Source: Eledone cirrhosa
Lineage: Eukaryota
NCBI GenBank assembly: GCA_964016885.1
Contig: OZ024764.1
Location: forward strand, 21,948,001 to 22,012,000
Direction of reading: 5' to 3'
Length of the DNA stretch: 64,000 bases
The translations under genes were made by a program, and so were the position numbers. The stretch's first letter is position 1. Every line of letters starts with the position of its first letter. The notes under the pieces were generated by a model. It saw nothing but the letters and a program-made list of their open reading frames with translations. It was not told where the DNA came from and ran no database searches. Shown piece by piece: positions 1 to 64,000 of the stretch.

Positions 1-559
1 AGAGGACAGCAGAGGAGGTCTTGACTTGAAAAGATTATCACTTGATACCTCGATATAACCTGTTGGTAGAAATAGTAGGGAGCTGGATCAATCGAGTACC
101 CTGACAGAGATCCCAGGGTATGTCGGTAAGATAGGGTCATATGGGGGCTAAGTTGCCAGAACAGCTAAGTACCCCGACAGAGATCACCGGGTACTTCGGT
201 AAGATCGGGTCATGTGGAGGCTAAACCGCCAGAACAGCTAAGTACCCTCACAAGAGTCATCGGGTACTTCGGTAAAGCCAGCCGCCAACAGTGACAACAA
301 CTTCGTTGTCAGCAGCCCAGCTTCTCAAACATCACAGACTGGAATAAATACTTTGCCGATAATTACTGGTAGTTTAGCTTTTATTTCGTTCGTCTACAGA
401 AGCAGTGACCCTCACTTTTACTACAGCATGTAGGATGTGGGAGGGAGACGAAAACATCACTAACTGGGGTCTCACAAATGTGACAGTTAGTTTTGAAAAT
501 ACATATACAACATACAAGATAAATGACTAGACTGAAATATATTTGATAGGGAATAAAGA

Positions 560-745
560 GTAGAATATTCTAGTCTGTGGTGTTGGAGAAGTTTGGAGGA
601 GATAGGTCCCTGACAACGAGGTTCTTGTTATCGTTGGCAGCTCTCCTTACCGAGGTGTCAGGTGATACATATGAGGGTGTTTGGTAGTTCCAACATCTTA
701 GCCTTGCTATCACTCGAGGTAAGACTGTCTCAGAAAGTATTAGAA
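560..745 (+). mobile_element. Old CRE-like 3' fragment (RLE C-terminus)
   Basis: + frame reads EKFGG...RFLLSLAALLTEVSGD..EGVW*FQHLSLAITRG; copies at ~18275, 24390, 38355 and 58248. Confidence 0.7.
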
Positions 746-1423
746 GGAGACTCCGGCACCCCATGTGATGTGAGACTGATTGACAGAGTGTTGACTTAAT
801 ATTTTCATTTGTTGTGATTCTATGTGAAATATATCTCTATGTAAGTAACTTGGTTACGTGAATCGAGTGAATCTCGTAAATACTTAAACAGAAATCTACT
901 TAGGACACAAAATAAAGCAGATTCCATTGAACAAAGTATTTAAAAGACGTATATCAAAAAGAAGGGTGGATGTAACGAGAGTTGTCTCCCCTTACGTTTA
1001 TGTTTTACTGTAGTAGAAGTATAGATGTGTTTGTCTGTCTCTCTCTCTCGGTATAAACTACCATTTGCACTGCCTCTGTTTTTTGTTCCTGTCTAATATT
1101 TAACTATATATATATATATCCATCTCTCCAAAAATGATCAATTTAATTCTCTTTAACTCACTACATTCCACGACATGAAGTCTGCTGTCAAAACTGACCA
1201 AAGAATCCTGCCACCTCTACCCCTCCCTCCATCTCAGTTTGTCACTCTACTTCCTACCTCTTCCCCCTTCCTCTCTCTCTATACTATTCCGTCTGTCCCC
1301 TCACCTTCTGATTCCTCTCTCTCTCTACTAGTAAATACAATTCCAAATAAATGTTTTTCTCTATATATTAAGAATTATGCTACAATAATTTCTATATTCT
1401 TCATTTATATATATATATATATC

Positions 1424-1592
1424 TTGAGGTTGTGAGTTCGATTCCTGGACCAGGCGATGCGTTATGACCTTGAGCAAGACACTTTATTTCACGTTGTTCC
1501 TTCTACCTGGAATTGCGACCGATAGTACTAGCAATTGGAAAGACCAATGGAAACATTGCTTCCTCGGTCCGATTTGACGAAAGTCGATCGTT
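1424..1592 (+). mobile_element. tRNA-derived SINE, 5'-truncated
   Basis: B box GAGTTCGATTCC followed by ccttgagcaagacacttt; copies at ~19351 and ~44388. Confidence 0.7.
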
Positions 1593-1620
1593 CCTTCATA
1601 TATATATATATATACACACA

Positions 1621-3204
1621 CTGTTGTACCTTGACTTATGAGTTTAATTTGTTCCGTGGAGGACCTCGTTACTTAAATTACTCGTATGTCAAATCAATTT
1701 TCCCCACTGAAATAAAATAAAAAGCCATTAATCCGTTCCAGACCCCCCAAAAAACCACAGTTTGTTTTGTTACGTGTTTTTAAATAAGAAAAATGTACTT
1801 ATAAAAGACAAATATTGTATATAAAAAACAATACAATAGAATGTACTACAATAAACTGGTTTTATTAAGTATAATGTACAGCATCTATCTTGGAGATCAG
1901 ACGACTTGAGGATGTTGACGGAGGAGAAAGGATGAACTGAATAACTGAATCTTATTCGCTGATTTTTGCCCCTTTTCGCCACGCGTTCCTCACTTTTATC
2001 TGCAGGGATTTTCAATAAAAACCTGTCTAATAAGGTTTGTTTCATCTCACTTGTTGAGATAACCTCCTCTGTGTCACTTATTTCCTGCAAAAACTCCGTG
2101 TGTTGCTGTGTCTGTAGCTCCTTTAATTCCTTCGTTGTCAGTTCCTCGGGGTGCTCCTCGATGAGCTCGTTGATGTCACCTTCATCCATGTCCAGGCCCA
2201 TGGACTTACCGAGGGGTACAATCTCCTCCACCACTGCCGCTTCGGGTTCGAGTCTTTCAAAGTCTGTTTTAGACACAACCTCAGGCCACAGCTTCTTCCA
2301 TGTAGAGGTCAAGGCCCTCTTTGTAAGACCCTGCCAGTTCATATCGATAATTCTGAGGCATATCACGATGTTATAATGGTCCTTCCAGACCTCTCAAGGG
2401 TGAAGTTTGTGCTCCCCGTCACTTCAAAGCAGCGACTGAACAGGTGCTTGGTGAAGAGCTTCTTGAAATTAGAAAGTACCTGCTGGTCCTTGGTCTGTAG
2501 GTTAGGGGTGGTGTTTGGTGGAAGGTAGAGGACCTTTATAAACTTGAACTCTTCGAGGTTAGGTGGGTGAGCAGGTGTATTGTCCAAAACAAGAAGGTTT
2601 GCAGGGGTAGGTTATTTTCCTGGAGATATTTTTTAACGTCAGGACCAAAGACCAAATTCACCCACTCCACAAAGAACTGCCTTGTGACCCATGTCCTCGG
2701 GTTTGCCCTCCACATAACCTGCAATTTTTCTTTCAGACTCTGGAATTGTCTGAATGATAAACGAGCGGCAACTTAATCTTACAGTCACCGCTCACATTGG
2801 CACAGTGCGAGGGTTAGCCTATCCTTTATGGGTTTGTGGCCAGGCATCCTCTTCTCCTCTGCCATTATATAAGTCCTCCGTGGCATCTTCTTCCAAAAAA
2901 GTTCTGTTTCATCACTCGTACTACTTCACCAAGTCCACTACACACACCTTGGTCATGTTTTTCTATAATTTCTTTCTTTAATTCAATACACATCATCTGC
3001 TTCTTCTTCTCAGAACTGTCCTTCACCCTCACTTTCTTCGAAGCCATGGGATGCTGGGCGGGTGTTATGGTACTGCCTGTGGCGGTCGCTATGCCAACTA
3101 GTGGCGGGGCATCTGAAGCTGACTCGCAACCCGAATTTTACCCTGGAACTCAACGCAAAAAATCAGCCGATTAGTTGGGACACTCGTAAATCAAGGTACC
3201 ACTG
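1621..3204 (-). mobile_element. Tigger/pogo DNA transposon remnant
   Basis: TIRs ctgttgtaccttgacttatgag / ctcgtaaatcaaggtaccactg; TIGD1-like fragments (MASKK...IELKKEIIEK, MDNTPAHP, LPPNTT, WKKLWP); frameshifted and internally deleted. Confidence 0.88.
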
Positions 3205-3205
3205 T

Positions 3206-5975
3206 ATCATCATCATCATCATCATCATTTCACGTCCGCTATTCCCTGCTCGCAAGGGTGGGACGGGTCTTATTCAGCACAGCATCTCTCCACTCATCAC
3301 GGTCCTTCGTCATCTCCACCGTGAGCTTCAACGATGTGAGGTCTGTTCTAACCACCTCCGCCCATGTTTTTCGTGGTCTACCTCGACCACGTCTTCCTTC
3401 AACTGTCATTTCCTGGCACTTCTTCACCCATCGGTCATCCTCCATGCGCATCACATGTCCATCACATGTCCATACCACCTCAGTCTTTTCCCCCGTACAC
3501 TACAGTCTATCCATCTCAGACAGTTTCTCTCTCAACACATTCATGCTGGGTCGTTCACGCACATTTACAATGCACATCCCACGGATGTCTCATTTCTGAA
3601 GTTGCTGCCCATGTCTCACTACCATGCAGCATTGCGGTGCTCACATAGGCATCATACAACCGGCCTTTCTTCGTCAGCAGAGGAAGCAGCTCCCTAAACG
3701 TCTTCCAACCCGTCCTTATTCTAGTTACTATGGCCTCGGAACACCCTCCTCCCATGCTAATCTGATCTCCTAGGTACTGGAAGCTATCCACCACTTCTAT
3801 AGCGCCTTCCTGCATTTGAAAACTGTGTCTATCAATGCGACTTCTACTGTCTAATTTCCCTGTACATCTACTGCATACGTATTTCTCCCTACCTGTTAGT
3901 TTGCCTGCTATCCCGCTACATCTCGTGTACCCAGGATCTGCATTGTGTGCATTTTATAGAATTTATGCCAGTTCCTTTTCTGCATATCGAACATGGCCAT
4001 TTCCCTAATAGAATCAGAGTTTTGTCCTCTTTTCTACTCATCAACACTTTTGTCATAGCTAGGTTCACTCTCAGTCCTCTTGCTGTTTCCAAAGCCAGAA
4101 TTTATTCTCTAGCTCCTCTACTGATTCTGCTATAAGAACAAGATCGTCAGCATAGAGAAGTTCCCATGGACAGCCAGTCTTAAACTCCTCTGTTATGACT
4201 TGGAGGACTATAATGAACAAGAGCAGACTGAGGACCGAACGTTGATGTACTCCTACTTGTACATAGCTTGCACTGTCCTCACAAGCCATTCCTCAACACC
4301 TAGCTTCCTTAGGGACCACCAGATGACAGATCGGGGTACCCTATCAAAGGTCTTCTCTAGGTCAACAAAGGCTAAGTAGAGTGGCTTATTTTTCTCTAAG
4401 AACCTCTCTTGCAATTGTCTCACCAAGAAGAGGGCATCGGTTGTACTCTTCCCAGGCACAAAACCAAACTGCATCTCATCTAGTTTGACCCTTTCTCTAA
4501 TTAGTTGTGCTAATATCCTTTCTGCCACTTTCATAACCTGATCCATCAGTTTTATACCCCTATAATTGCTCCTCTCCCTTTTACCTTTGTAGCAATTTAT
4601 GAGAATACTGCTGCACCAGTCTTTGGGTATGACACCACCATATATAGCCTGATTAATGATGTGTGCAACCAGTTTAGTGTCTACGTCCCCTGATGCCTTC
4701 AGCATCTCAGCAACTATTCGCGATGGTCCAGCAGCCTTACCATTTTTCATTTCCTTAATCGCCTCTTGGACCCTATATTCATCAATCTCAATAGCTGGTC
4801 CCTCTATCGGATCTACTAAGGGTAATTTCTCTCTCCCCCATTCGTTCTCCACATTCATCAGTCTCTCATAATGACATTTCCAGGCCTCCTCTTTCTGATC
4901 ATTCGTGACACTAAGTACACCGGCATCATCCCGGACACATTTATCTCCAACAACATCCTGATTTGCATTGACCCTGATCTTCCCGTCGCAGAACATTGGC
5001 AAACCTCCTACTCTCTGCCTCCCTGCGTGCTAAGTACACCTGACGTCTAGCTTCTCTCTTAGTGGCTGTATATTCTTCCCTACTCCCACCCTTTTTCCAA
5101 GCCTTCCATGCTAGCCTTTTGTCTCTAATGGCCTTATCTACTGTGCTGTTCCACCACCAGGTCACTCTCTGTCTGGTTGGAGCTCTGTTCCAGCCAGAAG
5201 TTTCATCAGTAGCCTGCAGTAAGTTGTCACGCAAGAAATTCCAGTTGTTATCTATGTCATACGTCTCTAAATCGTCTTCTTTTTCGTCATATACATCTTG
5301 AAGGGCTTTCCTAAATTTGTATTTTAGTTAAAGCTCTTTTAGCTTCCAGACCTTTCTTCTCCACACCTTCCTGTATGTCTCATTCCATCTTTTGCTTACT
5401 GAGATATCACTAACAACTAACCTATGCTGTGGGGTACATTCTTCCCCAGGGTATGCCTTGGTATTACACACTATCTGCCTGTCCCGCTGCCTAACTAGCA
5501 GGAAGTCAATCTGGCTTATGTGCTCGCCAGATTTGTAGGTTATTAGGTGATTGGCAGGTTTCTGGAAGTTTGTGTTGCAAATAGTCAATGTACCTGCATC
5601 ACAAAATTCAAGAAGTCTCACTCCTTCTTCATTTCTTGAGCCGTAACCGTGCCCACCATGTACCCCAGTATAACCATCCTGGAGCTGTCCAACATGACCA
5701 TTGAAGTCCCCTACTAGCATAATGATGTCTCCGTCCTCTGTCATAGGCAGAGATGATTGTCAGTAGTCTCCTGCCTACAACTAACCTAAGCTTATTCTAT
5801 TACTAACTCGAACTACCTCTATTGTCTTATTGATCCATCTCTCAGCCAGGAAAATGCCTACTCCCCCTAACCCATCATCCTTACCTACCCAGAAAAGCTT
5901 ATAGCTAAGATGTTTGCCTACGACTAGTCTCGCAGAGGCACCTCTCCATCTCACCTCTTGCACGCAGCACACATC
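3206..5975 (-). mobile_element. RTE-clade LINE, 5'-truncated and degenerate
   Basis: APE motifs (VQEVRW, VGDFNGHVG, SQIDFLL, QHRLV), RT motifs (QFGF, AFVDLEK.FD, LLYADD), GRRGRGRPRKTW C-terminus, (ATG)n tail; empty site at 46652. Confidence 0.92.
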
Positions 5976-6084
5976 TATATATATATATATTTGTGTTTGT
6001 GTGTGTATATGTATATTATAAAATTATAATATAGAAAACAGCGATCTTCTGATTACTGAAGCTGGTGCATTAGATATTTCACTG

Positions 6085-6550
6085 CCAACACTGTAAAGAG
6101 GTTGTGTAGGTGTCACAACAAAAAGTATCCAGTCCACACTGTAAAGTGGTACTGTAGGTGTCATGACATAAAGTACCCAGTACTCACTGTAAAGTGGTAC
6201 TGTAGGTGTCATGACAAAGTACTCAGTACTCACTGTAAAGTGGTCAAGTAGGAGTCACAACAGAAAGTTCCCAGTACTCACTGTAAAGTGGTACTGTAGG
6301 TATCATGACAAAAAGTTAAAAAGTACCCAGCCCACACTGTGAAGTGGTCGAGTTGGTGAGATGGTAAAATGCACCCAGTACTCAATGTAAATAAGGTTGG
6401 TGCTAGGAAGGTCATCCAGCTGTAGAAACCAAACCAAAATTGGTTCTGTAGGAGCAACACGTGGTCACCTGACCTGGCATTGCTTACAACAGGATAACTC
6501 GTCTAACCCATGCCAGCATGGAAAAAATGATGTAAAACAGTGATGATGAT
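6085..6550 (+). repeat. 48-bp minisatellite within an RTE-type 3' end
   Basis: Unit aaaaagtacccagtacacactgtaaagtggtcatgtaggtgtcacaac, followed by the ggaagg.catccagctgtag core and (GAT)n. Confidence 0.85.
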
Positions 6551-7450
6551 ATAACATTTGTTTAATAATGAATTCCAATCTCATTGTTAACAGCTATAGA
6601 TGTCAGGATGTGAACCTTCTTACTGAAATATCTTCTCCATGTTAGTGGCTGAAGAAGATTTAGAAAACTTTCACACAATAACCGTATTTCCTAACTTCTC
6701 CCCTAAAAAATACAAGACAAGCAGGGGCAGACTTTTACCTACTGAAGCCCTAAGCTATATGAAGTTAGAGGTTCTTCTCTAAAAATATATAATTATCTTT
6801 TATATTAATATTAATGATAAAGAATAAATAATATAATAAATATACCACCATAGGTGCTGAGGTGGCTAGCTGCTGGTGTGAACCTCACAAGATGGAATAG
6901 CTCTTCCAGCACATCTAGAACATGACCCCCTAATATCTAGTATTTAGTAACAAACTAGACGACCTGGGACCTGTTATGTCACGTTCCCTTAAAACTATTT
7001 TTGAAATATCATTTTAAAATAGTTTTTAAATAGTTAAAATATACACATACGTATATATATACATATATACACACACACATATTTTATTAAACACCACCAG
7101 CTCTCACTCTCTCTTCCATCTGTCTCCTCACTCTCACAACCACTATCTCTTTCTCTCCCTATATTTATCAAGGTACTCAGAAAACCCCGTATCTTGGGAA
7201 CCTGTGCTCCAATTTATACAAAACTTGTTTTATTCTTTTCAAAGTATTTCCACATTATGCACTGTTTTAGCTGTATTAAATTACAGACAAGACACGATCA
7301 CAGAGTTTTAGTAGTATATAGATAATATAGCTTCAAATTAAAGTTAGTAAACGACAGTTTGGAGAAATCTGTAACATTTATTAAACATTCTTCAAGTTTG
7401 TCAATTCTATAGCACAATAGTTTGTTAGTTAAAGTGTTTAGTTAGATGTT

Positions 7451-7817
7451 CTACATATGAAGAAGAGAGAATACTTTACCACAAATATTACAGTGGTATA
7501 ATGATTTTCCCATCTCTACTGGAAAATATTCCTATGTTGATGTAAATATTTCTATTGTTCATAATTTTATCAAATGTGATCTTTGTCAATATCCAATATT
7601 TTGAAAACTCCTTTGTAAATATCCAAAGTTTAATCAGAATGTAAGATCATCTTGTAAATATTCCAGACAGTGAAAAAGAAAAATGTTGTTATTTATCTCA
7701 ATTCAGAAGAAATATTTCACCATAATTCACCACAGACTAAACAAGTTTATATCACTTGTATGTAACATCTTTCTGTTGTCTTTAAAAGACTCTTTTCTGT
7801 CAAAGTCATGTGATATT
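7451..7817 (-). pseudogene. Decayed ZNF exon (acceptor, leader and half finger)
   Basis: 7513-7451 reads MGKSLYHCNICGKVFSLLHM*; acceptor ctatttcag|aata at 7818 is homologous to the functional acceptor at 10767; shares the leader motif atattccagacagtgaa. Confidence 0.75.
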
Positions 7818-7899
7818 CTGAAATAGTAGAGAAACATTATTAAGATATTTAGAAAATAGAGATACAACAGTGAAAACTTTACTACATCTCTATATTAAT

Positions 7900-8775
7900 A
7901 AATATAAACCTTACATGGTGACACAAACACTGCAACACTAACTTACAGGAAAACATCTAGTTACTTGTTCTAGTTACTTTAATCAGGTGAAGAGATAAAC
8001 TAGATTGACTTCATTCTCATCAGAAAACAGGATAGACAGATGGTTGGGAATATTAACTCCTTTACTGGAGAAGGACGTACCACTCAACATAGACTAGATA
8101 CTAGGTGTAATATCTAGAGGGACTGACAGATACAAGACTATCTGTAGAAAGAAGGGTTGGAGAGTAAAAGATCTCCCTGTTAAATATAAGATCTACAGGG
8201 ACGGTGAGAGAGGTACAACACCACCTAGAGAAAAGGGTAGGGACAGTAAAAGATCTCCCTGTTAAATATAAGATCTACAGGGATTGTGAGAGGTACAAGA
8301 CAACCTAGAGAAAAGGGTAGGGACAGTAAAAGATCTCCCTGTTAAATATAAGATCTACAGGGACTGTGAGAGAGGTACAAGATAACCTAAAGAAAAGGGT
8401 AGGGACAGTAAAAGATCTCCCTGTTAAATATAAGATCTGGAGGGACTGTGAGACTGGTACAAGACAACCTAGAGAAAAGGGTAGGGACAGTAAAAGATCT
8501 CCCTGTTAAATATAAATTCAGAGATGTTCTACATGATACATATGATAAGGAGGAGGAGATTGATAGCTATGACATAGAAGATATCTGGAAGTTTCTTTCA
8601 GCCAGCCTGTTGTGAACCACTGATGAGATCTGTACTTGATGTAAGCTGCCAGCCAGATGAATGTTGCCTTGGTGATGGAATAGTACAGTAGATAGAAGTT
8701 GAAATCTAAAAGACCTGAAGAGACAGGAGGGGAACAACAATATCAAATAGTTAAAATGGAAGCTAGATATTAGGC
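7900..8775 (+). mobile_element. Ancient RTE fragment (APE end and linker)
   Basis: Degenerate translation IDFIL...QHRL...KGWRVKDLPVKYKFRDVLHDTYD...IWKFL matches the RTE at 23557-24099; paralogs at ~31020-31490 and ~63660-64000. Confidence 0.65.
8166..8515. repeat. ~81-bp minisatellite downstream of ZNF copy 1
   Basis: aaagatctccctgttaaatataa recurs at ~8168, 8248, 8329, 8411 and 8493; another array starts at ~63911. Confidence 0.88.
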
Positions 8776-9170
8776 TTACAAGTTATTGATTTCTGTTGTT
8801 ATTGTTAAAATCTGTTTAATCTGTGATATGTGAGACAATGTACAGGACAATAGAATTAATATCAATGTCTGACTAGCAACAACAAAAGTTTTCATTTTAT
8901 TGGCAGGTTTAAATTACAGAAGTTCCCAACCTTTACTGAAAATACAAATATATATCTTACCTGTTAAAGTATAATAAATCAAAGTTTAATGTGAAAAACT
9001 TCAATTTACACAAAATCTTCAAACACTACTTCAAAAATGGAAACCTGGTGTTTATGATCCCTGTCCTAGGTAAAACCTACAAGGTTATCCCCAGTTTTAG
9101 CCAGGATGATGGATCTACACAATTGTTGTTGTTGTTGTAGTATGATGTAATGAGTTTGATATTGATACAG

Positions 9171-9968
<798 letters not shown>

Positions 9969-11254
9969 TCAATCACCTCAGTTTCTCACATAATTCAGTT
10001 TTAATATTTTTCTCCTCGCAATATATGGATATTTTTCTTCTTTATGTTTATAATATTATTCCTAAAACATATTCCTCCAGATATATTTCTATCAACTTTG
10101 GTCTTTCTTTATATTTAAAGATGATACAAACTGTTTTGTAGATCTCTTCAAGTTTAATATACATATAAAATCATCTTGTACATATTCCAGACAGTGAAGA
10201 ATCTAATTTTTCTGGTTTTTATTTGATTAGTTATTCCTGTAATAATGGAAATATTTCTACTCCTGTACTTCCATCAACTATCATCTTTGTCAATATATGA
10301 AGATCTTACAAAATCATGTGTAAATTTCTTCTGCTTTATTTTGTATCTTCTACATATTCCAGACAGCAAAGAATAGAAGTGTTATTGAGTTTACAAGAAA
10401 TATTTCCCAGTATTTCTCCCATAGATTTATATAAACAAGGTTGTATCTGTTCTGTATAACAGCTTCCTTTAGTCTTTAAATAATGGTGTTGATGAAACAA
10501 CTGATATAAAAGTGTTTTATCCTTTTCATACCAGTCTTTATATTTATCTAAAAACTTTCCATTATAACTTCATGAAATTGTGCAAAGTTATGTTCCAAAT
10601 AGCAGCTTAATACTGAGAAATTTAGTTATATTACTAAATCCCTTCAAAGTGTTGAGTGTTTTCAAAATTATTTGAAAATGATGGGTAGTGTCTTTCATTA
10701 GAAATGGTTAATGTTGAGGATATGTCTGATGTAACGTGCTCTTTAATGCCAATGTCCTCCGGTATTCTGAAATAATAAAAGAACATTATAAGATACTCAG
10801 AAACTTGTAATACATCAGTACAAATTTCATATAATATTTCTATATATATAAATGGACTGTAATAAATACTAAGGCCTTCCTTGGTGAAGAATGTGCTGAC
10901 TAACATAGGTTAGTTATTAGTGGCAGTAGATTAAACTGACTGATAAAAGTAGTTATTAGTGAGATTAGATTAAACTGACTGATAAAAGTAGTTATTAGTG
11001 ACATTAGATTATACTGACTGATAAAAGTAGTTATTAGTGACATTAGATTAACCCTTTAGTATTCACATTACTCTATATTTACTATTATATTTTCACAGTA
11101 AATGCTTTATCTCTCATAATGTCAAATCTGAGATTTTCATGTTATTTATTTTGAGAACAATACCTTAACATAAGTATAAGTGACCAGTTACTGCCAGTTT
11201 GAACAGAAAGATGTGGGAGAAATCTGGCCAGATATGGCCATTTTATATACTAAA

Positions 11255-11743
11255 GTGTTAAAGAAATTAGGTGTAGAAGAATGGCTTTTGAGAAGCTGTC
11301 AGTAAAGTGTGATTAGTGAGGAATTGAAGGTACAGGTAGGAGTTCATCATGGTTTAGTTCTTAGCCCACTGTTGTTCATCATAGTTCTCCAAGCCATAAC
11401 AGAGAGGTTTAAGACTGGCTGTCTATGGAAACTTCTCTATGTAGATGACCAACTATAGATATAGAATTTGAAATGGTAAGTTCTGAGAATATACTTAGCC
11501 AAAACTAAAATGGTAATGGATAGGAGAGAAGACCCTGACCCCTACAGGAAAGTGGCTCTGCTCCATATGTAGAAAAGGAATAAGTAGAGATAACCACAAT
11601 GACAGAGACCTAGTTATAATAAACCTACCAACCACCTAATAACCTACCAATCAGGTGAGCACATGAGACAGATTGACTTCTTGCTAGTTAGGGAGTAAGA
11701 CAGATAGATGGTGTCAAATACTAAGGCATACCCCAGGGAACAA
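11255..11743 (+). mobile_element. Scrambled RTE fragments in ZNF intron 1
   Basis: KLGVEEWL, QVGVHHG, LLYVDD, then APE-like QIDFLL; paralogs at ~33890-34523 and 50550-51190. Confidence 0.75.
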
Positions 11744-11750
11744 AGTAGCA

Positions 11751-12110
11751 GGAAACGACTAGATTTGTAGATAAAGAAGTGGGAGACAGGATTATCAGAG
11801 TTTAGCAGAGTTACACACTTCTCCAGTTGGCTGGGAAATAATTATCTTTCCTTAATTTTATTTCTCGACCTCTTAGATGTTTGCAATCGACTTTTCTTCC
11901 TGAAAACGGAAACCCTAACCCTAATACTGGGGAATAAAACGTCTATCGCAAGTATCTAAGGGGTCCAGAGAAAAAATACTGGAAAAGGGGTATAGCAAGA
12001 ATTCTAAGAAAAATAATTATTCTCACCCAACGTGAGGTGTGAGTAGATCTGTGAAACTACATCTCTTTGTATACTTTCACCCTACTTTTTCTACAAATCT
12101 AGTCGTTTCC
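11751..12110. mobile_element. MITE-like element
   Basis: 21-bp perfect TIR ggaaacgactagatttgtaga / tctacaaatctagtcgtttcc; partial copies at ~34531 and ~56593. Confidence 0.65.
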
Positions 12111-12299
12111 GTGAGGGTACCTGGTTATTTCAGCACCGTAGCCTCACCTTATAGAGGCGTCAGGTGATACCCGTGAGGGTACCTGGTTATTTCAGCACCT
12201 TAGCCTCACCATCACCCGTTGTAATGCTGCCAGTGTGTTGGCTTGCCTCAAAGTGTGTAGTTAACCCCTAGGGTGTGAGGTGTGGCCTATTATCACACT

Positions 12300-15200
12300 A
12301 TAAATTCAATTTATTCACGTTTATAATAACATATATAATGACACAATGCTTAGAGGAAAGTCATAGCATCACTTATATCAACACAAGTGGATAATTTACT
12401 TCAGAATGAAAATATAAACAGAGCATATAAATAAATTTACAGTAGAATAACATAACAAATATGTTTTAAATATATAAATAACATTACAAATGCCTCGGTA
12501 ACACTATAAAGGATGATACAATGAAAGATAAATTCCTTCAATGTTGCAATATTAAAGAAAATGTAAAGGAAGGGGTGGACAACGGAGCCAACACCAGAGC
12601 AAAAGACAGCAACGAGGGGTACTGGGAAACCTCTCTAATGAGTTTTGAGGCAAGCCAGCACACTGGCAGTGTTACCTCGGGTGATGGCGAGGCTGAGGTG
12701 CTGGAACAGCCAAGCGCCCTCGCGATTTCGCCAGTTACTTCTATAAGGCGAGCAGCCAGTGAGGAAAGGAACCTCGCAGTCAGCGGCCCGACTCCCCCAA
12801 ACGTCTCGAAAGCCACAGGCTGAAAAATGTAGCTGGCCGACAGATCAGAGTATTTGAGGGTCTTACTCCGCTCGGCTGCCGAAGCTGTGGCTCTCGTCCT
12901 TACCGCAGCATCAAGGATGTGGGAAAGAGCAAAGGAGTCACTAACAGTGACGTCCCAGATTAAGCACCTGCCTCTCGACCAGGGGCACAGGGTAAGGCCG
13001 TCAGGTCTTTGGCCGTCACTTCTGGACAACCCAGATGGTTCCAAGACTGAGGGGATGTTTGCCCAGGCCAAAGCTCTCTTCAGAATAAAGTTTAGCTCCG
13101 TGTGACGGGCGAAATGGCCGGCATTCAGGCGGCAAGAAAGACCGTGGGGGCCTGTGGAGTCGAGGAGTTAGCCACATCTCAAACCCATGCAGACGTCAGC
13201 TCCCACTCTGAGGGTGATGGAGACACGAAGTTCATCCAGGCTGAGTAGGCCTCCAACGTTGGCCACGGGTAAGGCATCGACCCAGTCACCGGAGTATTTG
13301 GCGCTGGCAGATGGTAAGCGGCACCTTGCAAACTGATCTGAGAGGACAAAGAGGGAGTCGAAGGTGGCATTCCAACGTATCCTGTCCCAAGTTCTCTGAC
13401 TTCGACTGTCCTCCACCTTCTCAGGAAGAGACAAGCCCAACTCACTCCATTGCTGGAGAGCTTCACACAACTCCCTGTTGGAAATAGTCCATGTTGGAGA
13501 GGAGAGGATGCTGCAAGCTTGGGTGGAGGAAAGGAAGCAGGGGAGAGAGAGGGACGAACACTTACTAACATTGACCAGACACTCGAGTCTCTCGAAGATT
13601 AGGTCGTCGAAGCGTTGGAGGCAGGATGGAAATCTGTGAGAGGGGCTGACCCTGAGCAGATAGAGAAGCTTAGGAATAGACAGGTAGTTCCTGAGTAAGA
13701 AGAAACCTTGATGGGGTTCGATATCTTCAATATTCCTCAGCAGCTGCTCAAGGCCAACCATCTTCGATTGGATGGTGGACTCGAAGGCCAGGTCTGTGAT
13801 TGGGGCTCCTAAGGAGCACCAAGCCGACGGGGGAGGGACCATGATGGAAGGGAAGGACTCTGCGAACAGGTCGATCAGCTGTTGGTGTTAAGAAGCCGGG
13901 TGGTTGAGGATCCAGAGCTCACATTTGGAGCTATTGATCTGGAGACCCCGGCGCCAAGCTCCTCCACCATCCTGTTGGCAGTGGCGAGAACCATATCCGG
14001 AGTTCCCCCCAAACAGGCGTCGTCGAGCTACCAGACATTGAGGTCCAACTCAGCCCTCATCTTGGTGACGTCATCAATGTCCAGTGAGGGGGGAGTCCCG
14101 AGTGGGTCACCCTGTTGGACTCCTGAGGCAGAGGTGATGATCTGGTCACTGAAAGAGAGGTAGGAGGGCTCCCGATAAGCCTGCCAAGCAAAGTGGTAGA
14201 GTTGTGGGATCCTCTCTCTTACTGAGCCGAGGACGATGTTACGGCTGACGGAGTTGAAGGCATTCCTGAGGTCAAGTTTGAGGATGACCTTGGGGGATGA
14301 GGAGGGCAAGTTGGCAAATGCTCTGGCAGCGAGGACAGTAGCCACACATCCCAACCTGGTACCCACCCACAGCTGGATGGGGGAAAATTCCTCCGCCACT
14401 GAGTTGGAGACCAACAGCAATCAAGCCTTTGCAGTGAGGCGGCGAGGTGTGCAGCCAACCGCAATGCGGCGCAGGTCCTCGTTGGGCTTGGTGAGACCAA
14501 ATAGCTTCGCACCGAAGAACAGTGGGCGGATGAACGGGAGAACGTTCACTGATTCACAAACTGAGTCAGACTCTCCAAGAGCTCGAGTCCGGCATCACCG
14601 GCCGATAAGGAGATACCATCCTTGAGGTGTTGAGGACGAAGGACGTCAATTCCCGCGCCTGACCCAGCGGGGAAGGATGAAATTGCCTTTCTGATGATAT
14701 TGGTGGTGTAAACCGGTCTCAAGTATTCTGGTGGTTCGGGCCAGTGTTGCTGATCATCTGGGGGTGCTTCTCTTTCAGACGCTCACGAGAGTCAGAGTTG
14801 CATGGAGCAAGGGAGGACAGCCCCTTTAATGTCAAATTCGCTGAATTGTCATGGACGGCTCGCTTGAGGTCTACCGGTTGTCTGTTGGTGGACACCGAGC
14901 TCGGAGACGAACTGAGATGAGACGTGGTTGGGGTGGACTCAAACAGCTGGAACTGCCGCTTGAGAGAGGACTTGAGGGAACCCGAGTTCGCATTGTGCAC
15001 GTGAAGAGAGATGAGGGGAAACAAAAACAATTTCTGCCAGACTATTGTTGGACGAGGAAACGTTTTTCAGTAAATTAGAGAGGGCACCTGCAAAGCTGTT
15101 CCGAGCTCCCTTAAGGGTCCGGTTAACGAGCTTTGATTTGGTGAAGCCCTGGGGGGGCTGTGGAAAGTCGTCGGTAGAGTGTTGGTCATCCCCACGGAAT

Positions 15201-16570
15201 AGTCAGAGCTGAAGTGGCACCGATGACAGGTCCAGTGTTGAAGCCTTTTTGCTTGAGCTTTGGTGATGCCGACACAGCTTCTGTGGTAGCTTGCGTGGCA
15301 TAGGTGACTTAATTGTCTTTAAGTACTGGTTAGTGCGGGCACAGAGGGCGCAATCAGGTGGCGGGCTGGCAACAGCCGGCATTAGAGGGCCAGCGTTGGA
15401 ATTCGCTGAAGGGAGTGAGTCAGTAAAGGAGAAAACAGTGGTTCTAACGGTGGGACTAAAGCGGGGGTTGGGTAGTGAGCTAACAGTTGTAGGGGTGGTG
15501 TGGTTGGCCGGGTTGGATTCGTTCGGAATCTGCCGTGAAGGAGAGGAGGGGTAGGTGGGGTCAAGTTAGCTCCTCTCGTGCGTGCTGCAGTTGGTGGAGA
15601 ATGAGAGGTCGAAGGCTGACCGGTTGTCACATAGTCGTTCCACCAAGCAGGTCTCTTGGTCGTTCAACGCATGCCACCCCCACTTAGAGTGGACTATGTT
15701 AAAGTGGTGGCAACTTTAGCAATCGGCAATCGCCGGTAATAGTTCGGTCGAAACATCGGGCCACCAGCGGGTTGAACGAATACCTAGGTGGGCTGTGCGT
15801 GAGGAGGAAGTAAGGGTTGAGCAAGGGGAGGGATGGAAGGTGGAGAAGGAGTGAGAAGATGATGAGTGCGTGGAGAGGAGTGTGGTCATGTGAGAGGCAG
15901 ATAAATACAGTGGGAGAGAAAGAGCACTGAACATGCAAAGAGAAGGAAAATAAAAACGCTAGAAATACAAAATCTAAGGCTGTGAGTTTGTGTAATAGTT
16001 CGCATAGGTAAATCCGCAGTAAAAACCGAAATTGTGAGTTTGTGTAAAAAAGAAAAAAAAAAAAAACATGGGCAAGACTTAAGTAAAATCAAAACCTGAA
16101 TGATAGTGATACAAGATGTTTACAATTACGGAGTGATTACATTACTGGACCTGAATTCTATCAAGTGGTCAAAGCTTCTAATTCTGTGAAATAGAATGGA
16201 AGTATGGATTGACCTTTCAGTCACACCTGACTATAAATAGATTCAGGTTATTTCAAGAGGGAGATGGGATGGTTCCTCGCCATTTATAATTATTTATATT
16301 TTATATTTGGGGGGTTTGATTTTGAAAAATTGTAAGTGTATGTTAAGGAGGAAAGTATAATTGTGTGATACAATTGCTCCAGGTTGGTTCCCTACGTTGT
16401 TGCCACAAACAATTCTTTTTTCCTCCGAACATCTGTTATTCCTCTCCGTAGATTATAAATGGTAAAATCCGTTCGATCCAACCGAATGGAAAATCCAGTT
16501 CCTTGAAGAATATTTTGAGTTGTCTCGGACAAAGCAAAAAAAGGGGAAAGTTGAAAATGTTTACCTCGTT
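12300..16570 (-). mobile_element. CRE-like RLE non-LTR retrotransposon, near full-length but frameshifted
   Basis: RT (LRRIAVG, LKLDLRNAFNS, GVQQGDPLG, NVW.LDD) and restriction-like endonuclease (RPDG...WDVTV...K..KY...PVAFETFG); ends defined by the empty site at 57055/57056. Confidence 0.82.
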
Positions 16571-17024
16571 TGGTGGTCAATTGCCATCTCCCACTGTGTT
16601 TTTCTTTCCTTTATCATTATTGTTCAATAAATTATATTATTATACACAGTTTAGACAATATATTTGTAATGTCTTTCTCAAGGAATTGCCAGCAATTTAT
16701 AATGTTATTTACACACTTATGTTATTTATGTATATATTTAAAACATATTTACAACGTTATTCTACTGTAAATTTATACAATTGTAATAAAATATATTAAT
16801 TATATCATCACATAATATAAAAACGACCTTTAGAATATTTAAATATTTAGTTTTGTTAATTTATTTTTCAGCAACAACAAAAGTTTTCACTTTAATTAAT
16901 TAGAGGTCGGTAAAATATAGATAATTACGATAACATTTTATATTTCCAGTAATGAAACAAACAAGAAAATATATATTTGTGATGTGAAGAGTGAGCTTAA
17001 ATCTACAATATTAATAGACATAAT

Positions 17025-17331
17025 TGTTTCTACTTTTGGCACAAGGCCAGCAATTATCCCAGTACATTACTGGTACTTTATTTTATCGACCCCGTAAGGA
17101 TGAAAGGCAAAGTAAACCTCGGCGGGATTTGAACTCAGATCGTAAAGGGACGTAACTATGCTGGAAAGCATGGCGTCCGACCTTCTACCGATACTGCCAA
17201 TCCACCGCCCTTATTAATAGACATAATTGTTTCTACTTTAGGCACAAGGCCAGCAATTACTCAGTGCATTACTGGTACTTTATTTTATCGACCCCGTAAG
17301 GATGAAAGGCAAAGTCAACCTCGGCGGGATT
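17025..17331 (-). mobile_element. Two tandem tRNA-derived SINEs with triplicated 15-bp TSD
   Basis: B box GAGTTCAAATCC; ATTAATAGACATAAT at 17010, 17213 and 17332, present once at the empty site ~37308. Confidence 0.78.
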
Positions 17332-17346
17332 ATTAATAGACATAAT

Positions 17347-17463
17347 ACTTACATTATAGTCTCAGTAAATGTTGTTGTAGGAAGACTAACACGTGGACAG
17401 GAAGTAGACAACTGCACCACTGCGCATGCTTCAATGTCAAAGGTCAAGTTTTTTGGTGACGTA
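17347..17463 (-). promoter_or_regulatory. Putative promoter and non-coding exon 1 donor of ZNF copy 1
   Basis: Cluster of CACGTG, CAGGAAGT, TGCGCATGC and TGACGT within 75 bp; minus-strand GTAAGT donor at 17352-17347; matching acceptor tttcag at 10767. Confidence 0.55.
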
Positions 17464-19549
17464 AAAATATTTTTACTGAATTAAATTATGTAAAGTTTGT
17501 AAGAAAAAAATGAAGTTGAAATCAGTAAATGTAATTAAAATAGAGAAAGTAAGGTGTTGGTGGTGAAGAATGGACGGTACACATTTCACCTCAGTCTAGG
17601 TAGTGTATTTTACCTGTGTCACTCGGACAATAGCCAGCGATGACCACTACACCAACCACTCTCTCCTTCAGATGGTGTTCACTTTCGTGAGTCTGTAGAA
17701 TAACAGGGCAGTGGGAAGACAGAGGACAGCAGAGGAGGTCTTGACTAGAAAAGAGTATCACTTGATACCTCGATATAACCTGTTGGTAGATATAGTAGGG
17801 TGCTGGATCAATCGAGTACCCTGGCAGAGATCACCGGGTATCTCGGTAAGATCGGGTCATATGGAGGCTAAGTTGCCAGAACAGCTAAGTACCCCGACAG
17901 AGATCACCGGGTACTTCGGTAAGATCGGGTCATGTGGAGGCTAAACCGCCAGAACAGCTAAGTACCCTCACAAGAGTCATCGGGTACTTCGGTAAAGCCA
18001 GCCGCCAACAGTGACCACAACTTCGTTGTCAGCAGCCCAGCTTCTCAAACATCACAGACTGGAATAAATACTTTGCCGATAATTACTGGTAGTTTAGCTT
18101 TTATTTCGTTCGTCTACAGAAGCAGTGACCCTCACTTTTACTACAGCATGTAGGATGTGGGAGGGAGACGAAAACATCACTAATGTGACAGTTAGTTTTG
18201 AAAATATATATACAAGATACAAGACAAATGACTAGACTGAAATATATTTGAATGGGAATAAAGAGTAGAATATTCTAGTCTGTGGTGTTGGAGAAGTTTG
18301 GAGGAGATAGGTCCCTGACAACGAGGTTCTTGTTATCGTTGGCAGCTCTCCTTACCGAGGTGTCAGGTGATACATATGAGGGTGTTTGGTAGTTCCAACA
18401 TCATAGCCTTGCTATCACTCGAGGTAAGACTGTCTCAGAAAGTATTAGAAGGAGACTCCAGCACCCCATGTGATGTGCGACTGATTGACAGAGTGTTGAC
18501 TTAATATTTTCATTTGTTGTGATTCTATGTGAAATATGTCTCTATGTAAGTAACTTGGTTACGTGAATCATTGTGAATCTCGTAAATACTTAAACAGAAA
18601 TCTACTTAGGACACAAAATAAAGCAGATTCCATTGAACAAAGTATGTAAAGGACGTATATCAAAAAGAAGGGGGGATGTAACGAAAGTTGTCTCCCCTTA
18701 CATATGTTTTGTTTTACTGTATTAGGGGTATAGATGTGTTTGTCTGTCTCTCTCTCGGTATAAACTATCATTTGCACTGCCTGTTTTTTGTTCCTGTCTA
18801 ATATTTAACTATATATATATATATCCATCTCTCCAAAAATGATCAATTTAATTCTCTTTAACTCACTACATTCCACGACATGAAGTCTGCTGTCAAAACT
18901 GACCAAAGAATCCTGCCACCTCTACCCCTCCCTCCATCTCAGTTTGTCACTCTACTTCCTACCTCTTCCCCCTTCCTCTCTCTCTATACTATTCCGTCTG
19001 TCTCCTCACCTTCTGATTCCTCTCTCTCTATACTAGTAAATACAATTCCAAATAAATGTTTTTCTCTATATATTAAGAATTATTTCAAGAGTAACTTACT
19101 ATTTTGAAAATTTGGACTGTGAACAGAACAACAATTATAATTGAGTGGCTGCTATTTGCAGGATAGAAATATAAGGTTGCACTTACCAATGAAACGGTCG
19201 TAAATACCTGGATAAAATCCTTCTCTTAATGCTTACCTGTGTTTTCTCTTTTATACTATATATACATATATACATATATATAATGGAATACTGTTGGCTT
19301 TTTGCTACAATAATTTCTATATTCTTCATTTATATATATATATATATATCTTGAGGTTGTGAGTTCGATTCCTGGACCAGGCGATGCGTTATGACCTTGA
19401 GCAAGACACTTTATTTCACGTTGTTCCTTCTACCTGGAGTTGCGACCGATAGTACTAGCAATTGGAAAGACCAATGGAAACATTGCTTCCTCGGTCCGAT
19501 TTGACGAAAGTCGATCGTTCCTTCATATATATATATATATATACACACA

Positions 19550-21560
19550 CTGTGATACCTTGACTTACGAGTTTAATTTGTTCCGTGGAGGACCTCGTAA
19601 CTTAAATTACTCGTATGTCAAATCAATTTTCCCCACTGAAATAAAATAAAATGCCATTAATCCGTTCCAGACCCCCAAAAACCACAGTTTGTTTTGTTAC
19701 GTGTTTTTAAATAAGAAAAATGTACTTATAAATGACAAATATTGTATACAAAAAACAATACAATAGAATGTACTGCAACAAACTAGTTTTATTAAGTATA
19801 ATGTACAGCATCTATCTTGGAGATCAGACGACTTGAGGATGTTGACGGAGGAGAAAGGATGAACTGAATAACTGAATCTTATTCGCTGATTTTTGCTCTT
19901 TTCGCCACGCTTTCCTCACTTTTATCTGCAGGGATTTTCAATAAAAACCTGTCTAATAAGGTTTGTTTCATCTCACTTGTTGAGATAACCTCCTCTGTGT
20001 CACCTATTTCCTGCAAAAACTCCGTGTGTTGCTGTGTCTGTAGCTCCTTTAATTCCTTCGTTGTCATTTCCTCGGGGTGCTCCTCGATGAGCTCGTTGAT
20101 GTCACCTTCATCCATGTCCAGGCCCATGGACTTACCGAGGGGTACAATCTCCTCCACCACTGCCGCTTCGGGTTCGAGTCTTTCAAAGTCTGTTTTAGAC
20201 ACAACCTCAGGCCACAGCTTCTTCCATGTAGAGGTCAAGGTCCTCTTTGTAAGACCCTACCATGTCATATCGATAATTCTGAGGCATATCACGATGTTAT
20301 AATGGTCCTTCCAGACCTCTCAAGGGTGAAGTTTGTGCTCCCCGTCACTTCAAAGCAGCGACTGAACAGGTGCTTGGTGAAGAGCTTCTTGAAATTAGAA
20401 AGTACCTGCTGGTCCTTGGGCTGTAGGATAGGGGTGGTGTTTGGTGGAAGGTAGAGGACCTTTATAAACTTGAACTCTTCGAGGGTGGGTGAGTGAGCAG
20501 GTGCATTATGTAGGACAAGAAAGATTTACAGGGGTAGGTTATTTTCATGGAGATATTTTTTAACGTCAGGACCAAAGACCAAATTCACCCACTCCACAAA
20601 GAACTACCTGGTGACCCATGACCTCGGGTTTGCCCTCCACATAACCTGCAGTTTTTCTTTCAGAATCTTATGTGACTTAAAGGTTCTGGAGTTTTCTGAA
20701 TGATAAACGAGTGGCAACTTAATCTTACAGTCAACGTTCACAGTGGCACACAGTGCGAGGGTTAGCCTATCCTTCATGGGTTTGTGGCCAGGTATCCTCT
20801 TCCATTATATAAGTCCTTTTTGGTATCTTCTTCCAAAAAAGTCCTGTTTCATCACAGTTAAAGACTTGCTGAGGGATGTATCCTTCGGCTGCTATAATTC
20901 AGGGAAAGGTTTTGAGGTAATCCTCAGCTGCCTTCATATCCGCGCTCGCTGCCTCACCATGCCTGACAACGGAGTGAATGCCGGCCCTCTTTTTAAAATT
21001 CTCAAACCAACCCCGACTGGCATTAAAGGGCTTGCCGGTGCCTCGTCCGTAGAAGTACCTGGGGTTTGCTGCCACAAATCAGCGTAAATAGCTCGTGCCT
21101 TCTCACATATTATAATCTTCATCACAGTATCTCTTCCGACCTGCTTCTCCTTCAACCACACCATCAGCAGCTTTTCCATGTTTAGAAATTATTTTACCAC
21201 CCTTAGCTGGGGTTATAGCCTTTATCAAGTCCTTCTACTTCAGTATGGTACATATCGTAGAAGTTCTACGCTCGTACTGCTTCACCAAGTCCACTACACA
21301 CACCTTGGTCATGTTTTTCTATAATTTCTTTCTTTAATTCAATACACATCATCTGCTTCTTCTTCTCAGAACTGTCCTTCACCCTCACTTTCTTCGAAGC
21401 CATGGGATGCTGGGCGGGTGTTATCGTATTCCCTGTGGCGGTCGCTATGCCAACTAGTGGCGGGGCATCTGAAGCTGACTCGTAACCTGAATTTTACCCT
21501 GGAACTCAACGCAAAAAATCAGCCGATTAGTTGGGACACTCGTAAGTCAAGGTACCACTG
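19550..21560 (-). mobile_element. Tigger/pogo remnant, copy 2
   Basis: Same TIRs; retains the MEKLLMVWL CENP-B-type HTH segment. Confidence 0.88.
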
Positions 21561-21561
21561 T

Positions 21562-24329
21562 ATCATCATCATCATCATCATCATTTTACGTCCGCTATTC
21601 CCTGCTCGCAAGGGTGGGACAGGTCTTATTCAGCACAGCATGTCTCCACTCATCACGGTCCCTCGTCATCTCCACCGTGAGCTTCAACGATCTGAGGTCT
21701 GTTCTAACCACCTCCGCCCATGTTTTTCGTGGTCTACCTCTACCACGTCTTCCTTCAACTGGCATTTCCTGGCACTTCTTCAGCCATCGGTCATCCTCCA
21801 TGCGCATCACATGTCCATCACATGTCCATACCACCTCAGTCTTCTCCCCCGTACACTACATTCTATCCCTCTCAGACACAGTTTCTCTCTCAATACATTT
21901 ATGCTGGGCCGTTCACGCACATTTACACTGCACATCCAACGGAGCATGCTTGCCTCATTTCTCCTCAGCTGTCGCATATCCTCTGCAGTTGCTGCCCATG
22001 TCTCACTACCAAGCAGCATTGCAGTGCTCACGCAGGCATCATACAACCGGCCTTTCGTACGCAGGGAGAAACCTTTCTTCGTCAGCAGCTCCCTAAACGT
22101 CTTCCAACCCGTCCTTATTCTAGTTATTATTGCCTCGGAACACCCTCCTCCCATGCTAATCTGATCTCCTAGGTACCGGAAGCTATCCACCACTTCCATA
22201 GCGCCTTCCTGCATTTGAAAACTGTGTCTATCAATGCGACTTCTACTGTCTAATTTCCCTGTACATCTACTGCATAAGTATTTCTCCCTACCTGTTAGTT
22301 TGCCTGCTATCCCGCTACATCTCGTGTACCCAGGATCTGCATTGTGTGCATTTTATAGAATTTATGCCAGTTCCTTTTCTGCATATCGAACATGGCCATT
22401 TCCCTAATAGAATCAGAGTTTTGTCCTCTTTTCTACTCATCAACACTTTTGTCTTAGCTAGGTTCACTCTCAGTCCTCTTTCTGTTTCCATAGCCAGAAT
22501 TTATTCTCTAGCTCCTCTACTGATTCTGCTATAAGAATCAGATCGTCAGCATAGAGAAGTTCCCATGGGCAGCCAGTCTTAAACTCCTCTGTTATGACTT
22601 GGAGGACTATAATGAACAAGAGCGGACTGAGGACCGAACGTTGATGTACTCCTACTTGTACATAGCTTGCACTGTCCTCACACGCCATTCCTCAACACCT
22701 AGTTTCCTTAGGGACCACCAGATGACAGATCGGGGTACCCTATCAAAGGTCTTCTCTAGGTCAATAAAGGCTAAGTAGAGTGGCTTATTTTTCTCTAAGA
22801 ACCTCTCTTGCAATTGTCTCACTAAGAAGAGGGCATCGGTTGTACTCTTCCCAGGCACAAAACCAAACTGCATCTCATCTAGTTTGACCCTTTCTCTAAT
22901 TAGTTGTGCTAATATCCTTTCTGCCACTTTCATAACCTGATCCATCAGTTTTATACCCCTATGATTGCTCCTCTCCAGAGCATCCCCTTTACCTTTGTAG
23001 CAATTTATGAGAATACTGCTGCACTAGTCTTTGGGTATGACACCACCATATATAGCCTGATTAATGATGCGTGCAACCAGTTTAGTGCCTACGTCCCCTG
23101 ATGCCTTCAGCATCTCAGCAACTATTCCCAATGGTCCAGCAGCCTTACCATTTTTCATTTCCTTAATCGCCTCTTGGACACTATATTCGTCAATCTCAAT
23201 AGCTGGTCCCTCTGTCGGATCTACTAAGGGTAATTTCTCTCTCCCCCATTCATCAGTCTCTCATAATGACATTTCCAGGCCTTCTCTTTATAATCATTCG
23301 TGACACTAAGTACACCGGCATCATCCCGGACACATTTATCTCCAACAACATCCTGATTTGCATTGACCCTGATCTTCCCGTCACAGAACATTGGCAAACC
23401 TCCTACTCTCAGTCTCCCTGCGTGCTAAGTACACCTGACGTCTAGCTTCTCTCTTAGCGGCTGTATATTCTTCCCTACTCCCACTCTTTTTCCAAGCCTT
23501 CCATGCTAGTCTTTTGTCTCTAATGGCCTTATCTACTGTGCTGTTCCACCACCAGGTCACTCTCTGCTCCAGCCACAAGTTTCTTCAGTAGCCTGCAGTA
23601 AGTTGTCACGTAAGAAATTCCAGTTGTTATCTATGTCATACGTCTCTAAATCGTCTTCTTTTTCGTCATATACATCTTGAAGGGCTTTCCTAATTTTGTA
23701 TTTTAGTGAAAGCTCTTTTAGCTTCCAGACCTTTCTTCTCCACACCTTCCTGTATGTCTCATTCCATCTCTTGCTTACTGAGATATCACTAACAACTAAC
23801 CTATGCTGTGGGGTACATTCTTCCCCAGGGTATGCCTTGGTATTAGACACTATCTGCCTGTCCCGCTGCCTAACTAGCAGGAAGTCAATCTGGCTTATGT
23901 GCTCACCAGATTTGTAGGTTATTAGGTGATTGGCAGGTTTCTGGAAGTTTGTGTTGCAAATAGTCAATGTACCTGCATCACAAAATTCAAGAAGTCTCAC
24001 TCCTTCTTCATTTCTTGAGCCGTAACCGTGCCCACCATGTACCCCAGTGTAACCATCCTGGAGCTGTCCAACATGACCATTGAAGTCCCCTACTAGCATA
24101 ATGATGTCTCCGTCCTGTCATTGCGGCTGTTTGTAAAAGTTGCTCGTAAAAGCAGTCTTTCTCATCTTTGCCTAGGCCTGCTTGGGGAACATAGGCAGAG
24201 ATGATTGTCAGTAGTCTCCTGCCTACAACTAATCTAAGCTTATTCTATTACTAACTCGAACTACCTCTATTGTCTTATTGATCCATCTCTCAGCCAGGAA
24301 AATGCCTACTCCCCCTAACCCATCATCCT
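21562..24329 (-). mobile_element. RTE-clade LINE, duplicated copy cut by the unit junction
   Basis: Paralog of 3206-5975 at the same insertion site. Confidence 0.92.
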
Positions 24330-25194
24330 CTGTCTTAGACAAATGACTAGACTGAAATATATTTGATAGGGAATAAAGAGTAGAATATTCTAGTCTGTGG
24401 TGTTGGAGAAGTTTGGAGGAGATAGGTCCCTGACAACGAGGTTCTTGTTATCGTTGGCAGCTCTCCTTACCGAGGTGTCAGGTGATACATATGAGGGTGT
24501 TTGGTAGTTCCAACATCTTAGCCTTGCTATCACTCGAGGTAAGACTGTCTCAGAAAGTATTAGAGGGAGACTCCGGCACCCCATGTGATGTGAGACTGAT
24601 TGACAGAGTGTTGACTTAATATTTTCATTTGTTGTGATTCTATGTGAAATATATCTCTATGTAAGTAACTTGGTTACGTGAATCATTGTGAATCTCGTAA
24701 ATACTTAAACAGAAATCTACTTAGGACACAAAATAAAGCAGGTTCCATTGAACAAAGTATTTAAAGGACGTATATCAAAAAGAAGGGGGATGTAACGAGA
24801 GTTGTCTCCCCTTACATATGTTTTACGGTAGTGTACGTTTGTGTGTTTCTCTATCTCTCTCTATATATAAATATATATATTTTTTCTTTACGATCGACTT
24901 TTCGTCAAATCGGACCGAGGAAACAATGTTTCCATTGGTCTTTCCAATTGCTAATACTATCTATCGGTCGCAACTCCAGAAGACTGCAAAAGACTGTCTC
25001 ATACTTCTTTGAAAGATGTTTTCAAACAAACACGTGTACAAAATCCTGTTGTGTTAAAAATAATAATTACGTATGAAACAAATTATTCATTAAAGTAATT
25101 AGCAAATACGTTTTTATATATGGTGTCTAGCAAGGGGACCCACTCGCCTCACTCCTATTGGTGGTGACAGTTGACAACATGGTCTAGTTACCCC

Positions 25195-25480
25195 TGTCTG
25201 GTACCTAGATGACACAACCCTGGGTGGCCCGGCTGAGAGAGGTTAAGGCCTCTCTATACCTCAGTATATTACAGTCCAACATAACTGGGATGACATCAAT
25301 TGTAGGTCTCTTCACACTGGTCACCAACGAGACCTCAGAAGTACTTGGACCCCATACTGCCAAGCTCCTCTGTAAGATCAGAACGTTGGTGGCCCTTCTG
25401 AAGTGGGAGTCCCATGAGGTTGGGGTGGCTGTTGCAGTGGGTGTTACTGTCCATCGCCCGGGGCAAATACTTTTGCAGTC
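25195..25480 (+). mobile_element. Old RLE 3' fragment (diverged family)
   Basis: ETSEVLGP.TAKLL motif resembling the RLE ETxG segment; paralog at ~59265-59500. Confidence 0.5.
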
Positions 25481-25685
25481 TTATCCACAGGGCACAGCAC
25501 TTCTGCCCCTTGACCTAGACCCAAAGCTCAATTATTTACTTGTTGCTGTGGGTACTTTTATATTTAGTTGTTTTATGACCCTTCTTTGAAATGTAGTCTT
25601 TGTCTCATGTGGTGACCTCCTGGTAGTTAATGTAGCAGAACACACTGAAGGACATGCTGCCCTCCCTAGTGTTGGTAACCTACAT

Positions 25686-27730
25686 CAGACATGTCAAACA
25701 TGCGGCCCTTGGCAAGCAAACCTGCGGCCCACACAAAGGTTTTTACAGTGCGAGCATGTTTCATTTTCGTAATATAAAATTTAAAACATTTTCGATACAA
25801 TTATTTTTTTTTTGCAAATTTTGTCAACTATTCTTAACTTCCATTAATCACGTGCAGCTCATTAACAGAAAACTTTCTTTCAAAATTTCAAAAGATTTCG
25901 TTTTTGAAATGGTTAGTGCTCCTCCAGCTAAGAGAAAAAGGAAATTGAACGAAGAAGGGCAAGTGTTTCAAGAAAAGTGGGAATTACAGTATTTTTGCCC
26001 AATGGTGAACAGAAAGATACACTGTTTAATTTGCAACAACTACATCTCCACGCCAAAAGAGTACAATTTAAAAAGACATTATGAAACAAACCCTCGATCT
26101 TACGATAAATATGAAGGCCCAATGTGTGTTTCAAGACTCAAGGAATTGAAGTCTAACTTGACAAAGCAACAGACCTGTTTTATGTTAATTCAGGAAGAGA
26201 ATGTCACTTCCGTTACTGCAAGCTATGAACTCAGTCAAATGATTGCCATGAGTGGGAAATCTTACAGTGAAGGAGATTTTGTAAAGCAATGTCTTGTAAA
26301 ATCAGCTGAAATTGTCCAGAGAAAGCAGTTATTCAAAGACATTTCATTAACCAGGAACACTGTTGCTGAACAGATTAATGAAATGTCAGGTGATCTGAAA
26401 CAACAGTTAAAAGCTGTATCATCAAGGTTTGAACATGTTTCTATTGCTATTGAAGAGACTGTTGACATCACTGGAATAGTACAGCTTGCATTCTTCATCA
26501 GGGCCTGTGACAGTGAATTTAATATTTATGAAGAACTGATTGAACTGGTCCCCATGCATGACACTATAACAAGCTAGGACATCTTTGAGAAGGTCAAGCA
26601 GTGTCTGCATGGTTTTGATCTGAGTAAACTTGCATGTTTATCTACTGACAGTGCTGCAAATATGGTTGGTAGACATAATGGTGTTGCTGCCAAGTTACAA
26701 ACAAAAATAGAAAACTCATATCTAGATTCATCATTTGCACATTTTCACTGTATTATTCATCAGCAAAATTTATGTTCAAAGATTTTAAAATTGCATCATG
26801 TGCTTAGCTTGGTCACAAAGACAGTGAACTAAATCAGAGGCCGTGCTCTCAACCACCATCAGTTCAGCCAGTTGTTGGAAGATATGGATAATCAGTTCAC
26901 CGATGTTCCATTCTACACAGAAGTCTGCTGGTTGACATGTCACAAAGTGCTGAAAAGATTCTATTTGTTGAAATAATTATGTTTTTGGAGATGAAAGGTC
27001 AAAACACAGGTGAAATAAAAGATGAAAGTTGGCTCCAACATCTGGCTTTATTTGTGGATATTACTGCACAATTAACTGATCTTAATTTGAAATTACAAGG
27101 TAAAAACAAACCCATCACCCCGTTGTATGATGACATCAAGTTCTTCATTAGAAAACTTAGCTAATGGAAGTCTCCGTTGTCAGATGAAAATTTAATTCAT
27201 TTTCTTATGTGCAAAGAGCTGAAAATCACTGCCCATACTGAGTCTGTACTTTGCTTAACAAAAACTTCTCAGAGAACAAGGCTGACAGATCAACACTTGT
27301 CATTTCTGATTAAAGTTGAAACTGTACAAACATTTCAGCCAGACATACCAAACATTGTCAACAGAAAGAAGTGTCAAGCCTCAGGACAAAACACTAAAAA
27401 TGGTTGAATAGTAGCAAATAAATGTTCAGTTTTCAACTGTTGTTATTTGTGTACAATGTATTTGTTGCTGTTACAATCTGCAAGTATATGTTGACATGTT
27501 AAATTTTAGTTTTTTGTCAAACTACTTCATTACTTTGTATTCATGAATGCTGCTAAAACATTTGTATGTACATTGTATGTTTCTAAATTTAAGTAACAAA
27601 TCTTTCTGCAATATATTTTATTAAATGACTTTAATTAGTTGTTGTGTACATAATTAGTTGCAGTGTGCAACCCTCAGACAACACATGTGTCCTATGTGGC
27701 CCTTGGGGAACCCTCAGTTTGTTATGCCTC
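25686..27730 (+). mobile_element. hAT transposon remnant (SPIN/GTF2IRD2-like)
   Basis: 8-bp TSD ACCTACAT at 25678-25685 and 27731-27738; degenerate TIR cagacatgtcaaac; KRK...FQEKW, CLIC...NLKRHY, SIAIEETVDIT..QLAFFIR, HCIIHQ. Confidence 0.88.
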
Positions 27731-28009
27731 ACCTACATGATAAACACACCCAACACAGGTTGTAATGTGGTTGGTCATGTGAAGGACATCTAGTCATAGA
27801 AAGCTTGCCCGACAATAGGGTCGGAGAACCCTTCAATCATGACAAAGACATGACAAACTTTTCTGTGCACTCAGTAGCAAATGAGACCTTATGTAAATAA
27901 GTCTCAGATCCTTGGTCTGTCTGGGAGATCAGTAGCCTCACTTCAGTACTTACTTGGTTGAAGTAGACTCATTAAACCCTTGCTAGCAGGGAAATCTGAT
28001 GTTGATTTT

Positions 28010-28510
28010 GTAACCTCAAGCTCTTCTTATTCCAGAGAGGGTCTTGGGGGCAGAGTCCTCAAACACTCCCTCCAACAGGTCCTGTCAGAAGCAACCCACT
28101 CCAACTGGTCTGGCTGGATCTCCCAGAGAGACCAGCCAAGCTCATGGATGTTATGTGACCATCTTGCTCAGGTCTACCCCTGGGTCTCCTGCCGGTTAGT
28201 TTTGCCTGTAAAATCTATCCAGTGATTCTTTCCTCAGACATTCTAACCACATGGCCATAGTATTGCAGCTGTGATCTCTCAATTAGAAGTAACAGTTCCA
28301 CCTGGAGTGACTCTCTGATCTAAGAGCTATGCACTTTATTGAGAAAAGTTCCTTCAAAGACCCTTCAGAGGAATCCCATATCTGCCATTTGTATTCCCAA
28401 TCATATTCTTTTGATCATTACCCAAGATATGTGACCATAGGTAAGGGTTGGCACAAAAACCGATTTGAAGACAGCAAGTTTGGCTTTTATGCCTACCTCC
28501 CTTCTTCTGA
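28010..28510 (-). mobile_element. RTE-like 3' coding fragment
   Basis: KAKLAVFKSVFVPTLTYGH.SW; partial paralog at ~61930-62090. Confidence 0.65.
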
Positions 28511-28549
28511 TTACTGAATATTGGAGCTGGTGCATTACTGATATTTCAC

Positions 28550-29627
28550 TGCCCACACTGCAAAGTGGTTGGGTAGGAGATATGACAAAAAGCACCCAAC
28601 CCACACTGTAAAGAACACACAGTCAACATTATAAGGTGGTCATGTAGGAGATATGACAAAAAGCACCCAACCCACACTGCAAAGAACACACAGTCAACAT
28701 TATAAGGTGGTCATGTAGGTGATATGACAAAAAGAAACCAGCCCACACTGCAAAGAACACACAGCCAACATTATAAGGTGGTCATGTAGGTGATATGACA
28801 AAAAGAAACCAGCCCACACTGCAAAGAACACACAGTAAACATTATAAGGTGGTCATGTAGGTGATATTACAAAAAGAAACCAGCCCACACTGCAAAGAAC
28901 ACACAGCCAACATTATAAGGCGGTCATGTAGGTGATATGACAAAAAGAAACCAGCCCACACTGCAAAGAACACACAGCCAACATTATAAGGTGGTCATGT
29001 AGGTGATATGACAAAAAGAAACCAGCCCACACTATAAAGCGGTTGCGTAGGTGTCACAGCAAAAAGCACCCAGCCCACACGGTAAAGTGGTCATGTAGGT
29101 GACAACAAAAAGTACCCAGCCAAAACTTTAAAATGGTCATGTTGGTGTCACAACAAAAAGTACCCAGTCCACACTATAAAGTGGTCATGTAGGTGTCACG
29201 ACAAAAAGCACCCAGTCCAAACTGTAAAGTGGTCATGTAGGTGTCACAACAAAAAGCACCCAGCGCACACTGTAAAGTGGTCATGTAGGTGTCACAACAA
29301 AAAGCACCCAGCGCACACTGTAAAGTGGTCATGTAGGTGTCACAACAAAAAGTACCCAGTCCACACTGTAAAGTGGTCATGTAGGTGTCACTACAAAAAG
29401 CACCCAGCGCACACTGTAAAGTGGTCGTGATGGTAAGATGGTAAAATGCACCCAGTACTCAATGTAAATAAGGTTGGTGCTAGGAAGGGCATCCAGCTGT
29501 AGAAACCAATCTAAAATTTGTTCTGTAGGAGCAAGACGTGGTCACCTGACCTGGCATTGCTTACAACAGGATAACTCGTCTAACCCATGCCAGGGTGGAA
29601 AAACTGATGTTAAACAGTGATGATGAT
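28550..29627 (+). repeat. 71-bp plus 48-bp minisatellite array
   Basis: About 6 units of a 71-bp variant (period 28680->28751), then 48-bp units. Confidence 0.88.
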
Positions 29628-30034
29628 ATAACATTTGTTTAATAATGAATTCCAATCTCATTGTTAACAGCTATAGATGTCAGGATGTGAACCTTCTTAC
29701 TGAAATATCTTCTCCATGTTAGTGGCTGAAGAAGTTTTAGAAAACTTTCACACAATAACAGTATTCCCTAACTTCTCCCCTAAAAAATACAAGACAAGCA
29801 GGGGCAGACTTTTACCTACTGAAGCCCTAAGCTATATAAAATTAGAGGTTCTTCTCTAAAAATATATAATTATCTTTTATATTAATGTTAATGATAAAGA
29901 ATAAATAATATAATAAATATACCACCATAGGTGCTGAGGTGGCTAGCTGCTGGTGTGAGCCTCACAAGATGAAATGGCTCTTCCAGCACATCTAGAACAA
30001 CATGACCCTCTAATATCTAGTATTTAGTAACAAA

Positions 30035-30063
30035 CTAGACCACCCGTGACCTGTTGGGTCACG
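30035..30063 (-). mobile_element. Helitron-like 3' terminus
   Basis: Minus strand: hairpin cgtgacc-caaca-ggtcacg, 6 nt, then CTAG|T; copies at ~6955, 47804 and 62666, and on + at 56163-56190. Confidence 0.5.
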
Positions 30064-30555
30064 TTCCCTTAAAACTATTATTTTAAAATCATGTTCACTT
30101 AAAAATAATTTTCAAATAGTTAAAATATACAGACATATATATATATATAGACACATATGTATATATATATATATGCACACATTTTATTAAACAACACCAG
30201 CAGCTCTCTCTCTCTCTCTTCCATCTGTCTCCTCACTCTCACAACCACTATCTCTTTCTCTCCCTATATTTATGAAGGTACCCAGAAAACCCCGTATCTT
30301 GGGAACCTGTGCTCCATTTTATACAAAACTTGTTTTATTCTTTTCAAAGTATTTCCCCATTATGCACTGTTTTAGCTGTATTAAATTACGGACAAGACAC
30401 AATCACAGAGTTTTAGTAGTATATAGATAATATAGCTTCAAATTAAAGTTAGTAAATGACAGTTTGGAAAAATTTGTAACATTTATTAAAGATTCCTCAA
30501 GTTTGTCAATTCTATAGCATAATAGTTTGTTAGTTAAAGTGTTTAGTTAGATGTT

Positions 30556-30923
30556 CTACATATAAAGAAAAGAGAATACTTTACCACAAATATTACAGTG
30601 GTATAATGATTTTCCCATCTCTTCTGAAAAATATTCCTATGTTGATGTAAATATTTCTATTGTTCATAATTTTATCAAATGTGATCTTTGTCAATATCCA
30701 AATATTTTGAAAACTCCTTTGTAAATATCCGAAGTTTAATCAGAATGTCAAATCATCTTGTAAATACTCCATACAGCGAAAAAGGAAAATGTTGTTATTT
30801 ATCTCAATTCAGAAGAAATATTTCACCATAATTCACCACAGACTAAACAAGTTTATATCACTTGTATGTAACATCTTTTTGTTGTCTTTAAAAGACTCTT
30901 TTCTTTCAAGGTCATGTGATATT
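30556..30923 (-). pseudogene. Decayed ZNF exon, unit 2 copy
   Basis: Paralog of 7451-7817 with YHCNICGKVF and the acceptor retained. Confidence 0.72.
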
Positions 30924-31889
30924 CTGAAATAGTAGAGAAACATTATTAAGATATTTAGAAAATAGAGATACAGCAGTGAAAACTTTACTACATCTCTATA
31001 TTAATAGATATAAACCTTACATGGTGACACAAACACTGCAAAACTAACTTACAGGAAAGCATCTAGTTACTTGATCTAGTTACTTCAATCAGGTGAAGAG
31101 ATAAACTAGATTGACTTCATTCTCATCAGAAAACAGGATAGACAGATGGTTGGGAATATTAACTCCTTTACTGGAGAAAGACGTACCAATCAACATAGAC
31201 TAGATACTAGGTGTAATATCTAGAGGGACTGACAGATACAAGACTATCTGGAGATAGAAGGGTTGGAGAGTAAAACATCTCCCTGTTAAATATAAGATAG
31301 AGAGGGACTGACAGATACAAGACTATCTGGAGATAGAAGGGTTGGAGATCTGTAGTTGATGTAAGCTGCCACCCAGATGAATGTTGCCTTGGTGATGGAA
31401 TAGTACAGTAGATAGAAGTTGAAATCTAAAAGACCTGAAGAGGCAGGAGAGGAACAACAATATCAAATAATTAAAATGGAAGCTAGATATTAGTCTTACA
31501 AGTTATTGATTTCTGTCGTTATTGTTAAAATCTGTTTAATCTGTGATATTTGAGACAATGTACAGGACAATAGAATTAATATCAATGTCTGACTAACAAC
31601 AAAAGTTTTCATTTTATTGGCAGGTTTAAATTACAGAAGTTCCCAACCTTTACTAAAAATACAAATATATATCTTACCTGTTAAAGTATAATAAATGAAA
31701 GTTTAAAGAGAAAAACGTTAATTTACACAAAATCTTCAAACACTGCTTCAAAAATGGAAACCTGGTTTTATGATCCCTGTCCTAGGTAAAACCTACAAGG
31801 TTGACCCCAGTTTTAGCAAGGATGATGGATCTACACAATTGTTGTTGTTGTTGTTGTAGTATGATGTAATGAGTTTGATATTGATACAA

Positions 31890-32837
31890 CTAAACTTCTG
31901 TATGAATACACACATGCTTGGTTAAGTTACCACTATGAGAGAATGATTTACCACAGATGTCACAGTGATATGGCTTCTCTCCTGTATGAGTACGTTTGTG
32001 GGTAGCTAAGCTACTTCTGTCAGCGAATGATTTACCACAGATGTCACAATGATATGGCTTCTCCCCTGTATGAGTACGTTTGTGGCTAGTTAAGCCACTT
32101 CTGTCAGTGAATGATTTACCACAGATGTCACAGTGATATGGCTTCTCTCCCGTATGAGTACGTTTGTGAGTAGTTAGGTTATCACTACGAGAGAATGATT
32201 TACCACAGATATCACAGTGATATGGGTTCTCTCCTGTATGAACACGTTTGTGAGTAGTTAGGTGATTACTCTGAGAGAATGAATTACCACAGATATCACA
32301 GTGATATGGCTTCTCTCCTGTATGAATACGTTTGTGGGTAGTTAAGGTATTTCTGTGACTGAATGATTTACCACAGATGTCACAGTGATGTGGCTTCTCT
32401 CCTGTATGAATTTGTTTGTGAACTCTGAAGCTATTACTGTCACTGAATGATTTATCACAGATATCACATTGATATGGCTTCTCTCCTGTATGAATACGTT
32501 TGTGAGTAGTTAGGTGCTGACTACACGGGAATGATTTACCACAGATATCACAATGATATGGGTTCTCTCCTGTATGAATACGTTTGTGAGTAGTTAGGTT
32601 ATTATTTTTAGAGAACGTTTTACCACAGATATCACAGTGATATGGTTTCTCTCCTGTATGAATACGTTTGTGAGTAGTTAGGTGATTACTCTGAGAGAAT
32701 GATTTACCACAGTTATCCCAGTGGAATGGCTCTTCTCCTGTATGAATACGTCTGTGAGTAGTTAGGTGATTACTACGAGAGAATGATTTACCACAGATAT
32801 CACAGTGGAATGGTGATTTTACTATATTTTTCGACAT
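31890..32837 (-). CDS. Tandem C2H2 zinc-finger protein, 11 fingers, finger 2 broken (ZNF copy 2)
   Basis: 315-aa ORF with the same [10 protein letters not shown] start and HTEV end as copy 1; finger 2 has Cys->Trp (HWDNC). Confidence 0.92.
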   Translation of the reverse strand: MSKNIVKSPFHCDICGKSFSRSNHLTTHRRIHTGEEPFHWDNCGKSFSQSNHLTTHKRIHTGEKPYHCDICGKTFSKNNNLTTHKRIHTGENPYHCDICGKSFPCSQHLTTHKRIHTGEKPYQCDICDKSFSDSNSFRVHKQIHTGEKPHHCDICGKSFSHRNTLTTHKRIHTGEKPYHCDICGNSFSQSNHLTTHKRVHTGENPYHCDICGKSFSRSDNLTTHKRTHTGEKPYHCDICGKSFTDRSGLTSHKRTHTGEKPYHCDICGKSFADRSSLATHKRTHTGEKPYHCDICGKSFSHSGNLTKHVCIHTEV

Positions 32838-33194
32838 ATCTCCTACTAAAAGATATCAATCACCTCAGTTTCTCACATAATTCACAGCTTAATACTGAGA
32901 AATTTAGTTATATTACTAAATCACTTCAAAGTGTTGAGTGTTTTCAAAATTATTTGAAAATGATGGTTAGTGTCTTTCATTAGAAATGGTTAATGTTGAG
33001 GATAAGACTGATGTAACGTGCTCTTTAATGCCAATGTCCTCTGGTGTTCTGAAATAATAAAAGAACATTATAAGATACTGAGAAACTTGTAATACATCAG
33101 TACAAATTTCATATAATATTTCTATATTGATAAATGGACTGTAATAAATACTAAGGCCTTCTTTGGTGAAGAATGTGCTGACTAACATAGGTTA

Positions 33195-33685
33195 GTTATT
33201 AGTGACATTAGATTATACTGACTGATAAAAGTAGTTATTAGTGACATTAGATTAAACTGACAGATAAAAGTAGTTATTAGTGACATTAGATTGAACTGAC
33301 TGATAAAAGTAGTTATTAGTGACATTAGATTAAACTGACTGATAAAAGTAGTTATTAGTGACATTAGATTGAACTGACTGATAAAAGTAGTTATTAGTGA
33401 CATTAGATTAAACTGACTGATAAAAGTAGTTATTAGTGACATTAGATTAAACTGACTGATAAAAGTAGTTATTAGTGACATTAGATTATACTGACAGATA
33501 AAAGTAGTTATTAGTGACATTAGATTAAACTGACTGATAAAAGTAGTTATTAGTGACATTAGATTAAACTGACAGATAAAAGTAGTTATTAGTGACATTA
33601 GATTAAACTGACTGATAAAAGTAGTTATTAGTGACATTAGATTATACTGACTGATAAAAGTAGTTATTAGTGACATCAGATTAAC
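33195..33685. repeat. 39-bp intronic minisatellite (~12.5 copies)
   Basis: Unit gttattagtgacattagattaaactgactgataaaagta; only ~3.5 copies at 10913-11052 and 50207-50345. Confidence 0.92.
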
Positions 33686-34549
33686 CCTTTAGTATTCACA
33701 TTACTCTATATTTACTATCATATTTTCACAGTAAATGCTTTATCTCTCATAAAGTCAAATCTGAGATTTTCATGTTATTTATTTTGAGAACAATAACTTA
33801 ACATAAGTATAAGTGACCAGTTAGGGCCAGTTTGAACAGAAAGATGTGGGAGAATTCTGGCCAGATATGGCCAGTTTATATACTAAAGGGTTAAGGAAAT
33901 TAGGTGTAGAAGAATAGCTTGTTAGAAGCTGTCAGTAAAGTGTTTTTAGTGAGGAATTGAAGGTACAGGTAGGAGTTCATCATGGTTTAGTTCTTAGCCC
34001 ACTGTTGTTCATCATAGTTCTCCAAGCCATAACAGAGAGGTTTAAGACTGGCTGTCTATGGAAACTTCTCTATGTAGATGACCAGCTGTAGATATAGAAT
34101 TTGAAATGGTAAGTTCTGAGAATATACTTAGCCAAAACTAAAGTGGTAATGGATAGTAGAGAAGACCCTGACACCTTCAGGAAAGTGGCCCTGCTCCATA
34201 TGTAGAAAAGGAATAAGTAGAGATAACCACAATGACAGAGACCTAGTTATAATAGCAGGGTACTTCAATGGTCATGTTGGACAGCTCCAGGATGGATACA
34301 CTGGGGTACATGGTGGTCATGGTTATGGCTCAAGAAACAAAGGAGTGAGGCTTCTTGTATTTTGTGATTCAAGTGAACTAACCATTTGCAACACTTCAAG
34401 AAACCTACCAACCACCTAATAACCTACCAATCAGGTGAACACATTAGACAGATTGACTTCTTGCTAGTTAGGGAGTAAGACAGATAGATGGTGTCAAATA
34501 CTAAGGCATACCCCAGGGAACAAAGTAGCAGGAAACGACTAGATTTGTA

Positions 34550-36869
34550 GATAAAGGATGATACAATGAAAGATAAATTCCTTCAATGTTGCAATATTAA
34601 AGAAAATGTAAAGGAAGGGGTGGACAATGGAGCCAACACCAGAGCAAAAGACAGCAACGAGGGGTACTGGGAAACCTCTCTAATGAGTATTGAGGCAAGC
34701 CAGCACACTGACAGTGTTACCTCGGGTGATGGCGGGGCTGAAGTGCTGGAACAGCCAAGCGCCCTCGCCATTTCGCCAGTTACCCCTACAAGGCGAGCCG
34801 CCAGTGAAGAAAGGAACCTCGCAGTCAGCGGACCGACTCCCCCAAACGTCTCGAAAGCCACAGGCTGAAAAATGTAGCTGGCCGACAGATCAGAGTATTT
34901 GAGGGTCTTACTCCGCTCGGCTGCCGAAGCTGTGGCTCTCGTCCTTACCGCAGCATCAAGGATGTAGGAAAGAGCAAAGGAGTCACTAACAGTGACGTCC
35001 CAGATTAAGCACCTGCCTCTCGACCAGGGGCACAGGGTAAGGCCGTCAGGTCTTTTGCCGTCACTTCTGGACAACCCAGATGGTTCCAAGACAGAGGATG
35101 TTTGCCCGGGCCAAAGCTCTCTTCAGAATAAAGTTTAGCTCCGTGTGACGGGCAAAGTGGCCGGCATTCAGGCGGCAAGAAAGACTGTGGGAGCCTGTGG
35201 AGTCGAGGTGTTAGCCACATCTCAAACCCATGCAGACGTCAGCTCCCACTCTGAGGGTGATGGAGACACGAACTTCATCCAGGCTGAGTAGGCCTCCAAC
35301 GTTGGCCACGGGTAAGGCATCGACCCAGCCACCGGAGTATTTGGCGCTGGCAGATGGTAAGCGGCACCTTGTAAACTGATCTGAGAGGACGAAGAGGGAG
35401 TCGAAGGTGGCATTCCAACGTATCCTGTCCCAAGTTCTCTGACTTCGACTGTCCTCCACCTTCTCAGGAAGGGACAAGCCCAACTCACTCCATTGCTGGA
35501 GAGCTTCACACAACTCCCTGTTGGAACTAGTCCATATTGGAGAGGAGAGGATGCTGCAAGCTTGGGTGGAGGAAAGGAAGCAGGGGAGAGAGAGGGACGA
35601 ACACTTAATAACATTGACCAGACACTCGAGTCTCTCGAAGATTAGGTCGTCGAAGCGTTGGAGGCAGGATGGAAATCTGTGAGAGGGGCTGACCCTGAGC
35701 AGATACAGAAGCTTAGGAATAGACAGGTAGTTCCTGAGTAAGAAGAAACCTTGATGGGGTTCGATATCTTCAATATTCCTCAGCAGCTGCTCAAGGCCAA
35801 CCATCTTCGATTGGATGGTTGACTCGAAGGCCAGGTCTGTGATCGGGGCTCCTAAGGAGCTTTGATTTGGAGAAGCCCTGGGGTTTGTGGCAAAGTCGTC
35901 GGTAGAGTGTTGGTCATCCCCACGGAATAGACGGAGCTGAAGTGGCACCGATGACAGGTCCAGTGTTGAAGCCTTTCGGCTTGAGCTTTGGTGATGCTGA
36001 CACAGCTTCTGTGGTAGCTTGTGTGGCATAGGTGACATTTAATTGTCTTTAAGTACTGGTTAGTGCGGGCACAGAGGGCGCAATCAGGTGGCGGGCTGGC
36101 AACAGCCGGCAGTAGAGGGCCAGCGTTGGAAGGTGTAGAAGGAGTGAGAAGATGATGAGTACGTAGAGAGGAGTGTGGTCATGTGAGAGGCAGATAAATA
36201 CAGTGGGAGAGAAAGAGCACTGAACATGCAAAGAGAAGGAAAATAAAAACGCTAGAAATACAAAATCTAAGGCTGTGAGTTTGTGTAATAGTTCGCATGG
36301 GTAAATCCGCAGTAAAAACCGAAATTGTGAGTTTGTGTAAAAAAAAAAAAAAAAAAAAAACATGGGCAAGACTTAAGTAAAATCAAAACCTGAATGATAG
36401 TGATACAAGATGTTTACAATTACGGAGTGATTACATTACTGGACCTGAATTCTATCAAGTGGTCAAAGCTTCTAATTCTGTGAAATAGAATGGAAGTATG
36501 GATTGACCTTTCAGTCACACCTGACTATAAATAGATTCAGGTTATTTCAAGAGGGAGATGGGATGGTTCCTCGCCATTTATAATTATTTATATTTTATTT
36601 TATATTTGGGGGGTTTGACTTTGAAAAATTGTAAGTGTATGTTAAGGAGGAAAGTATAATTGTGTGATACAATTGCTCCAGGTTGGTTCCCTACGTTGTT
36701 GCCACAAACAATTCTTTTTTCCTCCGAACATCTGTTATTCCTCTCCGTAGATTATAAATGGTAAAATCCGTTCGATCCAACCGAATGGAAAATCCAGTTC
36801 CTTGAAGAATATTTTGAGTTGTCTCGGACAAAGCAAAAAAAGGGGAAAGTTGAAAATGTTTACCTCGTT
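34550..36869 (-). mobile_element. CRE-like element, duplicated copy with three deletions
   Basis: Paralog of 12300-16570 lacking the RT core. Confidence 0.82.
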
Positions 36870-37323
36870 TGGTGGTCAATTGCCATCTCCCTCTGTGTTT
36901 TTCTTTCCTTTATCATTATTGTTCAATAAATTATATTATTATACACAGTTTAGACAATATATTTGTAATGTCTTTCTCAAGGAATTGCCAGCAATTTATA
37001 ATGTTATTTACACACTTATGTTATTTATGTATATATTTAAAACATATTTACAACGTTATTCTACTGTAAATTTATACAATTGTAATAAAATATATTAATT
37101 ATATCATCACATAATATAAAAACGACCTTTAGAATATTTAAATATTTAGTTTTGTTAATTTATTTTTCAGCAACAACAAAAGTTTTCACTTTAATTAATT
37201 AGAGGTAGGTAAAATATAGATAATTACGATAACATTTTATATTTCCAGTAATGAAACAAACAAGAAAATATATATTTGTGATGTGAAAAGTGAGCTTAAA
37301 TCTACAATATTAATAGACATAAT

Positions 37324-37456
37324 ACTTACATTATAGTCTCAGGTGTTTAGTATTTACAGAAATGTTTTCTAAATGTTGTTGTAGGAAGACTAACACGTGG
37401 ACAGGAAGTCGACAAATGCACCACTGCGCATGCTTCAAGGTTTTTTTGTGACGTCA
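37324..37456 (-). promoter_or_regulatory. Putative promoter and exon 1 donor of ZNF copy 2
   Basis: Same motif cluster, with a perfect TGACGTCA at 37449-37456; donor at 37329-37324; acceptor at 33049. Confidence 0.55.
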
Positions 37457-37809
37457 AAATATTTTTACGGAATTAAATTATGTAAAGTTTGTAATAAAAA
37501 GTGAAGTTGAAAACAGTAAATGTAATTAAAATAGAGAAAGTAAGGTGTTGGTGGTGAGGAATGGACGGTAGACGTTTCACCTCAGTCTAGGTAGTGTATT
37601 TTTACCTGTGTCACTCGGACAATAGCCAGCGATGACCACTACACCAACCACTCTCTCCTTCAGATGGTGTCCACTTTCGTGATTCTTTAGAATAACAGGC
37701 CAGTTGGAAGACAGAGGACAGCAGAGAAGGTCTTGACTTGAAAAGAGTATCACTTGATACCTCGATATAACCTGTTGGTAGATATAGTAGGGTGCTGGAT
37801 CAATCGAGT

Positions 37810-38060
37810 ACCCTGGCAGAGATCACCGGGTATCTCGGTAAGATCGGGTAGTATGGAGGCTAAGTTGCTAGAACAGCTAAGTACCCTGGCAGAGATCACC
37901 GGTTATCTCGGTAAGATCGGGTTATATGGAGGCTAAGTTGCCAGAATAGCTAAGTACCCTGACAGAGATCACCGGGTATCTCGGTAAGATCGGGTCATAT
38001 GGGGGCTAAGTTGCCAGAACAGCTAAGTACCCTGACAAGAATCATCGGGTACTTCGGTAA
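37810..38060. repeat. 73-bp tandem repeat upstream of the promoter
   Basis: gagatcaccgggtatctcggtaagatcggg...agtaccc, ~3.4 copies; ~2.4 copies at 100-275 and 17820-17995. Confidence 0.82.
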
Positions 38061-39036
38061 AGCCAGCCGCCAACAGTGACCACAACTTCGTTGTCAGCAG
38101 CCCAGCTTCTCAAACATCACAGACTGGAATAAATACTTTGCCGATAATTACTGGTAGTTTAGCTTTTATTTCGTTCGTCTACAGAAGCAGTGACCCTCAC
38201 TTTTACTACAGCATGTAGGATGTGGGAGGGAGAGAAAAACATCACTAACTGGGGTCTCACAAATGTGACAGTTAGTTTTGAAAATATATATACAAGATAC
38301 AAGATAAATGACTAGACTGAAATATATTTGATAGGGAATAAAGAGTAGAATATTCTAGTCTGTGGTGTTGGGGAAGTTTGGAGGAGATAGGTCCCTGACA
38401 ACGAGGTTCTTGTTATCGTTGGCAGCTCTCCTTACCGAGGTGTCAGGTGATACATATGAGGGTGTTTGGTAGTTCCAACATCTTAGCCTTGCTATCACTC
38501 GAGGTAAGACTGTTTCAGAAAGTATTAGAGGGAGACTCCGGCACCCCATGTGATGTGAGACTGATTGACAGAGTGTTGACTTAATATTTTCATTTGTTGT
38601 GATTCTATGTGAAATATATCTCTATGTAAGTAACTTGGTTACGTGAATCATTGTGAATCTCGTAAATACTTAAACAGAAATCTACTTAGGACACAAAATA
38701 AAGTAGATTCCATTGTACAAAGTATCTAAAGAACGTATATCAAAAAGAAGGGGGGGATGTAACGAAAGTTGTCTCCCCTTACATATGTTTTATGTTTTAC
38801 AGTAGTAGAGGTTTATATGTGTTTGTCTGTCTCTCTCTCGGTATAAACTACCATTTGCACTGCCTCTGTTTTTTGTTCCTGTCTAATATTTAACTATATA
38901 TATATATATATCTTGAGGTTGTGAAATGAAATGGAATACTGTTGGCATTTTGCTACAATAATTTCTATATTCTTCATTTATATATATATATAATATAATA
39001 AATAAATAACAAAGAACGCTTATAGCATATGCATAT

Positions 39037-39094
39037 CTTTACTTGCTAACATTGTTTCATCCACACTATAAGTGGGACTCATCAGAGCATAAAG
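39037..39094 (-). ncRNA. Minimal type I hammerhead ribozyme (inverted copy)
   Basis: Reverse complement of 44174-44231. Confidence 0.8.
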
Positions 39095-39860
39095 GTTAAT
39101 TACATACCATACAAGCAATAACAAATCCAAGACATTGAAGAATGAAAGGTAATAATAGACGATATAGGATAAGAATAAAAAATAAAAATAAAAGTAAAAA
39201 TAAAAATAAAAATAAAAATAAAAATAAAAATAAAAATAAAAATAAAAATAAAAATAAAAATAAAAATAAAAATAAAAATAAAAATAAAAATAAAAATTAA
39301 AAAAAAATAAAAATAAGAATAAGGGGTGCTATCTGTCACAGTTGGGCGGTGTGCTGTCAACATATAGTTACATACAAGCATACACATGGATAAGAGAACA
39401 GACAAGAGTAGACACATGGATAAGAGAACAGACAAGAGTAGGTAAGATAATGGGATTAGGTAAGAGTAGGTAAAAAATAGGTAAAAAATAGGTAAAAAAC
39501 AGACTTATAATATATATAAAAAGAGAAATACAAAGAAATACATAACAAACTTACATATAAAATATAAAATATAGGGTAAGGAATGAGATAAAATAATATA
39601 CAATTAAAAATTAAAAATTATATACATAGAACATAATATAGTATAATCGTAAAATAAGATAAAATAAGGTAAACTAAAATCAAATAACATAGACTAAATT
39701 AAAATTAAAATCAAATGTGTAATTATAATTATATGTATAATTAAATGTAATTAAATGTAATTAAATAATAAATAAAGAAATAAATAAATAAAAATTAAAT
39801 AAATAAATAAAATTTAAATTTAAATTTTAAAATTTTAAAGTTAAAATCTAAATTTAAATA

Positions 39861-39907
<47 letters not shown>

Positions 39908-40821
39908 ATGGAGTCAAGTAAGTAAATAAATAAAATTAGATAACATGAAATGAAATAAAATGAAATGAAATAAAGTAAATTGAGATAAGATATATATTTT
40001 TTTAGAATATATCTCTTGAATATATCAGGGGCCCACGAAGGCACTAAATGTCACAGTTATGTGTATCACTTGACCAATTTTTCAAAATACATTTCTTGAA
40101 AACATCAGGGGCCCACGAAGGCACTAAGTGTCACAGTCACCAGTATCACTTGACCATTGCAAGGCAATGGAGGCGTCCCAGGTTGGGCAGTCTCGAAAGT
40201 TCACTCGAAAGTCATGGGTGTGCCTTCACACAGTTGAGCGGTGGGGTAATCACAAACCGGTTCACACACCAATTTTTTAAAAATATATTTCTTGAAAACA
40301 TCAGGGGCCCACGAAGGCGCTAAGTGTCACAGTCACCAGTATCACTCGAGCGGTGGGGTAATCACAAACCGGTTCAACACGGGCAGGAGTCAAATGGTCA
40401 GAGAGGTGCATCAAAGGAGGTAGAAGAATTCACATGCATTAGCAAGCGTGAGGTTAAAGCAGGCAGATACAGTTGTAGCGCATACAAAATATAAAAAGAT
40501 AGCTTCAAGAGCCATTAAGTCACCGCATTGGGACATCACAAGATTGTACACATCAATATGTTCAGTACGTACATGCACGTATACACACCACATGCACATG
40601 CAGAGACGGTATACATATATATATATATATATTTTTTTATATATACACACAGACACATATAACCACCTACACCCATACACATATAAATGTATACACGGGC
40701 ACACACGCACACACACACAGCGTAGGACACCCGGGTCAAAGCCGATATTAAGTACGATATTAAATACAATATTAAATATTAAACACCGAAATACCACATT
40801 AGATCCGGCTTTAGGGACAAA

Positions 40822-41895
40822 TTGTATTACACCCAGGGAAATAATGGTCCTAATAGTAGCTCTACCAGTGTTGTTATAACACATAATATGTCCATTGGTA
40901 ATCGAGGTGTCGCGAATGGGAGGGTTCTAAATGCCGGTGGAATGAAACAGCAGGGCACCATTAGTCTAAGTAATAACAATAGAGGTGTCGTGAACGGGAG
41001 GTTTCTAGATGCCGGTGGAATGAACCAGCAGGGCACCATTAGTCTAAGTAATAGCAATGGTGGGCCTCGCAGCTCCCCGCATAGACTAGGTGAGCATAGG
41101 AACCGTAGAAATAATAATGCTAATAATACTGATGGAAATAGAAAGAATAAAAAGAATAGAAGAAGATTGAATACATACTTCAACCCCCCTTTTAATTCTG
41201 AAGTGGCTACAAATATTCCTAGGGCCTTCTTCTCTGTGCTAGAACGGAACTTCCCTCCTGGTAATAGGTACCACTCTATCCTCAATAAGAATGTTGTTAA
41301 ACTTTCATATTCTACAACCCAAAATCTAGCCTCTCATCTGGCCATTACTAATAATAAGAAAATAAAGGAAGGCCTAGACAACCTAAGCCTAGGGGAAAAC
41401 ACGGTAGTGGATAGAGTGGGCAGTAACACTAGTGGTGATCTTTCTGAGAATAGCATCACCAGAGGTTGTAACTGTAGAAGGGCTTCGGGCTGCCCCCTGA
41501 ATGGTTTCTGCCTTGTTAGAAACATAGTTTATGCGTGTGATGTGGTAACTATGGCGTCCACTATGACCTATATAGGATCAACTTCCACCCCCTTTAAGAC
41601 CAGGTTTAACTCTCATCAATGCACTTTTAGACATAATAAACTGAAGAACTCCACCTCCTTGGCAGCGTACGTCCATAATTTAAAAAATGCACGAACACCT
41701 TACACACTTACTTGGCGGCAGGTTGCTAAATCCCATCCATATACTCCTCATAGTAGAGTATGCAACCTGTGCCTTGCCGAATCCCACTCTATTATATTTG
41801 CTAAATGCCCTCTACTAAATAGAAAGTCTGAAATTTTTTCCTCTTGCCCCCACCGAATATTAAGCTCTTTCTTCTACTTTAAACCTGTTAGCTAG
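40822..41895 (+). CDS. Penelope-like GIY-YIG endonuclease, C-terminal part of the polyprotein (RT missing)
   Basis: YFNPPF...KLSYS linker, CNC-x5-CPLNGFC Zn-linker, NIVY...YIGST, R...H, CNLCLAE and LLNRKSEIFSSCPHR; the frame stays open upstream to the arm junction (SGFRDKLYY); the track start is TTG, not a real start. Confidence 0.85.
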   Translation: MYYTQGNNGPNSSSTSVVITHNMSIGNRGVANGRVLNAGGMKQQGTISLSNNNRGVVNGRFLDAGGMNQQGTISLSNSNGGPRSSPHRLGEHRNRRNNNANNTDGNRKNKKNRRRLNTYFNPPFNSEVATNIPRAFFSVLERNFPPGNRYHSILNKNVVKLSYSTTQNLASHLAITNNKKIKEGLDNLSLGENTVVDRVGSNTSGDLSENSITRGCNCRRASGCPLNGFCLVRNIVYACDVVTMASTMTYIGSTSTPFKTRFNSHQCTFRHNKLKNSTSLAAYVHNLKNARTPYTLTWRQVAKSHPYTPHSRVCNLCLAESHSIIFAKCPLLNRKSEIFSSCPHRILSSFFYFKPVS

Positions 41896-43490
41896 CACGT
41901 CCTTATTCCTCCAGTTGGGCTGTCTTGTGTAACTGTCTCTGACTGAGTGTAACTGTCTCCTAATGTTGGTCGTCTATGTATACGAGTCTGTGAATGTATA
42001 CGTATGCCTGTGGGAGGATATTGATCTTGATATTGGGGTGTGCAGGGGAGTGTATGTTAATAAGCACCCCTGTTTGGTACAGTGGATGTAACCCATCCAC
42101 GCTGGCCTACCCACCATTAGTGCATTGGTGGACCTATCCTGACGTATATCTTGTTGATCTGTACCTCTGTATGCGCATGAGTTGTGATGTAATGTATTTA
42201 TGTAAAGCGTGTACTGTGATTTAGGCTGCACTAGTAGAAATTTAGCCTGTAACTGTGGCGGACCCGTGCCATCCTGCCGTAAGCAGTGGATACGTGGCGC
42301 ATATATGTGTTGCCCTCATATTCTGTGGTTCAAGATCTACAGGCTGACCTCTGGGAACTCTTACTCGGGGTTGTAGTCTTTCTAGCACGATCGGCCTTCC
42401 TTATATTGACGGTCGTTTTTATGATCCCGAAAGTAACGTTTTGGCCCCGATGGCCCTCCGTAGGTACTAACGGTCTGTGTACACTCGAATCGGTCAATGG
42501 CACGTGCAGACATGAATATCTCCGTAGGATTTCAACTGTATTTTAATACATCTCATCGTATGTATTTGTTTTGAATATATTACCTGTGGTGGTGGGTCTG
42601 ATCTAATGTGGTATTTCGGTGTTTAATATTGTATTTAATATCGTACTTAATATCGACTTTGACCCGGGTATCCTACGCTGTGTGTGTGTGCGTGTGTGCC
42701 CGTGTATACATTTATATGTGTATGGGTGTAGGTGGTTATATGTGTCTGTGTGTATATATAAAAAAATATATATATATATATATGTATACCGTCTCTGCAT
42801 GTGCATGTGGTGTGTATACGTGCATGTACGTACTGAACATATTGATGTGTACAATCTTGTGATGTCCCAATGCGGTGACTTAATGGCTCTTGAAGCTATC
42901 TTTTTATATTTTGTATGCGCTACAACTGTATCTGCCTGCTTTAACCTCACGCTTGCTAATGCATGTGAATTCTTCTACCTCCTTTGATGCACCTCTCTGA
43001 CCATTTGACTCCTGCCCGTGTTGAACCGGTTTGTGATTACCCCACCGCTCGAGTGATACTGGTGACTGTGACACTTAGCGCCTTCGTGGGCCCCTGATGT
43101 TTTCAAGAAATATATTTTTAAAAAATTGGTGTGTGAACCGGTTTGTGATTACCCCACCGCTCAACTGTGTGAAGGCACACCCATGACTTTCGAGTGAACT
43201 TTCGAGACTGCCCAACCTGGGACGCCTCCATTGCCTTGCAATGGTCAAGTGATACTGGTGACTGTGACACTTAGTGCCTTCGTGGGCCCCTGATGTTTTC
43301 AAGAAATGTATTTTGAAAAATTGGTCAAGTGATACACATAACTGTGACATTTAGTGCCTTCGTGGGCCCCTGATATATTCAAGAGATATATTCTAAAAAA
43401 ATATATATCTTATCTCAATTTACTTTATTTCATTTCATTTTATTTCATTTCATGTTATCTAATTTTATTTATTTACTTACTTGACTCCAT

Positions 43491-43521
<31 letters not shown>

Positions 43522-44173
43522 TATTTAAATTTAAACTTTAAAATTTTAATTTTATTTATTTATTTAATTTTTATTTATTTATTTCTTTATTTATTTATTT
43601 AATTACATTTAATTACATTTAATTATACATATAATTATAATTACACATTTGATTTTAATTTTAATTTAGTCTATGTTATTTGATTTTAGTTTACCTTATT
43701 TTATCTTATTTTACGATTATACTATATTATGTTCTATGTATATAATTTTTAATTTTTAATTGTATATTATTTTATCTCATTCCTTACCCTATATTTTATA
43801 TTTTATATGTAAGTTTGTTATGTATTTCTTTGTATTTCTCTTTTTATATATATTATAAGTCTGTTTTTTACCTATTTTTTACCTACTCTTACCTAATCCC
43901 ATTATCTTACCTACTCTTGTCTGTTCTCTTATCCATGTGTCTACTCTTGTCTGTTCTCTTATCCATGTGTATGCTTGTATGTAACTATATGTTGACAGCA
44001 CACCGCCCAACTGTGACAGATAGCACCCCTTATTCTTATTTTTTTTTTATTTTTATTTTTATTTTTATTTTTACTTTTATTTTTATTTTTTATTCTTATC
44101 CTATATCGTCTATTATTACCTTTCATTCTTCAATGTCTTGGATTTGTTATTGCTTGTATGGTATGTAATTAAC

Positions 44174-44231
44174 CTTTATGCTCTGATGAGTCCCACTTAT
44201 AGTGTGGATGAAACAATGTTAGCAAGTAAAG
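44174..44231 (+). ncRNA. Minimal type I hammerhead ribozyme
   Basis: CTTTATGCT-CTGATGA-GTCCCACTTATAGTGTGGAT-GAAAC-AAT-GTT|AGCAAGTAAAG: conserved core, stems I and II pair, tiny stem III, GUU triplet. Confidence 0.8.
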
Positions 44232-44581
44232 ATATGCATATGCTATAAGCGTTCTTTGTTATTTATTTATTATATTACGGCTCTGTCCTCAGACATTGAG
44301 CTAACCTCATACTGCCTGCTGGATAAGTGGAGTGTTATACACACCTGATCCTTTCCCTAGCATACTTTATATATATATATATATATCTTGAGTTTGTGAG
44401 TTCGATTCCTGGACCAGGCGATGCGTTATGTCCTTGAACAAGACACTTTATTTCACGTTCCTTCTACATGGAATTGCGACCTTTAGTACTAGCAATTGGA
44501 AAGACCAATGGAAACATTGCTTCCTCGGTCCGATTTGACGAAAGTCGATCGTTCCTTCATATATATATATATATACACACA

Positions 44582-46651
44582 CTGTTGTACCTTGACTTAA
44601 GAGTTTAATTTGTTCCGTGGAGGACCTCGTAACTTAAATTACTCGTATGTCAAATCAATTTTCCCCACTGAAATAAATTAAAATGCCGTTAATCCGTTCC
44701 AGACCACAAAACCCACAGTTTGTTTTGTTACGTGTTTTTAAATAAGAAAAATGTACTGATAAATAACAAATATTGTATATAAAAAAAACAATACAATAGA
44801 ATGTACTGCAACAAACTAGTTTTATGAAGTATAATGTACAGCATCTATCTTGGAGATCAGACGACTTGAGGATGTTGACGGAGGAGAAAGGATGAACTGA
44901 ATAACTGAATCTTATTCGCTGAATTTTGCCCCTTTTCGCCACGCTTTCCTCACTTTTATCTGCAGGGATTTTCAATAAAAACCTGTCTAATGAGGTTTGT
45001 TTCATCTCACTTGTTGAGATAACCTCCTCTGTGTCACCTATTTCCTGCAAAACCTCCGTGTGTTGCTGTGTCTGTAGCTCCTTTAATTCCTTCTTTGTCA
45101 GTTCCTCGGAGTGCTCCTTGATGAGCTCGTTGATGTCACCTTCATCCATGTCCAAGCCCATGCACTTACCGAGGGGTACAATCTCCCCCACCACTGCCGC
45201 TTCGGGTTCGAGTCTTTCAAAGTCTGTTTTAGACACAACTTCAGGCCACAGCTTCTTCCATGTAGAGGTCAAGGTCCTCTTTGTAAGACCCTGCCATGTC
45301 ATATCAATAATTCTGAGGCATATCACGATGTTATAATGGTCCTTCCAGCCCTCTCAAGGGTGAAGTTTGTGCTCTCCGTCATTTCAAAGCAGCGACTGAA
45401 CAGGTGCTTGGTGAAGAGCTTCTTGAAATTAGAAAGTACCTGCTGGTCCTTGGGCTGTAGGATAGGGGTGGTGTTTGGTGGAAGGTAGAGGACCTTTATA
45501 AACTTGAACTCTTCGAGGTTAGGTGGGTGAGCAGGTGTATTGTCCAGAACAAGAAGAGTTTACAGGGGTAGGTTATTTTCATGGAGATATTTTTTAACGT
45601 CAGGACCAAAGACCAAATTCACTCACTCCACAAAGAACTACCTGGTGACCCATGACCTCGGGTTTGCCCTCCACATAACCTGCAGTTTTTCTTTCAGAAT
45701 CTTATGTGACTTAAAGGTTCTGGAGTTTTCTGAATGATAAACGAGCGGCGGCTTAATCTTACACTCGCCGCTCAGTGGCACACAGTGCGAGGGTTAGCCT
45801 ATCCTTCATGGGTTTGTGGCCAGGCATCCTCTTCTCCTCTGCCGTTATATAAGTCCTCCTTGGTATCTTCTTCCAAAAAGTCCTGTTTCATCACAGTTAA
45901 AGACTTGCTGAGGGATGTATCCTTTGGCTGCTATAATTCTGGCAAAGGTTTTGAGGTAATCCTCAGCTGCCTTCATATCCGCGCTCGCTGCCTCACCATG
46001 CCTGACAACGGAGTGAATGCCGGTCCTCTTTTTAAAATTCTCAAACCAACCCCGACTGGCATTAAAGGGCTTGCCGATGGCTCGTCCGTAGAAGTACCTG
46101 GGGTCTGCTGCAGCAAACCAGCGTAAATAGCTCGTGCCTTCTCACATATTATAATCTTCATCACAGTATCTCTTGCGAGCTGCTTCTCCGTCAACCACAC
46201 CATCAGCAGCTTTTCCATATTTTCATGGATAGATGTCCGCTGTTTAGAAATTATTTTACCACCCTTAGCTGGGGTTATAGCCTTTATCAAGTCCTTCTAC
46301 TTCAGTATGGTACATATCATAGAAGTGCTACGCTCGTACTACTTCACCAAGTCCACTACACACACCTTGGTCATGTTTTTCTATAATTTCTTTCTTTAAT
46401 TCAATACACATCATCTGCTTCTTCTTCTCAGAACTGTCCTTCGCCCTCACTTTCTTCGAAGCCATGGGATGCCGGGCGGGTGTTACGGTATTTCATGTGG
46501 CGGTCACTATGCCAACTAGTGGCGGGGCAACTGAAGCTGACTCGTAACCCGAATTTTACTCTGGAACTCAACGCAAAAAAAATCAGCCGAGAGAGGGCTC
46601 GAATCTCGAAAAACTTATTAGTTGGGACACTCATAAGTCAAGGTACCACTG
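44582..46651 (-). mobile_element. Tigger/pogo remnant, copy 3 (most complete)
   Basis: Same TIRs and transposase fragments. Confidence 0.88.
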
Positions 46652-46736
46652 AATATATATATATATTTGTGTTTGTGTGTGTATATGTATATTATGTATC
46701 TTCTGATTACTGAAGATGGTGCATTAGATTTCACTG

Positions 46737-47395
46737 TCAACACTGTAAAGAGGTTGTGTAGGTGTCATGACAAAAAGTACCCAATCCACACTGTAAAGTG
46801 GTCACATTGGTGTCATGGCAAAAAGTACCCAGTCCACCCTGTAAAGTGGTCATGTAGGTGTCACGATAAAAATTAGCCAGTACTCACTGTAAAGTGGTAC
46901 TGTAGGTGTCACAACAAAAATACCCAGTACACACTGTAAAGTGGTCATGTAGGTGTCACGACAAAAAGTACCCAATCCACACTGTAAAGTGGTCACATTG
47001 GTGTCATGGCAAAAAGTACCCAGTCCACCCTGTAAAGTGGTACTGTAGGTGTCACGATAAAAAGTACCCAGTACTCACTGTTAAGTGGTCATGTTGGTGT
47101 CACAACAAAAAGTACCCAGTACTCACTGTAAAGTGGTACTGTAGGTGCCATGACAAAAAGTAAAAAAGTACCCAGCCCACACTGTGAAGTGGTCGAGTTG
47201 GTGAGATAGTAAAAAGCACCCAGTACTCAATGTAAATAAGGTTGGTGCTAGGAAGGGCATCCAGCTGTAGAAACCAAACCATAATTGGTTTTGTAGGAGC
47301 AACACGTGGTCACCTGACCTGGCATTGCTTACAACAGGATAACTTGTCTAACCCATGCCAGCGTGGAAAAACTGATGTAAAACAGTGATGATGAT
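46737..47395 (+). repeat. 48-bp minisatellite array
   Basis: About 10 units, then the RTE-type tail. Confidence 0.85.
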
Positions 47396-48295
47396 ATAAC
47401 ATTTGTTTAATAATGAATTCCAATCTCATTGTTAACAGCTATAGATGTCAGGATGTGAACCTTTTTACTGAAATATCTTCTCCATGTTAGTGGCTGAAGA
47501 AGATTTAGAAAACTTTCACACAATAACAGTATTCCCTAACTTCTCCCCTAAAAAATACAAGACAAGCAGGGCCAGACTTTTGCCTACTGAAGCCCTAAGC
47601 TATATGAAGTTAGAGGTTCTTCTCTAAAAATATATAATTATCTTTTATATTAATGTTAATGATAAAGAATAAATAATATAATAAATATACCACCATAGGT
47701 GCTGAGGTGGCTAGCTGCTGGTGTGAACCTCACAAGATGGAATAGCTCTTCCAGCACATCTAGAACAACATGACCCTCTAATATCTAGTATTTAGTAACA
47801 AACTAGACCACCCGGGACCTGTTGGGTCACGTTCCCTTAAAACTATTTTTTAAAAGTCATTTAAAAATGATTTTTAAATAGTTAAAATATACACATACGT
47901 ATATATATATATACACACACACACATTTTATTAAACAACACCACCAGCTCTCTCTCTCTCTTCCATCTGTCTCCTCACTCTCACAACCACTATCTCTTTC
48001 TCTCCCTATATATATCAAGGTACCCAGAAAACCTTGTATCTTGGGAACCTGTGCTCCAATTTATACAAAAATTGTTTTATTCCTTTCAAAGTATTTCCCC
48101 ATTATGCACTGTTTTAGCTGTATTAAATTAGACAAGACACAATTACAGAGTTTTAGTAGTATATAGATAACATAGCTTCAAATTAAAGTTAGTAAACGAC
48201 AGTTTGGAGAAATCTGTAACATTTATTAAACATTGCTCAAGTTTGTCAATTCTATAGCACAATAGTTTGTTAGTTAAAGTGTTTAGTTAGATGTT

Positions 48296-48351
48296 CTACA
48301 TATAAAGAATAGAGAATACTTTACCACAAATATTACAGTGGTATAATGATT
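48296..48351 (-). pseudogene. Decayed ZNF half finger, unit 3 copy (upstream part deleted)
   Basis: YHCNICGKVF retained; leader and acceptor removed by a deletion at ~48351-48367. Confidence 0.6.
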
Positions 48352-48918
48352 ACAGCGGTATAATGATGTAAGCTGTCAGCCAGATGAATGTTGCCTTGGT
48401 GATGGAATAGTACAGTAGATAGAAGTTGAAATCTAAAAGACCTGAAGGGGAATAACAATATCAAATAGTTAAAATGGAAGCTAGATATTAGGCTTACAAG
48501 TTATTGATTTCTGTTGTTATTGTTAAAATCTGTTTAATCTGTGATATTTGAGACAAGGTACAGGACAATAGAATTAATATCAATGTCTGACTAACAACAA
48601 CAAAAGTTTTCATTTTTTTGGCAGGTTTAAATTACAAAAGTTCCCAACCTTTACTAAAAATACAAATATATATCTTACCTGTTAAAGTATAATAAATCAA
48701 AGTTTAATGTGAAAAACTTTAATTTACAAAAAATCTTCAAACACTGCTTCAAAAATGGAAACCTGGTGTTTATGATCCCTGTCCTAGGTAAAACCTACAA
48801 GGTTGACCCCAGTTTTAGCAAGGATGATGGATCTACACAATTGTTGTTGTAGTAGTATGATGTAATGAGTTTGATATTGATACAGCTAAACTTCTGTAAG
48901 AATACACACATGCTTGGT

Positions 48919-49512
<594 letters not shown>

Positions 49513-50549
49513 TCACCAATGACCTCAGTTTCTCACATAATTCACAGTTTTAATATTTTTCTCCTGTCAATATATGGATATTTTTCTTCTTTATGTTTAT
49601 AATATTATTCCTAAAATATATTCCTCCAGATATATTTCCATCAACTTTGGTCTTTCTTTATATTTAAAGATGATACAAACTGTTTTGCAGATCTCTTCAA
49701 GTTTAATATACATATAAAATCATCCTGTACATATTCCAGACAGTGAAGAATAACAGCTTCCTTTAGTCTTTAAATAATGGTGTTGATGAAACAACTGATA
49801 TAAAAGTGTTTTATCCTTTTCATACCAGTCTTTATATTTATCTAAAAACTTTCCATTGTAACTTCATGAGATTGTGCAAAGTTATGTTCCAAATAGTAGC
49901 TTAATACTGAGAAATTTAGTTATATTATTAAATCCCTTCAAAGTGTTGAGTGTTTTCAAAATTATTTGAAAATGATGGGTAGTGTCTTTCATTAGAAATG
50001 GTTAATGTTGAGGATATGTCTGATGTAACGTGCTCTTTAATGCCAATGTCCTCTGGTATTCTGAAATAATAAAAGAACATTATAAGATACTCAGAAACTT
50101 GTAATACATCAGTACAAATTTCATATAATATTTCTATATTGATAAATGGACTGTAATAAATACTAAGGCCTTCTTTGGTGAAGAATGTGCTGACTAACAT
50201 AGGTTAGTTATTAGTGGCAGTAGATTATACTGACTGATAAAAGTAGTTATTAGTGACATTAGATTAAACTGACTGATAAAAGTAGTTATTAGTGACATTA
50301 GATTATACTGACTGATAAAAGTAGTTAATAGTGACATTAGATTAACCCTTTAGTATTCACATTACTCTATATTTACTATTATATTTTCACAGTAAATGCT
50401 TTATCTCACATAATATCAAATCTATGAGATTTTCATGTTATTTATTTTGAGAACAATACCTTAACATAAGTATAAGTGACCAATTACGGCCAGTTTGAAC
50501 AGAAAGATGTGGGAGAAGTCTGGCCAGATATGGCCAGTTTATATACTAA

Positions 50550-52990
50550 AGGGTTAAGGAAATTAGGTGTAGAAGAATGGCTTGTGAGAAGCTGTCAGTA
50601 TAGTATGTTTAGTGAGGAATTGAAGGTACAGGTAGGAGTTCATCATGGTTTAGTTCTTAGCCCACTGTTGTTCATCATAGTTCTCCAAGCCATAACAGAG
50701 AGGTTTAAGACTGGCAGTCTATGGAAACTTCTCTATGTAGATGACCAACTATAGATATAGAATTTGAAATGGTAAGTTCTGAGAATATACTTAGCCAAAA
50801 CTAAAGTGGTAATGGATAGGAGAGAAGACCCTGACCCCTTCAGGAAAGCAGCCCTGCTCCATATGTAGAAAAGGAATAAGTAGAGATAAACGCAATGACA
50901 GAGACCTAGTTATAATAGCAGGGGACTTGAATGGTCATGTTGGACAGTTCCAGGATGGATATACTGGGGTACATGGTGGTCATGGTTATGGCTCAAGAAA
51001 TGAAGAAGGAGTGAGGCTTCTTGTATTTTGTGATGCAAGTGAACTAACCATTTGCAACACTTCAAGAAACCTACGAACCACCTAACAACCTACCAATCAG
51101 GTGAACACCTGAGACAGATTGACTTCTTCCTAGTTAGGCAGCAAGTGAGACAGATGGTGTCAAATACTAAAGCATACCCCAGGGAACAATGTAACCCCCC
51201 AACATAGGTTAGTCGTTAGTGACATCTCAGTAAGCAGGTTACTGAAGAAACTTGTGGCTGGAGCAGAGCTCCAACCAGACAGAGGGTGACCTGGTGGTGG
51301 AACAGCACGGTAGATAGAGCCATTAGAGACAAAAGACTTGGAAAAATGGTAGGGGTAGAGACCGATACACAGCCACTAAGAGAGAAGCTAGATGTCAGGT
51401 CTACTTAACATGCAGGGAGGCTGAGAGGAGAAGGTTTGCCAATGTCCTGCGATGGGAAGATCAGAGATGTGCGGTGTTCCACATTACAAGGCAGTGTGTC
51501 AGTGTAAATCAGGATGTTGGTGCACTTAGTGTCACTGATTCTCAAAACAAAGGAGGCCTGGAAATGTCATTATGAGAGACTGATGAATGTGAAGAATGAA
51601 AGGGAGAGAAACTACCCTCAGTAGACCCGACAGAGGGACCAGCTATTGAGATTGACGACTATAGGGTCCAAGAGGCAATTAAGGAAATGAAAAATGGTAG
51701 GTCCGCTGGACTGTTGGGGATAGTTGCTGAGATGCAAAAGGCATCAGGAGAAGTAGGAATTAAACTGGTTGCATGCATCATTAATCAAGCTATATATGGT
51801 GGTGTCATACCCAAAGACTGGTGCAGCAGTATTCTCATAAATTGAGGTAAAGGTAAAGGGGATGTTCTGGAGAGGAGTAATTATAGGGGTATAAAGCTGA
51901 TGGATCAGGTTATGAAAGTGACAGAAAGAATACTAGCGCAACTTAGAGAAAGGGTCAAACAGATGCCCTCTTCTTAGTGAGACAACTACAAGAGAGGTTC
52001 TTAGAGAAGAATAAACCACTATACTTAGCTTTTGTTGGCCTAGAGAAGGCCTTTGATAGAGTACCCCAATCTGTCATCTGGTGGTCCCTAAGGAAACTAG
52101 GTGTAGAGGAATGGCTTGTGAGGACAGTGCAAGCTATGTACAGAGGTACTGTCAGTAAAGTGAGGGTAGGCATGGAGTTTAGTGAGGAATTCCAGAATAC
52201 AAGTAGGAGTACATCAGGTTTCGGTCCTCAGCCCGCTCTTGTTCATTATAGTCCTCCAAGTCATAACAGAAGAGTTTAAGACTGGCTGTCCATGGGAACT
52301 TCTCTATGATGACGATCTGGTTCTTATAGCAGAATCAGTAGAGGAGCTAGAGAATAAATTCTGGCTATTGCAACAGCATTTGGAATCAAGAGGACTGAGA
52401 GTGAACCTAGCTAAGACAAAAGTGTTGATGAGTAGAAAAGAGGACAAAACTGTCATTCCATCAGGGAAATGGCCTTGTTCGATATGTAGAAAAGGAACTG
52501 GCATAAATTCTATAATATACACAATGCAGATTTTGGGTACACAAGAAATGTAGTGGGATAGCAGGCAAACTAACAGGTAGGGAAAACTACATATGCAGTA
52601 GATGTACAGGGAAATTTGACAGTAGAAGTTGCAGTGATAGACACATTTTTCAAATGCAGGTAGGATCTACAGAGGTGGTTGATAGCTTCTGATACCTAGG
52701 TGATCAGATTAGCACAAGAGGGGAGCATGCTGTGAGACCATAGTATCTAGAATAAGGACAGGTTGGAAGACGTTTAGGGAGCTGCTTCCTCTGTTGACAA
52801 AGAAGCGTTTCTCCCTAAGAACGAATGGCTGGTGATGCCTGCGTGAGATGTGTGATGCTGCACGGTAGTGAGACATGGACAGCAACTGTGGAGGATATGC
52901 AACGACTGGAGAGAAATGAAGCAAGTATGCTCCGTTGGATGTGCAATGTCAATGTGCATCAACGACCAAGCATAGATGAGTTGAGAGAGA
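50550..52990 (+). mobile_element. Degenerate RTE LINE in the intron of ZNF copy 3
   Basis: APE and RT fragments collinear with the minus-strand RTE copies (RQLQERFLEKNKPLYLAF, LLYDDD, MLHGSETW). Confidence 0.88.
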
Positions 52991-53039
52991 ATGCACAACA
53001 TGGCCATACCAGTGCATGTGTCTCCTGTGAAACACATCC

Positions 53040-53400
53040 TTGAGGTTGTCGATTAGCAGTTTTTTTAGGAGCTCAGTTGAGCTGACATTATCCTCAATGG
53101 TCACACTACACATCCAGTGGATCATAGCTCTGTCATTTCTTCAGAGTCAATTCAGACAGTCAGATAACATGGCCCAGGTCTCGCTGGCATGAAACAACAC
53201 ACTTCTCTCACAGGTGTTATAAATCTGCCCCATGGTGTCTAATGGTAGCCAGCATGTCTTGAGGATTAGGAGAAGCTGCCTAAACTTGTTACCTGTGGAG
53301 TGGCACAGCACGATGGCAGTGAACTTGGCTCCACTTCCAGCTGACATGTCACGCAGGTAACAGAAAGATGTCACCACATCCAGCTTGTCCTCACCAACAG
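53040..53400 (-). mobile_element. RTE 3' coding fragment (different subfamily)
   Basis: VTSFCYL...LFHASETWAM. Confidence 0.65.
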
Positions 53401-53739
53401 GCCTCTAGTTATAAAGGTTATCATTGACCAACACTGACACCCCTCAGGGTAGACTGAACCAACACTTACACCCCCCCCCAGGGTGGACTGAACCAACACT
53501 AACACCCCTCATGGTGGATTGAACCAACATTTACCACAGGTCTATAAATAACTGTATTACCCTATCATGATACTATAACATTATAAACCTAAAACTCTGT
53601 GATTGTGTCTTGTCTCTAATGTAATACAGCCAAAACTGGGCATAATGGGAAAATAGTTTGAAAGGAAGTTGACCCCGAAATGTGAAAGCTGTACCAGCCA
53701 TGTATAGGGGAGCAGTCAGCAGAGTTAGCATTAGCAATG

Positions 53740-55064
53740 ACTAGAGAGAGGAATTTAGCATACGGGTCAGTGTCCACCAGGGCTCTGTTCTTAGCCCTCT
53801 CCTGTTCATCATAGTTCTGCAGGCAATAACGGAGGAGTTTAAGACCGGATGCCCATGGGAACTCCTGTATGCAGATGACCTCGCACTTATAGCTGACTCT
53901 ATGGTAGAACTAGAGAAGAAATTCCAAACTTGGAAGCAGGGACTAGAAAGAAAGGGTCTCAAAGTCAACCTGACAAAGACTAAGGTCTTTGTAAGTAGAC
54001 GAGAAAGCAGAACCCAGATCCCTCAGGGAAATGGCCTTGCTTAGTATGTGGGAAAGGTGTAGGTAGGAACTCCGTCCTCTGCCCCAAATACAAACAATGG
54101 GTACACAAGATATGTAGCGGGATCTCAGGAAGCTTAATTAAGAATGTAGCATGCTTCACATGTAGCAGTTGTGCTGGGACAGCAAGCAGCAAACAGCCAC
54201 AGGAAATAAGTACCACCAATCTCTGGGAGGGCTCTGTAGAAACAGTAGACAGCTTCTGTTACCTAGGTGACCGAATTAGGAGCGGTGGTGGGTGTTCGGA
54301 AAGTACAATGACTAGGGTAAGAACGGGATGGAAGAAGTTCATGACTGTATGATGCGTGCATACAAACAGCAATGTTGCATGGTAGTGAGACCTGGGTGCT
54401 GAAGGTGGAAGACTTATGCAGATTAGAAAGAAACGAAGCCTGCATGCTCTGTTGGATGTGTAATAGTAATATACGTGAACGGCAAAGCATAAACGAATTG
54501 AGAGAGAGGCTGAGCATAAGAGGAATCAAATGCTGTGTGCAGGAGAGGCGGTTGCGTTGGTATGGACATGTGATGCGTATGAAGGATGACAGCTGCATAA
54601 AAAGGTGCAGAGCACTAGAAGTCGATGGAAGCCATGGAGAGACCCAAGAAGACCTGGGATGAGGTGATAAAAGCCGACCTTACCCAATTACACCTCTCTA
54701 AGGCGATGACACACGACCGTGACCTCTGGCGTCATGCAGTAATACAGAAGACCCGACCACCCCACGGGTACAAGCTGAAGCATATAGACAATATGCCCCC
54801 ACGCCCTCGTGGAGGTACCACGGTAAAAAAGCACCCAGCCCACACTGTAAAGTGGACATGTAGGCACCACGGAAATAAAGCACCCAGCACTCACTGTAAA
54901 TGAGTTTGGTGTTAGGAAGGGCATCCAGCTGTAGAAATCAAGCCAGAATCAGTTCCCTTATGAGCAAGACAAAATCAGCTGACCGGACACTGCCCAAAAC
55001 AGGACAACCTGTCCGACCCATGCTAGCATGGAAGAAGGGACGTAAAACGGTGATGATGATGATG
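53740..55064 (+). mobile_element. 5'-truncated RTE LINE with complete 3' UTR
   Basis: VHQGSVLSPLLF, LLYADD, RRLRWYGHV, RPKKTW, ggaagggcatccagctgtagaa core and (GAT)n tail. Confidence 0.88.
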
Positions 55065-55194
55065 ATATATATATATAGAGAGAGAGCTGGTGGTGTTGTT
55101 GAACGAAATTATTACTTGTGTGTGTGTGTGTGCGTGTGTGTATGAGTGTGTCTGTGACTAGGGTATTAAGGCCACAGACACACACACACATATA

Positions 55195-56045
55195 CAGGGT
55201 GCGGACGATATTTGTTCGCAAGATTACTGTCTAGGAAAAATTAAGACAGTAGTTTTATTTTTTAAGATATATTTATCAAACTTGTGTCAGTTTGTCTTCA
55301 TGACTTGTTCTTTCGATCTCACTCCATAAACCCGCCATTGGCTTTGATGACGGCCTCGGAACCAGCTACAGGCCTTCGTCACTGTCCCCCGACTTAGGCC
55401 CCTAAAGGCACTTGTGATGCTGGCCTTCAGATCGCCTTTCGTATTGCAGCTACATCTGTTGGTGTCTCGTTCCACTGCGCCCCACACAAAGAAGTGGAGG
55501 TGGTTGCAGTCAGGCGAGCTGGGAGGCCAGATGTCAGGTGAAGTGTGGTCGACGAAGTTCTCTGACAGCCAGGCTTGGGTCTTGCTGCCACACGTACAGC
55601 CTACCTGCAGCTACCTGGTCGATCCAGGGCTTTACTACCTCGCTCAGAACGTGGATGTAGCCATCGGTGTTCAGCTTGAGGTCCTCAGGGAAGAAGTGAG
55701 GTGGCTTGACGTCACCTTGACTGCTGATGACACCAAAGACCAATGTTATCGCTGGAAACTTTGTCTGCATGACTCTGGGCAGGTCTTTGGATGAGACAGC
55801 GAGCCACCTGTTGTTCTGGGAGTTGATCTTCTGGTCCTTATTTATCCTCCAGGCGCGGATTCCAAGAGGAACTCTGTCTCTTCCACAAATTTGGAGGTTC
55901 TAAATTATTCATAATCAATTATTCGGAAAATAAATAATGGAAATATAGTCACTGTTTTTATGAAGACAAGAGTGACAACGGAAGTAAAAAAAATTTGCAT
56001 AAAATTAGCAGTTGAAAATTGCGAACAAATATCGTACACACCCTG
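55195..56045 (-). mobile_element. Tc1/mariner (maT/DD37D-like) deletion derivative
   Basis: TA TSD; TIRs cagggtgcggacgatatttgttcgcaa / ttgcgaacaaatatcgtacacaccctg; YVWQQD and WPPSSPDCN motifs. Confidence 0.85.
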
Positions 56046-56244
56046 TATATACACACACACGCATATATATAATTATATATATATGGGCCTAATAATTTCA
56101 TTTTACATTATATACATGTCTGTGTATATTTTAATTATTTAAAAATTATTTTTAAAGGGAACGTGACCCAACAGGTCACAGGTATTCTAGTAAGATTATA
56201 AATACAAACACACAAAAAGATAGAATCTACTCAAACGTTAATAT

Positions 56245-56475
56245 CTCAGACCCCAGTAGATTACTGGAACTTTAATTTATCCACACCGTTAGATTGAAAG
56301 ACAAAGTTAACTTTGGTGGGATTTGAACTCATAACATAAAGGGTTGAAATCCCGCCGAGGTTAGCTTTGCCCTTCATCTTTACGGGGTTGATTTAAGATC
56401 TAATAATAGTTTCTGATTTAGACACAAGGTCGACAATGTTTGGGGGGGAATAAGTTGATTAAATCAAACACAGTT
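56245..56475. mobile_element. Degenerate SINE fragments of the same family as 17025
   Basis: gggatttgaactc and aaatcccgccgagg segments in opposite orientations. Confidence 0.55.
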
Positions 56476-56821
56476 ACTGTGAGATCACTTCTTTGATAGT
56501 TTGTTTAAAAATAACTGATTCACAATTTACGTATGAAAAGTTGACAAAGATTTACAAGTGGTGTTATCAATAAATAGGGCCTTCAAAGTAGCAGGAAACG
56601 ACTAGATTTGTAGATAAAGAAGTGGGAGACAGGATTATCAGAGTTTAAAAGAGCTACACACTTCTCCAGTTGGCTGGGAAATAATTATCTTTCCTTAATT
56701 TTATTTCTCGACCTCTTAGATGTTTGCCATCAACTATTCTTCCTGACAATGGATACCCTAACCCTAATACTGGGGAATAAATCGTCTCCTGCAAGTATCT
56801 AAGGGGTTCAGAGAAAATACT

Positions 56822-56976
56822 CGTGAGGGTACCTGGTTATTTCAGCACCTTAGCCTCACCTGACCGAGGTATCAGGTGCTACCCGTGAGAGTACCTGGTT
56901 ATTTCAGCACCTTAGCCTCACCTTACCGAGGTGTCAGGTGATACCCGTGAGATTACCTGGTTATTTCAACACCTTA
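56822..56976 (+). repeat. 62-bp tandem repeat of the CRE C-terminal segment
   Basis: cgtgagggtacctggttatttcagcaccttagcctcacc x2.5; ~1.6 copies at 12110-12210. Confidence 0.8.
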
Positions 56977-57509
56977 GTAATGCTGCCAGTGTGTTGGCTT
57001 GCCTCAAAGTGTGTAGTTAACCCCTAAGGTGTGAGGTGTGGCCTATTATCACACTTGGTGGTGAATTGCCATCTCCCACTGTGTTTTTCTTTCCTTTATC
57101 ATTATCGTTCAATAAATTATATTATTATACACAGTTTAGACAATATATTTGTAATGTCTTTCTCAAGGAATTGCCAGCAATTTATAATGTTATTTACACA
57201 CTTATGTTATTTATGTATATATTTAAAACATATTTACAACGTTATTCTACTGTAAATTTATACAATTGTAATAAAATATATTAATTATAACATCACATAA
57301 TATAAAAACGACCTTTAGAATATTTAAATATTTAGTTTTGTTAATTTATTTTTCAGCAACAACAAAAGTTTTCACTTTAATTAATTAGAGGTAGGTAAAA
57401 TATAGATAATTACGATAACATTTTATATTTCCAGTAATGAAACAAACAAGAAAATATATATTTGTGATGTGAAAAGTGAGCTTAAATCTAGAATATTAAT
57501 AGACATAAT

Positions 57510-57633
57510 ACTTACATTATAGTCTCAGGTGTTTAGTATTTACAGAAATGTTGTCTAAATGATGTTGTAGGAAGACTAACACGTGGACAGTAAGTCGACA
57601 ACTGCGCATGCTTCAAGGTTTTTTTGTGACGTA
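57510..57633 (-). promoter_or_regulatory. Putative promoter and exon 1 donor of ZNF copy 3
   Basis: Same cluster, but the ETS-like site is changed to CAGTAAGT; donor at 57515-57510; acceptor at 50061. Confidence 0.5.
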
Positions 57634-58732
57634 AAATATTTTTACGGAATTAAATTATGTAAAGTTTGTAATAGAAAAATGAAGTTGAAAACAGTAAATG
57701 TAATTAAAATAGAGAAAGTAAGGTGTTGGTGGTGAGGAATGGACGGTAGACGTTTCACCTCAGTCTAGGTAGTGTATTTTACCTGTGTCACTCGGACAGC
57801 GATGACCACTACACCAACCACTCTCTCCTTCAGGTGGTGTCCACTTTCGTGAGTCTGTAGAATAACAGGGCAGTTGGAAGACAGAGGACAGCAGAGGAGG
57901 TCTTGACTTGAAAAGAGTATCACTTGATACTTCGATATAACCTGTTGGTAGATATAGTAGGGTGCTGGATCAATCGAATACCCTGTAAGATCGGGTAATA
58001 TGGAGGCTAAGTTGCCTGAAAAGCTAAGTACCCTGACAGAGATCACCTGGTATAACTTTTATTTCGTTCGTCTGCAGAAGCAGTGACCCTCACTTTTACT
58101 ACAGCATGTAGGATGTGGGAGGGAGACGAAAACATCACTAACTGGGGTCTCACAAATGTGACAGTTAGTTTTGAAAATACATATACAAGATACAAGATAA
58201 ATGACTAGACTGAAATATATTTGATAGGGAATAAAGAGTAGAATATTCTAGTCTGTGGTGTTGGAGAAGTTTGGAGGAGATAGGTCCCTGACAACGAGGT
58301 TCTTGTTATCGTTGGCAGCTCTCCTTACCGAGGTGTCAGGTGATACATATGAGGGTGTTTGGTAGTTCCAACATCTTAGCCTTGCTATCACTCGAGGTAA
58401 GACTGTCTCAGAAAGTATTAGAGGGAGATTCCGGCACCCCATGTGATGTGATACTGATTGACAGAGTGTTGACTTAATATTTTCATTTGTTGTGATTCTA
58501 TGTGAAATATATCTCTATGTAAGTAACTTGGTTACGTGAATCATTGTGAATCTCGTAAATACTTAAACAGAAATCTACTTAGGACACAAAATAAAGTAGA
58601 TTCCATTGTACAAAGTATTTAAAGTACGTATATCAAAAAGAAGAGGGAATGTAACGAGAGTTGTCTCCCCTTACATATGTAATACAGTAGTGTATGTTTG
58701 TGTTTCTCTCTCTCTCTATATATATATTTTAT

Positions 58733-58945
58733 GATCGACTTTTCGTCAAATCGGACCGAGGAAACAATGTTTCCATTGGTATTTCCAATTGCTAATACTA
58801 TCTATCGGTCGCAACTCCAGGTAGAAGGAGCAACGTGAATAAAGTGTCTTGCTCAAGGACATAACACATCGCCCAGTCTGGGTATCGAACTCACAACCTC
58901 ACAATTCCGAATCCAATTATCTAACCACTCAGCCACACGCCTTCA
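58733..58945 (-). mobile_element. tRNA-derived SINE with A and B boxes
   Basis: TGGCTGAGTGG ... GAGTTCGATACC on the minus strand; partial copy at 24891-24981. Confidence 0.72.
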
Positions 58946-59602
58946 TATATATATATGAAAAAGATCTCGTTTTTTTACAAAAACAATATAAAATAATAGA
59001 AGGTGGAGAAGTTAAAACAGCTCAACATACAGTAATTTATTATAATAAACACTACAAAAGACTGTCTCATACTTCTTTGAAAGATGTTTTCAAACAAACA
59101 CGTGTACAAAATCCTATTGTGTTAAAAGTAATAATTACGTATGAAACAAATTATTCATTAAAGTAATTAGCAAATACGTTTTATATATGGTGTCTAGCAA
59201 GGGGACCCACTCGCCTCACTCCTATTGGTGCTGACAGTTGACAACATGGTCTAGTTACCCCTGTCTGGTACCTAGATGACACAACCCTGGGTGGCCCGGC
59301 TGTGTCAGGTTAAGGCCTCTCTATACCCCAGTATATTACAGTCCAACATAACTGGGATGACATCAATTGTAGGTCTCTTCACACCGGTCACCATCGAGAC
59401 CTCAGAAGTACTTGGACCCCGTACTGCCAAGCTCCTCTGTAAGATCAGAACGTTGGTGGCTCTTCTGAAGAGGGAGCCTCAAGAGATTGGAGTGGCTGTT
59501 GCATGAAATGTAGTCTTTGTCTCATGTGGTGACCTCCTGGTAGTTAATGTAGCAGAACACACTGAAGGACATGCTGCCCTCACTAGTGTTGGTAACCTAC
59601 AT

Positions 59603-61643
59603 CAGACATGTCAAACATGCGGCCCTTTGCAAGCAAACCTGCGGCCCACACAAAGGTTTTTACAGTGCGACCATGTTTCATTTTCGTAATATAAAATTTA
59701 GAACATTTTCGATACAATTGTTTTTTTGGTGCAATTTTTGTCAACTACTTTTAACTTCCATTAATCACGTGCAGCTCATTAACAGAAAACTTTCTTTCAA
59801 AATTTCAAAAGATTTTGTTTTTGAAATGGTTAGTGCTCCTCCAGCTAAGAGAAAAAGGAAATTGAACGAAGAAGGGCAAGTCTTTCAAGAAAAGTGGGAA
59901 TTACAGTATTTTTGCCCAATGGTGAACAGAAAGATACACTGTTTAATTTGCAACAACTACATCTCAACACCAAAAGAGTACAATTTAAAAAGACATTATG
60001 AAACAAACCCTCGATCTTACGATAAATATGAAGGCCCAATGTGTGTTTCAAGACTCAAGGAATTGAAGTCTAACTTGACACAGCAACAGACCTGTTTTAT
60101 GTTAATTCAGGAAGAGGATGTGACTTCTGTTACTGCAAGCTATGAACTCAGTCAAATGATTGCCATGAGTGGGAAATCTTACAGTGAAGGAGATTTTGTA
60201 AAGCAATGTCTTGTAAAAACAGCTGAAATTGTCCAGAGAAAGCAGAGTTATTCAAAGACATTTCATTAACCAGGAACACTGTTGCTGAACAGATTAATGA
60301 AATGTCAGGTGATCTGAAACAACAGTTAAAGGCTGTATCATCATGGTTTGAACATGTTTCTATTGCTATTGAAGAGACTTGACATCACTGGAATAGTACA
60401 GCTTGCATTCTTCATCAGGGCCTGTGACAGGGAATTTAATATTTATGAAAAACTGATTGAACTGGTCCCCATGCATGACACTATAACAAGCCAGGACATC
60501 TTTGAGAAGGTCAAGCAGGGTCTGCATGGTTTTGATCTGGGTAAACTTGCATGTTTATCTACTGACAGTGCTGCAGATATGGTTGGTAGACATAATGGTG
60601 TTGCTGCCAAGTTACAAACAAAAATAGAAAACTCATATCTAGATTCATCATTTGCACATTTTCACTATTATTCATCAGCAAAATTTATGTTCAAAGATTT
60701 TAAAATTGCATCATGTGCTTAGCTTGGTCACAAAGACAGTGAACTAAATCAGAGGCCGTGCTCTCAGCCACCGTCAGTTCAGCCAGTTGTTGGAAGATAT
60801 GGATAATCAGTTCACCGAAGTTCCATTCCACACAGAAGTCTGCTGGTTGACATGTCACAAAGTGCTGAAAAGATTCTATTTGTTGAAATAATTGTTTTTG
60901 GAGATGAAAGGTCAAAACACAGATGAAATAAAAGATGAAAGTTGGCTCCAACATCTGGCTTTTGTTGTGGATATTACTGCACAATTAACTGATCTTAATT
61001 TGAAATTACAAGGTAAAAACAAACCCATCACTCAGTTGTATGATGACATCAAGTTCTTCATTAGAAAACTTCGCTTATGGAAGTCTCCGTTGTCAGATGA
61101 AAATTTAATTCATTTTCTTATGTGCAAAGAGCTGAAAATCACTACCAATACTGAGTCTGTACTTAGCTTAACAAAAACTTCTCAGAGAACAAGGCTGACA
61201 GATCAACACTTGTCATCTCTAATTAAAGTTGGAACTGTACAGACATTTCAGCCAGATATACCAAACATTGTCAACAGAAAGAAGTGTCAAGCCTCAGGAC
61301 AAAACACTAAAAATGGTTGAATAGTAGCAAATAAATGTTCAGTTTTCAACTGTTGTTATTTGTGTACAATGTATTTGTTGCTGTTACAATCTGCAAGTAT
61401 ATGTTGACATGTTAAATTTTAGTTTTTTGTCAAACTACTTCATTACTTTGTATTCATGAATGCTGCTAAAACATTTGTATGTACATTGTATGTTTCTAAA
61501 TTTAAGTAACAAATCTTTCTGCAATATATTTTATTAAATGACTTTAATTAGTTGTTGTGTACATAATTAGTTGTAGTGTGCAACCCTCAGACAACACATG
61601 TGACCTATGTGGCCCTTGGGGAACCCTCAGTTTGTTATGCCTC
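59603..61643 (+). mobile_element. hAT remnant, duplicated copy
   Basis: Same TSD and site, so it was copied with the unit rather than transposed. Confidence 0.88.
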
Positions 61644-62094
61644 ACCTACATGATAAACACACCCAACACAGGCTGTAATGTGGTTGGTCATGTGAAGGAC
61701 ATCTAGCTATAGAAAGCTTGCCCAACAATAGTGTCGGAGAACCCTTCAATCATGACAAAGACATGACAACCTTTTCTGTGCACTCAGTAGCAAATGAGAC
61801 CTTATGTAAATAAGTCTCAGATCCTTGGTCTGTCTGGGAGATCAGTAGCCTCACTTCAGTACTTACTTGGTTGAAGTAGACTCATTAAATCCTTGCTAGC
61901 AGGGAAATCTGATGTTGATTATGTAACCTCAACCTCTTCTTATTAACCCACTTATTCCAGAGAGGGTCTTGGGGGCAGAGTCCTCAAACACTCCCTTCAA
62001 CAGGTCCTTTCAGAAGCAACCCACTCCAACTGATCTGGCTGGATCTCCCAGAGAGACCAGCCAAGCTCATGGATGTTATGTGACCGTCTTGAGG

Positions 62095-62478
62095 TGGTCA
62101 TATAGGAGATATGACAAAAAGCACCCAACCCACACTTTAAAGAACACACAGTCAACATTATAAGGTGGTCATGTAGATGTTACGACAAAAAGTACCCAGC
62201 CCACACTGTAAAGTGGTCATGTAGGTGACAACAAAAAGAACCCAGCCAAAACTTTAAAGAGGTCTTGTAGGTGTCACAACAAAAAGCACCCATTGCAAAC
62301 TGTAAAGTGGTCATGAAGGTGTCACAACAAAAAGTACCCAGTCTACACTATAAAGTGGTTCTGTAGGTGTCACAACAAAAAGTACCCAGTCTACACTATA
62401 AAGTGGTTCTGTAGGTGTCACAACAAAAAGTACCCAGTCTACACTATAAAGTGGTTCTGTAGGTGTCACAACAAAAAG
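62095..62478 (+). repeat. 48-bp minisatellite array, 3' part deleted
   Basis: About 7 units, then an abrupt junction. Confidence 0.82.
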
Positions 62479-63194
62479 GTTCTTCTCTAAAAATATATAA
62501 TTATCTTTTATATTAATGTTAATGATAAAGAATAAATAATATAATAAATATAACACCATAGGTGCTGAGGTGGCTAGCTGCTGGTGTGAGCCTCACGAGA
62601 TGGAATGGCTCTTCCAGCACATCTAGAACAACATGACCCTCTAATATCTAGTATTTAGTAACAAACTAGACCACCCGGGACCTGTTGGGTCACGTTCCCT
62701 TAAAACTATTTTTTTTAAATCATGTTCACTTAAAAATAATTTTCAAATAGTTAAAATATAGACATATATATATATAGACACATATGTATATATATATATA
62801 CACACACATTTTATTAAACATCACCAACAGCTCTCTCTCTCTCTCTTCCCCTTTCCATCCATCTCCTTTTCAATCCACACTCTCACAACCACTATCTCTT
62901 TCTCTCCCTATATTTATCAAGGTACCCAGAAAAGGTATCTTGGGAACTTGTGCTCCAATTTATACAAAACTTGTTTTATTCTTTTCAAAGTATTTCCCCA
63001 TTATGCACTGTTTTAGCTGTATTAAATTAGACAAGACACAATTACAGAGTTTTAGTAGTATATAGATAATATAGCTTCAAATTAAAGTTAGTAAACGACA
63101 GTTTGGAGAAATCTGTAACATTTATTAAACATTGCTCAAGTTTGTCAATTCTATAGCACAATAGTTTGTTAGTTAAAGTGTTTAGTTAGATATT

Positions 63195-63562
63195 CTACAT
63201 ATAAAGAAGAGAGAATACTTTACCACAAATATTACAGTGGTATAATGATTTTCCCATCTCTTCTGGAAAATATTCCTATGTTGATGTAAATATTTCTATT
63301 GTTCATAATTTTATCAAATGTGATCTTTGTCAATATCCAAATATTTTGAAAACTCCTTTGTAATTATCTAAAGTTTAATCAGAATGTAAAATCATCTTGT
63401 AAATATTCCAGACAGTGAAAAAGGAAAATGTTGTTATTTATCTCAATTCAGAAGAAATATTTCACCATAATTCACCACAGACTAAACAAGTTTATATCAC
63501 TTGAATGTAACATCTTTCTGTTGTCTTTAAAAGACTCTTTTCTGTCAAGTTCATGTGATATT
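63195..63562 (-). pseudogene. Decayed ZNF exon, unit 4 copy
   Basis: Paralog of 7451-7817. Confidence 0.72.
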
Positions 63563-64000
63563 CTGAAATAGTAGAGAAACATTATTAAGATATTTAGAAA
63601 ATAGAGATACAACAGTGAAAACTTTACTACATCTCTATATTAATAGATATAAACCTTACATGGTGACACAAACACTGCAACACTAACTTACAGGAAAACA
63701 CCTAGTTACTTGATCTAGTTACTTCAATCAGGTGAAGAGATAAACTAGATTGACTTCATTCTCATCAGAAAACAGGATAGACAGATGGTTGGGAATATTA
63801 ACTCCTTTACTGGAGAAGGACGTACCACTCAACATAGACTAGATACTAGGTGTAATATCTAGAGGGACTGACAGATACAAGACTATCTGGAGATAGAAGG
63901 GTTGGAGAGTAAAAGATCTCCCTGTTAAATATAACATCTACAGGGACTGTGAGAGGTACAAGACAACCCAGAGAAAGAGGTAGGGACAGTAAAACATCTC

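What the first reader, a model, noticed from the sequence alone, without database searches (positions are those of the whole stretch)
39037..44231. Pair of outward-facing minimal hammerhead ribozymes with a GUU cleavage triplet
Seen: a CUGAUGA/GAAAC core with stem II gtcc-cac/gtg-t-ggat, stem I ctttatgct/agca(ag)taaag and a near-palindromic stem III AACAATGTT. It lies at 44174-44231 (+) and is mirrored at 39037-39094 (-). Known: minimal type I hammerheads with tiny palindromic stem III occur in Penelope pseudo-LTRs and are thought to cleave as dimers. Inference: transcripts of either strand could be cut near the distal end of the element (after 44220 on +, after 39048 on -). The minus copy could terminate read-through from ZNF3 before the ZNF2 promoter. 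GUU is a less common triplet.
Basis: partly seen in the sequence, partly recalled or inferred. Interest (0 to 1): 0.72.

Follow-up and report, generated by a model that had tools for sequence, protein, structure and literature searches.

The report
Penelope retrotransposon's own hammerhead, mirrored
The two hammerhead-ribozyme motifs are the standard end-piece of one common jumping gene (a Penelope-like retrotransposon) that inserted here as two back-to-back arms, a pattern already described for this group, so the pair is ordinary and likely does nothing for the neighbouring zinc-finger genes.

Summary
Observation confirmed: identical minimal type I hammerhead motifs at 44174-44231 (+) and 39037-39094 (-). 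They are the pseudo-LTR hammerhead of one young Penelope-like element with Hydra-clade motifs, inserted as two head-to-head 5'-truncated arms (38991-44368) into a (TA)8 tract that is empty in two paralogous ZNF units. The core pattern has 944 genome matches (control 1), and all 100 listed are GUU. Outward-facing pairs are the family norm. In 21 of 21 and 9 of 9 two-ended loci, one arm ends about +55 after the predicted cut and the other at +149. Stems covary across sister families, so the motif is real. GUU, the odd-length palindromic stem III and an opposite-strand pair are already tabulated for Hydra-clade elements (Craig 2021, File S2). Termination of ZNF read-through is not supported: each strand has only one copy, a read-through RNA would pair the motif with its own antisense arm, and paralogous units lack the insertion. 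Cut ends are almost absent from the genome (one copy begins at the cut, none ends there). This scan noted the same two-armed architecture before on other DNA of this genome. Cleavage itself is untested.

The parts
38991..40803 (-). Left arm: inverted, 5'-truncated copy of the element's 3' end, without tail (ends about +55-57 after the predicted cut)
39037..39094 (-). Minimal type I hammerhead motif, left arm; predicted cut after 39048
40800..40803 (.). Head-to-head junction of the two arms, 4-nt overlap
40800..44368 (+). Right arm: 5'-truncated Penelope-like element, with tail (ends about +147-149)
40783..41895 (+). Open frame holding the ORF remnant: end of RT thumb, N/G-rich linker, CxCx5C motif and GIY-YIG-type endonuclease; RT core missing
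41896..44173 (+). Long 3' UTR / pseudo-LTR with simple-repeat tracts; about 42600-44277 is mirrored in the left arm
44174..44231 (+). Minimal type I hammerhead motif, right arm; predicted cut after 44220
44278..44368 (+). One-sided 'tail' (about 91 nt); in full-length copies it is the sequence between the hammerhead and the ORF start
44279..44302 (+). Bulged hairpin just 3' of the +55 end point; a second copy of it follows the +149 end point in full-length elements
38980..38990 (.). Left remnant of the (TA)n target
44369..44386 (.). Right remnant of the (TA)n target
1389..1440 (.). Empty paralogous site in ZNF unit 1
19314..19367 (.). Empty paralogous site in ZNF unit 2
37330..37460 (-). Context: likely promoter and first exon of ZNF2 (splice joint 37330 to 33045 in one contig of the RNA-like run X4, possibly from a paralogue)
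   Evidence: promoter position is inference

Best explanation
The two motifs are one pseudo-LTR hammerhead of a Penelope-like retrotransposon with Hydra-clade motifs, present twice and facing outward because the element lies here as two back-to-back 5'-truncated arms in a (TA)n tract; it likely cuts RNA only slowly, as a dimer, and likely has no role for the ZNF genes. Shown: family membership, architecture, empty paralogous sites, conserved fold, fixed arm ends at about +55 and +149. Inferred: the RT-endonuclease cut both strands of the TA tract and primed one cDNA on each strand from two fixed start points on uncut (or re-ligated) RNA of one donor, and the two cDNA ends were then joined. Inferred: in full-length tandem copies the ribozyme trims or unit-cuts element RNA through a stem III dimer (6 bp around an A-A mismatch), probably with protein help; in this truncated copy it is a passenger.
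For: Full-length copies have hammerhead, tail, ORF of about 830 aa, 3' UTR and a second hammerhead, 5215 nt cut to cut. The protein has the GLYRDD RT motif and a C-terminal nuclease, with atlas hits carrying RVT_1 and GIY-YIG. 944 core matches, control 1; among the first 100 listed, 22 outward-facing clusters, 1 tandem, 0 inward-facing, 50 single (hand count). One tail+ and one tail- end in 21 of 21 two-hammerhead loci, in 9 of 9 loci with a second end found among 15 picked by the tail, and in 4 of 4 in a related family. Arms of one insertion differ by 0.45% (26 loci) against 3.3% between insertions. 97.9% of cells paired, a UA-to-CG change at the stem I closing pair, GC/GU at 10.1-11.1. Unrelated families in this genome keep stems I and II and a (near-)palindromic stem III that the search did not ask for. 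In the alignment of sister subfamilies, 0 of 9 core and 1 of 14 stem II columns vary, against 33 of 64 upstream. 24 long arms run through the upstream cut site and none starts within 50 nt of it (36 loci). One copy begins at the cut and none ends there. Literature: PMC4209133, PMC11167929, PMC8557442.
Against: No cleavage assay and no raw RNA reads. Covariation rests on one compensatory event among related sequences; 'pairs with a change on both sides' was not above shuffle (469 of 500). No Rfam or Pfam hit at curated cut-offs. The family has G-U, not the usual G-C, at 10.1-11.1, so activity may be reduced. Two tail- ends were short (+29, +41). Locus L201 has two outward tail+ ends 8.7 kb apart with no tail- end found, a possible exception. 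In 6 of 15 tail-picked loci no second end was found.
Confidence: 0.85

Rival explanations
1. Host co-option: the minus-strand copy cuts read-through RNA from ZNF3 and shields the ZNF2 promoter.
For: The insertion lies about 1.5 kb upstream of the likely ZNF2 first exon and downstream of ZNF3, with the minus copy in the ZNF sense. It was kept in a 99.4-99.6% identical duplicate of the region.
Against: Two paralogous units have the empty site. The copy is family-typical, with no private change. There is one motif per strand. The antisense arm precedes it in a read-through RNA. The duplicate may be a recent segmental copy or an assembled second haplotype.
Confidence: 0.04
2. The arm acts on ZNF2 not by cutting but as an outward promoter or a source of double-stranded RNA: pseudo-LTR transcription runs out of the left arm toward ZNF2, or read-through folds into a 1.7-kb hairpin for editing or small RNAs.
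For: The D. virilis Penelope pseudo-LTR can drive downstream genes (PMC2377424, section 18). The arms differ at 8 substitutions in about 1,770 aligned nt, plus gaps in simple repeats.
Against: No promoter was mapped in this family, and there is no locus-specific RNA evidence. This would be a side effect of the insertion, not a function of the hammerhead.
Confidence: 0.15
3. The hammerhead of this family is a near-inactive relic carried by the element.
For: G-U at 10.1-11.1 where sister subfamilies have G-C. The monomer fold is 6.3 kcal/mol above the MFE. Cut ends are nearly absent from the genome. Core mutants did not affect insertion in vitro for the anole element (PMC11167929).
Against: The core and stems are conserved against diverged flanks. 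A published Hydra-clade motif (Penelope-17_HM) also has gtc/gat with GUU.
Confidence: 0.2
4. The structure is a DNA transposon with long terminal inverted repeats and an endonuclease-only ORF.
For: 1.7-kb inverted arms around a single nuclease frame.
Against: Inner junctions vary from copy to copy. Full copies encode an RT. The two ends are unequal, tail+ and tail-.
Confidence: 0.01

Closest known systems
Hydra-clade C-terminal EN+ Penelope-like elements (Craig et al. 2021, PMC8557442; e.g. Hydra-1_Obim, Penelope-13_HM, Penelope-17_HM)
   Same: RT followed by a GIY-YIG nuclease, CxCx5C linker, no CCHH, CxxC and CxH flanking E and N, (TA)n targets, sense hammerhead near the 3' end, odd-length near-palindromic stem III, GUU common, inverted 5'-truncated copy giving two opposite-strand hammerheads (Penelope-13_HM), tail on one end.
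   Different: Unit is 5.2 kb (2.5-kb 3' UTR) against 'generally <3 kb'. RWR and DKA instead of RWK and DKT. Tail about 94 nt against 30-40. Stem III is 3+1+3, one pair shorter than most listed. N/G-rich linker expansion.
Minimal metazoan PLE hammerheads (Cervera and De la Pena 2014, PMC4209133)
   Same: Type I, tiny palindromic helix III, long helix II, short helix I; opposite-strand pairs near each other were already reported.
   Different: G-U instead of the usual G10.1-C11.1; no extra nucleotide between A9 and 10.1 in this reading; the pair is 5.1 kb apart rather than 100-700 bp.
PAc Poseidon element of Anolis (Frangieh et al. 2024, PMC11167929)
   Same: Two fixed reverse-transcription start points downstream of the hammerhead define the tail; AT-rich targets; uncut RNA is the main template.
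   Different: Different clade. The PAc hammerhead overlaps the start codon, whereas here the cut is about 215 nt upstream of the first ATG. The start points are about 94 nt apart here, each just before a bulged hairpin.
Non-LTR retrozymes (bioRxiv 10.64898/2026.07.22.740005)
   Same: Type I minimal hammerhead of PLE type.
   Different: Retrozymes are short non-coding tandem units. This is a coding element's end; such 466-470-nt arrays exist elsewhere in this genome.

Membership tests
Type I hammerhead ribozyme (minimal PLE type) | Core C3-U4-G5-A6-N7-G8-A9 and G12-A13-A14 | tested here: met
   (0 of 9 core columns vary among sister subfamilies)
Type I hammerhead ribozyme (minimal PLE type) | Stems I and II, with open ends in stem I | tested here: met
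   97.9% of cells paired; one compensatory change
Type I hammerhead ribozyme (minimal PLE type) | A15.1-U16.1 pair and NUH triplet | tested here: met
   GUU; NUH rule as stated in PMC9217987; sister subfamilies have GUU or GUC
Type I hammerhead ribozyme (minimal PLE type) | R10.1-Y11.1 pair, usually G-C | tested here: inconclusive
   G-U wobble in this family, G-C in sisters; effect on rate unknown
Type I hammerhead ribozyme (minimal PLE type) | Palindromic stem III that allows a dimer | tested here: met
   ACA-N-UGU with N = A, C or U across families; 6 of 7 positions pair in a dimer
Type I hammerhead ribozyme (minimal PLE type) | Site-specific self-cleavage | not testable with these tools
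   no assay; no raw RNA reads
Rfam hammerhead families | Score at or above the gathering threshold | tested here: not met
   (14.8 against 48.5 bits for RF00008)
EN+ Penelope-like elements | Single ORF with RT and C-terminal GIY-YIG endonuclease | tested here: met
   Pfam scan itself weak (GIY-YIG E=0.012 in 2 of 10 members)
EN+ Penelope-like elements | Pseudo-LTRs, partial tandems, inverted 5'-truncated copy, one-sided tail | tested here: met
Hydra clade | CxCx5C linker; CCHH absent; CxxC and CxH around E and N | tested here: met
   read against PMC8557442 section 11
Hydra clade | (TA)n insertion and canonical hammerhead | tested here: met
Hydra clade | RWK and DKT motifs | tested here: inconclusive
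   RWR and DKA in this family; RWK and DKT in several aligned homologues
Hydra clade | Generally short (<3 kb); a tendency, not a diagnostic | tested here: not met
   unit 5215 nt
Hydra clade | Groups with reference Hydra RTs in a tree | not tested
   named reference proteins were not available as tool sequences
Neptune/Nematis clades | CCHH motif and CX2-5CxxC linker | tested here: not met
   one Cys only between the IVY and YIG motifs; CxCx5C linker

The most novel reading that the evidence does not exclude
The strict one-tail/one-no-tail rule, the two hairpins just behind the two end points and the near-identity of the arms record a dimeric RT-endonuclease that primes both strands of one TA break from two fixed sites of one donor's RNA; and the hammerhead's palindromic stem III serves mainly as an RNA-RNA handle that holds two templates in that dimer rather than as a cutter. 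The double-priming half I put near 0.55. The handle half is weakened by Naiad elements, which have the same architecture without hammerheads (PMC8557442).
Probability: 0.1. Interest if true: 0.7.

Novelty: new member of a known kind. Interest (0 to 1): 0.2.

Why it matters
As a locus it matters little: it is one of several hundred similar insertions. Its value is as a test system. This is a very young family with many intact ORFs and sharply defined ends, suited to the open questions of what PLE hammerheads do and how inverted, one-tailed insertions form. The genomic record here argues that RNA cut at the hammerhead is rarely the template.

Tried and rejected
Rfam scans: nothing at gathering level. 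Pfam and PDB sequence searches of the full ORF: no curated hit. Run search: no RNA holder listed. Contigs of X4 behaved like RNA (splice joints absent from X1) and covered the element, with high summed depth over the hammerhead region, but contig depth cannot rank parts and sister families map there, so it is not used as evidence. No intron joint was seen in the element's 5' region (absence proves nothing). My first guess of the Neptune clade was dropped after the motif comparison. An endonuclease-only TIR transposon was rejected. Within-family covariation was uninformative because the family is young. k-mer junction mapping was noisy in simple repeats; only clean switches were read, and none lay at the cut (nearest -15, -46, -50). 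The dimer energy is a half-dimer only (-17.8 against a cofold MFE of -29.3), so folding programs do not favour the active form. Lunse et al. 2017 (PMC5785218) was not held; I saw only its title and a review's summary. A third core-like match at 55724 (+) lacks stems and was rejected. Look-ups of earlier findings near this place and by sequence returned nothing.
Full report
Observation. The window holds identical 58-nt motifs at 44174-44231 (+) and 39037-39094 (-). A relaxed core pattern matches twice in the window against a mean of 0.005 in 200 shuffles. Rfam does not call it (Hammerhead_3 14.8 bits, E=3). The catalytic monomer fold scores -5.6 kcal/mol against an MFE of -11.9, as expected for a motif with a 2-bp stem III.

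What it sits in. Both motifs lie in long inverted arms around a 370-aa frame. Full copies read hammerhead, tail, ORF of about 830 aa, long 3' UTR, hammerhead, tail, (TA)n, and measure 5215 nt from cut to cut. The protein has 1308 homologues at E<=1e-30 among 7997 scored, one named from Argonauta hians, and atlas hits carrying RVT_1 and GIY-YIG. Its motifs (CxCx5C linker, no CCHH, CxxC and CxH around E and N) fit the Hydra clade as defined in PMC8557442 section 11; no tree was built. The window copy is two 5'-truncated arms, 38991-40803 (-) and 40800-44368 (+), joined with a 4-nt overlap. The same flanks with an empty (TA)8 tract occur at 1389 and 19314 in paralogous ZNF units. That the host is probably an octopod is inference from the ZNF cluster and that homologue.

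The pair is the family norm. The family core pattern has 944 matches, control 1; all 100 listed end in GUU although A and C were allowed. By hand count of that list there are 22 outward-facing clusters, 1 tandem-only cluster, no inward-facing cluster and 50 singles. I fetched 20 of the 22 clusters (the other two were already held) and the first 20 singles. In 21 of 21 loci with hammerheads on both strands, one arm ends at about +55 after the predicted cut (two were shorter, +29 and +41) and the other at +147-149. Three further singles had a short opposite arm obeying the same rule. In 15 new loci picked by the tail end, 9 showed a second end, all tail-less, and 6 showed none. One separately fetched locus (L201) may be an exception. 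A related family shows the same in 4 of 4. Arms of one insertion differ by 0.45% (26 loci) against 3.3% between insertions (648 comparisons), so both arms come from one donor. Following a lead from earlier finding e1-8837782, I checked and found a bulged hairpin just 3' of each end point, in this family and the related one.

Is the motif a real hammerhead? A general minimal pattern has 13,545 genome matches against 212 control. Unrelated families found this way keep stems I and II and a palindromic or one-base-interrupted palindromic stem III, none of which the pattern required. In 14 rows from three homologous families, 97.9% of cells pair, the stem I closing pair changes UA to CG, and 10.1-11.1 is GC or GU. 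This is one compensatory event among relatives, and the count of pairs changed on both sides was not above shuffle (469 of 500). Sister subfamilies (360 matches) vary at N7, the loop, the palindrome centre and H17 (U or C), though that pattern fixed the other positions. In an alignment of 13 copies, of which three loci were found by protein and not by the motif, 0 of 9 core and 1 of 14 stem II columns vary against 33 of 64 upstream; the stem I and III counts printed there are inflated by one copy with a deletion.

Does it cut? Untested. The genomic record shows little trace of it. Of the long arms in 36 loci, 24 run through the upstream cut site, 5 start between +52 and +271, and none starts within 50 nt of the cut. 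Genome-wide, 3 copies have a non-T before +1: one point variant in a full motif, one variant in an arm that still holds the 3' half of the motif, and one (L235) that begins at the cut; the control position +7 gave 0. All 3 copies with a changed +1 base are point variants. Junctions with a chance T are missed by this test. This agrees with PMC11167929, where uncut RNA was the main template and the hammerhead needed protein, and with the low dimer activity in PMC4209133.

The ZNF idea. All three ZNF frames are on the minus strand. But each strand has one motif, so a dimer needs a partner in trans. A read-through RNA makes the antisense arm first and can pair the motif completely (-103 kcal/mol). 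Two paralogous units do without the insertion. I rate it 0.04. An outward promoter or double-stranded-RNA side effect is more plausible (PMC2377424) but has no evidence here.

Comparison with print. PMC4209133 (read: parts 1-2 of 4) reports minimal hammerheads in pseudo-LTRs and opposite-strand pairs. PMC8557442 (passages, sections 11 and 15, supplement part 2 of 59 and one supplement search) describes the inverted truncated copy and one-sided tail. Its File S2 lists 25 Hydra-clade families: by my count 10 GUU, 11 GUA, 4 GUC, mostly with one unpaired base in a palindromic stem III, and Penelope-13_HM with a hammerhead on each strand. PMC3846280 (passages) describes inverted pseudo-LTRs and an optional tail. 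Also seen: PMC11167929 (parts 1-2 of 4), PMC6765202 and PMC9217987 (passages), PMC2377424 (abstract, section 18), bioRxiv 10.64898/2026.07.22.740005 (part 1 of 5). I did not find the strict one-to-one count or a double-priming model for PLEs in searches. Subscription papers, Lunse 2017 and unread supplement parts could hold it. This scan's earlier unchecked notes describe the same architecture on other DNA of this genome.

Verdict. A real minimal hammerhead motif and a new member of a known kind; interest 0.2. The residual value is the sharp end rule, which makes PLE priming testable.

Noticed in passing
G000:C25:21110000-21134900 (L204, L058, L205): A duplicate of window 28944-53629, 99.4-99.6% identical and carrying the same insertion with the same junction: a recent segmental duplication of the ZNF cluster or an assembled second haplotype.
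   Followed up: partly
L131-L160: A second abundant PLE family (ORF 738-750 aa, 42% identical to this one) in which my core regex found no family hammerhead within 1.5 kb of the ORF; it may have a variant core or a more distant motif.
   Followed up: no
G000:C1:5738326-5752444 and C1:14044535-14051131 (L172-L180): Tandem arrays of 466-470-nt units, each with a hammerhead (stem III ACUAGU), often ending in an inverted unit: retrozyme-like.
   Followed up: partly
L196:3590-3640: A sister-subfamily copy with a 36-nt deletion whose left edge coincides, within a 2-nt overlap, with the predicted cleavage site; a single case.
   Followed up: no
L235:1500-1680 (minus strand): A copy that begins at the predicted cut site and carries the tail; the only such case found genome-wide.
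   Followed up: partly
L055:3112-8082: An arm of almost exactly one unit length, from +52 of one pseudo-LTR to +55 of the next.
   Followed up: no
window 40840-41140: N/G-rich linker with a short internal repeat between RT thumb and nuclease, much longer than in most aligned homologues; N-rich inserts are described for rotifer PLEs (PMC3846280).
   Followed up: no
window 48919-49512, 31890-32855, 9171-9968: Three paralogous C2H2 zinc-finger frames of 197, 321 and 265 aa in roughly 20-kb repeated units; ZNF3 is the shortest.
   Followed up: no
window 25636-26577 and 59553-60269: Frames with a Spin-doc zinc finger (PF18658), probably DNA-transposon remnants.
   Followed up: no
window 34583-36038 and 44655-45353: Broken frames without a Pfam hit that look like a non-LTR retroelement fragment and a Tigger/pogo-type transposase end (resemblance recalled, not tested), repeated in the paralogous units.
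   Followed up: no
L201 (G000:C2:269302300-269312200): Two outward-facing tail+ ends 8.7 kb apart with no tail- end found: an exception to the end rule or two separate insertions.
   Followed up: partly
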